Shown here: in pieces, positions 1 to 33,986 of the stretch
Position numbering within the stretch: position 1 is the stretch's first letter
Layout of the letters: every line of letters begins with the position of its first letter
NCBI GenBank assembly: GCA_964364185.1
Contig: CAYIKU010000001.1
Coordinates: forward strand, 19,258 to 53,243
DNA from: an uncultured Candidatus Saccharibacteria bacterium
Lineage (GTDB): Bacteria > Patescibacteriota > Minisyncoccia > Phycocordibacterales > VMEP01
DNA length: 33,986 bases
Reading direction: 5' to 3'
Translations under genes and position numbers: made by a program
Notes under the pieces: generated by a model
Told to the model about the DNA's origin: nothing
The model's input: the letters and a program-made list of their open reading frames with translations, nothing else
The model's database searches: none

Positions 1-150
1 TAAAACCATGACGACCGCTGTGATAGAGGCGACAACATAAGCAGAAAATCCCGCATATACAAGGTTTTCAGTAAGCATAAGTGTGAATATCAACACAATC
101 AATTGCGTTGCAAAAATACCAGTGTTTATTAACCAAATATTCTTCAACAT
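1..150 (-). CDS. Partial membrane protein, N-terminal 50 codons only (gene runs off the window start)
   Basis: Minus-strand ATG at 148-150 with GGAG 8 nt upstream (RC of 159-162). Translation MLKNIWLINTGIFATQLIVLIFTLMLTENLVYAGFSAYVVASITAVVMVL is almost entirely hydrophobic. Absent from the ORF track because it is truncated. Confidence 0.55.
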   Translation of the reverse strand, partial: MLKNIWLINTGIFATQLIVLIFTLMLTENLVYAGFSAYVVASITAVVMVL

Positions 151-230
151 GATGATATCTCCTTCAACGGCAGTTGAAGGGTTATTTGCGGAGAACTTAA
201 CTGATTTATTTATAACAAATCAATTCTAAT

Positions 231-259
231 TTGTCAAACACTTTACGAAGCACTATAAA
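231..259 (+). promoter_or_regulatory. Sigma70-like promoter for greA (TTGTCA-17 nt-TATAAA)
   Basis: TTGTCA at 231-236, a 17-nt spacer, TATAAA at 254-259. This leaves a leader of about 155 nt before the greA ATG at 422. Confidence 0.45.
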
Positions 260-276
260 ATGCTATACTTTTTCCA

Positions 277-421
277 CTACGGTTTCGTTTTATAAACTTC
301 TAATGAAACTTGTCCCGTTAGAAGTTTAAGATTAAGGGAAAGATACCGCGAATGAAACCGTAGGGTGTTTCGCGATTGAAAATTTATTAAAATTAAACAA
401 GTTATATGAACTTCTAACAGG
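277..421 (+). promoter_or_regulatory. Structured greA 5' leader with alternative pairings
   Basis: 10-bp outer stem CTACGGTTTC (277-286) / GAAACCGTAG (354-363). 11-bp inner hairpin 293-303 / 318-328. The 9-mer AACTTCTAA occurs twice (295-303 and 409-417, the second just 5' of the ATG), and both copies are complementary to TTAGAAGTT (318-326). Confidence 0.4.
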
Positions 422-877
422 ATGGAATACTTAAGCGCGGAAAAACGAAAAGAATTGGAGAAAGAATTGGTACATCTAAAAACAGTAAGGCGCAAGGAGG
501 TTGCTGATGGTTTGGAATTCGCTAAATCATTGGGAGACCTTTCGGAAAACGCCGAATATATTCAAGCGCGCGAAGACCAGGCGGGGATTGAAGAACGCAT
601 CACTAAACTTGAACAAATTTTGAAGGGAGCGGTAACTGTTTCCAAGCACCATTCAAATGCGGTTGAAGTCGGTTCAACAGTAGTGGTGGAAAAAAGGGGC
701 GGTTCCGGAAATCAAAAATTTCAAATTGTCGGTTCCGAAGAAGTGGATATGGCTTCCGGTAAAATTTCCAATACTTCGCCTTTGGGTATGGCTTTATACG
801 GTAAGAAAAAAGGAGATATGGCGACCTTCAAAAGCCCTAAAGGAATAGTCGAATATACTATCGTTGAAATCGAGTAA
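422..877 (+). CDS. greA: Transcription elongation factor GreA
   Basis: 151 aa. N-terminal coiled-coil (EKRKELEKELVHLK..., LSENAEY) and a C-terminal domain with ISNTSPLGMALYGKKKGD, typical of the GreA/GreB family. Confidence 0.9.
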   Translation: MEYLSAEKRKELEKELVHLKTVRRKEVADGLEFAKSLGDLSENAEYIQAREDQAGIEERITKLEQILKGAVTVSKHHSNAVEVGSTVVVEKRGGSGNQKFQIVGSEEVDMASGKISNTSPLGMALYGKKKGDMATFKSPKGIVEYTIVEIE

Positions 878-951
878 TTCCAATTTTTAATTTCCCGTTT
901 TTTTTCACTCAATTCCTAATAACTAAAAACTATTAACTAACAACTAACCCG

Positions 952-2421
952 ATGGCTTCATTAGAAGAACTGCGGAGCGAGCGTTTGAAAAAATTAGAAA
1001 TACTTAAGGGGAGAGAGATGAACGCTTATCCCATTGAGACAGAATGCGACACGACGCTTTTTGAAGCAAGCACTTCATTTCCAAAACTTTCAAAAAAGAA
1101 GAAGGGGATTTCTCTCGTCGGGCGCGTTACTGCGCTTCGCGGGCAAGGAGCACTCGTATTTTTTAATTTTTTTGACGGTACGGGAACTTTTCAAGGCCTT
1201 CTGAAAAAAGACGAAATGGACGAGAAAACATTTTCTCTTTTTGAAAATACGGTTGATATAGGTGATTTTGTAGAAGTTCGCGGAATGCTTTTTATGACAA
1301 AGCGGAAAGAAAAAACAATTCTTGTCCGTGAATGGAAAATGCTTGCTAAAAGTTTGCGCCCCTTACCCGACAAATGGCACGGGCTTCAGGATATTGAAGA
1401 AAGGTTCAGAAAACGCTATCTGGACACATTAATGTCTCCGGAAATAAGGGTTCGGTTTGTCACACGCGCCTCCATCATTGCTTCGCTTCGCGAGTATTTG
1501 AACAAAGAAAATTTTCTTGAAGTTGAGACGCCGATTCTTCAGACTCTACCGGGGGGTGCCCTGGCAGAGCCGTTCAAAACGCACCATCAAGCGCTCGGTA
1601 TGGATTTATATCTTCGTATCGCGCCGGAACTTTATCTGAAAAAACTCTTGGTGGGCGGATTTTCAAAAGTATACGAACTTTCCCGAAACTTCAGAAATGA
1701 AGGCATTGATGTTACTCATAATCCTGAATTTACCATGCTTGAATATTATGAGGCCTACAGCGACGCGACAAAACAAATGGAATTCGCGGAAAAAATGCTT
1801 CGTGCTGTTGTAAAAAAAATATTTCCAAAGGGAATTGCGCAGTACGACGGAAACACGGTTGATTTTTCCAAAAAATTCACCCGTATTACATTTTTTGACC
1901 TCCTAAAACGCTACGCCCTGATTTCGCACCCGGGCGACGCGACACGGCAAGAATTGACGCATAAGGCAAACCAGCTCGCCGTAGAATTGAAACCAACCGA
2001 TTCACTGGAAAAGATAATGGATAACATTTTTAAAAAAGTTTGCCGTCCGCGTTTGATACAGCCGACATTTATAACCGATTACCCCGTGGCATTTTCTCCG
2101 TTCGCCAAAAGAAAAGAAAATGATAAAAATTTTATTGACCGTTTCCAGTTGATAGCTGGCGGAATTGAATTGGTAAACGCCTTCTCCGAATTAAACGATC
2201 CTATTGACCAGCGTGAGCGATACGATGAACAAGAAAAAAGGAGAAGGGGGGGAGAGAAAGATATTTCTCCGTCCGATGAAGAGTATATTGAGGCAATGGA
2301 ATACGGTATGCCTCCAGCTGGCGGTGTCGGCATGGGAGTTGACCGGCTAGTAATGCTTCTTACTGATTCAAAAAATATAAAAGAAGTTATTTTGTTCCCG
2401 ACAATGAAGCCGAGGGATTAA
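952..2421 (+). CDS. lysS: Lysine--tRNA ligase (class II)
   Basis: 489 aa. N-terminal OB-fold region, SRNFRNEGID (motif 2 region), GGVGMGVDRLVMLL (motif 3 region). Overall LysRS class II layout. Confidence 0.93.
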   Translation: MASLEELRSERLKKLEILKGREMNAYPIETECDTTLFEASTSFPKLSKKKKGISLVGRVTALRGQGALVFFNFFDGTGTFQGLLKKDEMDEKTFSLFENTVDIGDFVEVRGMLFMTKRKEKTILVREWKMLAKSLRPLPDKWHGLQDIEERFRKRYLDTLMSPEIRVRFVTRASIIASLREYLNKENFLEVETPILQTLPGGALAEPFKTHHQALGMDLYLRIAPELYLKKLLVGGFSKVYELSRNFRNEGIDVTHNPEFTMLEYYEAYSDATKQMEFAEKMLRAVVKKIFPKGIAQYDGNTVDFSKKFTRITFFDLLKRYALISHPGDATRQELTHKANQLAVELKPTDSLEKIMDNIFKKVCRPRLIQPTFITDYPVAFSPFAKRKENDKNFIDRFQLIAGGIELVNAFSELNDPIDQRERYDEQEKRRRGGEKDISPSDEEYIEAMEYGMPPAGGVGMGVDRLVMLLTDSKNIKEVILFPTMKPRD

Positions 2422-2600
2422 ACAGGAATTAGCTGATAGGAGTTAGGAAGATAGCTTTAAAAAATCTAGAAATATTCTTATTATCCTATTCGCACGAATG
2501 GTACCATAAGGAATAGTTTGAAAAATAAAAAAGCCACATATCAGTTCTTTAACGTGGCTTTAAGGGTTGGTTGATAGAAAATAGAAAATTAGATAAATAA

Positions 2601-2637
2601 AAACGGGTAGTCCTAGAAGGACTGCCCGTTTGGTTTA
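2601..2637 (+). terminator. Hairpin terminator downstream of lysS (possibly bidirectional)
   Basis: 13-bp stem AAACGGGTAGTCC (2601-2613) / GGACTGCCCGTTT (2619-2631) with one G-U pair. Followed by GGTTT and preceded by an A-run. Confidence 0.5.
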
Positions 2638-2727
2638 CGGATAAACCACCGGTATTTTTTCTAATCCTATCTCCTAATAAACTAACTCCTGCCCCATGTG
2701 GATAACTTTTACTATACAATGGCAGTA

Positions 2728-2765
2728 AGTGGAATATAATGGGAAGCAGTGGAATGAAGTGGAAA
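2728..2765 (+). promoter_or_regulatory. Putative MraZ operator: four direct repeats phased at 10 bp, overlapping a TATAAT box
   Basis: AGTGGAAT at 2728-2735, degenerate AATGGGAA at 2738-2745, AGTGGAAT at 2748-2755, AGTGGAAA at 2758-2765. TATAAT at 2735-2740. Lies 65-100 nt upstream of the mraZ ATG. Confidence 0.6.
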
Positions 2766-2829
2766 ATTTAGAAAGCTAGCCCCACATCGCCACGCCCGCT
2801 TTTTTGCCAGAGCGGAAAAAGTTATTTGT

Positions 2830-3264
2830 ATGCTAATAGGCGAGTATGTCCATACATTGGACGATAAAAAAAGGGTATCGTTGCCCGCCAAATTCCGCCG
2901 CGAGGTTGGAAAAAAGGTGGTCATCACCAACGGGCTTGATAAATGCCTTTTTGTGTACACCATGCCTCAATGGGAAAAACTCGCCCAAAAACTATCCGAG
3001 CTCTCGCTCGGACGCGGAGACACGCGAGGGTTTTCGCGCTTTATGCTGGCAAGCGCTTATGAAACCGAGGTTGATTTGCTCGGTCGCGTGCTTATTCCCG
3101 ATTCTCTTAAAGAGTTCGCGGAATTAAAGCAAAAGGTCGTCATTGCCGGCGTTTACGGTCGTATTGAAATTTGGAACGAGAAAAGTTGGCAGAAATACAA
3201 AGCCAATATCGGCAAAGGGGCGGACGATATGGCGGAAAAATTGGGGGAGATAGGAGCGGTTTAG
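2830..3264 (+). CDS. mraZ: Transcriptional regulator MraZ
   Basis: 144 aa. Two SpoVT/AbrB-like repeats with DxxxR-type motifs (LDDKKRVSLP, VDLLGRVLIP). First gene of a dcw-type cluster. Confidence 0.9.
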   Translation: MLIGEYVHTLDDKKRVSLPAKFRREVGKKVVITNGLDKCLFVYTMPQWEKLAQKLSELSLGRGDTRGFSRFMLASAYETEVDLLGRVLIPDSLKEFAELKQKVVIAGVYGRIEIWNEKSWQKYKANIGKGADDMAEKLGEIGAV

Positions 3265-3323
3265 AAAAATAAGGAGTATGACGACTATGTTTTTCTAAAA
3301 TCGCTTTGCTCGCTAAGAAAATC

Positions 3324-4214
3324 ATGCATATTCCTGTTCTTTTACATGAAGTAATGGAAGGACTTAATCCCAAGCGCGGAGAGACCGTTTTAGACGGTAC
3401 GGTTGGCGGTGGTGGGCACGCGGGGGCGCTTCTTGGGGCCATAGGCCCCAAGGGAACGTTCATCGGACTCGACCTAGACGAAGAGGCGATTTTGCGGGTT
3501 AGAAAAAAAATAAAAAATATACCCGGCAAAAAAATTCTCGTGCGTGAAAATTTCAGAAATTTGAACAGCGCGCTTAAGAGAAAAAAAATCTCGCGGGTGA
3601 ACAAAATTTTATTTGATCTCGGATTAAGTTCTTACCAAATTGAATCGTCAAAAAGAGGATTTTCTTTTCTTCGCGATGAACCGCTTGGTATGACGTTTGG
3701 TAAAAATAAAAAAAGATATATTTTTACTGCTTACGAAATCGTGAACGAGTGGGAAGAAAATAATTTAAAAGAAATAATTTTTCATTATGGCGAAGAAAAA
3801 TTTGCTGGTCGCATTGCAAGAGCCATCGTAAATGCGAGAAAGGACGGAAAAATTAAAACGTCTGGAGTACTTGCGGAAATAATAAAAAGCGCAGTACCGG
3901 GATGGTATAGAAGAGGACGGATTCATCCGGCAACGAAAACATTTCAAGCCATTCGTATCGCGGTGAATGACGAGCTAGGCGCGCTCAAAGACGGTCTCGT
4001 TAACGGAACTGATGCCCTCGCGCCGAAAGGAAAAATCGCGGTCATAGCATTTCATAGTTTGGAAGATAGAATCGTTAAACAATTTTTTAAAGAAAAAGAA
4101 AAAGAAGGGATACTCACAATTTTAACAAAAAAACCAATTATCCCCGAAGAAAGTGAAATTATTAAAAACCCGCGCGCTCGTAGTGCCAAATTACGAATAG
4201 CACAGAAATTATAA
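3324..4214 (+). CDS. rsmH: 16S rRNA (cytosine1402-N4)-methyltransferase RsmH
   Basis: MHIPVLLHEV start, DGTVGGGGH SAM-binding loop, FDLGLSSYQ, FHSLEDRIVK, NPRARSAKLR. The ORF is open from a TTG at 3306. ATG at 3324 is preferred. Confidence 0.9.
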   Translation: MHIPVLLHEVMEGLNPKRGETVLDGTVGGGGHAGALLGAIGPKGTFIGLDLDEEAILRVRKKIKNIPGKKILVRENFRNLNSALKRKKISRVNKILFDLGLSSYQIESSKRGFSFLRDEPLGMTFGKNKKRYIFTAYEIVNEWEENNLKEIIFHYGEEKFAGRIARAIVNARKDGKIKTSGVLAEIIKSAVPGWYRRGRIHPATKTFQAIRIAVNDELGALKDGLVNGTDALAPKGKIAVIAFHSLEDRIVKQFFKEKEKEGILTILTKKPIIPEESEIIKNPRARSAKLRIAQKL

Positions 4215-4219
4215 ACAAT

Positions 4220-4561
4220 ATGACAGAACAAATTTTACAACTCAATAACGAATTTATCGGCAATAATTCCAGAAAAAGCCTATTTTTAGGACTTGCGGGA
4301 TCGCTTGCGTTTATGTTTATAATTTACAGTTATCTTGTCGGCTCAATCATTTTTACGTTTGTGGAAAAAAAACAGCTTGAAGTCGATATGAGAGATTATA
4401 AAAACGCCATCGGAACGCTTGAGGTGGAATATTTAAAATTGGCAAGCGGTATTACTTTAAATAAATCAAAAGAGCTCGGTTTTCAGGAAGCAACCGATCA
4501 AATATTTATTTCCCGCAAGGGAAGCGTGAAAGCACTTTCATTCCGCGGCGATGAAATTTGA
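4220..4561 (+). CDS. Small single-pass membrane protein in the FtsL position of the dcw cluster
   Basis: 113 aa with one TM segment (LFLGLAGSLAFMFIIYSYLVGSIIFTFV) followed by a coiled-coil-like region. Its position between rsmH and ftsI suggests an FtsL analogue. Overlaps the next gene by 11 nt. Confidence 0.55.
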   Translation: MTEQILQLNNEFIGNNSRKSLFLGLAGSLAFMFIIYSYLVGSIIFTFVEKKQLEVDMRDYKNAIGTLEVEYLKLASGITLNKSKELGFQEATDQIFISRKGSVKALSFRGDEI

Positions 4562-6266
4562 TGGCATATCCCGAATTAGGTTTCTATCTCTTTTTATAGC
4601 GCTTTTTGTCTTGATTATCATATCAAGACTTTTTTATATCCAGATAATTCACGGAAGCGAGTATAGCGAATTGGCAGACAGACAATACGCTACGCCCTTG
4701 GCGCGCATTTTCGAGCGCGGGGCGATTTTTTTTAAGGAAAAAGGGGGAGAGCTTGCGTCTGCCGCGACGCTTAATTCCGGATACATCGTTTCTATTAATC
4801 CTTCAAAAATAGATAATCCTGAAAAAATATATGAAAGCATAAATACCATAACGCCGATTAACCTTGATGAATTCCTGGAAAAAACGGGAAAGAAAAAAGA
4901 CCCATACGAAGAAATTGCGCACCGTGTCGGAAAAGAAGAGGCGGATAAAATAACCGCGCTTAAATTTTCCGGGGTAAGTATTCAAAAAGAAAAGTGGCGT
5001 TTTTACCCGGGGGGCGAAACGGCGGCGCGCATTATCGGTTTTGTCGGCTACAATAATGATAATAAATTTCAGGGCCGTTACGGCATTGAGCGATATTACG
5101 AAGATATCCTGTCACGCCAAGAAAACAATTTGTATATAAATTTTTTCGCGGAAGTATTTTCCGATTTGGGTAGGGGTATATTTAACGAAAACAAACGCGA
5201 AGGCGATATTATTCTCACTATTGAACCGGAAGTAGAAAGGGCGCTCCACGAAGAACTCAAGGGGGTACTAAAAGATTTCAGTTCCGATCTTGCCGGCGGT
5301 ATAATCATCAATCCAAAAACCGGCGCGATTTACGCCATGGAAGTTTTACCCGGCTTTGACCCAAACAATGTGCGCGCGGTAAAAAGCAATTCACTCTTAA
5401 ATAATCCCTTGGTTGAAAATGTTTATGAAATGGGTTCAATTATAAAACCACTCACCATGGCGGCGGGGCTTGATGCGGGAGTTATAACCGCTAAGACTAC
5501 TTATTACGACAGCGGATTTGTCGTTTTAAATAATGCAAAAATAAGTAATTTTGACGGCAAGGGCAGGGGTACTGTGCCAATGCAAGAAGTGCTGAATCAA
5601 TCACTCAATACCGGCATGGTATATGTCCAGCAAAAATTAGGCCGTGAAAAATTCCGCGACTATATGCTTAATTACGGACTAGGTATTGAAACGGGAATTG
5701 ATCTTCCTGGCGAAATTTCCGGACTGGTTAAAAATTTGGAAAGCGACAGAGATATTGAATATGCGACGGCATCATTCGGGCAAGGTATCGCCATGACGCC
5801 GATCGGAACCGTGCGCGCGCTTTCTGTTCTTGCCAATGGTGGAAAATTAATAGAACCGCATCTTATAGACTCCATTGATTATAGAGGCGGATTTTCTCGA
5901 AAACCATCGTATACTACAGAAGGAGAACAAATAATTTCTAATAAAGCATCCGAAGAAATTACCAGAATGTTAGTTTTGGTCGTAGACAATGCACTTTTGG
6001 GGGGGACTGTTAAAATTCCGGAATATAGCGTAGCCGCTAAAACCGGAACCGCCCAGATTTCGGAAGAAAATGGAAAGGGATATTATAAAGATCAATTTCT
6101 TCATTCATTCTTTGGTTATTTCCCGGCGTATGACCCGCAATTTCTCGTGTTTCTTTACACAGTGAATCCCAGAGGAGTTTCTTTTGCTTCTCATACTCTC
6201 ACTTATCCTTTTATTCGCCTGACAAAGTTCCTTCTTAATTATTACGAGATTCCGCCGGATAGATGA
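4551..6266 (+). CDS. ftsI: Penicillin-binding protein 2/FtsI-type peptidoglycan transpeptidase
   Basis: 571 aa. N-terminal TM anchor, SxxK (SIIKP), SxN (SLN) and KTG (KTGTA) transpeptidase motifs. Confidence 0.88.
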   Translation: MKFDGISRIRFLSLFIALFVLIIISRLFYIQIIHGSEYSELADRQYATPLARIFERGAIFFKEKGGELASAATLNSGYIVSINPSKIDNPEKIYESINTITPINLDEFLEKTGKKKDPYEEIAHRVGKEEADKITALKFSGVSIQKEKWRFYPGGETAARIIGFVGYNNDNKFQGRYGIERYYEDILSRQENNLYINFFAEVFSDLGRGIFNENKREGDIILTIEPEVERALHEELKGVLKDFSSDLAGGIIINPKTGAIYAMEVLPGFDPNNVRAVKSNSLLNNPLVENVYEMGSIIKPLTMAAGLDAGVITAKTTYYDSGFVVLNNAKISNFDGKGRGTVPMQEVLNQSLNTGMVYVQQKLGREKFRDYMLNYGLGIETGIDLPGEISGLVKNLESDRDIEYATASFGQGIAMTPIGTVRALSVLANGGKLIEPHLIDSIDYRGGFSRKPSYTTEGEQIISNKASEEITRMLVLVVDNALLGGTVKIPEYSVAAKTGTAQISEENGKGYYKDQFLHSFFGYFPAYDPQFLVFLYTVNPRGVSFASHTLTYPFIRLTKFLLNYYEIPPDR

Positions 6267-6298
6267 AACTAGTTTATAATCCATAAACTTAAATCATT

Positions 6299-7594
6299 AT
6301 GTTAAAACAAATACTAAAATATATTCTTATTGCGTTACTCACTCTTCTTGCGCGCATAACGCTTAGAAAATACAAGCCAAAAATAATTGCCGTAGCTGGT
6401 AGTGTTGGCAAGACTTCAACAAAAGATGCGATTTACACTGTTTTAAACAGCTCTCTTTTAGTCTGGAAAAGCGAGAAAAGTTATAACAGCGAAATCGGCA
6501 TTCCTCTAGCCATACTCGGCCTGGAAAATGCCTGGGAAAATCCCGTTAAGTGGTTATTTAATATCGTACACGCATTACAACTCGTTGTTTTTAATAAAAA
6601 ATACCCGCGCTATCTTGTTCTTGAGGTTGGCGCTGACAGGCCGAACGATATCGCGTGCATTGTTTCGTGGCTTAAACCAGATATTTCTGTAATTACTAGT
6701 TTTGGGTATGTTCCTGTACATATTGAGTTTTTTAAAAATCGCGACGAGCTCATCAAAGAGGATGGAAAAATAGCGGAAACGTTGAAAGAAAAGGGGGTTC
6801 TTATCGTCAACCGGGACGATGAAGACTCTCTGTCGTTTAAAACAAAAACAAAAGCCCGCGCCATATCATACGGATTTAAAGAAAACGCAACCATTGTCTC
6901 TTCTAATTCAAAGATTATGTATGACGATGTCGGCGTTCCCTTGGGAATAACATACAAAATAGAGTACGAAGGGAATATCATACCTGTGCGCCTAGAAGGA
7001 GTGCTCGGTAATACTTCCGTGTATGCGACGCTCCCGGCACTTCTAGTCGGATGCGAATGCGGAATAAATATTGTGGAAGGAATTGAGGCTCTTAATAAAC
7101 ATAAATCTCCGCCGGGACGCCTACGTATAATTAAAGGAATAAAAAATACGATTATCATTGACGATACATATAATTCTTCGCCTATAGCGACAGAAGAAGC
7201 ACTTAGGGTTTTGAAAGAATTGCGCGTTTCCAATAGAAAAATAGCGGTACTTGGCGACATGCTGGAGCTGGGCAGAAATTCGGAAGAAGAACATAAAAAA
7301 ATCGGCGAACGCTCGGCGGGTGTGTGTAATATTTTAGTAACAGTCGGAATTCGCGCGCGCGGAATCGCAGAAGGCGCGCTTTACTTCGGACTGCCAGAAA
7401 AAAATATATTCCAATTTGAAGATGCGATAAGAGCGGGAAAATTTATAGAAGGAGTAATAGAAAAAGGCGATGCTATTTTAGTAAAGGGTTCTCAGTCAAT
7501 GCGCATGGAACGCATTGTTGAAGAAATTATGTCCGAGCCGGAGAAAAAAGAAAAATTACTCGTGAGACAGGATATGGAGTGGAAAAGAAGGTAA
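6299..7594 (+). CDS. murF: UDP-N-acetylmuramoyl-tripeptide--D-alanyl-D-alanine ligase
   Basis: 431 aa. Mur ligase P-loop AVAGSVGKTSTKD, and DDTYNSSP in the position of the MurF DxYNANP motif. Confidence 0.85.
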   Translation: MLKQILKYILIALLTLLARITLRKYKPKIIAVAGSVGKTSTKDAIYTVLNSSLLVWKSEKSYNSEIGIPLAILGLENAWENPVKWLFNIVHALQLVVFNKKYPRYLVLEVGADRPNDIACIVSWLKPDISVITSFGYVPVHIEFFKNRDELIKEDGKIAETLKEKGVLIVNRDDEDSLSFKTKTKARAISYGFKENATIVSSNSKIMYDDVGVPLGITYKIEYEGNIIPVRLEGVLGNTSVYATLPALLVGCECGINIVEGIEALNKHKSPPGRLRIIKGIKNTIIIDDTYNSSPIATEEALRVLKELRVSNRKIAVLGDMLELGRNSEEEHKKIGERSAGVCNILVTVGIRARGIAEGALYFGLPEKNIFQFEDAIRAGKFIEGVIEKGDAILVKGSQSMRMERIVEEIMSEPEKKEKLLVRQDMEWKRR

Positions 7595-7607
7595 CCACAG
7601 AAAAAAC

Positions 7608-7901
7608 ATGACACCGATTGACGGAGAAAAATTAAAACATGATTCTAGCCCGCCTGCCGAAAGACAAGTTAGTCAAAATAAATCGCGTACCGAAAAAATG
7701 CAGGGTGTGGTGACAAAATATATTAAAGGAGAGAGGTCGGGATATTTTCATCATAGTCCTCTAATTACGGACACGGAGAAGGCCTATCGGGAAGAAGGAA
7801 AAGATATTGAGGACCTTAATTTTGAAATACCCGATTGGCGCGAAAAGTTGGCGGAAGCAACCGCCACCTTCAACGGAATCACTGCTTTAAAACATTTTTA
7901 A
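7608..7901 (+). CDS. Hypothetical protein (97 aa, hydrophilic)
   Basis: ORF only, with no recognisable motif and no clear SD. It is followed by a good terminator, which supports expression. Confidence 0.4.
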   Translation: MTPIDGEKLKHDSSPPAERQVSQNKSRTEKMQGVVTKYIKGERSGYFHHSPLITDTEKAYREEGKDIEDLNFEIPDWREKLAEATATFNGITALKHF

Positions 7902-7953
7902 TTCATTTTTTTATTCAGTACGAGGGTTAAAGTATATTGAATTCGGTAGTTGA

Positions 7954-7987
7954 GAAAATAACCGCTTGGACAAAACGGTTATTTTTT
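7954..7987 (+). terminator. Rho-independent terminator ending the dcw-type operon
   Basis: Stem AAAATAACCG (7955-7964) / CGGTTATTTT (7976-7985) running into a T-tract. Confidence 0.7.
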
Positions 7988-8233
7988 ATAACTGCCTAAT
8001 TGAGAACAACTATTATTGTTTGTCAACCTTCTACGAGCTTAAAACATTTGAGATAAAGTTATTTTTTTCGCTTGGGGCGGAAAAAACACGGCAGGTGTTA
8101 GTGTTATCAGGCATATGCTTGCCAAATATCATTTTTCGTTTCAAAGTTTCTTTTCCCCAGATTTTTCTTTACCGTCAGATACTTATCAATATGATATTAT
8201 ATTTATAATTATCAATATAATTATAAATGCGCA

Positions 8234-10564
8234 ATGAAAAAATCTCCCGCACATACGTCGGTTCTTACTATGATTAAAAAGAGGGACGGTTCTAAGGTTA
8301 CTTTTGATGTAAATAAAATTGTCCGCGCCATAGAGAAGGCGATGTACGCAGTAAAAGAATTTAAGAGCGGCGCGCCGGAAAAAATAGCGGAAGATATCTC
8401 AAAAAAGTTGCTTGCGCAAAAAGAAAATGATTCTTTGTTTGTTCCGACAGTCGAAGGAGTACAGGACTTAGTGGAATCGGGGCTCATGCTTCATAAATTT
8501 CCGAGGACAGCCAAAGCGTATATCCTTTATCGAGCCGAACACGCAAAAAAACGAGAGGAGCGCGGTGATATTCCTGAACATGTGCGCGCGCTTGTTGCCG
8601 AAAGTAAAAAATATTTTGAAGGTAACTCTTTAGGCGAATTCGTTTACCTGCGAACATACGCGCGCTGGATTGAGAAAGATAATAGGCGTGAGACATGGGT
8701 TGAGACCGTTGACCGATATATGTCATTCATGAAAGAAAATGTGGGTGAGAAACTCTCCGAGGAAGAGTACGTAGAATTGCAGGGTGCAATTCTTCAACAA
8801 GAAGTTATGCCGTCAATGCGACTCATGCAATTTGCTGGAGAACCGGCGCGGAGATGTAATACTTGCGCGTACAATTGCTCTTTCATCGCCCCGACGAAAC
8901 TTGAGGACTTCGCTGAAATAATGTATCTCTCAATGCAAGGGTGCGGTATCGGGTTTACGGTTGAAAGTCAGAACATAGAACAGTTGCCGCAAATACAGAA
9001 ACAAACAAAAAAGAAACTGCCGGCGCATACCATCGCGGATGACAAAGAAGGTTGGTGCGACGCTCTTGTTTTAGGATTAAAGACTTGGTATGCCGGCAAA
9101 GATATTGAGTTTAATTTCTCTCTTATCCGTCCTGCCGGCGCGCGACTCAAAGTTATGGGGGGTAAATCATCGGGACCAGAGCTACTTCGCTCGTTGTTAG
9201 AATTTGTGCGCGAGAAAATATTGCGTCGCCAAGGACGACGTTTGCGGAGCATAGACGCTCATGACATCATCTGTAAAATCGGCGAAGCTGTCGTGGCGGG
9301 TGGTGTGCGGCGCACCGCAATGATATCGCTTTCAGACCTTGATGACGCGGAGTTGCGCGACGCGAAAAAAGGCCAATTTTTCTTAACGGAACCGTACCGC
9401 TCGGTTGCCAACAACTCTGCGGTATATGAGGCAAAACCTTCCAATACGGAACTTATGGAGGAGTGGGTGGCTCTCATGAAAAGCAATTCGGGTGAACGCG
9501 GCATTTTTAATCGTGAAGCATTGGGTAAAACTATGCCCAAACGTCGCGCGACATATTTCAAAAAAATTGGCTTTATTGGTGATGACGGCGTCGTACAAGG
9601 TCCGGTCGGAATGAACCCGTGCGGCGAAATTATTTTGCAATCAAAACAATTTTGTAATCTTTCTGAAATTATTGCCCGCGCGGAAGACACGCAAGAAAGT
9701 CTTGTGCGCAAGGCACGGCTCGCCACGCTTCTTGGAACATATCAGTCAATGCTCACAAAATTCAAATACATTTCAAAAGCATGGACAAAACACTGCGAGG
9801 AAGAACGGTTGCTCGGCGTATCGGTAACGGGCCAATGGGACAGCGAGGTCGCGCGCAAACCGGAAACTCTGCGCGCCATGCGCGATACCGCAATAAAAAC
9901 TAACATTTTATATGCAAAACGTTTTGGTATAAAACCGTCAATGTCTGTTACCGCAGTCAAACCTTCAGGAACCGTTTCTCAAACATTCAACTGCTCCTCC
10001 GGCATACATCCGCGCCATTCAAAATATTATATTCGCAGAGTGCGCATCTCCGCGACCGACTCGCTTTTTAAAATGCTTAAAGACCAGGGAGTCCCGCATT
10101 ATCCCGAAGTCGGGCAATCGGAGGAGAACGCGAATACTTTTGTCTTGGAGTTTCCCGTGGAAGCGCCGGGTGGTTCTGTTTTTAAAGACGATTTAACCGC
10201 TCTTGAACAGCTTGAGTATTGGAAAGTAGTGAAGCTCAATTACACCGAGCACAACCCTTCAGCGACAATTTCAGTTGGTGAAGACGAGTGGATAGGCGTC
10301 GTAGATTGGATACAAAAAAATTGGGATATCATAGGAGGGCTTTCATTTCTGCCGCGCTTTGACCATATATATCGTCTCGCCCCGTACGAAACAATAGACA
10401 AAAAAAGATACGATGAACTTGTTGCGAGTTTTCCAAACATAGATTACGCCAAACTTGTCACATACGAACACGCCGATGAAACGGAACAAAGAAAAGAACT
10501 GGCCTGCGTTGGGGGTGTCTGCGACATAGATATTATAGTCCCGATTGAAACCGTAACTTCATAA
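8234..10564 (+). CDS. nrdJ: Adenosylcobalamin-dependent (class II) ribonucleotide reductase with N-terminal ATP-cone
   Basis: 776 aa. ATP-cone-like N-terminus (VLTMIKKRDGSKVTFDVNKIVRAIEKAM), active-site loop GMNPCGEIILQSKQFCNLSE, C-terminal Cys pair CVGGVC. Single-subunit, with no nrdB-like partner gene nearby. Confidence 0.85.
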   Translation: MKKSPAHTSVLTMIKKRDGSKVTFDVNKIVRAIEKAMYAVKEFKSGAPEKIAEDISKKLLAQKENDSLFVPTVEGVQDLVESGLMLHKFPRTAKAYILYRAEHAKKREERGDIPEHVRALVAESKKYFEGNSLGEFVYLRTYARWIEKDNRRETWVETVDRYMSFMKENVGEKLSEEEYVELQGAILQQEVMPSMRLMQFAGEPARRCNTCAYNCSFIAPTKLEDFAEIMYLSMQGCGIGFTVESQNIEQLPQIQKQTKKKLPAHTIADDKEGWCDALVLGLKTWYAGKDIEFNFSLIRPAGARLKVMGGKSSGPELLRSLLEFVREKILRRQGRRLRSIDAHDIICKIGEAVVAGGVRRTAMISLSDLDDAELRDAKKGQFFLTEPYRSVANNSAVYEAKPSNTELMEEWVALMKSNSGERGIFNREALGKTMPKRRATYFKKIGFIGDDGVVQGPVGMNPCGEIILQSKQFCNLSEIIARAEDTQESLVRKARLATLLGTYQSMLTKFKYISKAWTKHCEEERLLGVSVTGQWDSEVARKPETLRAMRDTAIKTNILYAKRFGIKPSMSVTAVKPSGTVSQTFNCSSGIHPRHSKYYIRRVRISATDSLFKMLKDQGVPHYPEVGQSEENANTFVLEFPVEAPGGSVFKDDLTALEQLEYWKVVKLNYTEHNPSATISVGEDEWIGVVDWIQKNWDIIGGLSFLPRFDHIYRLAPYETIDKKRYDELVASFPNIDYAKLVTYEHADETEQRKELACVGGVCDIDIIVPIETVTS

Positions 10565-10568
10565 TAAT

Positions 10569-11102
10569 GTGCTTTATACTCGCAAGGGAGACAGTGGAAT
10601 ATCCGGGCTTTTAGGAACAAGGGGGTGTTTTCCAAAAAACAGCCCTATTTATGACGCACTCGGCACTCTTGATGAGCTAAACTCTCTTCTTGGTGTTTGT
10701 CGGGCGTTTTCTTCGCGCGAAAAAAGGAAGATTGATGTGGCAAAGGAAATTAAAAATATTCAGGAATGTCTTTTTATTGTCCAGGCGGAACTTGCGGGGT
10801 CATCAAAATCAATTTTACAAACGCACATAGAAGAATTGGAACGCGCTATAGGAGAAATTGAAGCTTTGATTGAAAATCCGCACGCATTTGTGATTCCCGG
10901 TTCCAATAAGCTCTCGGCGCTGTTCGATTACGCCAGGTCTGTGTCGCGCAGAGCCGAACGCAGTGTTTTAGGTGAACAGGCATCACAAAAAGTATCTTCC
11001 CAAACTCGTGTCTATCTCAACCGTCTTTCAAGTTTGTTGTATGCACTTGCGCGTTATTCTGCGGTTCTTGGCGGAGTAAAAGAATCATCACCTTCATATT
11101 AA
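10569..11102 (+). CDS. ATP:cob(I)alamin adenosyltransferase, PduO type
   Basis: 177 aa, GTG start. N-terminus LYTRKGDSGISGL and DALGTLDELNSLLG match the PduO/MMAB-type adenosyltransferase signature. Confidence 0.8.
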   Translation: MLYTRKGDSGISGLLGTRGCFPKNSPIYDALGTLDELNSLLGVCRAFSSREKRKIDVAKEIKNIQECLFIVQAELAGSSKSILQTHIEELERAIGEIEALIENPHAFVIPGSNKLSALFDYARSVSRRAERSVLGEQASQKVSSQTRVYLNRLSSLLYALARYSAVLGGVKESSPSY

Positions 11103-11124
11103 TAATAATTAAATAATTAAAAAC

Positions 11125-11559
11125 ATGAATTCAAAACAAAATTGGCAAATTGTCGGAATAGGATTATTGGTAATTGCTCTTGCGATAGGGATATTTATAT
11201 ATACAGGCAAAACAATACCGTCTGAAAATAATATAAATCAAGAAGTCACGCAAACAAGCAATATCTCTCTCACAATCGAAGGTTTATATTCAAGTAAATC
11301 CATTTCAATATCTGAAAAAGAAACAGTTCTTAAAATACTTCAAACTCTCAATTCCGAAAATCCGCAACTTAAACTTTCCACCAAAGAGTATTCGGGGCTC
11401 GGCGTATTAGTTGAAAGTATGAATGGAAACAAAAACGGCACGGATGATAAATACTGGCAGTACAAAGTAAACGCCGTTATGCCTCAAATTGGTGCGGATA
11501 AATTAGAATTAAAAAACGGCGACTCGGTTGAATGGTATTTCAGCAAGTCAGAATTCTAA
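11125..11559 (+). CDS. Membrane-anchored DUF4430-like (transcobalamin-like) protein
   Basis: 144 aa. N-terminal TM, C-terminal YWQYKVNAVMPQIGADKLELKNGDSVEWYF resembling the DUF4430 signature often found next to B12 uptake genes. Confidence 0.55.
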   Translation: MNSKQNWQIVGIGLLVIALAIGIFIYTGKTIPSENNINQEVTQTSNISLTIEGLYSSKSISISEKETVLKILQTLNSENPQLKLSTKEYSGLGVLVESMNGNKNGTDDKYWQYKVNAVMPQIGADKLELKNGDSVEWYFSKSEF

Positions 11560-11565
11560 AACACA

Positions 11566-12099
11566 GTGAACAGAAACGCATTCTTTTTTGTCGCTATCAT
11601 ACTTATTTTATTCGGCGTAATGGTGCGCTTGTTTCCACATCTTCCTAATGCAACCCCTATAACCGCAATTGCTTTTGCGAGCAGTATTTATCTCGGTAAA
11701 CGGTGGTCAATTATTCTTCCCATATTTACACTTTTTCTTTCGGATATATTTATCGGTTTTTATGATTGGAAGATAATGTTAAGTGTTTACAGCTCTTTTG
11801 CTCTTATTGGATGTTTAAGCTGGGTGAGCAGAAAATACGGCGGAATTTTTCCTGTTTTTCTTTCGGTTATTGGGTCGGCACTTCTTTTCTTCTTCATTAC
11901 CAATGGCGCGGTGTGGCTTTTTTCTCCATGGTACGAAAAAAGCATTTCCGGACTTTTGTATTCTTATGAACTCGGCATTCCGTTTTTCCGAAATATGTTG
12001 ATGGGGGATATTATTTATACCGCGCTTCTTTTGGGAGTGTTTGAATTTGTAAGAATGGGGGTTAGGAGAATGGGAGCGGGGATTAAGATTGGGCAGTAG
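11566..12099 (+). CDS. Polytopic membrane protein, possibly a solitary ECF-S-component-like vitamin (cobalamin?) transporter
   Basis: 177 aa, GTG start, about 5-6 hydrophobic helices, PNATPITAIAFAS motif. The functional guess rests only on context with the adenosyltransferase and DUF4430 genes. Confidence 0.4.
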   Translation: MNRNAFFFVAIILILFGVMVRLFPHLPNATPITAIAFASSIYLGKRWSIILPIFTLFLSDIFIGFYDWKIMLSVYSSFALIGCLSWVSRKYGGIFPVFLSVIGSALLFFFITNGAVWLFSPWYEKSISGLLYSYELGIPFFRNMLMGDIIYTALLLGVFEFVRMGVRRMGAGIKIGQ

Positions 12100-12147
12100 G
12101 GGATACTATAATTGTTAAAAAAAATTCTTTCTTTACTAAAATAAATA

Positions 12148-12156
12148 TGTTATAAT
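12148..12156 (+). promoter_or_regulatory. Extended -10 promoter (TGtTATAAT) candidate for the retron non-coding RNA; a second TATAAT lies at 12175-12180
   Basis: TG at 12148-12149, TATAAT at 12151-12156. No good -35. Confidence 0.35.
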
Positions 12157-12177
12157 ATGAGTATACTTTGGTAATAT

Positions 12178-12439
12178 AATCTTCCCGATTCATCGCTCAA
12201 GGCGATTTCCAAGTTCAGGAACTAAACCTGCCCCACCGGAAAAGATATTGTTGTGAAATAATTCATTTCAATATCAATGAAAGTGCTTATCGTGGAATGA
12301 TATATCAGGCTACGCTTGATAATTCATAAAACGAATAGTATAACCGTATGACAGTTAATTCTTATATAGTAATAATCTGACTTAAGCTGAAGCAATTTAG
12401 CTTAAAAGGTCGATTATCAAAGTAATTTTCGGGAAGGTT
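12178..12439 (+). ncRNA. Candidate retron msr-msd non-coding RNA
   Basis: Flanking inverted repeat AATCTTCCCGA (12178-12188) / TCGGGAAGGTT (12429-12439): 8 perfect bp, 10 of 11 overall. Internal hairpins at 12192-12206, 12216-12230, 12262-12281, 12303-12321 and a 16-bp bulged hairpin at 12372-12417. Lies directly upstream of a retron-type RT. Confidence 0.45.
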
Positions 12440-12474
12440 CGCGGTTCACCGCCGGCTTTTTCGAGCAAAATTTT

Positions 12475-12678
12475 ATGAAAGATGTAAATAAGAGGCTTGG
12501 AGCTCTTGCGAGTTTCGTTAAAAGTCTCTCGGTTATTCTTTCTGGAGTTTTTTCTTTAATTCCGTGGGTCAAGAAATTGTTCTACCTGATTAAGGAATTA
12601 CTTCAGCATTACCTTTGGACACATCGCCTTGCAAAACGGGGCGATGTTTTGTTTTATGAAGAAAATTATTACACATAA
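12475..12678 (+). CDS. Small (67 aa) predicted single-pass membrane protein overlapping the RT start
   Basis: ATG ORF. Hydrophobic stretch LGALASFVKSLSVILSGVFSLIPWV followed by a basic/amphipathic tail. Its stop overlaps the RT ATG at 12656 by 23 nt. No clear SD, so coding status is uncertain. Confidence 0.35.
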   Translation: MKDVNKRLGALASFVKSLSVILSGVFSLIPWVKKLFYLIKELLQHYLWTHRLAKRGDVLFYEENYYT

Positions 12679-13573
12679 AAATTTACATAGAGAGATAAAC
12701 ACGATAGACGATTTATGTCGCATGCTTTCTCTTGAAAAATATTTTTTGCAAAAACATATCCGTCTTTGTCCTTTGCTATATATAGAAATACCGCTAAAAA
12801 AGAAAGATGGCACGCCTAGACCAATTCGAGCGCCAAAAGATAAGTTAAAAATTATACAAAGAGCTATTTTAAAAAATATACTTTCAGGTATAAAGCTACC
12901 CTCATGCTGTTATGGTTTTTCAAAAAATAAATCCATTATTGAAAACGCGAAAGTTCATTCAAAAAATGATTTTTTACTAAATCTTGATATACAAGATTTT
13001 TTTCCAAGCGTGCATTATAAAAAGGTTCAACAAATTTTCTTAGATATAGGATTAAGTGAAGAAATTGCCATTATTCTTTGCGGTTTAACTACTTACGAGT
13101 ATAGGTTGCCCCAAGGAGCGCCGACAAGCCCTTTTCTTGCCAGTTTTGCTCTTTCAAACCTTGATTATAGACTTATGCGATTAGCAAAATCTAACTACTT
13201 AACTTATACAAGATATTTTGATGATATTTCTTTTTCAGGGAACAAAAGAGTGGTTGTGCTAGAAAAAGACATTATGAAAATTATTAAGGAAGAGGGATAT
13301 ACAGTTAAAATTAGCAAAAGAAAGCTTTTTACAAAGAATGAAGCAAAAGAAGTAAATGGTGTTTTAATCACAAACAAGAAATTATCACTTAGAAATACCG
13401 ATGAATTATTTAATTATGTAAGTGATATTAACAAGTATGGTTTATCTAAATTACAAACTGACAACCTAGAAAAAGAGAGGCAATCACTCAAAGGGAAAAT
13501 TGCCTTTTTGAAACAAGTTGATCAAGAACAATCAGATAAAATAGAAGCAATTTTTACTTCTATTTTGTGGTAA
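12656..13573 (+). CDS. Retron-type reverse transcriptase
   Basis: RPIRAPKDKLKIIQRAILKNIL, ENAKVH (NAxxH), LNLDIQDFFPS, LPQGAPTSPFLASFALSNLDYRL, YTRYFDDISFS (YxDD box), EVNGVLIT (position of the retron VTG). Colinear with retron Ec86 RT as I remember it. The ORF is open from TTG 12629, and alternative ATGs lie at 12644 and 12656. Confidence 0.85.
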   Translation: MKKIITHKNLHREINTIDDLCRMLSLEKYFLQKHIRLCPLLYIEIPLKKKDGTPRPIRAPKDKLKIIQRAILKNILSGIKLPSCCYGFSKNKSIIENAKVHSKNDFLLNLDIQDFFPSVHYKKVQQIFLDIGLSEEIAIILCGLTTYEYRLPQGAPTSPFLASFALSNLDYRLMRLAKSNYLTYTRYFDDISFSGNKRVVVLEKDIMKIIKEEGYTVKISKRKLFTKNEAKEVNGVLITNKKLSLRNTDELFNYVSDINKYGLSKLQTDNLEKERQSLKGKIAFLKQVDQEQSDKIEAIFTSILW

Positions 13574-13620
13574 TTCTAAACTAATTATCTAATTTTTATA
13601 CAGCTTGAATTAAAAGAAAA

Positions 13621-13647
13621 CTATGATAATAAAATTTATTATCATAG
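13621..13647. terminator. Bidirectional hairpin between the convergent RT gene and the 64-aa gene
   Basis: Stem CTATGATAAT (13621-13630) / ATTATCATAG (13638-13647), with A/T-rich flanks on both sides. Confidence 0.5.
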
Positions 13648-13683
13648 TCTAGTTTTAATAGCAAGGGTTATTTATATAGAAGG

Positions 13684-13878
13684 TTATTTATCCCAGGGAA
13701 TATTGATTTTCTGTCCACCAGGAATTTCAACCGTTGTATGCCCATTATTAATATTACCATTTTGATCCACTTGAAATGTGTCATGCACTCCACCACCCAT
13801 AGGGGGAGTGATACCATTGATGGGTTGAATCCCGTATCCATTACTGGTAGTTTTAAATGAAGAGTTATCGTTGCTCAC
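13684..13878 (-). CDS. Small Gly/Asn-rich hypothetical protein (64 aa)
   Basis: GTG start at 13878-13876 with GAGGA 7 nt upstream (RC of 13886-13890) and a consensus promoter upstream. Sequence MSNDNSSFKTTSNGYGIQPINGITPPMGGGVHDTFQVDQNGNINNGHTTVEIPGGQKINIPWDK has no TM segment or signal peptide. Confidence 0.6.
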   Translation of the reverse strand: MSNDNSSFKTTSNGYGIQPINGITPPMGGGVHDTFQVDQNGNINNGHTTVEIPGGQKINIPWDK

Positions 13879-13919
13879 AGTATTTTCCTCGCAAAAAAGG
13901 ATAACATTATCCAGTGAGA

Positions 13920-13947
13920 ATTATAGTTTGTTGGTGTTTAAAGTCAA
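13920..13947 (-). promoter_or_regulatory. Consensus sigma70 promoter (TTGACT-16 nt-TATAAT) for the 64-aa gene, followed by a palindrome
   Basis: Read on the minus strand, the -35 TTGACT is at 13947-13942 and the -10 TATAAT at 13925-13920. The palindrome GGATAAnnTTATCC at 13899-13912 lies between the -10 and the RBS. Confidence 0.6.
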
Positions 13948-14126
13948 TATCTTGTGGATACTCCCATAGAAAGTTCTTATGCGGTAAGTTTAAAATGAAC
14001 GCCTTGCGTACTTAATCTATATGGTCACAAGTTACTAAACATATTTCCTCGCCTTGCTCGAAATCTGTATAAGTACTTGGCGACCCCAGCTCGTCCCGCC
14101 AAGCGGGACTGCGCTTTCATAAATCT

Positions 14127-14153
14127 AAAAAACTAAAGCAGTTTGCCTGCTTT
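14127..14153 (-). terminator. Rho-independent terminator of tRNA-Glu
   Basis: Minus-strand AAAGCAG-GCAAA-CTGCTTT (14153-14135), then AG and T6 (14132-14127). Confidence 0.6.
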
Positions 14154-14163
14154 ACATAATTTT

Positions 14164-14235
14164 TGACCCCACCGGGAATCGAACCCGAATTTGAAGCTTG
14201 AGAAGCTTCCGTCCTAACCGTTAGACGATGGGGCC
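14164..14235 (-). tRNA. tRNA-Glu (anticodon CUC)
   Basis: Minus strand GGCCCCATCGTCTAACGGTTAGGACGGAAGCTTCTCAAGCTTCAAATTCGGGTTCGATTCCCGGTGGGGTCA. 7-bp acceptor stem (one G-U), D arm GTCT/GGAC, anticodon stem GAAGC/GCTTC with loop TTCTCAA, T arm with GGTTCGATTCC. No encoded CCA. Confidence 0.9.
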
Positions 14236-14367
14236 ATATTTTTTTAAGATATCATTTTTTGAAAAATACATACATTCCTAACTGTTACCTGTCTGCCGAC
14301 AGGCAGGGACAATGGGGGCATGTTTACAATTTTCAATTTACAATAAAAAACGCTTTAAAACAAACTT

Positions 14368-14919
14368 TTGGGCTATACTGTGTTTGTGAAAAAAATTCTA
14401 GACCAAAAATTTTTTAATAAATCCAGCGTAAAAATAGCTAAAGCTCTACTCGGTAAATTTCTCGTCAGAAAAATAAATGGGAAAGAAATTTCTTTAATGA
14501 TTAAGGAAGTTGAACTCTATGATGGGTTTAATGACAGGGCGTCGCACGCGAACCGTGGTAGAACGAAAAGAAATACCCCTATGTTTGGATCAGCGGGGCG
14601 TTGGTATGTGTATCTTTGTTACGGTATGTATGAAATGCTAAATGTAGTAATAGGGAAAAAAAATTATCCGGCGGCGATTTTGATACGGGGCGCGGGCCGT
14701 TATAACGGACCTGGAAAACTCACTGAAGCGCTTAAAATTGGCAGAAAATTAAATAATAAAAAAGCCAGCAAAAAAACGGGTCTATGGGTTGAAGACAGGG
14801 GAGTGAAAGTTTATACGAAAAATATTAAAAAAGCGCCAAGAGTCGGAGTCCATTACGCAGGCCCAAAGTGGTCCAATAAAAAACTTCGCTTTTTTCTCAA
14901 CCCCTCTATATATTCCTAA
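14368..14919 (+). CDS. mpg: DNA-3-methyladenine glycosylase (Mpg/AAG family)
   Basis: 183 aa, TTG start. LLGKFLVRK, EVELYDG..DRASHA, GRTKRNTPMFGSAGRWYVYLCYGMYEMLNVV are typical of the AAG/Mpg family. Confidence 0.8.
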   Translation: MGYTVFVKKILDQKFFNKSSVKIAKALLGKFLVRKINGKEISLMIKEVELYDGFNDRASHANRGRTKRNTPMFGSAGRWYVYLCYGMYEMLNVVIGKKNYPAAILIRGAGRYNGPGKLTEALKIGRKLNNKKASKKTGLWVEDRGVKVYTKNIKKAPRVGVHYAGPKWSNKKLRFFLNPSIYS

Positions 14920-15004
14920 TTCGTATGAATGGTGGAATAAATGTGAAACGGAGGAAAACAAAAAATAGAATAAAAAAAATTAAGATTTTTAGTCGGGGGT
15001 AATG

Positions 15005-15616
15005 TTAAGGTTTTTTAATGAAAGGAACGAAAGCAAAACCAAAAAATTCTTTTTCTGTGAATTCGTTATCGCCGTTTTTAATGATTAGAAATATGGATTG
15101 ACGCACCGGCACCGCCATTCTGCCGCCGACTGCCAATTGTTTTTTCCAGGCATTAGGAATTTTTTCGCACTCCGCCGCGGCGATAATTCTGTCAAAAGGA
15201 GCTTTTTGCAACAACCCTTCCTCTGCGCTGCCACTTAAAAATTTCAAATTAGAAAAGCCATATTGCGCCGTATTTTTCTCGCCAAACGCCGAAAGTTCCG
15301 GTATGAGTTCTATGGCGTATACCTCTCCTTTACTACCGACGATTTCAGAAAGAAGAGCGCTTTGCCATCCAGAACCCGACCCGACATCTAAAATTTTATT
15401 TCCTTCTTCCGGCTGTAAAAGTTCAAGCATGAAAGCCACAGTAAGCGGTTGGGAAATTGTTTGGCCGTGACCAATAGGGATAGGTTCGTTTACATAAGCC
15501 TGATTTTTAAATTCTTCAGGCACGAAATCAGCCCGGTCTATTTTTTTGAAGGCCTCGATAATTCGCGGGGTTTTGAGATATCCTGAATTGATTAGTTTCC
15601 TAACAAGTTCTTCCAT
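15005..15616 (-). CDS. pcm: Protein-L-isoaspartate O-methyltransferase
   Basis: 203 aa. GHGQTISQPLTVAFMLELL and SAM motif ILDVGSGSGWQSALLSEIV. Confidence 0.88.
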   Translation of the reverse strand: MEELVRKLINSGYLKTPRIIEAFKKIDRADFVPEEFKNQAYVNEPIPIGHGQTISQPLTVAFMLELLQPEEGNKILDVGSGSGWQSALLSEIVGSKGEVYAIELIPELSAFGEKNTAQYGFSNLKFLSGSAEEGLLQKAPFDRIIAAAECEKIPNAWKKQLAVGGRMAVPVRQSIFLIIKNGDNEFTEKEFFGFAFVPFIKKP

Positions 15617-15645
15617 GCTTACATTTTAATATATTTAAAAACAAA

Positions 15646-15667
15646 GAGGGCACAAAATTGTGCCCTC
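15646..15667 (-). terminator. Terminator of the 92-aa gene
   Basis: Stem GAGGGCAC (15646-15653) / GTGCCCTC (15660-15667), followed on the minus strand by a T-rich run (TTTGTTTTT). Confidence 0.6.
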
Positions 15668-15681
15668 GTCGCATATCAACC

Positions 15682-15960
15682 TTAGATTGAATTGATATGT
15701 TTTTGATTTTGGCTAACCAGGGCCCTGATAAACCCCGGGTGTTGACTTTTTTGCTTTTTTCTTTTCATGGTGTTTCGCTTCCCACAAATCTGACTGATCC
15801 TAGATGCGTACAATATCCAGTCTTTTATGCCGTATTCGCGGAAAGCTTGCGCGCGTGCTACAGAAAATGTAGCACCGTGATGTCTCCTTAAATAAGAAAT
15901 GCGATCAGCGATATCCTCTTCTAGAGGAAGAGGGTCGAGTTTAAGCAATGGTTTAGTCAT
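15682..15960 (-). CDS. Hypothetical protein (92 aa) with basic C-terminal tail
   Basis: AGGAG 7 nt upstream of the ATG, with its own consensus promoter and terminator. No recognisable domain. Confidence 0.55.
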   Translation of the reverse strand: MTKPLLKLDPLPLEEDIADRISYLRRHHGATFSVARAQAFREYGIKDWILYASRISQICGKRNTMKRKKQKSQHPGFIRALVSQNQKHINSI

Positions 15961-15995
15961 ATCAAACTCCTGTGCAATAATGTATTCTGATGTCC

Positions 15996-16023
15996 ATTAT
16001 ACAACCAAAAACTAATTAGTCAA
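15996..16023 (-). promoter_or_regulatory. Consensus promoter TTGACT-16 nt-TATAAT for the 92-aa gene
   Basis: Minus-strand TTGACT at 16023-16018 and TATAAT at 16001-15996. Confidence 0.55.
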
Positions 16024-16057
16024 GCAATTGTGTTAATGATTGCTGACCTGAAAAAAT

Positions 16058-16086
16058 TTGATTTTTTATATTGAATATTGTATAAA
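16058..16086 (+). promoter_or_regulatory. Promoter TTGATT-17 nt-TATAAA for the divergent 118-aa gene
   Basis: TTGATT at 16058-16063 and TATAAA at 16081-16086. GGAGGTG RBS just upstream of the ATG at 16139. Confidence 0.45.
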
Positions 16087-16138
16087 TTAATCAGATAAAA
16101 GTTATTTCTAATCAAGCTTCGTTCCGTGGAGGTGTCAA

Positions 16139-16495
16139 ATGGGAAACTTTGATTCTAATATAAGCTGGTTTACTCGAGGACCAATCTTCGAAACAGTTAC
16201 CAATCCGGTAATGTTTATGATTATGGTGGTTTTTTGTATTGTAGTCGCAACTATCGTCAGTAGCGGGCCAGGCGACGTTCAGGCTCAAACCGCATTTCTT
16301 ATTATGGTCTCTCCATTTTTACTGGTGTTGGTTTTGCGGTGGATATTAGGATTGTTGTGGTTTCGTTGCGGTAGCTGTTGTAAAAAAGTAAGATACTACG
16401 AAGTCAAAGTAGTTTTTGAAATGATTAATGGTGTGAATAAGCACCGTTGCCCTTTTTGCAACAGAGATTTATCACTATATAGTGGGCTAGATTGA
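16139..16495 (+). CDS. Two-TM membrane protein with a C-terminal CxxC...CxxC zinc-ribbon
   Basis: 118 aa. Hydrophobic helices VMFMIMVVFCIVVATIVS and AFLIMVSPFLLVLVLRWILGLLWF, then RCGSCC...RCPFCN. Strong RBS and terminator. Confidence 0.6.
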   Translation: MGNFDSNISWFTRGPIFETVTNPVMFMIMVVFCIVVATIVSSGPGDVQAQTAFLIMVSPFLLVLVLRWILGLLWFRCGSCCKKVRYYEVKVVFEMINGVNKHRCPFCNRDLSLYSGLD

Positions 16496-16511
16496 ACATT
16501 TCTCGGAAATT

Positions 16512-16540
16512 AAAAAGTCCCGCATTGCGGGACTTTTTGT
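16512..16540. terminator. Bidirectional rho-independent terminator
   Basis: AAAAAGTCCCGC-ATT-GCGGGACTTTTT between the convergent 118-aa and 128-aa genes. Confidence 0.75.
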
Positions 16541-16576
16541 TTTCATGTACCCTATCCTTAAAAAAGGATTTACATT

Positions 16577-16960
16577 TTACATGATTACTGTTTTGCCGAT
16601 ACAAAGACTGTGGGCCAGCTCTTGGCGAGATTCGTATGTGACAAAGTAGATTTTTTCAACGCCAAACTCTTTTCTGACCCAATTGGCGATAATATGCGCC
16701 CGCTTCTGCATGCTTTTCTTTGAAAGAAAACCGAGACCGGGAAGATGAAAGGCGATTGAGAGACATGGTCCCTTGATTCCAGATATGGGTATGGATGAGG
16801 CAATCACCGTATCAACCCGCCCTTCGGTTTCTCCGCCCTTGAGTTTTAGAGCGAGGTTTTTTGTCGCGTGAAGCCTCATTCTTGGATTTAAAGGAATGAC
16901 ACATCCTAAACTCTGGCCCAAGACGCTTTCTCCCGTCATAGCTACGATAGCGATTTCCAT
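16577..16960 (-). CDS. Hypothetical protein (128 aa from the RBS-supported start)
   Basis: GGAGGA 5-6 nt upstream of the ATG at 16960 (MEIAIVAMTG...). The ORF is open up to 17014. Upstream promoter TTTACT-17-TATAAA. No recognisable domain. Confidence 0.5.
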   Translation of the reverse strand: MEIAIVAMTGESVLGQSLGCVIPLNPRMRLHATKNLALKLKGGETEGRVDTVIASSIPISGIKGPCLSIAFHLPGLGFLSKKSMQKRAHIIANWVRKEFGVEKIYFVTYESRQELAHSLCIGKTVIM

Positions 16961-17078
16961 AAGTTCCTCCGATTTAAAGAAATTGAAAAGACGATGAACT
17001 GTCTGCCCCCACACCAGTACATGGATGTGGGAGTTTACCGGGTTACTTTATATAATATATTTCTAGAAAAGTAAATGG

Positions 17079-17534
17079 TTAGGAGATGATTCCGTCTATT
17101 ATCTTTTTAACCAGAGCTCCGTCGGCTTTGCCTTTTAAATCTTTCATTAACACACCCAAAAGCTTTCCGACGCCCGCCTTGTCCTGTACACCTAATTCCC
17201 TTATTTTTGCCTCTATAAGAGGTTTTAGCTCGTCCTCCGACATTTGGGCTGGGAGGTATTTTTCAAGGTGGATAAGCTCGTCTTTTTCATTATCCGCCAG
17301 GTCTTTGCGCCCGCCTTTCTCAAACTGTTCTATGGCGTCTTTATGCTGTTTTACGGCACGATTTATAACAGGAATTGCGTCTCCGTCGGCGAGTATCTCA
17401 TTCGGTTTTCTTTTTTTAGCTACCAATTCGTTGGTAAATGCCGAAAGAAGCCCGCGGATTACATTGAGCCGAACAATATCTTTGGCCCGCATGGCATCCT
17501 TTAATTCTTCTTTTATTTTTTGTTGTAATGTCAT
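17079..17534 (-). CDS. yqeY: GatB/YqeY domain protein
   Basis: 151 aa. MTLQQKIKEELKDAMRAKD...RLNVIRGLLSAF...EILADGDAIPVI...KGKADGALVKKI are typical of YqeY. Confidence 0.8.
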   Translation of the reverse strand: MTLQQKIKEELKDAMRAKDIVRLNVIRGLLSAFTNELVAKKRKPNEILADGDAIPVINRAVKQHKDAIEQFEKGGRKDLADNEKDELIHLEKYLPAQMSEDELKPLIEAKIRELGVQDKAGVGKLLGVLMKDLKGKADGALVKKIIDGIIS

Positions 17535-17595
17535 TTTTTCTGCTTTACATATTCTACATAATATTATTCTGTCGTGCTAGACTAAATCTATATCC

Positions 17596-18378
17596 ATGTC
17601 TGAATATTATAATTCGCGCAGAATAAGAAATTTATTTAATCCGGAAAGCAGGGAGCCCTTTTCTATAAGCCGTTCAAAAATTGATCTTTTTCTTGAATGC
17701 CCTTTTTGTTTCTATACGGACAGGCGTTTAGGGGTGGGGAGACCGCCCGGATTTCCTTTTACCCTTAATGTAGCCGTTGATAAGCTTCTTAAAAAAGAAT
17801 TTGATATATACCGCGCAGAGGGTGTTCCGCACCCGCTTATGGCAGAGTATAAAATTTTAGCCAAGCCGTTTAAGCACGGCGATTTGGACAAATGGCGCGA
17901 AAATTTTGTGGGTATGCAATATCTACACAAGCCCACTAATCTAAAAATCACCGGCGCGATTGATGATGTTTGGATAAACGATAAGAAAGAACTTCATGTC
18001 GTTGACTATAAAGCGACTAGCAAAGAGAGTGAGGTTACACTTGATGCTCCGTGGCAAGACGGCTACAAACGGCAGATGGAAATATATCAATGGCTTTTGC
18101 GACAAAATGGCTATAAAGTTTCCGACACGGGATATTTCGTGTACTGCAATGGCAACACCGACAAAGAATCTTTTGACGGGAAACTTGAATTCAATATAAA
18201 GATTATTCCATACCGCGGGAAAGGCGACTGGATTGAAAAAACTATTCTTGATTTGAAGAATTGTCTTCTTCTATATGTTCCGCCGGCATCTGGTAAAGAA
18301 TGCGATTATTGCAATTATAGGGAAGCGGTAGAAACCGTAGCGCCTAAAAAGGATAAAAACAATAGAAGCCTTTTTTAG
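17596..18378 (+). CDS. PD-(D/E)XK (Cas4/RecB-like) nuclease with terminal Cys pairs
   Basis: 260 aa. GAIDDVW (D), VVDYKAT (D-x-K), QMEIYQWLL (QxxxY). N-terminal CPFC and C-terminal CDYC could ligate a metal or Fe-S cluster. Confidence 0.6.
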   Translation: MSEYYNSRRIRNLFNPESREPFSISRSKIDLFLECPFCFYTDRRLGVGRPPGFPFTLNVAVDKLLKKEFDIYRAEGVPHPLMAEYKILAKPFKHGDLDKWRENFVGMQYLHKPTNLKITGAIDDVWINDKKELHVVDYKATSKESEVTLDAPWQDGYKRQMEIYQWLLRQNGYKVSDTGYFVYCNGNTDKESFDGKLEFNIKIIPYRGKGDWIEKTILDLKNCLLLYVPPASGKECDYCNYREAVETVAPKKDKNNRSLF

Positions 18379-18470
18379 CTTATGGTAAAATATATGGTAA
18401 TTAGTGCAAAATAACCGTGCATACATATCCCATGCTATAGCATGGGATATGTATGCACTTAAATATATAA

Positions 18471-19577
18471 ATGGATGCTAATACTATTATTTTTATAATT
18501 CTTGCCGCGATAACTGGTGGTTTTTGCTCATGGTTTTTTCTGAAAAAGAAACAGAACGCCGATGGTAAAGACGAAGTTTTTCATAGGATTGAGTTGCTTG
18601 AAAATACATTTAAAAATGTTAATGATATGACCCTTAAGCAATTGGGGGAAATTAAATCGGATGTTTCCGAAAACTTAAGGGCAAACAGAGAAAGCGTTGA
18701 TTCCTCCTCGCGCACAATGCACCAACAGGTTGGAAATTTTACCGAATCTATAACAAGAATGCAGGGGGACTTAAGAAATGTTTTTGATTCAATTAAGGTT
18801 TCTAACGAGAAAATGTCTTCTTTCCAGGATATATTTAAAACTCCAAAATTGAGAGGACAGTGGGGAGAATACAACTTAGAATATTTATTGGAGCAAACAT
18901 ATTCTCGCGAGCGCGTTCTTAAACAGCATTATTTTAAAAATGGTAAGTCGGTAGATTTTGCGATCAAATTGCCAAACGATTTATTATTGCCGATAGATTC
19001 CAAATTTCCTCTTGAGATTTTTGTTTCTTACGCGGAAGAAACGAGTATCGCTGAAAAAACACGAAAAAAACAAACTTTTATTTCTGAGGTAAAAAAACAA
19101 ATTGATTCAATTTCATCAAAATATATCAACCCTGATGAATCCACAACAGATTTTGCGTTACTTTACATACCAGCAGAAGCTGTTTATTACGAGATTATGT
19201 TTTCTATGAAAGAAGACGACATTGTTGAATATGCCCAAAAAAGAAAAATACAGCTGGTATCCCCGAATACGCTTAAATTAAATTTAAGCGTTATTGAACA
19301 CTGGGTGAAAGATATTACTGTCAATAAAGAGACGAGACAAATTATAAAAAGATTAAGCGGAATTTTACAGGATGGAAAGAAACTGTCGGAAAGCTTTGTT
19401 AAATTAGGAAAGCATATATCCAACGTCAAAGGCGCTTATGATGATTCAGAAAAACGACTAGAACTTCTTTCTGGAAAAGTTGAAAAAGTTATAACGATAG
19501 GAAAAGGCAACAAAATTGAAGAAGAAGACTATCTTTTAGATCAACCAATTTCTCAAGAAATTGCGGTGGATAAATAA
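18471..19577 (+). CDS. rmuC: DNA recombination protein RmuC
   Basis: 368 aa. N-terminal TM, long coiled-coil, and an RmuC core (RGQWGEYNLEYLLE, VDFAIKLP, IDSKFPLE, FALLYIPAEAVYYE, VSPNTL). Confidence 0.85.
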   Translation: MDANTIIFIILAAITGGFCSWFFLKKKQNADGKDEVFHRIELLENTFKNVNDMTLKQLGEIKSDVSENLRANRESVDSSSRTMHQQVGNFTESITRMQGDLRNVFDSIKVSNEKMSSFQDIFKTPKLRGQWGEYNLEYLLEQTYSRERVLKQHYFKNGKSVDFAIKLPNDLLLPIDSKFPLEIFVSYAEETSIAEKTRKKQTFISEVKKQIDSISSKYINPDESTTDFALLYIPAEAVYYEIMFSMKEDDIVEYAQKRKIQLVSPNTLKLNLSVIEHWVKDITVNKETRQIIKRLSGILQDGKKLSESFVKLGKHISNVKGAYDDSEKRLELLSGKVEKVITIGKGNKIEEEDYLLDQPISQEIAVDK

Positions 19578-19655
19578 GTTAATAATTAAATAATTTAGAC
19601 TGTATACATATTATAGGCGATAGCATGTGATATATATACAGTATAAATAAATTAA

Positions 19656-19701
19656 TATATAGACCCCTGCGGCAAAGCCACAGGGTAATATTAGACCTAT
19701 A
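19656..19701. repeat. Copy A of a hairpin-containing intergenic repeat (related copies at 28000-28041 and 28064-28096)
   Basis: ATATAGACC-CCTG-CGGCAAAGCC-ACAG-GGTAATATTAGACCTATA. It shares CGGCAAAGCC, a 4-nt spacer and GGTA..ATTAGACCTATA with 28068-28096. Confidence 0.5.
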
Positions 19702-19727
19702 GTTCGTCTTCGCTCGAATGCTATGTG

Positions 19728-19781
19728 AGCGAGTGCCGAGCACCACTTTTGATATAACAAAAGTGGTGCTCGGCACTCGCT
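19728..19781. other. Perfect 23-bp stem / 8-nt loop hairpin
   Basis: AGCGAGTGCCGAGCACCACTTTT (19728-19750), GATATAAC loop, AAAAGTGGTGCTCGGCACTCGCT (19759-19781). No flanking T-tract on either strand. Confidence 0.8.
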
Positions 19782-19795
19782 AGCCGAAACAAATT

Positions 19796-19896
19796 AAAAA
19801 GAACCGCGCACAAGAAGGTGAATGCGCGGTTCTAAATACACCCCAATCGGGGTGCTTCTCATAGAGGAGGAGCAAAAAACGACTTATCTCGTCGCT
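19796..19896 (-). ncRNA. Candidate sRNA (~100 nt) with a CUCCUCCUCU tract and intrinsic terminator
   Basis: Minus-strand promoter TTGACA (19930-19925)-16 nt-TAACTT (19908-19903). Terminator GAACCGCGCA/TGCGCGGTTC (19801-19832) followed by T5 on the minus strand. The pyrimidine tract is the RC of 19863-19872. Confidence 0.3.
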
Positions 19897-19959
19897 AAAT
19901 AAAAGTTAGCATGTGTATGTTTTGTGTCAAATACAAAAATGTGCAAAATGTTTCGTCAT

Positions 19960-20081
19960 AAAAAAGGGTCGCGCAAAACGTAGTAAAACAGCGCGACCCA
20001 AAGACCCGACGCAACCGTTCAGGGGGTTGGGGAAAACCGTGGTACGGTTTTAACGTCGGGGGAAACAGGCGATTAGTTTCT
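19960..20081 (-). ncRNA. Candidate sRNA (~120 nt): three-way junction plus intrinsic terminator
   Basis: Minus-strand promoter TTTACA (20116-20111)-17 nt-TATTAT (20093-20088). Outer stem 20005-20011 / 20054-20060 encloses hairpins 20012-20016/20025-20029 and 20033-20040/20044-20051. Terminator stem GGGTCGCGC/GCGCGACCC (19966-19999) followed by T6 on the minus strand. Confidence 0.35.
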
Positions 20082-20228
20082 AGCTAGATAATATACTAAA
20101 AAGTTGTTTATGTAAACGACTTGCAATTTATTAGTTTTTATATAGAATTGGAAAATTACTTGTTTTGCCTAATCGGTAAACGGGTTGGAAATGGTCAAAA
20201 AAATCTATTAATCTAATTTCTAATTTGG

Positions 20229-20546
20229 ATGAAATTCATAATTATTGAAACCGGCGGAAAACAATACGCAGTAGAAAAGGGAGATAAAATAAAAATAGAG
20301 AAAATAAAGGCCGGTCTTAAGGTTGGTGATGTAATTATCTTTGACAAAGTGCTTCTTTCCGACGATGGTAAAGATACGGAAGTTGGAATGCCTTATCTTG
20401 CGGGCAAATCAGTTAAGGCGGTATTAAAAGAAGAGGGGAAGGGGAAAAAAGTTATCGTGGTGAAATACAAAGCAAAAAGCAGGTACAAGAAGACTCGAGG
20501 ACACAGACAACCGTTTATGGCAGTAGAAATAACGGGGATAAATTAA
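20229..20546 (+). CDS. rplU: 50S ribosomal protein L21
   Basis: 105 aa. MKFIIIETGGKQYAVEKGDKIKIEK... and KKTRGHRQPF are typical of L21. Confidence 0.92.
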   Translation: MKFIIIETGGKQYAVEKGDKIKIEKIKAGLKVGDVIIFDKVLLSDDGKDTEVGMPYLAGKSVKAVLKEEGKGKKVIVVKYKAKSRYKKTRGHRQPFMAVEITGIN

Positions 20547-20560
20547 AAATGAAAAACGAA

Positions 20561-20592
20561 AAACCACCCAAGAGACTCAAGGGTGGTTTTTT
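20561..20592 (+). terminator. rplU rho-independent terminator
   Basis: AAACCACCC (20561-20569) / GGGTGGTTT (20581-20589) followed by a T-run. Confidence 0.7.
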
Positions 20593-20619
20593 CAAAAGCT
20601 AATTTAATTTATTTTGTAT

Positions 20620-20659
20620 TGTACACTATAATAATGTAACAGCGTTATTATAGTGTACA
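20620..20659 (-). terminator. 15-bp perfect hairpin downstream of recR
   Basis: TGTACACTATAATAA (20620-20634) / TTATTATAGTGTACA (20645-20659). Confidence 0.5.
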
Positions 20660-20664
20660 TCGTT

Positions 20665-21279
20665 TCAATTCCTATTTTTAAGCGCATTGCCGAGTGTTTC
20701 GCCATCCGAGTACTCAAGCTCAAGACCGGTGGAGAGTCCGCGACCCAATGAAGAAATTTTCAATTTATGCTTTTCTTTTAACGGTTCTATGGTTTTTTTA
20801 ATGTATTGATAAGTGTTGTCGCCCTCCAGATTTGCAGAAAGAGCTATAATAACTTCCTTCAAGCCGGAAGAAACGACTTGTTTCCCTATTTCTTTTACTA
20901 ATTCGCGAATTCTTATTTTTTCCATAGGGGTTTTTTCCAAGATTGACAAAAGCCCGCCTAAAATAAAATAACGACCGTGGTAGATTCCGCTTTTTTTGAT
21001 ATTTTCAAAATCAATGTCTTTTTCAACGATCATGAGAGTTGAGGTATCAGTAATTTTACTTTCGCATATATCGCACAGAGAAGAACTTCCTTCAAAAAAT
21101 CTGTAACATGACGCGCATTGTTTAATCGACTCCTTAATATCTGAGAGCGACGCTACAAAACCCGTAACAAACTCTTTTTTTTGAGAAAGCAGAAAATAAA
21201 CAAAGCGCCTTGCTTGGCGAGAACCAATGCCGGGAAATTTAGTGAAATACTCGGTTAATTTTTTCGTCGAATCATTCAT
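20665..21279 (-). CDS. recR: Recombination protein RecR
   Basis: 204 aa. FPGIGSRQARRF helix-hairpin-helix, C4 zinc finger CASCYRFFEGSSSLCDIC, and a Toprim region. Confidence 0.92.
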   Translation of the reverse strand: MNDSTKKLTEYFTKFPGIGSRQARRFVYFLLSQKKEFVTGFVASLSDIKESIKQCASCYRFFEGSSSLCDICESKITDTSTLMIVEKDIDFENIKKSGIYHGRYFILGGLLSILEKTPMEKIRIRELVKEIGKQVVSSGLKEVIIALSANLEGDNTYQYIKKTIEPLKEKHKLKISSLGRGLSTGLELEYSDGETLGNALKNRN

Positions 21280-21326
21280 TTTGTTATAAATTAATACAGT
21301 TTTATTTTATATATTCATCATATCAC

Positions 21327-21358
21327 CTATTGTCTAATTCGCTCGAATTAGACAATAG
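21327..21358 (-). terminator. Long hairpin between dnaB and recR
   Basis: CTATTGTCTAATTCG (21327-21341) / CGAATTAGACAATAG (21344-21358), effectively about 14 bp. No clear T-tract. Confidence 0.4.
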
Positions 21359-21374
21359 ATAAGAATTGAATAAT

Positions 21375-22748
21375 TTAAAATGTTTCATCATCGGCGAAGT
21401 CCTTCATACCGGTCTTGTCTATGGAAAGAAAGGTTGCTTTTTTGTCGTCAAAATAAAGTTCAACTTTCCCGGTAGGACCATTACGGTGTTTTTCAATTAA
21501 AATTTCGGCAATATTCGGCTTGTCCGAATCATCTTTGTATTTATCCTCGCGGTGGATGAACATTACTACATCAGCGTCTTGTTCAATGGAACCTGAATCG
21601 CGAAGGTCGGACAGGCGCGGTTTGCCACCGCGCGCCTCAACTGCTCGAGAAAGCTGGGAAAGCGCCAGCACCGGGACATCAAGCTCGCGCGCCAACCCTT
21701 TTAGTGAGCGTGATATTTCCGTTACCTGATTTACCATGGAATCATAATTTTTGGTTGGCGTCATGAGTTGAAGGTAATCGACAATAATTAGCCCGATATT
21801 ATGTTCTCGTTTTAGGCGTCTGGCCACCGAACGCATTTTAATAATTGAATTACTCGGTTCGTCATCAATAAAAAGCGGCGCCTTGGAAAGTCCGCTTAAC
21901 GCCTCGCCTATGCGATTGAAATCTTCTTCAAGTTTTAACCCGCCGGTGCGCAATTTCCAGGCGTCAACACGGGCCTCGGCGGCGACCATTCTGTCGGCTA
22001 ATTGTTGGGAGCTCATTTCAAGCGAAAATATACCGATGGGAACGTTGTAATTAAGCGCGACTTTTCTGGCTATATCCAACGCCAGCGCGGTTTTGCCCAT
22101 TGACGGGCGCGCGGCTAAAATTATCAAGTCCGATTTTTGAAAACCGGAGAGTCGGGAATCGAGCTCGGGAAAACCGGTGGGTACTCCGCGCAAACCGCCG
22201 TCCTTTTTATGTAAGTTATCAATTCTCTCCCATACTTCTCCCAACACTTCTTTAATGTTGATGAAACGGTGTCCGCGGGGAGAAGAGGTGATGTTGAAAA
22301 TCTTTTTTTCCGCTTCATTCAGAAGATTTTCAAGGTCGTGTTCTTCTTGAAATCCCATCTCGGAAATATTATCGGCCGCTTCAATCAATCTGCGAAGCGT
22401 GTGTTTGCGATGAACAATGTCGGCATAATAGGCGACATTGGAAGAAGACGGGACTACATTAACAAGTTCGGTAATATACGAATTGCCTCCTATGGATTCA
22501 AGAAGTTTTCTTTCCTTGAGGCGGGAAGAAAGCGAAAGAAGATCAATCGGTTCGTGCTTGTTGTGAAGTTCAAGCATTGTTTTCCATATAATTCTGTGTT
22601 TTTCAACATAAAAAGAATCTTCTTCAACCTTGTCTATTACTTCGTGCATCGCTTCTGGGCGAAGCATAATAGCGCCCAAAAGAGCCTTTTCGGAATCAAT
22701 GTTTTGAGGCGGAACTCGCGCGTGGAGAAATGGTTTTTTTGGGGTCAT
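21375..22748 (-). CDS. dnaB: Replicative DNA helicase DnaB
   Basis: 457 aa. PPQNIDSEKALLGAIM N-terminus, Walker A AARPSMGKTALAL, IIVDYLQLM, SQLSRAVE, RDSGSIEQDADVV. No intein. Confidence 0.95.
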   Translation of the reverse strand: MTPKKPFLHARVPPQNIDSEKALLGAIMLRPEAMHEVIDKVEEDSFYVEKHRIIWKTMLELHNKHEPIDLLSLSSRLKERKLLESIGGNSYITELVNVVPSSSNVAYYADIVHRKHTLRRLIEAADNISEMGFQEEHDLENLLNEAEKKIFNITSSPRGHRFINIKEVLGEVWERIDNLHKKDGGLRGVPTGFPELDSRLSGFQKSDLIILAARPSMGKTALALDIARKVALNYNVPIGIFSLEMSSQQLADRMVAAEARVDAWKLRTGGLKLEEDFNRIGEALSGLSKAPLFIDDEPSNSIIKMRSVARRLKREHNIGLIIVDYLQLMTPTKNYDSMVNQVTEISRSLKGLARELDVPVLALSQLSRAVEARGGKPRLSDLRDSGSIEQDADVVMFIHREDKYKDDSDKPNIAEILIEKHRNGPTGKVELYFDDKKATFLSIDKTGMKDFADDETF

Positions 22749-22939
22749 TCTATTGGAAGTTCTTATTTATTATATTAGTAAGCATATATATTTGAGCAAA
22801 GCACCTTCGGCTTTATTTTTCATAATATCAATATTTGTAGTCAACTTCTAACGGGGCAAGTAGTAGCACGATTGTAACATAAAGAAAAATCTGAAATATT
22901 GGCGGTTTTTGAACAAGCTGTGAGGAAGATGGGGACAGA

Positions 22940-22970
22940 AGTCTACGGCAAGTCTTTCTTGCCGTAGACT
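22940..22970 (-). terminator. 13-bp hairpin downstream of cysS
   Basis: AGTCTACGGCAAG (22940-22952) / CTTGCCGTAGACT (22958-22970). No T-tract, so terminator function is uncertain. Confidence 0.35.
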
Positions 22971-22988
22971 TTGAGGTTAGTGTGGAGC

Positions 22989-24329
22989 TTACTTCTTTTT
23001 TATTTTTGCTCCTTTCTCACTATCTTCCAATATATAGCCTAGAACCTCTATTTTTTGCCTAATTTTATCCGCTCTTGCCCAATTTTTATCAATTCTTGCC
23101 CGTTCTCGTTCTTCGGATAATTTTTTAATTTCTTCGGGAATTATCGCTCTGTTTACTTTTTCAAGACCAATACCTAAAACTTTATCAAAATCAAGGATTG
23201 TAGCGCGCTTATCTTCGTCTAAAATGTTACTGTCCAGCGCTTTCCATACTAAAGAAAGCGCGCGGGGCGTATTTAAATCTTCTTCCAAGCAATTAATAAA
23301 TTTTTCTTTTAGTTGTTTGTTTACCGCGCCATTCTTATCGCCAAGATCCATAAATCGTGCGTATAGTTTTTCAAGAGCGTTTTGTGAACCCTCTAGAGCT
23401 TCCAAATTAAAATTTGCTGGTTTTCTGTAATGTATTTCCAAAAGAAAATAGCGATAGGCGAGGGGAGAGAATCCTTTTTCAATAATTTTATCCAAGGTAA
23501 TTATGTTGCCGACGGACTTGGCCATTTTTTCATTATCCATATTTATGAACCCGGAATGCATCCAGTAGCGCACAAATTTTTTTCCCGTTACTCCTTCGGA
23601 CTGCGCAATTTCGTTCGTGTGGTGAGGAAAGATGAGGTCCAATCCGCCAGTATGAATATCTATCGTCTCGCCTAAATTTTTCATGGACATGGCGCTACAT
23701 TCTATGTGCCAACCCGGACGCCCCTTGCCGAAAGGCGTTTCCCAAACCGCGCTCCCGTCTTCTTCTCTGTAAAATTTCCAGAGCGCAAAATCATTCGCGC
23801 TTTCTTTGCCGTAAGAATCGTTATTAACACGCGATTTAGTGTCGGTTCTTTTTTCAAGACGGGCGAGTGTTCCATACCCGGCTGATTTAGCGATATCAAA
23901 ATAAATGCCGTTGTTTGATTTATAAGCAAGTCCTTTTTCAAGAAGTTTTTCTATCAATAAAATCATTTCAGATATGTATTCGGTGGCGCGGGGAATTACA
24001 TTCGGACGAAGAATATTCATTCTTTCTGTGTCGCGGAAAAATAACTCTTCGTATTTTTTTGTAAATTCCAGAAGAGTCGTGTGTTCAATTTGACTTCCCT
24101 TGATAGTTTTATCGTCTACATCGGTAATATTTACTACTTGATTAACTTCATAGTCCAAATAGGAAAGCGTGCGTCTTAATGTGTCGGAGAAAGTTTGGGC
24201 CCGAAGATTACCTATGTGCGCATGGCTGTAAACTGTAGGGCCACAGCTATAGAGTGTTACAAGGCGATCTTTTTGGGGTATAAAGAGTTCTTCTTTTTGA
24301 GAGAGAGTATTATAGATTTTTAGAGCCAT
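22989..24329 (-). CDS. cysS: Cysteine--tRNA ligase
   Basis: 446 aa. HIGN (HAHIGNLR) and KMSKS-type (KMAKSVGN) class I signatures, plus WHIECSAM. Confidence 0.95.
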   Translation of the reverse strand: MALKIYNTLSQKEELFIPQKDRLVTLYSCGPTVYSHAHIGNLRAQTFSDTLRRTLSYLDYEVNQVVNITDVDDKTIKGSQIEHTTLLEFTKKYEELFFRDTERMNILRPNVIPRATEYISEMILLIEKLLEKGLAYKSNNGIYFDIAKSAGYGTLARLEKRTDTKSRVNNDSYGKESANDFALWKFYREEDGSAVWETPFGKGRPGWHIECSAMSMKNLGETIDIHTGGLDLIFPHHTNEIAQSEGVTGKKFVRYWMHSGFINMDNEKMAKSVGNIITLDKIIEKGFSPLAYRYFLLEIHYRKPANFNLEALEGSQNALEKLYARFMDLGDKNGAVNKQLKEKFINCLEEDLNTPRALSLVWKALDSNILDEDKRATILDFDKVLGIGLEKVNRAIIPEEIKKLSEERERARIDKNWARADKIRQKIEVLGYILEDSEKGAKIKKK

Positions 24330-25234
24330 TTCTTGTATTTAAAACAAGTGAATACTACAATACCCACGACGGAGATGATTGCAATAATTTTCCATAAGCC
24401 GTCAGGTGTATTAACGAATGGCAAATACGCGGAACTGATGCCAAAGATTTGCACAATAAACGACATCGGCAAAACGATAAATGCCATGACGGTGAGAACT
24501 TTCATGGTTTCGTTTGTTTTGGTAGAGAGGAGAGAATCATTAGTTTCTCGTAAATCAACGAGTATTTCTTTTTGGTTTTCAAGGAGATTGAACACTTTAT
24601 AATATTCGCCGATAAGCGCCCGTAGATAGTAATGAAACTTATCCTTAAAAAAGTTTTTCCCTGCAACTTCAAATGATTCAAGCACATCTTTGTGAAAGCG
24701 GATTGATTCCCTGAAATCAAGAAGTAGTTTATTGGTATTGGAAATTTCTTTTACCATTTCGCCCTCTTTGCCCTTGAATATTTTTTCTTCTATATCTTTC
24801 AAGCGCCCTGTGATGTCTCCAAGCTCGTTGCTCAAATTTTTATACATTTCCCGCATAATGTAGAAAAATAGATATCCCGCGTGTTCCATAGCATTTGATT
24901 TGTCGAGAATTGAATTAACCTCGAAAACTTTCGAGAATTCCCGAAGCGAATCCACGGTGTCGTAGTGCACGGTAATGAGAAATTCTTTTCCAATAATAAA
25001 ATCAATTTCCTGCTCTGTTTTGCCGTTATGGCTGTGGTTTATGGTGGGAAAGTGGAGAATTAAATATATAAAATTACTGTAAAGATCGACTTTCGGTCTT
25101 ACGGTGGGAGAGAGGAGCTCTTGGACAACAAGCGGATGTATTTTATATTCTTTTATTAAAGTATCTACTTCTTTATTGGTCGGACTTTCAAGATCAACCC
25201 AGGTAAGCTTTTTGTGTTTGTATGTGGTAAGCAT
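24320..25234 (-). CDS. corA: CorA-family divalent cation channel homologue with a non-canonical pore motif
   Basis: 304 aa. Typical CorA layout with two C-terminal TM helices, but the YGMNF position reads FGISS. Overlaps the cysS start by 10 nt. Confidence 0.7.
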   Translation of the reverse strand: MLTTYKHKKLTWVDLESPTNKEVDTLIKEYKIHPLVVQELLSPTVRPKVDLYSNFIYLILHFPTINHSHNGKTEQEIDFIIGKEFLITVHYDTVDSLREFSKVFEVNSILDKSNAMEHAGYLFFYIMREMYKNLSNELGDITGRLKDIEEKIFKGKEGEMVKEISNTNKLLLDFRESIRFHKDVLESFEVAGKNFFKDKFHYYLRALIGEYYKVFNLLENQKEILVDLRETNDSLLSTKTNETMKVLTVMAFIVLPMSFIVQIFGISSAYLPFVNTPDGLWKIIAIISVVGIVVFTCFKYKKWL

Positions 25235-25264
25235 GGGGTAAATTATTAGTTTTTAGTTATTATC

Positions 25265-25285
25265 CTATAGTCTATAGTCTATAGA
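25265..25285. repeat. Tandem heptamer CTATAGT x3 in the corA/peptidase divergent intergenic region
   Basis: CTATAGTCTATAGTCTATAGA read directly. Confidence 0.7.
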
Positions 25286-25348
25286 AAAACTAACTTGAGG
25301 GCAAACTAGTTTAATAACCAATAGCCAACAAGGGGGATTACGAAAAAA

Positions 25349-25377
25349 TTGACCGCAGCGCAAAATTTTGCGATAAT
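25349..25377 (+). promoter_or_regulatory. Promoter TTGACC-17 nt-GATAAT that would give a leaderless S41 peptidase mRNA; 14-nt palindrome in the spacer
   Basis: TTGACC at 25349-25354, GATAAT at 25372-25377, ATG at 25384 (7 nt after the -10). The palindrome CGCAAAATTTTGCG at 25359-25372 spans the spacer and the first base of the -10. Confidence 0.45.
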
Positions 25378-25383
25378 TCTCTG

Positions 25384-26619
25384 ATGTTTATGCGGTATTT
25401 CAAAAAGTTCGCCATACCTGTCGCTCTTTCAATTCTTATAATTGCCGTTTCTTTCGGCGCCGGCGTATTGGTGGGCAAACGATACTATTCATCGGAAATT
25501 GAAAAAGTTATAACGATTTTCAATAAAGAATCGGCTACTGTAGCTGTGACTTCGGGAACTGATTTTGGGCCGTTTTGGAAAACTTGGAATACTTTGAGTG
25601 AGAAATATGTTTCTTTTAAATCAACTACTACTGACCAAGAAAGGGTCTGGGGAGCTATTTCAGGACTGGCAGAATCATTTGGCGACCCCTATACCGTTTT
25701 TTTCCCGCCAGTTGAATCAAAAAATTTTGAAGCAAGTATAAACGGAGAATTTCAGGGAGTTGGAATGGAGATAGGCATCCGCGATCGGGTGATTACGGTT
25801 ATCTCTCCGCTCAAAGGCACGCCCGCTTTCAATGCCGGCATAAAAGCGGGAGATAAAATTTTGAAAATTGACGGCGCGCCTACTATGGAAATGACTGTGG
25901 AAAAAGCCGTATCTCTTATTCGCGGAACCAAAGGAACAACAGTTGCAATAACGATATTTCGTGAAGGAGAAAAAGAGCCCTTAGAATTTAAAATTGTCCG
26001 CGATATTATAAATATTCCGACAATTGATACCGAAAAGCGCCCTGACGGGATTTTTGTCATAAAACTCTATAGTTTTTCGGCCAACTCGCCCCAACTTTTC
26101 AGGAATGCTCTGGAGGTGTTCGTCAACTCGCAAGGTGATAAATTAATTCTCGATCTCCGCAATAATCCTGGCGGATACTTGGAAGCGGCGGTGGATATGG
26201 CAAGCTGGTTTTTGCCTTCGGGAAAAATCGTAGTGAAAGAAGAAAGCAAAAATGAGAGCAATAAACAGATTTTTAGAAGCAAGGGGTATAACATTTTTAG
26301 CGATAAATTAAAATTTGTTATTTTGGTTAACGGCGGGTCGGCTTCAGCCTCGGAAATTTTGGCTGGCGCGCTTAGCGAGCATGGCGTAGCCAAATTAGTG
26401 GGGGAGAAGACATTCGGCAAGGGGTCGGTGCAGGAGCTGGTGAAAATTACGCCCGAGACATCGCTTAAGGTGACAATCGCCCGCTGGCTTACGCCCAACG
26501 GCGTTTCTATCTCCGAAGGTGGTTTAAAACCGGATATTGAAGTTGTTCCTACAAAAGATGATATTACCAAAGGGAAAGACAAGCAGATGGAAAAGGCAAT
26601 AGAAATATTGAACAAGTAA
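25384..26619 (+). CDS. S41 family C-terminal processing peptidase (PDZ domain)
   Basis: 411 aa. N-terminal TM, PDZ region (GVGMEIG...GTPAFNAGIKAGDKILKIDG), LDLRNNPGGYL, catalytic Ser region NGGSASASEILAGAL, FGKGSVQ. Confidence 0.88.
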   Translation: MFMRYFKKFAIPVALSILIIAVSFGAGVLVGKRYYSSEIEKVITIFNKESATVAVTSGTDFGPFWKTWNTLSEKYVSFKSTTTDQERVWGAISGLAESFGDPYTVFFPPVESKNFEASINGEFQGVGMEIGIRDRVITVISPLKGTPAFNAGIKAGDKILKIDGAPTMEMTVEKAVSLIRGTKGTTVAITIFREGEKEPLEFKIVRDIINIPTIDTEKRPDGIFVIKLYSFSANSPQLFRNALEVFVNSQGDKLILDLRNNPGGYLEAAVDMASWFLPSGKIVVKEESKNESNKQIFRSKGYNIFSDKLKFVILVNGGSASASEILAGALSEHGVAKLVGEKTFGKGSVQELVKITPETSLKVTIARWLTPNGVSISEGGLKPDIEVVPTKDDITKGKDKQMEKAIEILNK

Positions 26620-26634
26620 CAGATAATAAAGTGT

Positions 26635-26672
26635 ATGTCATTCTCTCATTCGTGAGAATGAGAGAATGACAT
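26635..26672 (+). terminator. 17-bp perfect hairpin after the peptidase gene
   Basis: ATGTCATTCTCTCATTC (26635-26651), GTGA loop, GAATGAGAGAATGACAT (26656-26672). No T-tract. Confidence 0.45.
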
Positions 26673-26737
26673 AGAATTGAGCCGAGATTGAAATAAAAAG
26701 AATTTATTATAAAAAACCTAAGTGAATTTTTAATGAC

Positions 26738-27181
26738 ATGAAAATAATTTTACTTAAAGACGTTGCGGGGCTTGGCAAACGTTACGAAGTGAAAGAAGTG
26801 GCTTCAGGCTATGCCAGGAATTTTATTTTGCCGAAAGGACTAGCAGAGCCGGCAACCGAAAAAGCCTTGGCCCGAGTTAAAGATTTAACCGTTATGGCAG
26901 AAGTAGAAATAAAAATTCAAGAAGAACTACTTAGAAAAAATGTTAAGAGTTTAGACGGACAAAAAATTTCTATAACGGAAAAGGCAAACGATAAAGGACA
27001 TTTATTTGCTGGTATTCACAAAGAAGAACTTCAAAAACTCTTGAAAGAAAATCTTCACGCTGAAGTGCCTATTGATTTTATAAAATTAGAAAAACCAATT
27101 AAAGAAACGGGAGAATTTGAGATAGAAATAAATAACGGAGAAATGAAAGCGGTAATTACTCTCGTAGTCGAAAAAGAATAA
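26738..27181 (+). CDS. rplI: 50S ribosomal protein L9
   Basis: 147 aa. [36 protein letters not shown] is typical of L9. Confidence 0.92.
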
Positions 27182-27195
27182 CAAGGGTGTACATA

Positions 27196-27224
27196 AAAAT
27201 CCTCGCTTATTGCGGGGGTTTTTA
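27196..27224. terminator. Bidirectional terminator between convergent rplI and rpmA
   Basis: AAAAAT-CCTCGC-TTATT-GCGGGG-GTTTTT, with one G-U pair in the stem. Confidence 0.6.
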
Positions 27225-27225
27225 A

Positions 27226-27498
27226 TTAAATTACATTAGCTATTTTTTTTATGACAGACTTTCCGTTAAATCCAATTTTTCTTCGAGAAGTAAATTTTAC
27301 TTTTCCCTCTTGAATCGCAAAAAGTGTGTGATCTTTGCCAACCCCTACATTTTTACCGGCAATAATTTTGGTGCCACGTTGGCGAACGATAATAGAGCCG
27401 GATTTTGCCATCTCACCGTCGTAAAGCTTTGTGCCCAGATACTTTGGATTTGAATCAGTGAGGTTTTTTGCCGACCCCGCGGCTTTGCGTGTTGCCAT
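27226..27498 (-). CDS. rpmA: 50S ribosomal protein L27
   Basis: 90 aa. KKAAGS-type N-terminus (RKAAGSAKN), [32 protein letters not shown]. Confidence 0.92.
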
Positions 27499-27616
27499 AT
27501 GGATAGTTTATAGCTTGCCCACCAAAATTTTGCCAAGCAAAACTTAGGCGGGTAAGTTAGTTTTTAGTCTATAGTTTTTAGTTTTTAGTTGCGATACAAT
27601 AACTAAAACAACAAAG

Positions 27617-27991
27617 GTGATTCTAAACCATATCAAAGAAAAAATCAAGGATTTAGTATTAAAGGTTGAAGAACCTCCGGTATATCTTGCTATTCTTATT
27701 ATTCTTGTCGCTTTTATTTCTTTCGGACTAGGCCGTCTTTCCCTTATAGAAGAAAGAAGACAGGGGGTAAAAATAAATATGCCGGCACAAACACAAGGAA
27801 CTGCCTCGGTTGGAGCGGTGCTAGATCAAAACCAAAATACCGTGGTAGCTTCAAAAAACGGCACTAAGTATTATTTTTCTTGGTGTTCCGGTATCTCGCG
27901 CATAAGCGCGCAAAATAAAGTGGTTTTCTCTTCATCCAAAGAAGCCGAGCAAGCGGGGTATTCGATAGCAGCAAATTGCACCGCGCCGTAA
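27617..27991 (+). CDS. Membrane-anchored hypothetical protein with a C-terminal Cys-containing small domain
   Basis: 124 aa, GTG start. One TM (VYLAILIILVAFISFGL). The C-terminal KYYFSWCSG...FSSSKEAEQAGYSIAANC resembles the small Cys-bearing domain common in secreted CPR/Firmicute proteins. Confidence 0.55.
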   Translation: MILNHIKEKIKDLVLKVEEPPVYLAILIILVAFISFGLGRLSLIEERRQGVKINMPAQTQGTASVGAVLDQNQNTVVASKNGTKYYFSWCSGISRISAQNKVVFSSSKEAEQAGYSIAANCTAP

Positions 27992-27999
27992 TCTTCGCC

Positions 28000-28096
28000 G
28001 AATATAGGCCACTACTGCGGCAGAGCCTTAGGGTAATGACCGAACTCGCTTTGCTCGTTCAATCGCACGGCAAAGCCGCGCGGTATTAGACCTATA
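28000..28096. repeat. Copies B1 (28000-28041) and B2 (28064-28096) of the hairpin-containing intergenic repeat
   Basis: B1 is ATATAGGCC-ACTACTG-CGGCAGAGCC-TTAG-GGTAAT-GACC. B2 is GCA-CGGCAAAGCC-GCGC-GGTATTAGACCTATA. Compare with 19656-19701. Confidence 0.5.
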
Positions 28097-28324
28097 TTTT
28101 GACTTCAACTCGGACGCCGTGAACGAGATTACTCGTTCACGCGCTCCTTACAGGAGCAGTACACCTTTCGTATTTCTTCGGATGAGTACATCCTCATAAA
28201 TTACTCAAGGTCTTCGATGCTCCCAGAAGTCGCATCGAACCTCGCTCGTCAAAATAAATAATTGGAATCTAGAACAGACAATCTAATGCTATAATATTGA
28301 AACAAATAGCAATTCTTTAAAATT

Positions 28325-29857
28325 ATGTGGAAAATAAAAAATTTCATTAAATCCGTAAAATCTTTCGCTGTTCGACGTCCGTGGATAACGATAATTTTAA
28401 TTATTATTTTGATAGGCGGAGGTTTTTGGTTTTATAAAAGCAAAACCGCCGTTCCAGAAATAAATTTTGCGGAAGTCAAAAGGGGAACAATTTCACAAAT
28501 TATTTCCGTAACGGGACGGGTAAAACCTGCCGAGGATGTAGAGCTTTCTTTTGAAAAAAGCGGGCGAATATCAGCGGTTTATCGAAATGTGGGAGAAAAT
28601 GTTGAAGCTGGACAATTTTTAGTTTCTATCGATAGCGGAGATATTTCAGCACAACTTTCTCAAGCCAAAGCAACTGTTAGGGCGGAACAGGCAAAATTAG
28701 ACGAACTTAAGGCCGGCACGCGCCCGGAAGACATAAACATTTCGGAGATCGCCGTTCAGAACGCCGTTAGTGATTTGGTAAATGGAATAAAAAACGGCTA
28801 TGTGAACGCTGACGACGCAATTCACAATAAGGTTGATCAATTTTTCTCAAACCCAAAAAGTTCAAGCCCGAAATTTAATTTTACGGTAAATGATTCCCAG
28901 CTTAGTATTTATATTGATACAAATAGGTTATTAATGGAATCAGTCCTTAATTCATGGAACATTTCCGTTTCTCAACTATCTATTTCACAAAATATTATTC
29001 CATATATAAACGAAGCAAAATCTTCTCTTAATTCCGTCCAAATTTTCTTGGATAAAATCGCCATAGCAATAAATTCTCTTACGACAAATTCAAATATTTC
29101 GCAAACAACCATAGACGGCTATAAGGCGGCTGTGGTTTCTGCTCGCACAAATGTAAATACTGCTTTAGATAATGTAACCGCATCGGAAGAAAAATATAAT
29201 AATGCCTTATCGGCGCTTTCTTTAAAAAAAGCAGGCACTGCAAAAGAACAGATAGATGCACAAGCAGCAAAGGTTGAAGGAGCGGAAGCGAATGTGGCAA
29301 ACTTAGAAGCTCAACTCAGGAAAACCGTTCTTTATTCTCCAATCTCCGGTATGGTAACAAAACAAGACGCTAAGGTAGGAGAAATAGCTCCGACTGGAAT
29401 TATTTTATTTGCGGTAATTTCTAATGCCAAATATGAAATAGAAGCGGATATTCCAGAAGCAGACATTTCAAAAATAAAAATGGGGGATAAGGCAGAAGTA
29501 ACGCTTGACGCTTACGGGAATGACGCGATTTTTTACGCTACGGTATCTAAAATAAATCCGACAGAAACTATAATTGACGGTGTGGCTACATATAAAACGA
29601 CTCTTCAATTTAATAAAAATGATGCGCGTGTTAAACCGGGGATGACTGCAAACACGGATATTTACGGACAAAAAAAAGAAAATGTTTTATTTATTCCCGG
29701 ACGCACTATTTCCACTAAAGAAAGAATAAAAACGGTTAATTTAATAGAAAATGGTAATACCAGAGAAGTCATTGTTACTACCGGGCTTCGAGGTTCAAAT
29801 GGAGATATTGAAATACTTTCGGGACTTAAAAGGGGGGATAAAGTGAAAATGAATTAA
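28325..29857 (+). CDS. HlyD/MacA-type periplasmic adaptor (membrane fusion) protein
   Basis: 510 aa. N-terminal TM, lipoyl-like and beta-barrel segments flanking a long coiled-coil insert (AQLSQAKATVRAEQAKLDELKAGTRPEDI ... AKVEGAEANVANLEAQL), YSPISGMV. Confidence 0.75.
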   Translation: MWKIKNFIKSVKSFAVRRPWITIILIIILIGGGFWFYKSKTAVPEINFAEVKRGTISQIISVTGRVKPAEDVELSFEKSGRISAVYRNVGENVEAGQFLVSIDSGDISAQLSQAKATVRAEQAKLDELKAGTRPEDINISEIAVQNAVSDLVNGIKNGYVNADDAIHNKVDQFFSNPKSSSPKFNFTVNDSQLSIYIDTNRLLMESVLNSWNISVSQLSISQNIIPYINEAKSSLNSVQIFLDKIAIAINSLTTNSNISQTTIDGYKAAVVSARTNVNTALDNVTASEEKYNNALSALSLKKAGTAKEQIDAQAAKVEGAEANVANLEAQLRKTVLYSPISGMVTKQDAKVGEIAPTGIILFAVISNAKYEIEADIPEADISKIKMGDKAEVTLDAYGNDAIFYATVSKINPTETIIDGVATYKTTLQFNKNDARVKPGMTANTDIYGQKKENVLFIPGRTISTKERIKTVNLIENGNTREVIVTTGLRGSNGDIEILSGLKRGDKVKMN

Positions 29858-29906
29858 AAACAAAAAATAATATTTTACTATTAATGGTCTCTGTTATTGT
29901 TTATTT

Positions 29907-30911
29907 ATGAATATTAAACAAAAAATATTAATTACCGGGGGTGCTGGATTTATCGGTAGTCATTTTATTCGATATTTATTGAATCGTTATCCATTTGTCA
30001 AAATAATAAATGTAGATATTTTAAATTACGCTGGAAATTTAAAAAACCTTGAAGATATAGAAAAAAATTCTCGCTATAAATTTTATAAAGCGGATATTGG
30101 AGACTATAAAACAATGGTGAAAATTCTAAAAAAAGAAAAAATAGAAACTATTGTCAATTTTGCCGCCGAATCAGACAACAATAAAGCAGTCAATTCCCCG
30201 ATTGACTTTGCAAAAACTAATGCCCTAGGAACAGCGGTTTTGCTTGAAGCTGCTAGGGTAAGCGGAATAAAAAGATTTCATCATATTTCTACATGTGAAG
30301 TTTTTGGACAACTAGCACTAAATAGCAAATCTTCATTCAAGGAACAGTCTCCTTTTAAACCCCGCACTCCATATAATGCCTCCAAGGCTTCCGCCGATCA
30401 CTTTGTAAGAAGTTATTATCACACTTTTGGGTTACCTATTACTATTAGCCACTGTTCCAATAATTATGGCTCACATCAGTTTCCAGAAAAAGTTATTCCC
30501 GTTTTTACTATTAAGGCCTTATTGAGAGAATCTCTTCCGGTTTTTAAATCAAGTAAAAATAAGAGGGAATGGCTACACGTAACAGACCATTGTGAAGCTA
30601 TAGATTTAATATTACAAAAAGGAAAAATTGGTGAAAGCTACAATATTGGTAGTGGATTAGAAAAAAGTATTGATGAGCTAGCTAATGACATTTTAAAAAT
30701 AACAGGCAATTCTTCCACTCTAAAGAGAATTATCCCTGATAGACTTGGACATGATTCTAGATATCTACTAAATTCTAAAAAAATTAGAAAATTAGGATGG
30801 AAACCAAAAATTTCTTGGGACGATGGATTAATAAAAACAATAGAATGGTATAAAAATAACAGTAATTGGTGGAAACCACTTTTAAAAAAATCTCATGCAA
30901 GAAAATATTAA
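29907..30911 (+). CDS. rfbB: dTDP(/UDP)-glucose 4,6-dehydratase
   Basis: 334 aa. TGGAGFIGSHF Rossmann motif, catalytic STCEVFG and YNASKASADH (YxxxK), CSNNYG. Confidence 0.85.
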   Translation: MNIKQKILITGGAGFIGSHFIRYLLNRYPFVKIINVDILNYAGNLKNLEDIEKNSRYKFYKADIGDYKTMVKILKKEKIETIVNFAAESDNNKAVNSPIDFAKTNALGTAVLLEAARVSGIKRFHHISTCEVFGQLALNSKSSFKEQSPFKPRTPYNASKASADHFVRSYYHTFGLPITISHCSNNYGSHQFPEKVIPVFTIKALLRESLPVFKSSKNKREWLHVTDHCEAIDLILQKGKIGESYNIGSGLEKSIDELANDILKITGNSSTLKRIIPDRLGHDSRYLLNSKKIRKLGWKPKISWDDGLIKTIEWYKNNSNWWKPLLKKSHARKY

Positions 30912-31779
30912 AAAAAAGAAATTTTATATTCTAGGCGGAAGCGGTTTTATGGGTGGAGAAATAGTGAAATATTTAAAAAGTCGCGGTCATCAAGTTTTCA
31001 GTGACAAAATAGATGTTTCTAATTTTTCCGCGCTACTCGCCAAATTAAATGAGACTAAGCCAGAGGTTGTTGTAAACTTTACTGGAGTAAGAGCTTATCC
31101 TAATATAGATTGGTGTGAAAATAACAAAGAAGAGACTGTAAAAATTAATGTTGGCGGAGCTATAAATGCCACTTTAGCGGCAATAAAAGCGGGTGCTTAC
31201 CCCATTCAAATATCTTCAGGTTGTATTTACTCTGGAGGAACAGATGTTGAATTCACTGAGGAATCCGAGCCAAACTTTTTTGGCAGTTTTTATTCACGTA
31301 TGCGCATTATTATGCAAAATGCGCTTAAAGAAATCCCGGTTTTGCAAGTAAGAATCAGAATGCCGATAGCGACATTCTCACACCCGCGTAACCTAATTAA
31401 TAAAATAATTTCTTATCCTAAAATAATTTCTATCCCTAATTCAATAACATTCCTAGAAGATTTATGGCCTGCACTAGAAAAACTGGCTGTTCTAAAACCA
31501 ACAGGAATACTGAATTTGACTAATGATGGATATTTAAATCATGCGCAAATTTTAGAAGTCTACAAAAAGATAGTTGACCCCAATCATAAATACACAATTA
31601 TTTCACTTGATGAACTACAAGGTGTGGGTGGTATAACTAAAGCAAAAAGAAGTAATTGTTTATTATCCAATGCTAAAGCTAAATCTTTAGGATTAAATTT
31701 GCCCGCTATAGATAATAAAAAACTTGAAGAAATAATGGTCGCCTTTAAAAAATCATTACTTAATGAAGCAATAAAATAA
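30895..31779 (+). CDS. NRS/ER-like bifunctional 4-keto-6-deoxyglucose 3,5-epimerase/4-reductase (rhamnose synthase C-terminal type)
   Basis: 294 aa. GGSGFMGG, PNIDWCENNKEETVKINVGGAI, EPNFFGSFYSRMRIIMQ, VRIRMPI...HPRNLINKI...IPNSITFLEDLWP, RSNCLLS. These blocks match plant NRS/ER (UER1) as I recall it far better than bacterial RfbD does. Confidence 0.6.
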   Translation: MQENIKKKKFYILGGSGFMGGEIVKYLKSRGHQVFSDKIDVSNFSALLAKLNETKPEVVVNFTGVRAYPNIDWCENNKEETVKINVGGAINATLAAIKAGAYPIQISSGCIYSGGTDVEFTEESEPNFFGSFYSRMRIIMQNALKEIPVLQVRIRMPIATFSHPRNLINKIISYPKIISIPNSITFLEDLWPALEKLAVLKPTGILNLTNDGYLNHAQILEVYKKIVDPNHKYTIISLDELQGVGGITKAKRSNCLLSNAKAKSLGLNLPAIDNKKLEEIMVAFKKSLLNEAIK

Positions 31780-32504
31780 TGAAAGGAGTAATTTTAGCCG
31801 GGGGAAAAGGCACGAGACTATGGCCGTTAACCGCTATAGCAAATAAACACCTGCTTCCTGTTTATAATAAGCCTATGATTATTTACCCCCTAGAAACCTT
31901 GAAGCATCTTGGAGTTAAAGATATCTTGATTGTTTCTGGTGGGGAACATATTGGTTGGTTTACAGAATTTTTAGGAGACGGTTCTGGGTTTGGCGTAAAT
32001 CTTACTTATCGAGTTCAACGTGAAGCTGGAGGTATAGCGCAAGCACTTAGTTTAGCAAAAGAATTCACAAAAGAAGATAATATGGCTGTAATTCTTGGGG
32101 ATAATATTTTTGATAATAATTATATTGAAATTGTTAAAAATAAGAAAAAAAATGAAGCAGTTTTATATGTGAAAAAAGTTGACGATGCAAGTCTTTTTGG
32201 GGTAATAGAAATCGGGAAAAATGGAAAATTAATTGGAATTGAAGAAAAACCAAAAATTCCCAAAAGTAACATTGCCGTGACTGGTTTATATATATATCCG
32301 CCAAATGTTTTTGAAATTATTTCAAAACTAAAACCATCATCTAGGAATGAATTGGAAATTACAGATATAAACAACTATTATATAAAAAATAAAAAATGCA
32401 TATATAAAGAAATTTTGGGTTTTTGGAGTGATGCTGGCACTTTTGATTCTCTATTACGAAGTGCTAATTGGGTAAAAAGAAATGATAATAATTTTGCAAA
32501 TTGA
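31779..32504 (+). CDS. Short-form sugar-1-phosphate nucleotidyltransferase (glucose-1-phosphate thymidylyl/uridylyltransferase-like)
   Basis: 241 aa. MKGVILAGGKGTRLWPLT signature, GGIAQAL, VILGDNIF, EKP. Start overlaps the previous stop (TAATG). Confidence 0.75.
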   Translation: MKGVILAGGKGTRLWPLTAIANKHLLPVYNKPMIIYPLETLKHLGVKDILIVSGGEHIGWFTEFLGDGSGFGVNLTYRVQREAGGIAQALSLAKEFTKEDNMAVILGDNIFDNNYIEIVKNKKKNEAVLYVKKVDDASLFGVIEIGKNGKLIGIEEKPKIPKSNIAVTGLYIYPPNVFEIISKLKPSSRNELEITDINNYYIKNKKCIYKEILGFWSDAGTFDSLLRSANWVKRNDNNFAN

Positions 32505-32509
32505 TTTTT

Positions 32510-33226
32510 ATGCCTTTAATGGAAGTAAAAAATTTGGAAAAGACATACCACGATGAGGATGTGGCTACGGCGGTGCTCAAGGGAATTTCTTTTAGCATAA
32601 ACGAGGGGGAATTTGTAGCCATTATGGGTCCATCGGGGTCCGGTAAATCAACATTACTCCATATTTTAGGTTTTTTAGACACTCCTACGGGAGGAAGATA
32701 TTTTTACGAAGAAAAACTTGCTGGAAAATATTCAGAAGAAGAAATAGCAAATGTTCGCAATAAAAAGTTGGGTTTTGTTTTTCAATCATTTAATCTTTTG
32801 CCTCGCACTACCGTTCTTGAAAATGTGAAGTTACCGTTACTTTATTCAGATATTGATGAAGAACTTTGGAACGATATGGCTCGTAGCGCCATAGAATCAG
32901 TCGGATTGACACATCGTCTAGATTTTGAACCATCTCAACTTTCTGGTGGAGAAAAACAAAGAGTAGCCATTGCTCGCGCCCTTGTAAATAATCCGCAAGT
33001 AATTTTTGCCGATGAGCCGACTGGAAATCTTGATTCAAAGTCCGGAGAAATAGTAATTGAAATTATCCAAAAATTACATAAAGAAAAAGGGCACACCATA
33101 ATTCTTATTACCCACGAAACTTACACTGCTGAATATGCGGAAAGAATTATTCGTCTTCATGACGGAATGGTGGAAAGCGATGAAAGAGTCGCTACCCGCC
33201 GTGTTGGAAAAAACTTTTTAAAATAA
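32510..33226 (+). CDS. ABC transporter ATP-binding protein (MacB/LolD family)
   Basis: Walker [11 protein letters not shown]-loop FQSFNLLP, signature LSGGEKQR, Walker B IFADEPT, H-loop ITHE. The ORF is open from TTG 32501, and ATG 32510 is preferred. Confidence 0.9.
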
Positions 33227-33986
33227 ATGACCATAAATCATACAATAAAGGTAGCGTTGGGGGGGCTGAAAACAAACAAAATGAGGTCAGGCCTTACTAT
33301 CCTTGGAATCGTCATTGGGGTAACGGCGATAATTATGGTTGTTTCCTTGGGCGATGGGGCTAGAAACCTTATTTTGGGGCAAATTGAAGGTATTGGGGCA
33401 AGGGTTATAGGTATTATTCCAGGACGCCAACCCAAAGGGCCAACTGATGTTCTCGCGACCCTAACTGCCTCTTTAAAGCAGAGAGATTTAGACCTTCTTT
33501 CTCGCAAAGAAAATGTTCCGCATGCTGACGGAATCATGCCGATTGTGTTCGGCAGTGAAACCGCTTCTTATAAAGAAGAAACTTATCGCCCAACTATTTT
33601 TGGCGGAACAGAATTAATGGCGGAAATATACGATGTTTATCCGGAACAGGGGAGAAATATAAGCGAAGACGAAGTAAGGGGGTCTGCGGATGTAGTAATT
33701 TTAGGATCAAAGGTCGCAGATGAGCTTGCACCAGGAGTTAATTTGTTAGGAGAAAGAATTAAAATAAAAGGCAGAAATTTTTTAGTTATAGGAATTCTTC
33801 CTAAAAAAGGGGGTTCTTCGTTTATTAATTTTGATGATATGGCAATGGTACCATACACTACCGCCCAGCATTATATTTTTGGAATAAAACATTTCAATCG
33901 TCTAGCTATACGTGTTGATAAGGAGGAAAACATAAATACAACAGTAGAAGATATTAAAGCGACACTCCGAAATGCTCATAACATTA
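33227..33986 (+). CDS. ABC transporter permease, MacB/FtsX type (partial, runs off the window end)
   Basis: ATG at 33227 directly after the ATPase stop. TIKVALGGLKTNKMRSGLTILGIVIGVTAIIMVVSLG followed by a MacB periplasmic-domain-like region. Absent from the ORF track because there is no stop in the window. Confidence 0.8.
   Translation, partial: MTINHTIKVALGGLKTNKMRSGLTILGIVIGVTAIIMVVSLGDGARNLILGQIEGIGARVIGIIPGRQPKGPTDVLATLTASLKQRDLDLLSRKENVPHADGIMPIVFGSETASYKEETYRPTIFGGTELMAEIYDVYPEQGRNISEDEVRGSADVVILGSKVADELAPGVNLLGERIKIKGRNFLVIGILPKKGGSSFINFDDMAMVPYTTAQHYIFGIKHFNRLAIRVDKEENINTTVEDIKATLRNAHNI

Follow-up and report, generated by a model that had tools for sequence, protein, structure and literature searches.

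Retrons are classified by their effector, and roughly one in three retron reverse transcriptases (RTs) appears to have none. The reduced genomes of Patescibacteria are thought to carry few defence systems. One review assigns the majority of their RTs to the DGRs (PMC8632793). The stretch of DNA analysed here (the window, 33,986 nucleotides) carries a retron-type RT with no recognisable effector beside it, and raises the question whether the locus is a minimal retron with a peptide effector or an effector-less (orphan) retron. These were the two alternatives offered by a first-pass annotation of the sequence, which regarded either as unusual.

Results

The reverse transcriptase is intact and of the retron type

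The RT open reading frame (ORF) spans 12629-13573 on the forward strand, and a conserved ATG at 12656 gives a protein of 305 aa. The RT blocks occur in the order given by the first-pass annotation, namely RPIRAPKDKLKIIQRAILKNIL, ENAKVH (NAxxH), LNLDIQDFFPS, LPQGAPTSPFLASF, YTRYFDDISFS (YFDD) and VNG, and its description as an RT of about 305 aa without a fused domain agrees with RVT_1 being the sole Pfam match (E = 7.5e-20). Retron RTs are defined by region X (NAxxH) and region Y (VTG, with the G most conserved) (PMC7736814). Both regions are present: ENAKVH in region X, and VNG in region Y of the window where relatives have ITG or VTG, the G being nearly invariant. Judged by profile scores, the RT groups with retron profiles and not with other RT classes, as had been proposed. 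The top PADLOC models were RT_III-A (3.2e-74) and RT_II-A (2.1e-71), further matches included RT_VI (1e-64) and RT_Ec107-like (1.1e-54), and the best 25 of 56 PADLOC matches were all retron RT models. The closest solved structure and best PDB match was the Ec86 retron RT (1.5e-34), and the NCBIfam model retron_St85_RT scored 214 bits, slightly below its cut-off of 235 bits. About 300 RT homologues of around 305 aa were found, most of them from Patescibacteria; IMG/VR contained no relatives of this RT family. Conserved residues of the family include NAxxH, YFDD and the VTG glycine. The RT is intact, and its dN/dS (omega) of about 0.12 shows strong purifying selection.

The RT belongs to a self-contained cassette

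The RT is the last part of a self-contained cassette of about 1.45 kb (12148-13573), in which it is preceded by a structured RNA and a small ORF (Table 1). The flanks of the cassette in the window are housekeeping genes, not a defence island: class II RNR, cobalamin adenosyltransferase, DUF4430, DUF6580, tRNA-Glu, Mpg glycosylase and PCMT lie within 4 kb on either side. Identical proteins are on deposit from a Patescibacteria group bacterium (locus tags AAB488_00110 and AAB488_00120).

Table 1. Coordinates of the cassette elements and of the convergent gene in the window.
Feature	Position	Strand	Details	Basis
Extended -10 promoter	12148..12156	+	TGtTATAAT; putative promoter	read from sequence
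5' conserved msr-like domain	12164..12230	+	arm A 12164-12175; arm B 12178-12188; hairpin 1 12192-12206; hairpin 2 12207-12221; then CTAAACCTG	conservation, covariation
Hypervariable central msd-like region	12231..12381	+	one short and one long imperfect hairpin	
3' conserved domain	12382..12466	+	hairpin 12382-12405; AAGGTCG; arm A' 12413-12424; arm B' 12429-12439; inner hairpin 12441-12452; arm C 12454-12464	covariation
Small ORF	12475..12678	+	67 aa; candidate effector	positional conservation, selection
GC-rich hairpin and U-run	12621..12655	+	hairpin 12621-12647	terminator scan
Retron-type RT	12656..13573	+	305 aa; no fused domain	
Convergent ORF	13878-13684	-	64 aa; promoter TTGACT-16-TATAAT at 13947-13920	

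About 20 related Patescibacteria loci, with RT identities of 42-86%, have one common cassette consisting, in this order, of a TGnTATAAT promoter, an RNA of about 300 nt, a cationic hydrophobic ORF, a GC hairpin with U-run and the RT. The promoter element (TGnTATAAT or TATACT) occupies the same position in all aligned relatives, and the transcript start in the window is predicted at about 12161-12164. The flanks vary from locus to locus; RNA, small ORF and RT alone travel together. Neighbours of at least 70 aa within 3.5 kb were clustered over 23 loci and yielded no recurrent partner, the largest cluster being an unannotated protein of about 250 aa with a weak SoFic-like C-terminus from three independent loci. 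The idea that relatives carry a large effector which is missing or decayed here is contradicted by this result, since no gene of at least 70 aa recurs around the cassette. In relatives, the genes beside the cassette give it a defence or mobile context; they include restriction-modification (RM) genes, a Cas4-like nuclease, GmrSD, serine recombinases and tRNA genes. No convincing att-like direct repeats were found around the cassette or the tRNA-Glu. No known effector domain is present in the RT or the adjoining genes, as the first-pass annotation had noted for the window, and the same holds in the relatives. Sequence comparison indicates that the cassette is real and conserved, and that it represents a Patescibacteria-specific retron lineage.

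The upstream RNA has two crossing long-range helices

The roughly 375 nt upstream of the small ORF had been called hairpin-rich, and they are so beyond chance, because 12160-12470 folds at -90 kcal/mol compared with -61 ± 4.8 kcal/mol for shuffled sequences (z = -6.06) and none of 100 shuffles folded equally well. The RNA of about 300 nt follows a common plan, with a pair of short hairpins towards the 5' end, then a hypervariable centre made up of hairpins, and lastly a 3' domain that is conserved. Hairpins 1 and 2 are 98.7% and 100% paired across the relatives, each with compensatory changes, and matches to a covariance model of the 5' domain were confined to the loci of this clade among 98 sources. 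The central region ranges from 63 to 196 nt, is unalignable between subclades and has folding z-scores mostly between -2 and -4; it is the putative template for reverse transcription.

Arms A and A' are 86.8% paired with compensatory changes at 7 of 10 pairs, and arms B and B' 89.4% paired with compensatory changes at 7 of 11. Neither value was reached by any of 500 shuffles, and slid controls gave 33-57%. A.A', B.B' and the two 5' hairpins jointly are 91% paired versus 80.8% in shuffles (0 of 500 reaching the observed value), with compensatory changes at 20 of 30 pairs. An alignment-free ungapped-helix test found A.A' and B.B' to cross, in the order 5'-A-B...A'-B'-3', in 17 of 19 loci; the two helices are sterically unable both to form fully. 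B' and C are 90.9% paired, with only two compensatory pairs.

A retron ncRNA is contiguous and on one strand, and its terminal inverted repeats enclose one to three short msr hairpins and a long msd stem-loop; here A.A' closes the RNA in this way around two short covarying hairpins and a variable hairpin centre. The crossing helix B.B' is an extra element, atypical for retrons. In retron ncRNAs, an unpaired branching G is conserved where the a1/a2 repeats end on their inner side; in the alignment of the relatives, no G of the 5' domain is invariant and none consistently adjoins A or B, so that the canonical branching G could not be placed. The only G largely conserved beside the long-range arms is that preceding A' on the 3' strand. 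Rfam, searched with gathering and E-value thresholds, contained no family for this RNA. Overall, this RNA is maintained among the relatives: its helices covary, and its hairpin centre is hypervariable.

Three further candidates were discarded. The segment 12323-12335 is complementary to the RT start, but relatives do not share this match, which was dismissed as chance; another complementarity, between 12386-12397 and 12596-12607, was set aside as it was found in the closest subclade only. Retron-Eco11, whose ncRNA directly precedes the RT, prompted the idea of an msd inside the small-ORF region; it was rejected, as the ORF is constrained at the protein level and conserved flanking inverted repeats are absent there.

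A small cationic ORF is conserved between RNA and RT

In the 20 full-cassette loci, the small ORF starts 172-209 nt 5' of the RT ATG, and its stop overlaps this ATG or falls within about 45 nt of it. The ORF encodes 48-100 aa across the relatives and has a dN/dS of 0.1-0.54 with third-codon-position bias; the chance of 55 codons remaining open is about 0.026 per locus. By tblastn it was detected in all close loci, and also in distant loci where gene callers had missed it. They usually skip it, and in a database of 5.8 billion proteins only 12 were called. The peptides keep a pattern of an N-terminal amphipathic part, an [IV][IL]LKRF or VILSGV motif, a hydrophobic stretch and then a basic residue, and this pattern and the positive charge persist across subclades whose nucleotides no longer align. 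The non-synonymous divergence is comparable to that of the RT. The synonymous divergence is 2-3 times below that of the RT, and part of the conservation therefore lies at the RNA level; a hairpin is predicted within the ORF, where synonymous sites are constrained, and the C-terminal tail is not conserved in frame. These comparisons show the small ORF to be a true protein-coding gene, conserved under purifying selection.

The product in the window has a net charge of +5 and is hydrophobic, with a single long predicted helix (AlphaFold2, mean pLDDT 74). The peptides of the relatives have maximum 19-residue Kyte-Doolittle values (KD19) of 1.56-2.73 and net charges of +2 to +9. The first-pass annotation had proposed a 67-aa transmembrane ORF at this place: the ORF stands, but membrane insertion is not certain because the hydrophobic core is short in the window's subclade (about 15 residues, KD19 = 1.89). 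Searches of Pfam, PADLOC, NCBIfam and PHROG returned no family match for the product, and no known toxin family was matched in databases including these four.

The GC-rich hairpin with its U-run sits in the 3' end of the small ORF and ends 1 nt before the RT ATG. It is kept in every related locus, with stem sequences that differ yet remain complementary, and its stability ranges from -11.7 to -24.2 kcal/mol in loci with a correctly set RT start (median over all 23 rows, -16.4 kcal/mol). ATGA stop/start overlaps between small ORF and RT are frequent, and a Shine-Dalgarno sequence is absent from both genes. The hairpin may act in attenuation or translational coupling.

Discussion

Comparison with known systems

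The cassette does not fit any of the 13 retron types that have been described. Literature searches covering small-TM retron effectors, a 'type XIV' and retrons in Patescibacteria, CPR or Parcubacteria returned nothing relevant. Type III-A retrons (e.g. Retron-Eco11, type III-A3) come closest by the best RT model and by the nearest RTs outside the clade, and share the long-range ncRNA pairing by two arms of about 11-14 bp as well as an msd consisting of a short and a long stem-loop. However, the gene for the PRTase-like effector that, with or without a winged-helix (WH) protein, characterises type III-A is absent from the window and from all loci of the clade, the arms cross here whereas those of type III-A, like a1/a2 of known retrons in general, are nested, no unpaired branching G follows the repeats, and the host range is Patescibacteria. 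The gene order also differs, being RNA, small ORF, RT here and effector, RNA, RT in type III-A3 (PMC12746101).

Type IV retrons (Retron-Eco6/Ec48) offer a likeness in concept, an RT and ncRNA guarding a membrane-targeting protein without enzymatic domain (PMC7736814). [quoted passage not shown] Type VI retrons also have a small unannotated accessory protein (75-79 aa) in the operon, but these proteins are soluble three-helix bundles and not a predicted single hydrophobic helix, and the Cro/C1-type HTH protein of type VI is absent here. Type I toxin-antitoxin systems combine a small hydrophobic toxin peptide with an antisense RNA antitoxin encoded in cis or in trans; their peptides (Hok, TisB, Fst-like) are small cationic hydrophobic helices whose start adjoins alternative RNA pairings. 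The peptide properties and the alternative RNA pairing by the start codon resemble these systems as a functional analogy; the sequences are not similar, the gene here forms part of a retron operon, and a promoter scan gave no evident antisense RNA. Orphan retrons, such as most of the Retron-Eco5/Ec107 branch, likewise consist of RT and ncRNA with no recognisable effector domain nearby, but here a small protein gene is strictly conserved between the two, and the RT_Ec107-like score is far below that of RT_III-A.

Alternative explanations

We consider it about an even call that the locus is a minimal tripartite retron with a small membrane-active peptide as its effector. The small ORF is the only conserved partner of the retron and has no known effector domain; its position, length, charge and hydrophobicity are conserved in about 20 loci with RT identities down to 42%, which makes the peptide-effector reading the better supported of the two alternatives originally offered. 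An effector-less retron is the main rival and moderately less probable. In this reading the small ORF would not be a toxin, and any effector would act in trans or the retron would have a non-toxic role. The ORF could be a leader whose translation opens the hairpin before the RT start and sets RT expression, or encode an accessory protein, small and basic, that binds the RNA or msDNA or anchors the complex. The terminator-like hairpin directly before the RT ATG in every locus, the ATGA overlaps without Shine-Dalgarno sequences, the tail not conserved in frame and the constrained synonymous sites with their internal hairpin all fit a leader or coupling ORF. A pure leader, however, would not retain an amino-acid pattern and positive charge, with non-synonymous divergence comparable to that of the RT, across subclades unalignable by nucleotide. 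Effector-less retrons have already been described in the Ec107 branch (PMC7736814), so that this alternative is less unusual than the first-pass annotation claimed.

That the cassette is a non-functional remnant of a type III-A retron which lost its PRTase and winged-helix effector genes is very unlikely. Outside the clade, the nearest RTs (31-38% identity) are all preceded by PRTase_III-A genes (loci L008, L013, L016, L024 and L028, with a WH_III-A gene following in L016), and nothing similar is found here, but some 300 full-length RT homologues, the low omega, the intact catalytic motifs, the conserved and covarying RNA and small ORF, and the different gene order all speak against decay. The convergent 64-aa gene is a highly improbable partner or effector, despite lying 110 nt from the RT stop with the strong expression signals previously pointed out, a promoter close to consensus and a GAGGA ribosome-binding site. 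Since homologues exist, the gene is probably real, but tblastn found none of them in the related RT loci with flanks of up to 6 kb per side, and it lies on the opposite strand; contigs with the identical protein, including those found when it was used in an empty-site search, all belong to one genome population. It is scarcely conceivable that the RT is of a non-retron class (group II intron, DGR, UG/Abi/DRT or CRISPR-associated): weak secondary matches to a group II RT/maturase model (1.1e-12) and Drt2 (1.1e-6) are 50-60 orders of magnitude worse than those to retron models, the RT has the retron-specific motifs at NAxxH and the VTG position, and no maturase, intron RNA, template/variable repeat pair or cas genes were found.

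Proposed mechanism and implications

If the peptide is the effector, a single promoter would drive the RNA, the gene of the cationic helical peptide of about 60 aa and the RT. The RT would copy the variable centre into msDNA, and the RT-msDNA complex would keep the membrane-active peptide harmless, either by binding the basic peptide or through an RNA switch in which B pairs with B', or B' with C by the peptide start codon, together with the hairpin that would tie RT translation to peptide translation. A phage that interfered with the msDNA or RT would free the peptide or cause its over-production, and the resulting membrane damage would abort the infection. By analogy, this would be the logic of the type IV retrons with their 2TM effector, carried out with a peptide of Hok/TisB size, and the cassette may be a minimal phage-defence unit. 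The defence or mobile genes beside the cassette in relatives were counted in favour of the peptide-effector reading; counted against it were the atypical crossing helices, the branching G that could not be placed, the short hydrophobic core, the lack of a match to known toxin families, the share of small-ORF conservation that lies at the RNA level, and the housekeeping flanks of the window.

A bolder proposal, which we regard as rather unlikely, is that the retron RNA itself is the switch, with the msDNA/ncRNA state gating the synthesis of both membrane toxin and RT, and with the RT start locked behind a hairpin opened only by translation of the peptide. It draws on the steric conflict between A.A' and B.B' and on the alternative pairing of B' with C beside the start codon of the peptide. 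If true, it would mean riboregulation like that of type I toxin-antitoxin systems, non-canonical priming with no fixed branching G, and a tripartite retron smaller than any other known.

How retron RTs recognise their RNA and prime on it becomes a testable question, raised by the two crossing helices and by the absence of a fixed branching G. Here an entire lineage of seemingly orphan retrons has a conserved micro-ORF, usually overlooked by gene callers, and other orphan retrons may therefore hide peptide effectors. With its length of about 1.45 kb, the cassette would rank among the smallest retron units that are complete, which would make it attractive for producing or editing DNA with retrons. 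If it is a defence system, it would be an addition to the repertoire of the Patescibacteria.

Placement of the reverse transcriptase

The cassette combines three parts: a retron reverse transcriptase (RT), the structured RNA that goes with it, and a small protein that is cationic and hydrophobic. All three are conserved and under selection, and there is no other partner. The 305-aa RT, translated from a conserved ATG, contains the retron blocks in the order quoted in the first-pass annotation, including NAxxH (ENAKVH), YFDD and VNG at the VTG position, and RVT_1 was the sole Pfam domain detected, in line with the claim that nothing is fused to it. Its retron-type assignment was equally upheld: the best 25 of 56 PADLOC hits were retron RT models throughout (top RT_III-A, 3.2e-74; RT_II-A, 2.1e-71), the NCBIfam top match was retron_St85_RT with 214 bits, slightly below the 235-bit cut-off and far above the group II and Drt2 models, and the nearest solved structure was the Ec86 RT (1.5e-34). 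About 300 homologues, each of ~305 aa, are labeled mostly Patescibacteria, Paceibacterota, Nomurabacteria or Parcubacteria, and RT_III-A was the best model for all 33 clade members sampled. The closest RTs beyond the clade (31-38% identity; Lachnospiraceae, Paenibacillus, Prevotella, Streptococcus and an unclassified gut MAG) all have a PRTase_III-A gene in front, followed at one locus (L016) by WH_III-A. Based on these neighbours and on the best-matching model, the clade belongs, as judged from sequence, to the type III-A/Ec86 part of the retron tree, i.e. clade 9 (PMC7736814).

Conserved cassette order

DNA was fetched for about 25 related loci with RT identities of 34-86%. The order in relatives is fixed: extended -10 box, RNA region (~230-360 nt), small ORF, GC hairpin with U-run, RT. 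The small ORF lies on the + strand, starts 172-209 nt upstream of the RT ATG and stops at most ~45 nt from it, frequently with an ATGA overlap between its stop and the RT start. The genes flanking the cassette in the window have no counterpart in the fetched loci, clustering of ORFs of at least 70 aa within 3.5 kb of the cassette (23 loci) yielded no recurrent family, and the genes directly beside the relatives' cassettes included no effector known to PADLOC. The idea that relatives carry a large effector which was lost in the window thus fails.

Features of the cassette and of related loci (window positions unless a locus is named)
Feature	Position	Strand	Remark
Arm A	12164-12175	+	5' domain
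Arm B	12178-12188	+	5' domain
Hairpin 1	12192-12206	+	short, 5' domain
Hairpin 2	12207-12221	+	short, 5' domain
CTAAACCTG		+	5' domain, after hairpin 2
Centre	~12231-12381	+	variable, one or two hairpins
3'-domain hairpin	12382-12405	+	then AAGGTCG
Arm A'	12413-12424	+	3' domain
Arm B'	12429-12439	+	3' domain; small GC hairpin follows
Arm C	12454-12464	+	3' domain
Small ORF	12475-12678	+	67 aa
RT	12656 (ATG)-13573	+	305 aa
64-aa gene	13684-13878	-	convergent to RT
Promoter of 64-aa gene	13947-13920	-	near-consensus
B12-related block	8234-12099		adjoins cassette
tRNA	14163-14236	-	beside cassette
tRNA	L006 5182-5253		beside cassette
tRNA	L127 3435-3509		beside cassette
tRNA	L129 2295-2376		beside cassette
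Cassette of L007	5730-6801		Ryanbacteria
Protease	L088 1716-2471	-	convergent to RT
~250-aa protein	L001 2664-3485	-
~250-aa protein	L004 4773-5522	-
~250-aa protein	L094 3897-4469	-
Upstream ORF	L136 2795-3058		87 aa; also in L137

The upstream RNA

The ~375-nt spacer, initially described as hairpin-rich, is structured beyond its AT-richness, since positions 12160-12470 fold at -90 kcal/mol vs -61 ± 4.8 for shuffles (z = -6.06). In relatives the centre measures 63-196 nt and is unalignable between subclades, but nonetheless forms one or two hairpins. In an alignment of 19 sequences, 86.8% of cells were paired in the helix A.A' (compensatory change in 7/10 pairs), 89.4% in B.B' (7/11), 98.7% in hairpin 1 (3/5) and 100% in hairpin 2 (3/4). 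Taken together, the four helices reached 91% vs 80.8% in shuffles, a value attained by 0 of 500 shuffles, and a slid-partner control gave 33-57%. When tested without an alignment, A.A' and B.B' were the top two ungapped helices between the 5' and 3' sides in 17 of 19 loci, with mean scores of 45.8 (cognate), 31.5 (non-cognate between subclades) and 28.6 (shuffled sequence). The G.U pairs in these helices are compatible with the + strand only.

The long-range helices cross in the order 5'-A-B...A'-B'-3'. Because they are 11-12 bp long and the linkers between their arms measure 2 nt and 4-6 nt, pseudoknot geometry makes their coexistence as a classical pseudoknot unlikely, and they are probably alternative states. 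Arm C, located 10 nt upstream of the small ORF ATG, is also available to B'; B'.C is the pairing of the MFE structure and is 90.9% paired, mainly via wobble changes and with only 2 compensatory pairs. As the 5' domain lacks an invariant G among aligned relatives, a canonical branching G is not assignable. No Rfam family matched the RNA, and a covariance model built on the 5' domain matched only its own 19 building loci among 98 sources (including type III-A loci and further RT loci from Patescibacteria-type samples), which delimits the family and adds no independent members. In the L007 cassette (RT 45% identical), a hydrophobic ORF of 63 aa, the 3' domain (GGTCG, A', B') and the hairpin preceding the RT are retained, with no space for the 5' domain and no model match; its RNA may be truncated or degenerate. 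A PCMT gene adjoins it, as in the window.

The small ORF and the hairpin before the RT

The 67-aa ORF was found as first described and is a genuine gene. It is open in 22/22 loci examined (chance probability for 55 open codons at this composition ~0.026 per locus), substitutions are commonest at third codon positions (0.40 vs 0.29 and 0.22 at the others), and pairwise dN/dS is 0.1-0.54 (median ~0.33); beyond ~residue 52 the frame is not conserved. Between subclades the peptides share only ~20-30% identity, with lengths of 48-100 aa, net charges of +2 to +9 and best 19-residue Kyte-Doolittle windows of 1.56-2.73. They share a motif ([IV][IL]LKRF or VILSGV) followed by a hydrophobic segment and then a basic residue, with conserved Leu and Trp at heptad-like spacing, and AlphaFold2 models a single long helix (mean pLDDT 74). 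The peptide matched no family in Pfam, PADLOC, NCBIfam or PHROG. Gene callers mostly skip the ORF or place a spurious minus-strand ORF there, and a profile search of 5.8 billion proteins recovered only 12 called members, every one named hypothetical. Within a given genome pair the small ORF shows 2-3 times less synonymous divergence than the RT (e.g. 0.18 vs 0.54), and RNAalifold predicts a conserved internal hairpin (12541-12606, within region 12475-12655; CTGGAG pairs with CTTCAG); the region is therefore under RNA-level constraint as well. In the closest subclade, its CTTCAGC segment is complementary to the ncRNA hairpin arm 12386-12392.

Every locus has a GC-rich stem with a U-run ending a few bases upstream of the RT ATG, including the distant L136/L137 subclade (34% RT identity); stem sequences differ wholly between loci while complementarity is kept. 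Since this hairpin falls within the 3' part of the small ORF, and both that ORF and the RT lack a Shine-Dalgarno sequence, translation of the small ORF should be required to open it, from which we infer attenuation or translational coupling. The L136/L137 upstream ORF overlaps the RT and is not hydrophobic, and the 5'-domain model has no match in this subclade; the small ORF in front of the RT may be a module that can be exchanged.

Genomic context

The housekeeping surroundings were confirmed, with an ATP-cone class II RNR, a PduO-type cobalamin adenosyltransferase, a DUF4430 protein and a DUF6580 membrane protein in the B12-related block upstream and tRNA-Glu(CTC), Mpg and PCMT downstream. 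Database entries with proteins identical to those of the window are labelled Patescibacteria and come from Hainich aquifer well H43. The convergent 64-aa gene exists with the strong promoter ascribed to it and a GAGGA ribosome-binding site; the partner role also proposed did not hold, as the gene has no counterpart in the fetched RT loci. Its Gly/Asn/Pro-rich product, for which five homologues (50-67% identity) occur on short Patescibacteria-type contigs, matches no family and is not linked to this RT elsewhere; it is probably a small protein that has nothing to do with the retron and is perhaps secreted.

Across loci the cassette lies in mutually unrelated neighbourhoods, with a tRNA gene 20-600 nt away in 4 of ~17 independent loci, the window being one of the four. 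At L129 a tRNA cluster is followed by the cassette and a convergent large serine recombinase; such recombinases also adjoin the cassette at L131, L125/126 and L133. Restriction-modification/nuclease genes are common nearby (Eco57I-like, EcoRI methylase with GmrSD, Cas4-like PDDEXK nuclease, D12 methylase). This context is consistent with mobile defence cargo, and the tRNA placement and L129 layout suggest that integrative elements carry the cassette at their margins. A search of the window for att repeats was negative, and IMG/VR returned no relatives.

In L088, the window's closest relative, a membrane-anchored trypsin-like protease has a match (2.3e-11) to the protease portion of PADLOC RT-Protease_XI. 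Limited to two syntenic loci (L088 and L092), it is probably a host gene; it may instead be a locus-specific extra effector. Three independent loci encode, on the other strand and 0.5-2.5 kb upstream of the cassette promoter, a ~250-aa protein that is unannotated and has a weak SoFic-like match at its C-terminus (E ~1e-5); no other neighbour family occurs in more than two loci.

Discussion

In retron msr-msd RNAs, a closing repeat encloses short msr hairpins and a long msd hairpin that evolves fast (PMC7736814). The cassette RNA is alike in most respects, with a closing repeat, short hairpins and a fast-evolving hairpin centre, but differs in its crossing helices, which are nested in Eco11 (PMC12746101), in the B'.C alternative pairing and in having no assignable branching G. 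The gene order of Eco11 differs as well, type III-A retrons have a PRTase which the clade cassette lacks, the type IV effector is a 2TM protein encoded downstream of a clade 3 RT (PMC7736814) rather than a single ~60-aa helix, and type VI combines an HTH protein with soluble 75-79-aa accessory proteins. A single-helix ~60-aa protein between RNA and RT was found in none of the 13 described retron types, and a literature search including a 2026 metagenome-wide retron survey returned no description of this lineage.

We consider it an even bet that msDNA would be synthesized from the variable RNA centre, that the peptide would be a membrane-active effector restrained by RT-msDNA and/or an RNA switch, and that phage attack would lead to abortive infection. 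The main rival, in which the small ORF serves an effector-less retron as a coupling, leader or accessory protein, is tentative and the less probable of the two; the hairpin at the ORF's 3' end speaks for it, and the retained charge and hydrophobicity of the peptide speak for the effector reading. Decay of a type III-A retron would fit the absent PRTase, but is very improbable given the conserved RNA and small ORF. We give hardly any credence to the 64-aa gene as retron partner, its adjacency being confined to the window among the fetched loci, or to an RT of a non-retron class, for which there are weak group II and Drt2 matches that score far below the retron models. The points of interest of this lineage are its hidden micro-ORF, its very small size, its host group and its atypical RNA topology.

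Follow-up and report, generated by a model that had tools for sequence, protein, structure and literature searches.

Is the DNA directly upstream of the reverse transcriptase (RT) gene at this locus the source of a retron RNA and, if so, how are the ends of that RNA paired and where might it be primed? A first-pass annotation of the window (the whole 33,986-nt stretch of DNA analysed here) had read positions 12148-12460 as a candidate msr-msd RNA with a promoter, a single a1/a2 inverted repeat, a branching guanosine at G12187, and an msd part made of hairpins. We addressed these points with a comparison set of 19 family loci whose RTs are 40-100% identical; the loci are related, and the counts given below are therefore not independent events. 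The features that emerged are collected in Table 1.

Table 1. Features of the RNA-SP-RT cassette, with positions in the window
Feature	Position	Strand	Evidence
Extended -10 box, TGTTATAAT	12148-12156	+	TGnTAnnnT in 18/19 loci, TGCCATACT in the 19th
A5, 5' strand of helix A, at the extreme 5' end of the RNA; partner 12413-12424	12164-12175	+	9-14 bp in 19/19 loci
B5 (the earlier a1), pyrimidine-rich; partner 12429-12439	12178-12188	+	helix B of 8-12 bp in 19/19 loci
msr-like hairpin 1, AUCGC/GCGAU	12192-12206	+	95.8% of cells paired, 4/5 pairs compensatory
msr-like hairpin 2, UUCC/GGAA, followed by conserved ACUA(A) motif	12207-12225	+	88.2% paired, 3/4 pairs compensatory
Variable hairpin-rich middle, putative msd body	12240-12380	+	neither sequence nor length conserved
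Conserved hairpin UUAAGCUG / UAGCUUAA, 3' end of putative msd	12382-12405	+	93.4% paired, 5/8 pairs compensatory
Near-invariant GGUCGA motif, immediately 5' of A3	12408-12413	+	conservation in 19 loci
A3, 3' strand of helix A	12413-12424	+	same evidence as A5
B3 (the earlier a2), purine-rich; pairs with B5 or B'	12429-12439	+	duplex energies and compensatory columns
Small hairpin GCGG UUCA CCGC, inside the B3:B' helix	12441-12452	+	4/4 pairs compensatory
B', alternative partner of a2, ends 10 nt before the small-ORF start codon	12454-12465	+	B3:B' of 10-15 bp in 19/19 loci
SP, 67-aa small hydrophobic/amphipathic protein, candidate effector	12475-12678	+	ORF in every family locus
Terminator-like hairpin (12621-12647) plus U-run	12621-12654	+	terminator scan; 95.9% paired, 7/9 pairs compensatory
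Retron-type RT	12655-13573	+	RVT_1, 8e-20

Results

The inverted repeat in the window

The sequence features on which the msr-msd proposal rested were all confirmed in the window. TATAAT hexamers lie at 12151-12156 and 12175-12180, and AATCTTCCCGA (12178-12188) can form 10 of 11 Watson-Crick pairs with TCGGGAAGGTT (12429-12439) or, as RNA, 11 of 11 pairs including one G.U. G12187 is the sole G in 12172-12194. The hairpins ATCGC/GCGAT and CAGG/CCTG are found at 12192-12206 and 12216-12230, respectively, and the minimum free energy (MFE) fold contains an inner hairpin at about 12303-12321 and a bulged hairpin at 12371-12417. A 296-nt stretch folded better than its shuffles (z = -5.7, 0/200 shuffles), and its MFE structure was closed by this a1/a2 repeat.

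As the first-pass annotation itself had cautioned, an 8-bp repeat alone is not compelling. Ten inverted repeats longer than a1/a2 occur within the same 651 nt, and the best duplex between the 5' and 3' ends of the RNA was equalled by 5% of dinucleotide shuffles. Judged on one sequence, the repeat could be due to chance; it gains its significance from comparison.

An unclassified retron-type RT

The best PADLOC retron RT model matched the downstream gene product at 2.5e-74, and the nearest solved structure was that of the Ec86 RT (1.5e-34). The motifs that define retron-clade RTs (NAxxH, YxDD, and VTG-type) were present, the family consensus being ENAxxH, YFDD, and ITG, with VNG in the window RT itself. 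The ATG at 12655 is the start conserved in relatives.

Scores against the PADLOC models of individual types were flat: 248 bits for III-A, 238 for II-A, 238 and 218 for two further III-A models, and 216 each for VI and XIII. By comparison, the genuine III-A RT of an outgroup locus, encoded beside PRTase and winged-helix genes, scored 400 bits on its own model. The NCBIfam model for the retron St85 RT gave 214 bits, under its cut-off of 235. No PADLOC match to an NDT-like or PRTase-like effector, the kinds associated with types II-A and III-A, was obtained in the window; outgroup loci L022, L024, and L045 carry such effectors. As judged by its motifs and scores, the enzyme is of the retron type and none of the established types is a fit for it, and the lineage appears to match none of the 13 types either by RT score or by effector.

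A compact cassette with unrelated flanks

The RT homologues came almost exclusively from Patescibacteria metagenome-assembled genomes (MAGs). All 19 loci shared one order of elements: promoter box, RNA, SP ORF, hairpin with U-run, and RT. The layout of the RNA was likewise common to them, running from the box through a helix strand, two short hairpins, a variable region, a conserved hairpin, the GGUCGA motif, two strands, and a small hairpin to the ORF.

Flanking genes were unrelated from locus to locus; a tRNA gene or the gene of a large serine recombinase is the neighbor in some of them. The cassette is therefore a mobile unit that consists of the RNA, the small ORF, and the RT only. In the window it adjoins tRNA-Glu and is located in a stretch of low GC content (31-33% vs. 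about 40%). A conserved downstream effector was considered and rejected, as the neighbors differ in every locus; the 64-aa minus-strand ORF at 13684-13878 had a counterpart in no other locus. A DGR-like reading was rejected as well, since no part of 12148-12680 had a second copy elsewhere in the window. A metagenome scan with the two most conserved retron motifs yielded at least 79 distant retrons and one family member cut at its 5' side, and these were of use as an outgroup only.

Promoter and extent of the transcript

Both TATAAT hexamers had been put forward as promoter elements. The first lies within TGTTATAAT, a promoter-like box that is conserved in the family and always precedes the first helix strand by 7-9 nt (19 loci). 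The second is not conserved as a box and falls in the transcribed helix strand 12164-12175 and the adjoining linker, so that only the first stands. The box was missing from a two-hexamer promoter scan because it has no -35 element.

From the position of the box, transcription would start at about 12163. The transcript probably includes the SP ORF and ends at the terminator-like hairpin (12621-12654), which would give a predicted RNA of about 490 nt (12163-12654). This hairpin is formed by the 3'-terminal part of the SP ORF and, in 19/19 loci, directly adjoins the start codon of the RT. The functional RNA, originally drawn to 12460, thus probably reaches 12654 and includes the 67-aa ORF.

Local structure of the RNA

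Of the two msr hairpins in the original proposal, that at 12192-12206 was well conserved, while the pairing at 12216-12230 (73.4% of cells paired) was weaker than an alternative at 12207-12221 (88.2%), which is the conserved form of hairpin 2. The middle region folds into hairpins in the window, and the interval from B5 to A3 varies from 159 to 269 nt across loci. Positions 12240-12380 may serve as the template for reverse transcription. The 16-bp bulged hairpin at the end of the putative msd was retained in part: its core (12382-12405) covaries, with A12385 and G12386 invariant in the 19 loci, but its outer part (12413-12417) overlaps the strand of helix A at 12413-12424. In the GGUCGA motif, G12409 and C12411 are invariant, and G12408 and U12410 occur in 18/19 loci. 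Two other candidate pairings, one between msr hairpin 1 and the hairpin that precedes the RT and one between 12323-12335 and the RT start, were unconserved in relatives by inspection and were rejected.

Long-range helices A, B, and B3:B' covary

Compensatory change was seen in eight columns of helix A, seven of helix B, and six of B3:B', counted with anchoring on the well-aligned 3' strands and with registers fitted by duplex prediction, a procedure that favors pairing. For helix B, the annotated a1/a2 repeat, this corresponds to 7 of 11 positions in the 19 loci, and even in an uncurated alignment 6 of 10 pairs changed on both sides. Within B3, U12429, G12431, G12436, and G12437 are invariant.

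Since MAFFT mis-registers short helices, we applied an alignment-free test in which the energies of cognate and non-cognate duplexes are compared. Cognate strands paired more stably in helix A (-10.6 vs. -6.2 kcal/mol), in helix B (-18.0 vs. -11.3 kcal/mol), and in B3:B' (-15.7 vs. -12.8 kcal/mol), the last being the weakest cognate-specific signal. Three control strand combinations were flat, with cognate equal to non-cognate.

RNAalifold, applied to the full-length alignment, gave a consensus of 52 pairs that included helix A and B3:B'; compensatory change was seen in 32 of these pairs. When the named structure was evaluated with a1/a2 as the crossing helix, 88.7% of cells were paired, compared to 77.3% in shuffles, and its covariation score was 0.488, compared to 0.268 for shuffles and 0.12-0.21 for slid partners. 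B3:B' is rich in G.U pairs and therefore fits an RNA of the + strand only. In a sister clade from Nomurabacteria and Saccharibacteria MAGs, whose RTs are 36-42% identical, the sequence was different and the A/B/B' layout was the same.

These data indicate that the stretch from the box at 12148 to the 67-aa ORF is a real, conserved, and covarying structured RNA. The proposal of a structured + strand RNA directly 5' of a retron-type RT was thus borne out in the 19 loci. Its msr-msd reading was broadly right, including the msd-like character of the variable middle, but it had missed both the second long-range helix and the competing partner of a2.

We also looked for the RNA among known families. 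In Rfam, only the tRNA reached its gathering score, and nothing credible was found at E ≤ 10 in 11900-14300, the retron msr family included. A covariance model of the 3' module matched the window and L001-L009, among them L007, which was not in the seed; neither the sister clade nor any of 80 other retron loci gave a match. The model therefore links the RNA to no other retron type.

G12187 behaves as a base-paired position

As the site of the 2'-5' branch, the first-pass annotation had singled out G12187, at the inner edge of a1. To our knowledge, a conserved G is the priming site of every characterised retron. In our family, 13 loci have a G at this position and 6 have an A. The position forms a G-C pair in 12 loci, an A-U pair in 4, and a G.U pair in 1, and two of the A loci (L004 and L103) face a C mismatch. 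Nowhere in the first 100 alignment columns did a G occur in 17 or more of the 19 loci, and the guanosine expected for priming where a1 ends on its inner side is thus not conserved. The Gs that are invariant are those at 12386, 12409, 12431, 12436, and 12437. Because G12187 behaves as one half of a base pair and the msr side offers no near-invariant G, the assignment of the branching G is unsupported. This RNA may prime differently or from a site that is not evident in the alignment.

The small protein and its place in the transcript

Every family locus has an ORF of 50-83 aa at the SP position (mean identity 30%), and each product contains a hydrophobic 17-mer with a Kyte-Doolittle mean of 1.2-2.65. 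AlphaFold2 predicted one long helix (pLDDT 82). SP had no match in Pfam, PADLOC, NCBIfam, or PHROGs. In the sister clade it has shrunk to a Leu/Ile-rich peptide of 20-21 aa.

The C-terminus of SP shifts reading frame between loci. Since the hairpin encoded there is retained despite these changes, selection at this point acts on the RNA. In most loci the SP stop codon overlaps the RT start as ATGA. This implies that RT is made only if SP is translated, an arrangement that would be awkward for a tightly repressed toxin. No recognisable Shine-Dalgarno sequence precedes SP, and it is therefore uncertain what the B3:B' stem blocks. The conserved msd hairpin is complementary to 12596-12607 in the SP ORF (-11.8 kcal/mol, compared to -4 to -7 for other segments of the ORF).

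Alternative readings of the RNA

Several readings of these data were weighed. A chance origin of the inverted repeat, in intergenic DNA that is rich in A and T, would agree with its unremarkable standing within the window alone; it is, however, refuted by the covariation in 19 loci and in the sister clade, and we regard it as scarcely credible. More can be said for a conventional retron with 12178-12188 and 12429-12439 as its sole a1/a2 stem, G12187 as the site of the 2'-5' branch, and only incidental pairing elsewhere. The msr of Ec86 consists of a1, then a G, a few nucleotides, and two msr hairpins, and the order at our locus matches this geometry. Helix B is moreover the most stable and best-covarying long-range helix, it dominates the ensemble of the window (P = 0.90), and a G is found at the 12187 position in 13/19 loci. 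The A of the other six loci speaks against it, as in four of these the partner has changed from C to U in the manner of a base pair and as the A-bearing loci are devoid of any G between a1 and hairpin 1. Helix A and B3:B', with their eight and six covarying columns, form the RNAalifold consensus and recur in the sister clade, and they are therefore not incidental. We consider this conventional reading unlikely.

Helix A crosses helix B, and B and B3:B' share one strand. It could be speculated that A and B coexist, closing the ncRNA by a pseudoknot that the RT takes as its substrate, with B3:B' formed only in unengaged molecules. Both helices are conserved and adjacent, their linkers are short and of fairly constant length (0-6 nt, mean 2.3, and 3-8 nt, mean 4.6, between stems of ~11 bp), and, with A5 located at the free 5' terminus, threading is topologically possible. 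From the established geometry of H-type pseudoknots, however, linkers as short as these cannot bridge full-turn helices; here, 0-6 and 3-8 nt could not span stems of 9-14 and 8-12 bp, whether stacked or side by side, and the conserved competitor B' would be left without explanation. A pseudoknot of this kind is in our view distinctly improbable. Another possibility is that the RNA is solely a cis-regulatory leader, i.e. a translational operator or attenuator of the SP-RT operon that is not reverse transcribed. This would fit the absence of an invariant priming G, the resemblance of B3:B' and of the hairpin with its U-run to regulatory elements, and the behavior of Type VI retrons, for which msDNA was undetectable at rest in E. 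coli (bioRxiv 10.1101/2025.10.22.683967; 10.64898/2026.04.27.721009). Against it, two covarying hairpins directly after a1 and a hairpin region of variable length between inverted repeats make up the pattern of a retron ncRNA. In addition, we know of retron-clade RTs only alongside an adjacent cognate template RNA. We judge that a leader without template function is very improbable.

Constrained folding of the 19 loci bears on the remaining choice. We compared two nested states, one with helix A and B3:B' (state 1) and one with helix B (state 2); nearest-neighbor folding was used, and pseudoknots lie outside its energy model. The energy difference between the two ranged from -8.8 to +3.1 kcal/mol. 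State 1 was lower in 14/19 loci, and state 2 was lower in the window, with P(B) = 0.90. Given linkers that could not accommodate a full pseudoknot and nested states of near-equal energy, a two-state switch is favored. Helices A and B would then be alternative states rather than a complete pseudoknot, and they may coexist in part. A retron RNA with two mutually exclusive end pairings is the best explanation of the data and, on balance, probably the correct one.

A model for a proposed two-state RNA

In the two-state retron RNA, state 1 would pair 12164-12175 with 12413-12424 and hold a2 in a local stem with 12454-12465 that reaches the initiation region of SP. State 2 would instead pair a2 with a1 just 5' of the msr-like hairpins, which is the canonical priming geometry of a retron, and would free the SP start region. 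As the RNA is transcribed, helix A would form first, followed by the local B3:B' stem, and state 1 would thus be the resting state, with a2 unavailable, the priming helix absent, and the SP initiation region partly closed. A switch to a1:a2 would present the RT with an Ec86-like priming geometry and, at the same time, permit translation of SP; B5:B3 is the more stable of the two competing duplexes (-18.0 vs. -15.7 kcal/mol). One RNA switch would in this way couple reverse transcription with production of the effector, and the switch would become irreversible once RNase H has removed the copied template. The direction of the switch, the state that primes, the synthesis of msDNA, and the toxicity of SP are all predictions of this model.

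Comparison with characterised systems

The features expected of retrons in general, a structured ncRNA on the same strand next to the RT with inverted repeats at its ends, were found here, with the difference that there are two alternative pairs of end repeats. The closest parallel is provided by Type VI retrons, in which the ORF of a small toxin protein lies inside a structured transcript of ~470 nt together with the msr-msd and has its ribosome-binding site sequestered (bioRxiv 10.1101/2025.10.22.683967; 10.64898/2026.04.27.721009). In two of these, Retron-Vpa2 and Retron-Sen3, long-range pairing connects the msd with the flank of SP (bioRxiv 10.1101/2025.10.22.683967; 10.64898/2026.04.27.721009), and in Vpa2 the msDNA derepresses SP translation (bioRxiv 10.1101/2025.10.22.683967).

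Our locus resembles this hybrid RNA in several respects. A structured msr-msd-like RNA leads into an ORF for a small hydrophobic helix and then into the RT, and the predicted transcript (~490 nt) is of similar size. An SP ORF embedded in a structured transcript with sequestered initiation is also what we predict here, as the region ahead of the SP start would be engaged in a stem formed in part by the 3' inverted repeat; the B3:B' helix ends 10 nt before the AUG. As in the IR1/IR2 repeats of Sen3, the 3' part of the msd is complementary to the 3' end of the SP region.

On the other hand, a Cro/C1-type HTH gene lies upstream of or overlaps the RT in about 78% of Type VI members (10.64898/2026.04.27.721009), and none is present here. 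Neither the 67-aa ORF nor the flanking ORFs matched an HTH family, and the 67-aa ORF was the only one between RNA and RT, as in 19/19 loci. The RT_VI model scored 216 bits against 248 for the best model, so that, as far as scores tell, the nearest classified relatives are III-A and II-A. SP is similar to nothing detectable, the host belongs to the Patescibacteria, and crossing end helices with an a1-like decoy such as B' have not been described for Type VI. With the HTH gene absent and the RT nearest to II-A and III-A, the element would work like a Type VI hybrid RNA, and we have not filed it as a member of that type. Similarity between the window RNA and the ncRNA of a Type VI retron from Levybacteria (census supplement) was not evident by eye.

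Retron-Eco1 (Ec86) supplies the closest solved relative of the RT and shares the position of the RNA upstream of the RT on the same strand, as well as the arrangement of a1/a2 repeats around two short msr hairpins and a variable msd. It differs in having the conserved branching G, which is absent here, and in lacking both the extra covarying helix at the very 5' end and a second partner for a2. An accessory gene between RNA and RT is a feature that our loci share with II-A and III-A retrons; unlike the NDT or PRTase enzyme of canonical retrons, the effector here would be a hydrophobic peptide of 50-83 aa.

A further likeness is to the type I toxin-antitoxin mRNAs hok and tisB, which encode small hydrophobic toxins and are translationally silenced. 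In these mRNAs, too, the initiation region of a hydrophobic peptide takes part in alternative long-range pairings with the 5' end of the transcript. In contrast to hok and tisB, our locus shows no sign of an antisense RNA; the regulator would be the retron RNA with its RT, and the toxicity of SP is putative.

Discussion

Taken as a whole, the cassette is best explained as a compact retron of Patescibacteria made up of promoter, structured RNA, SP, and RT, and we hold this to be probable, if short of firm. From its sequence, the element appears to be a variant of a known defence element rather than a textbook example, with competing end pairings and a branching G that is not conserved.

Retrons of the candidate phyla radiation (CPR) are essentially uncharacterised, and no paper on this lineage came to our notice. 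In the literature we met a single CPR retron, from Candidatus Levybacteria and filed as Type VI, which gave no detectable RT-DNA in E. coli (0 by PAGE). If the present interpretation is true, the system would be among the smallest retrons known: about 1.4 kb, with one RNA, one peptide of 50-83 aa (20-21 aa in the sister clade), and one RT. A compact, self-regulating pair of RT and template might also be attractive for making DNA with retrons. The work on Type VI left open how reverse transcription and effector translation can be coupled in the absence of a protein repressor, and the three pairings, which covary and exclude one another, bear on this question.

A bolder version of the model, which we offer tentatively and regard as doubtful, is that of a minimal two-gene retron that lacks an HTH gene and is regulated purely by RNA. 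Its bistable leader would couple priming to the translation of a membrane-active peptide, action in trans could open the resting state of further transcripts, and the priming site or chemistry would be unlike that of characterised retrons. If this is true, the missing invariant G would reflect a priming site or chemistry that differs from theirs, and the RNA would form a feed-forward switch in which the cell is committed once reverse transcription starts.

Possible control of the reverse transcriptase gene

To place these elements on the cassette, we list the features in and around the retron-like RNA, the small hydrophobic ORF (67 aa) and the reverse transcriptase (RT) gene in the table below.

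Features in and beside the cassette (window coordinates)
Feature	Position	Strand	Location or remark
DUF6580 membrane protein gene	11566-12099		upstream neighbour; 2e-39
a2 strand	12429-12439		purine-rich
a2 partners, a1 and B'	12178-12188; 12454-12465
Complementary segments	12386-12397 with 12596-12607		first segment, loop and 5' arm of the conserved hairpin in the putative msd; second segment, close to where the small ORF ends
GGUCGA motif	12408-12413		directly 5' of helix strand 12413-12424
Terminator-like hairpin with U-run	12621-12654		inside the final codons of the 67-aa ORF, 8 nt 5' of the RT ATG
64-aa ORF, Gly/Asn-rich	13684-13878	minus	between RT and tRNA
tRNA-Glu gene	14163-14236	minus	beside the cassette

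The hairpin ahead of the RT covaries across the 19 related loci, and in most relatives the stop codon of the small ORF overlaps the RT start codon (ATGA). Together, these sequence features suggest that the RT is attenuated and/or translationally coupled to the small ORF. A sister clade (L010, L011, L012, L013 and L017, from Nomurabacteria/Saccharibacteria MAGs) shares the three-helix layout upstream of the RT, formed by helix A, a1:a2 and a2:B'; its ORF is only 20-21 aa long and Leu/Ile-rich (e.g., MELIISLLLILLILRETNKA), and the hairpin with U-run ahead of the RT is absent from all five loci.

Pairing and sequence motifs in the RNA

The predicted pairing between the conserved hairpin of the putative msd and the small ORF averaged -11.8 kcal/mol over the 19 loci, compared to -4 to -7 kcal/mol for other ORF segments, with weak cognate specificity. 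This complementarity recalls the IR1/IR2 pairing of Retron-Sen3, a Type VI retron with a "hybrid RNA" (bioRxiv 10.64898/2026.04.27.721009). The GGUCGA motif is almost invariant in all 19 loci and could be a site of RT recognition or initiation.

The a2 strand resembles a Shine-Dalgarno sequence (GGGAAGG in the window, GAGGAGG in relatives), and both of its partners are ACCUCCU-like, similar to the anti-Shine-Dalgarno end of 16S rRNA. At Shine-Dalgarno distance 3' of a2 there is no start codon.

Genomic setting

As the 64-aa ORF has neither a family match nor a counterpart in any related locus, it is probably outside the system. At the other loci, the DUF6580 gene does not accompany the cassette.

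The cassette lies in a low-GC dip next to the tRNA-Glu gene (region 12000-14250). Elsewhere (L006, L109, L110, L112 and L113) it is found immediately 3' of a tRNA gene or beside a large serine recombinase, and its flanks are unrelated in these genomes. This low-GC setting, these neighbors and the unrelated flanks suggest that the cassette is an integrative mobile element or a resident of a defence-island hotspot.
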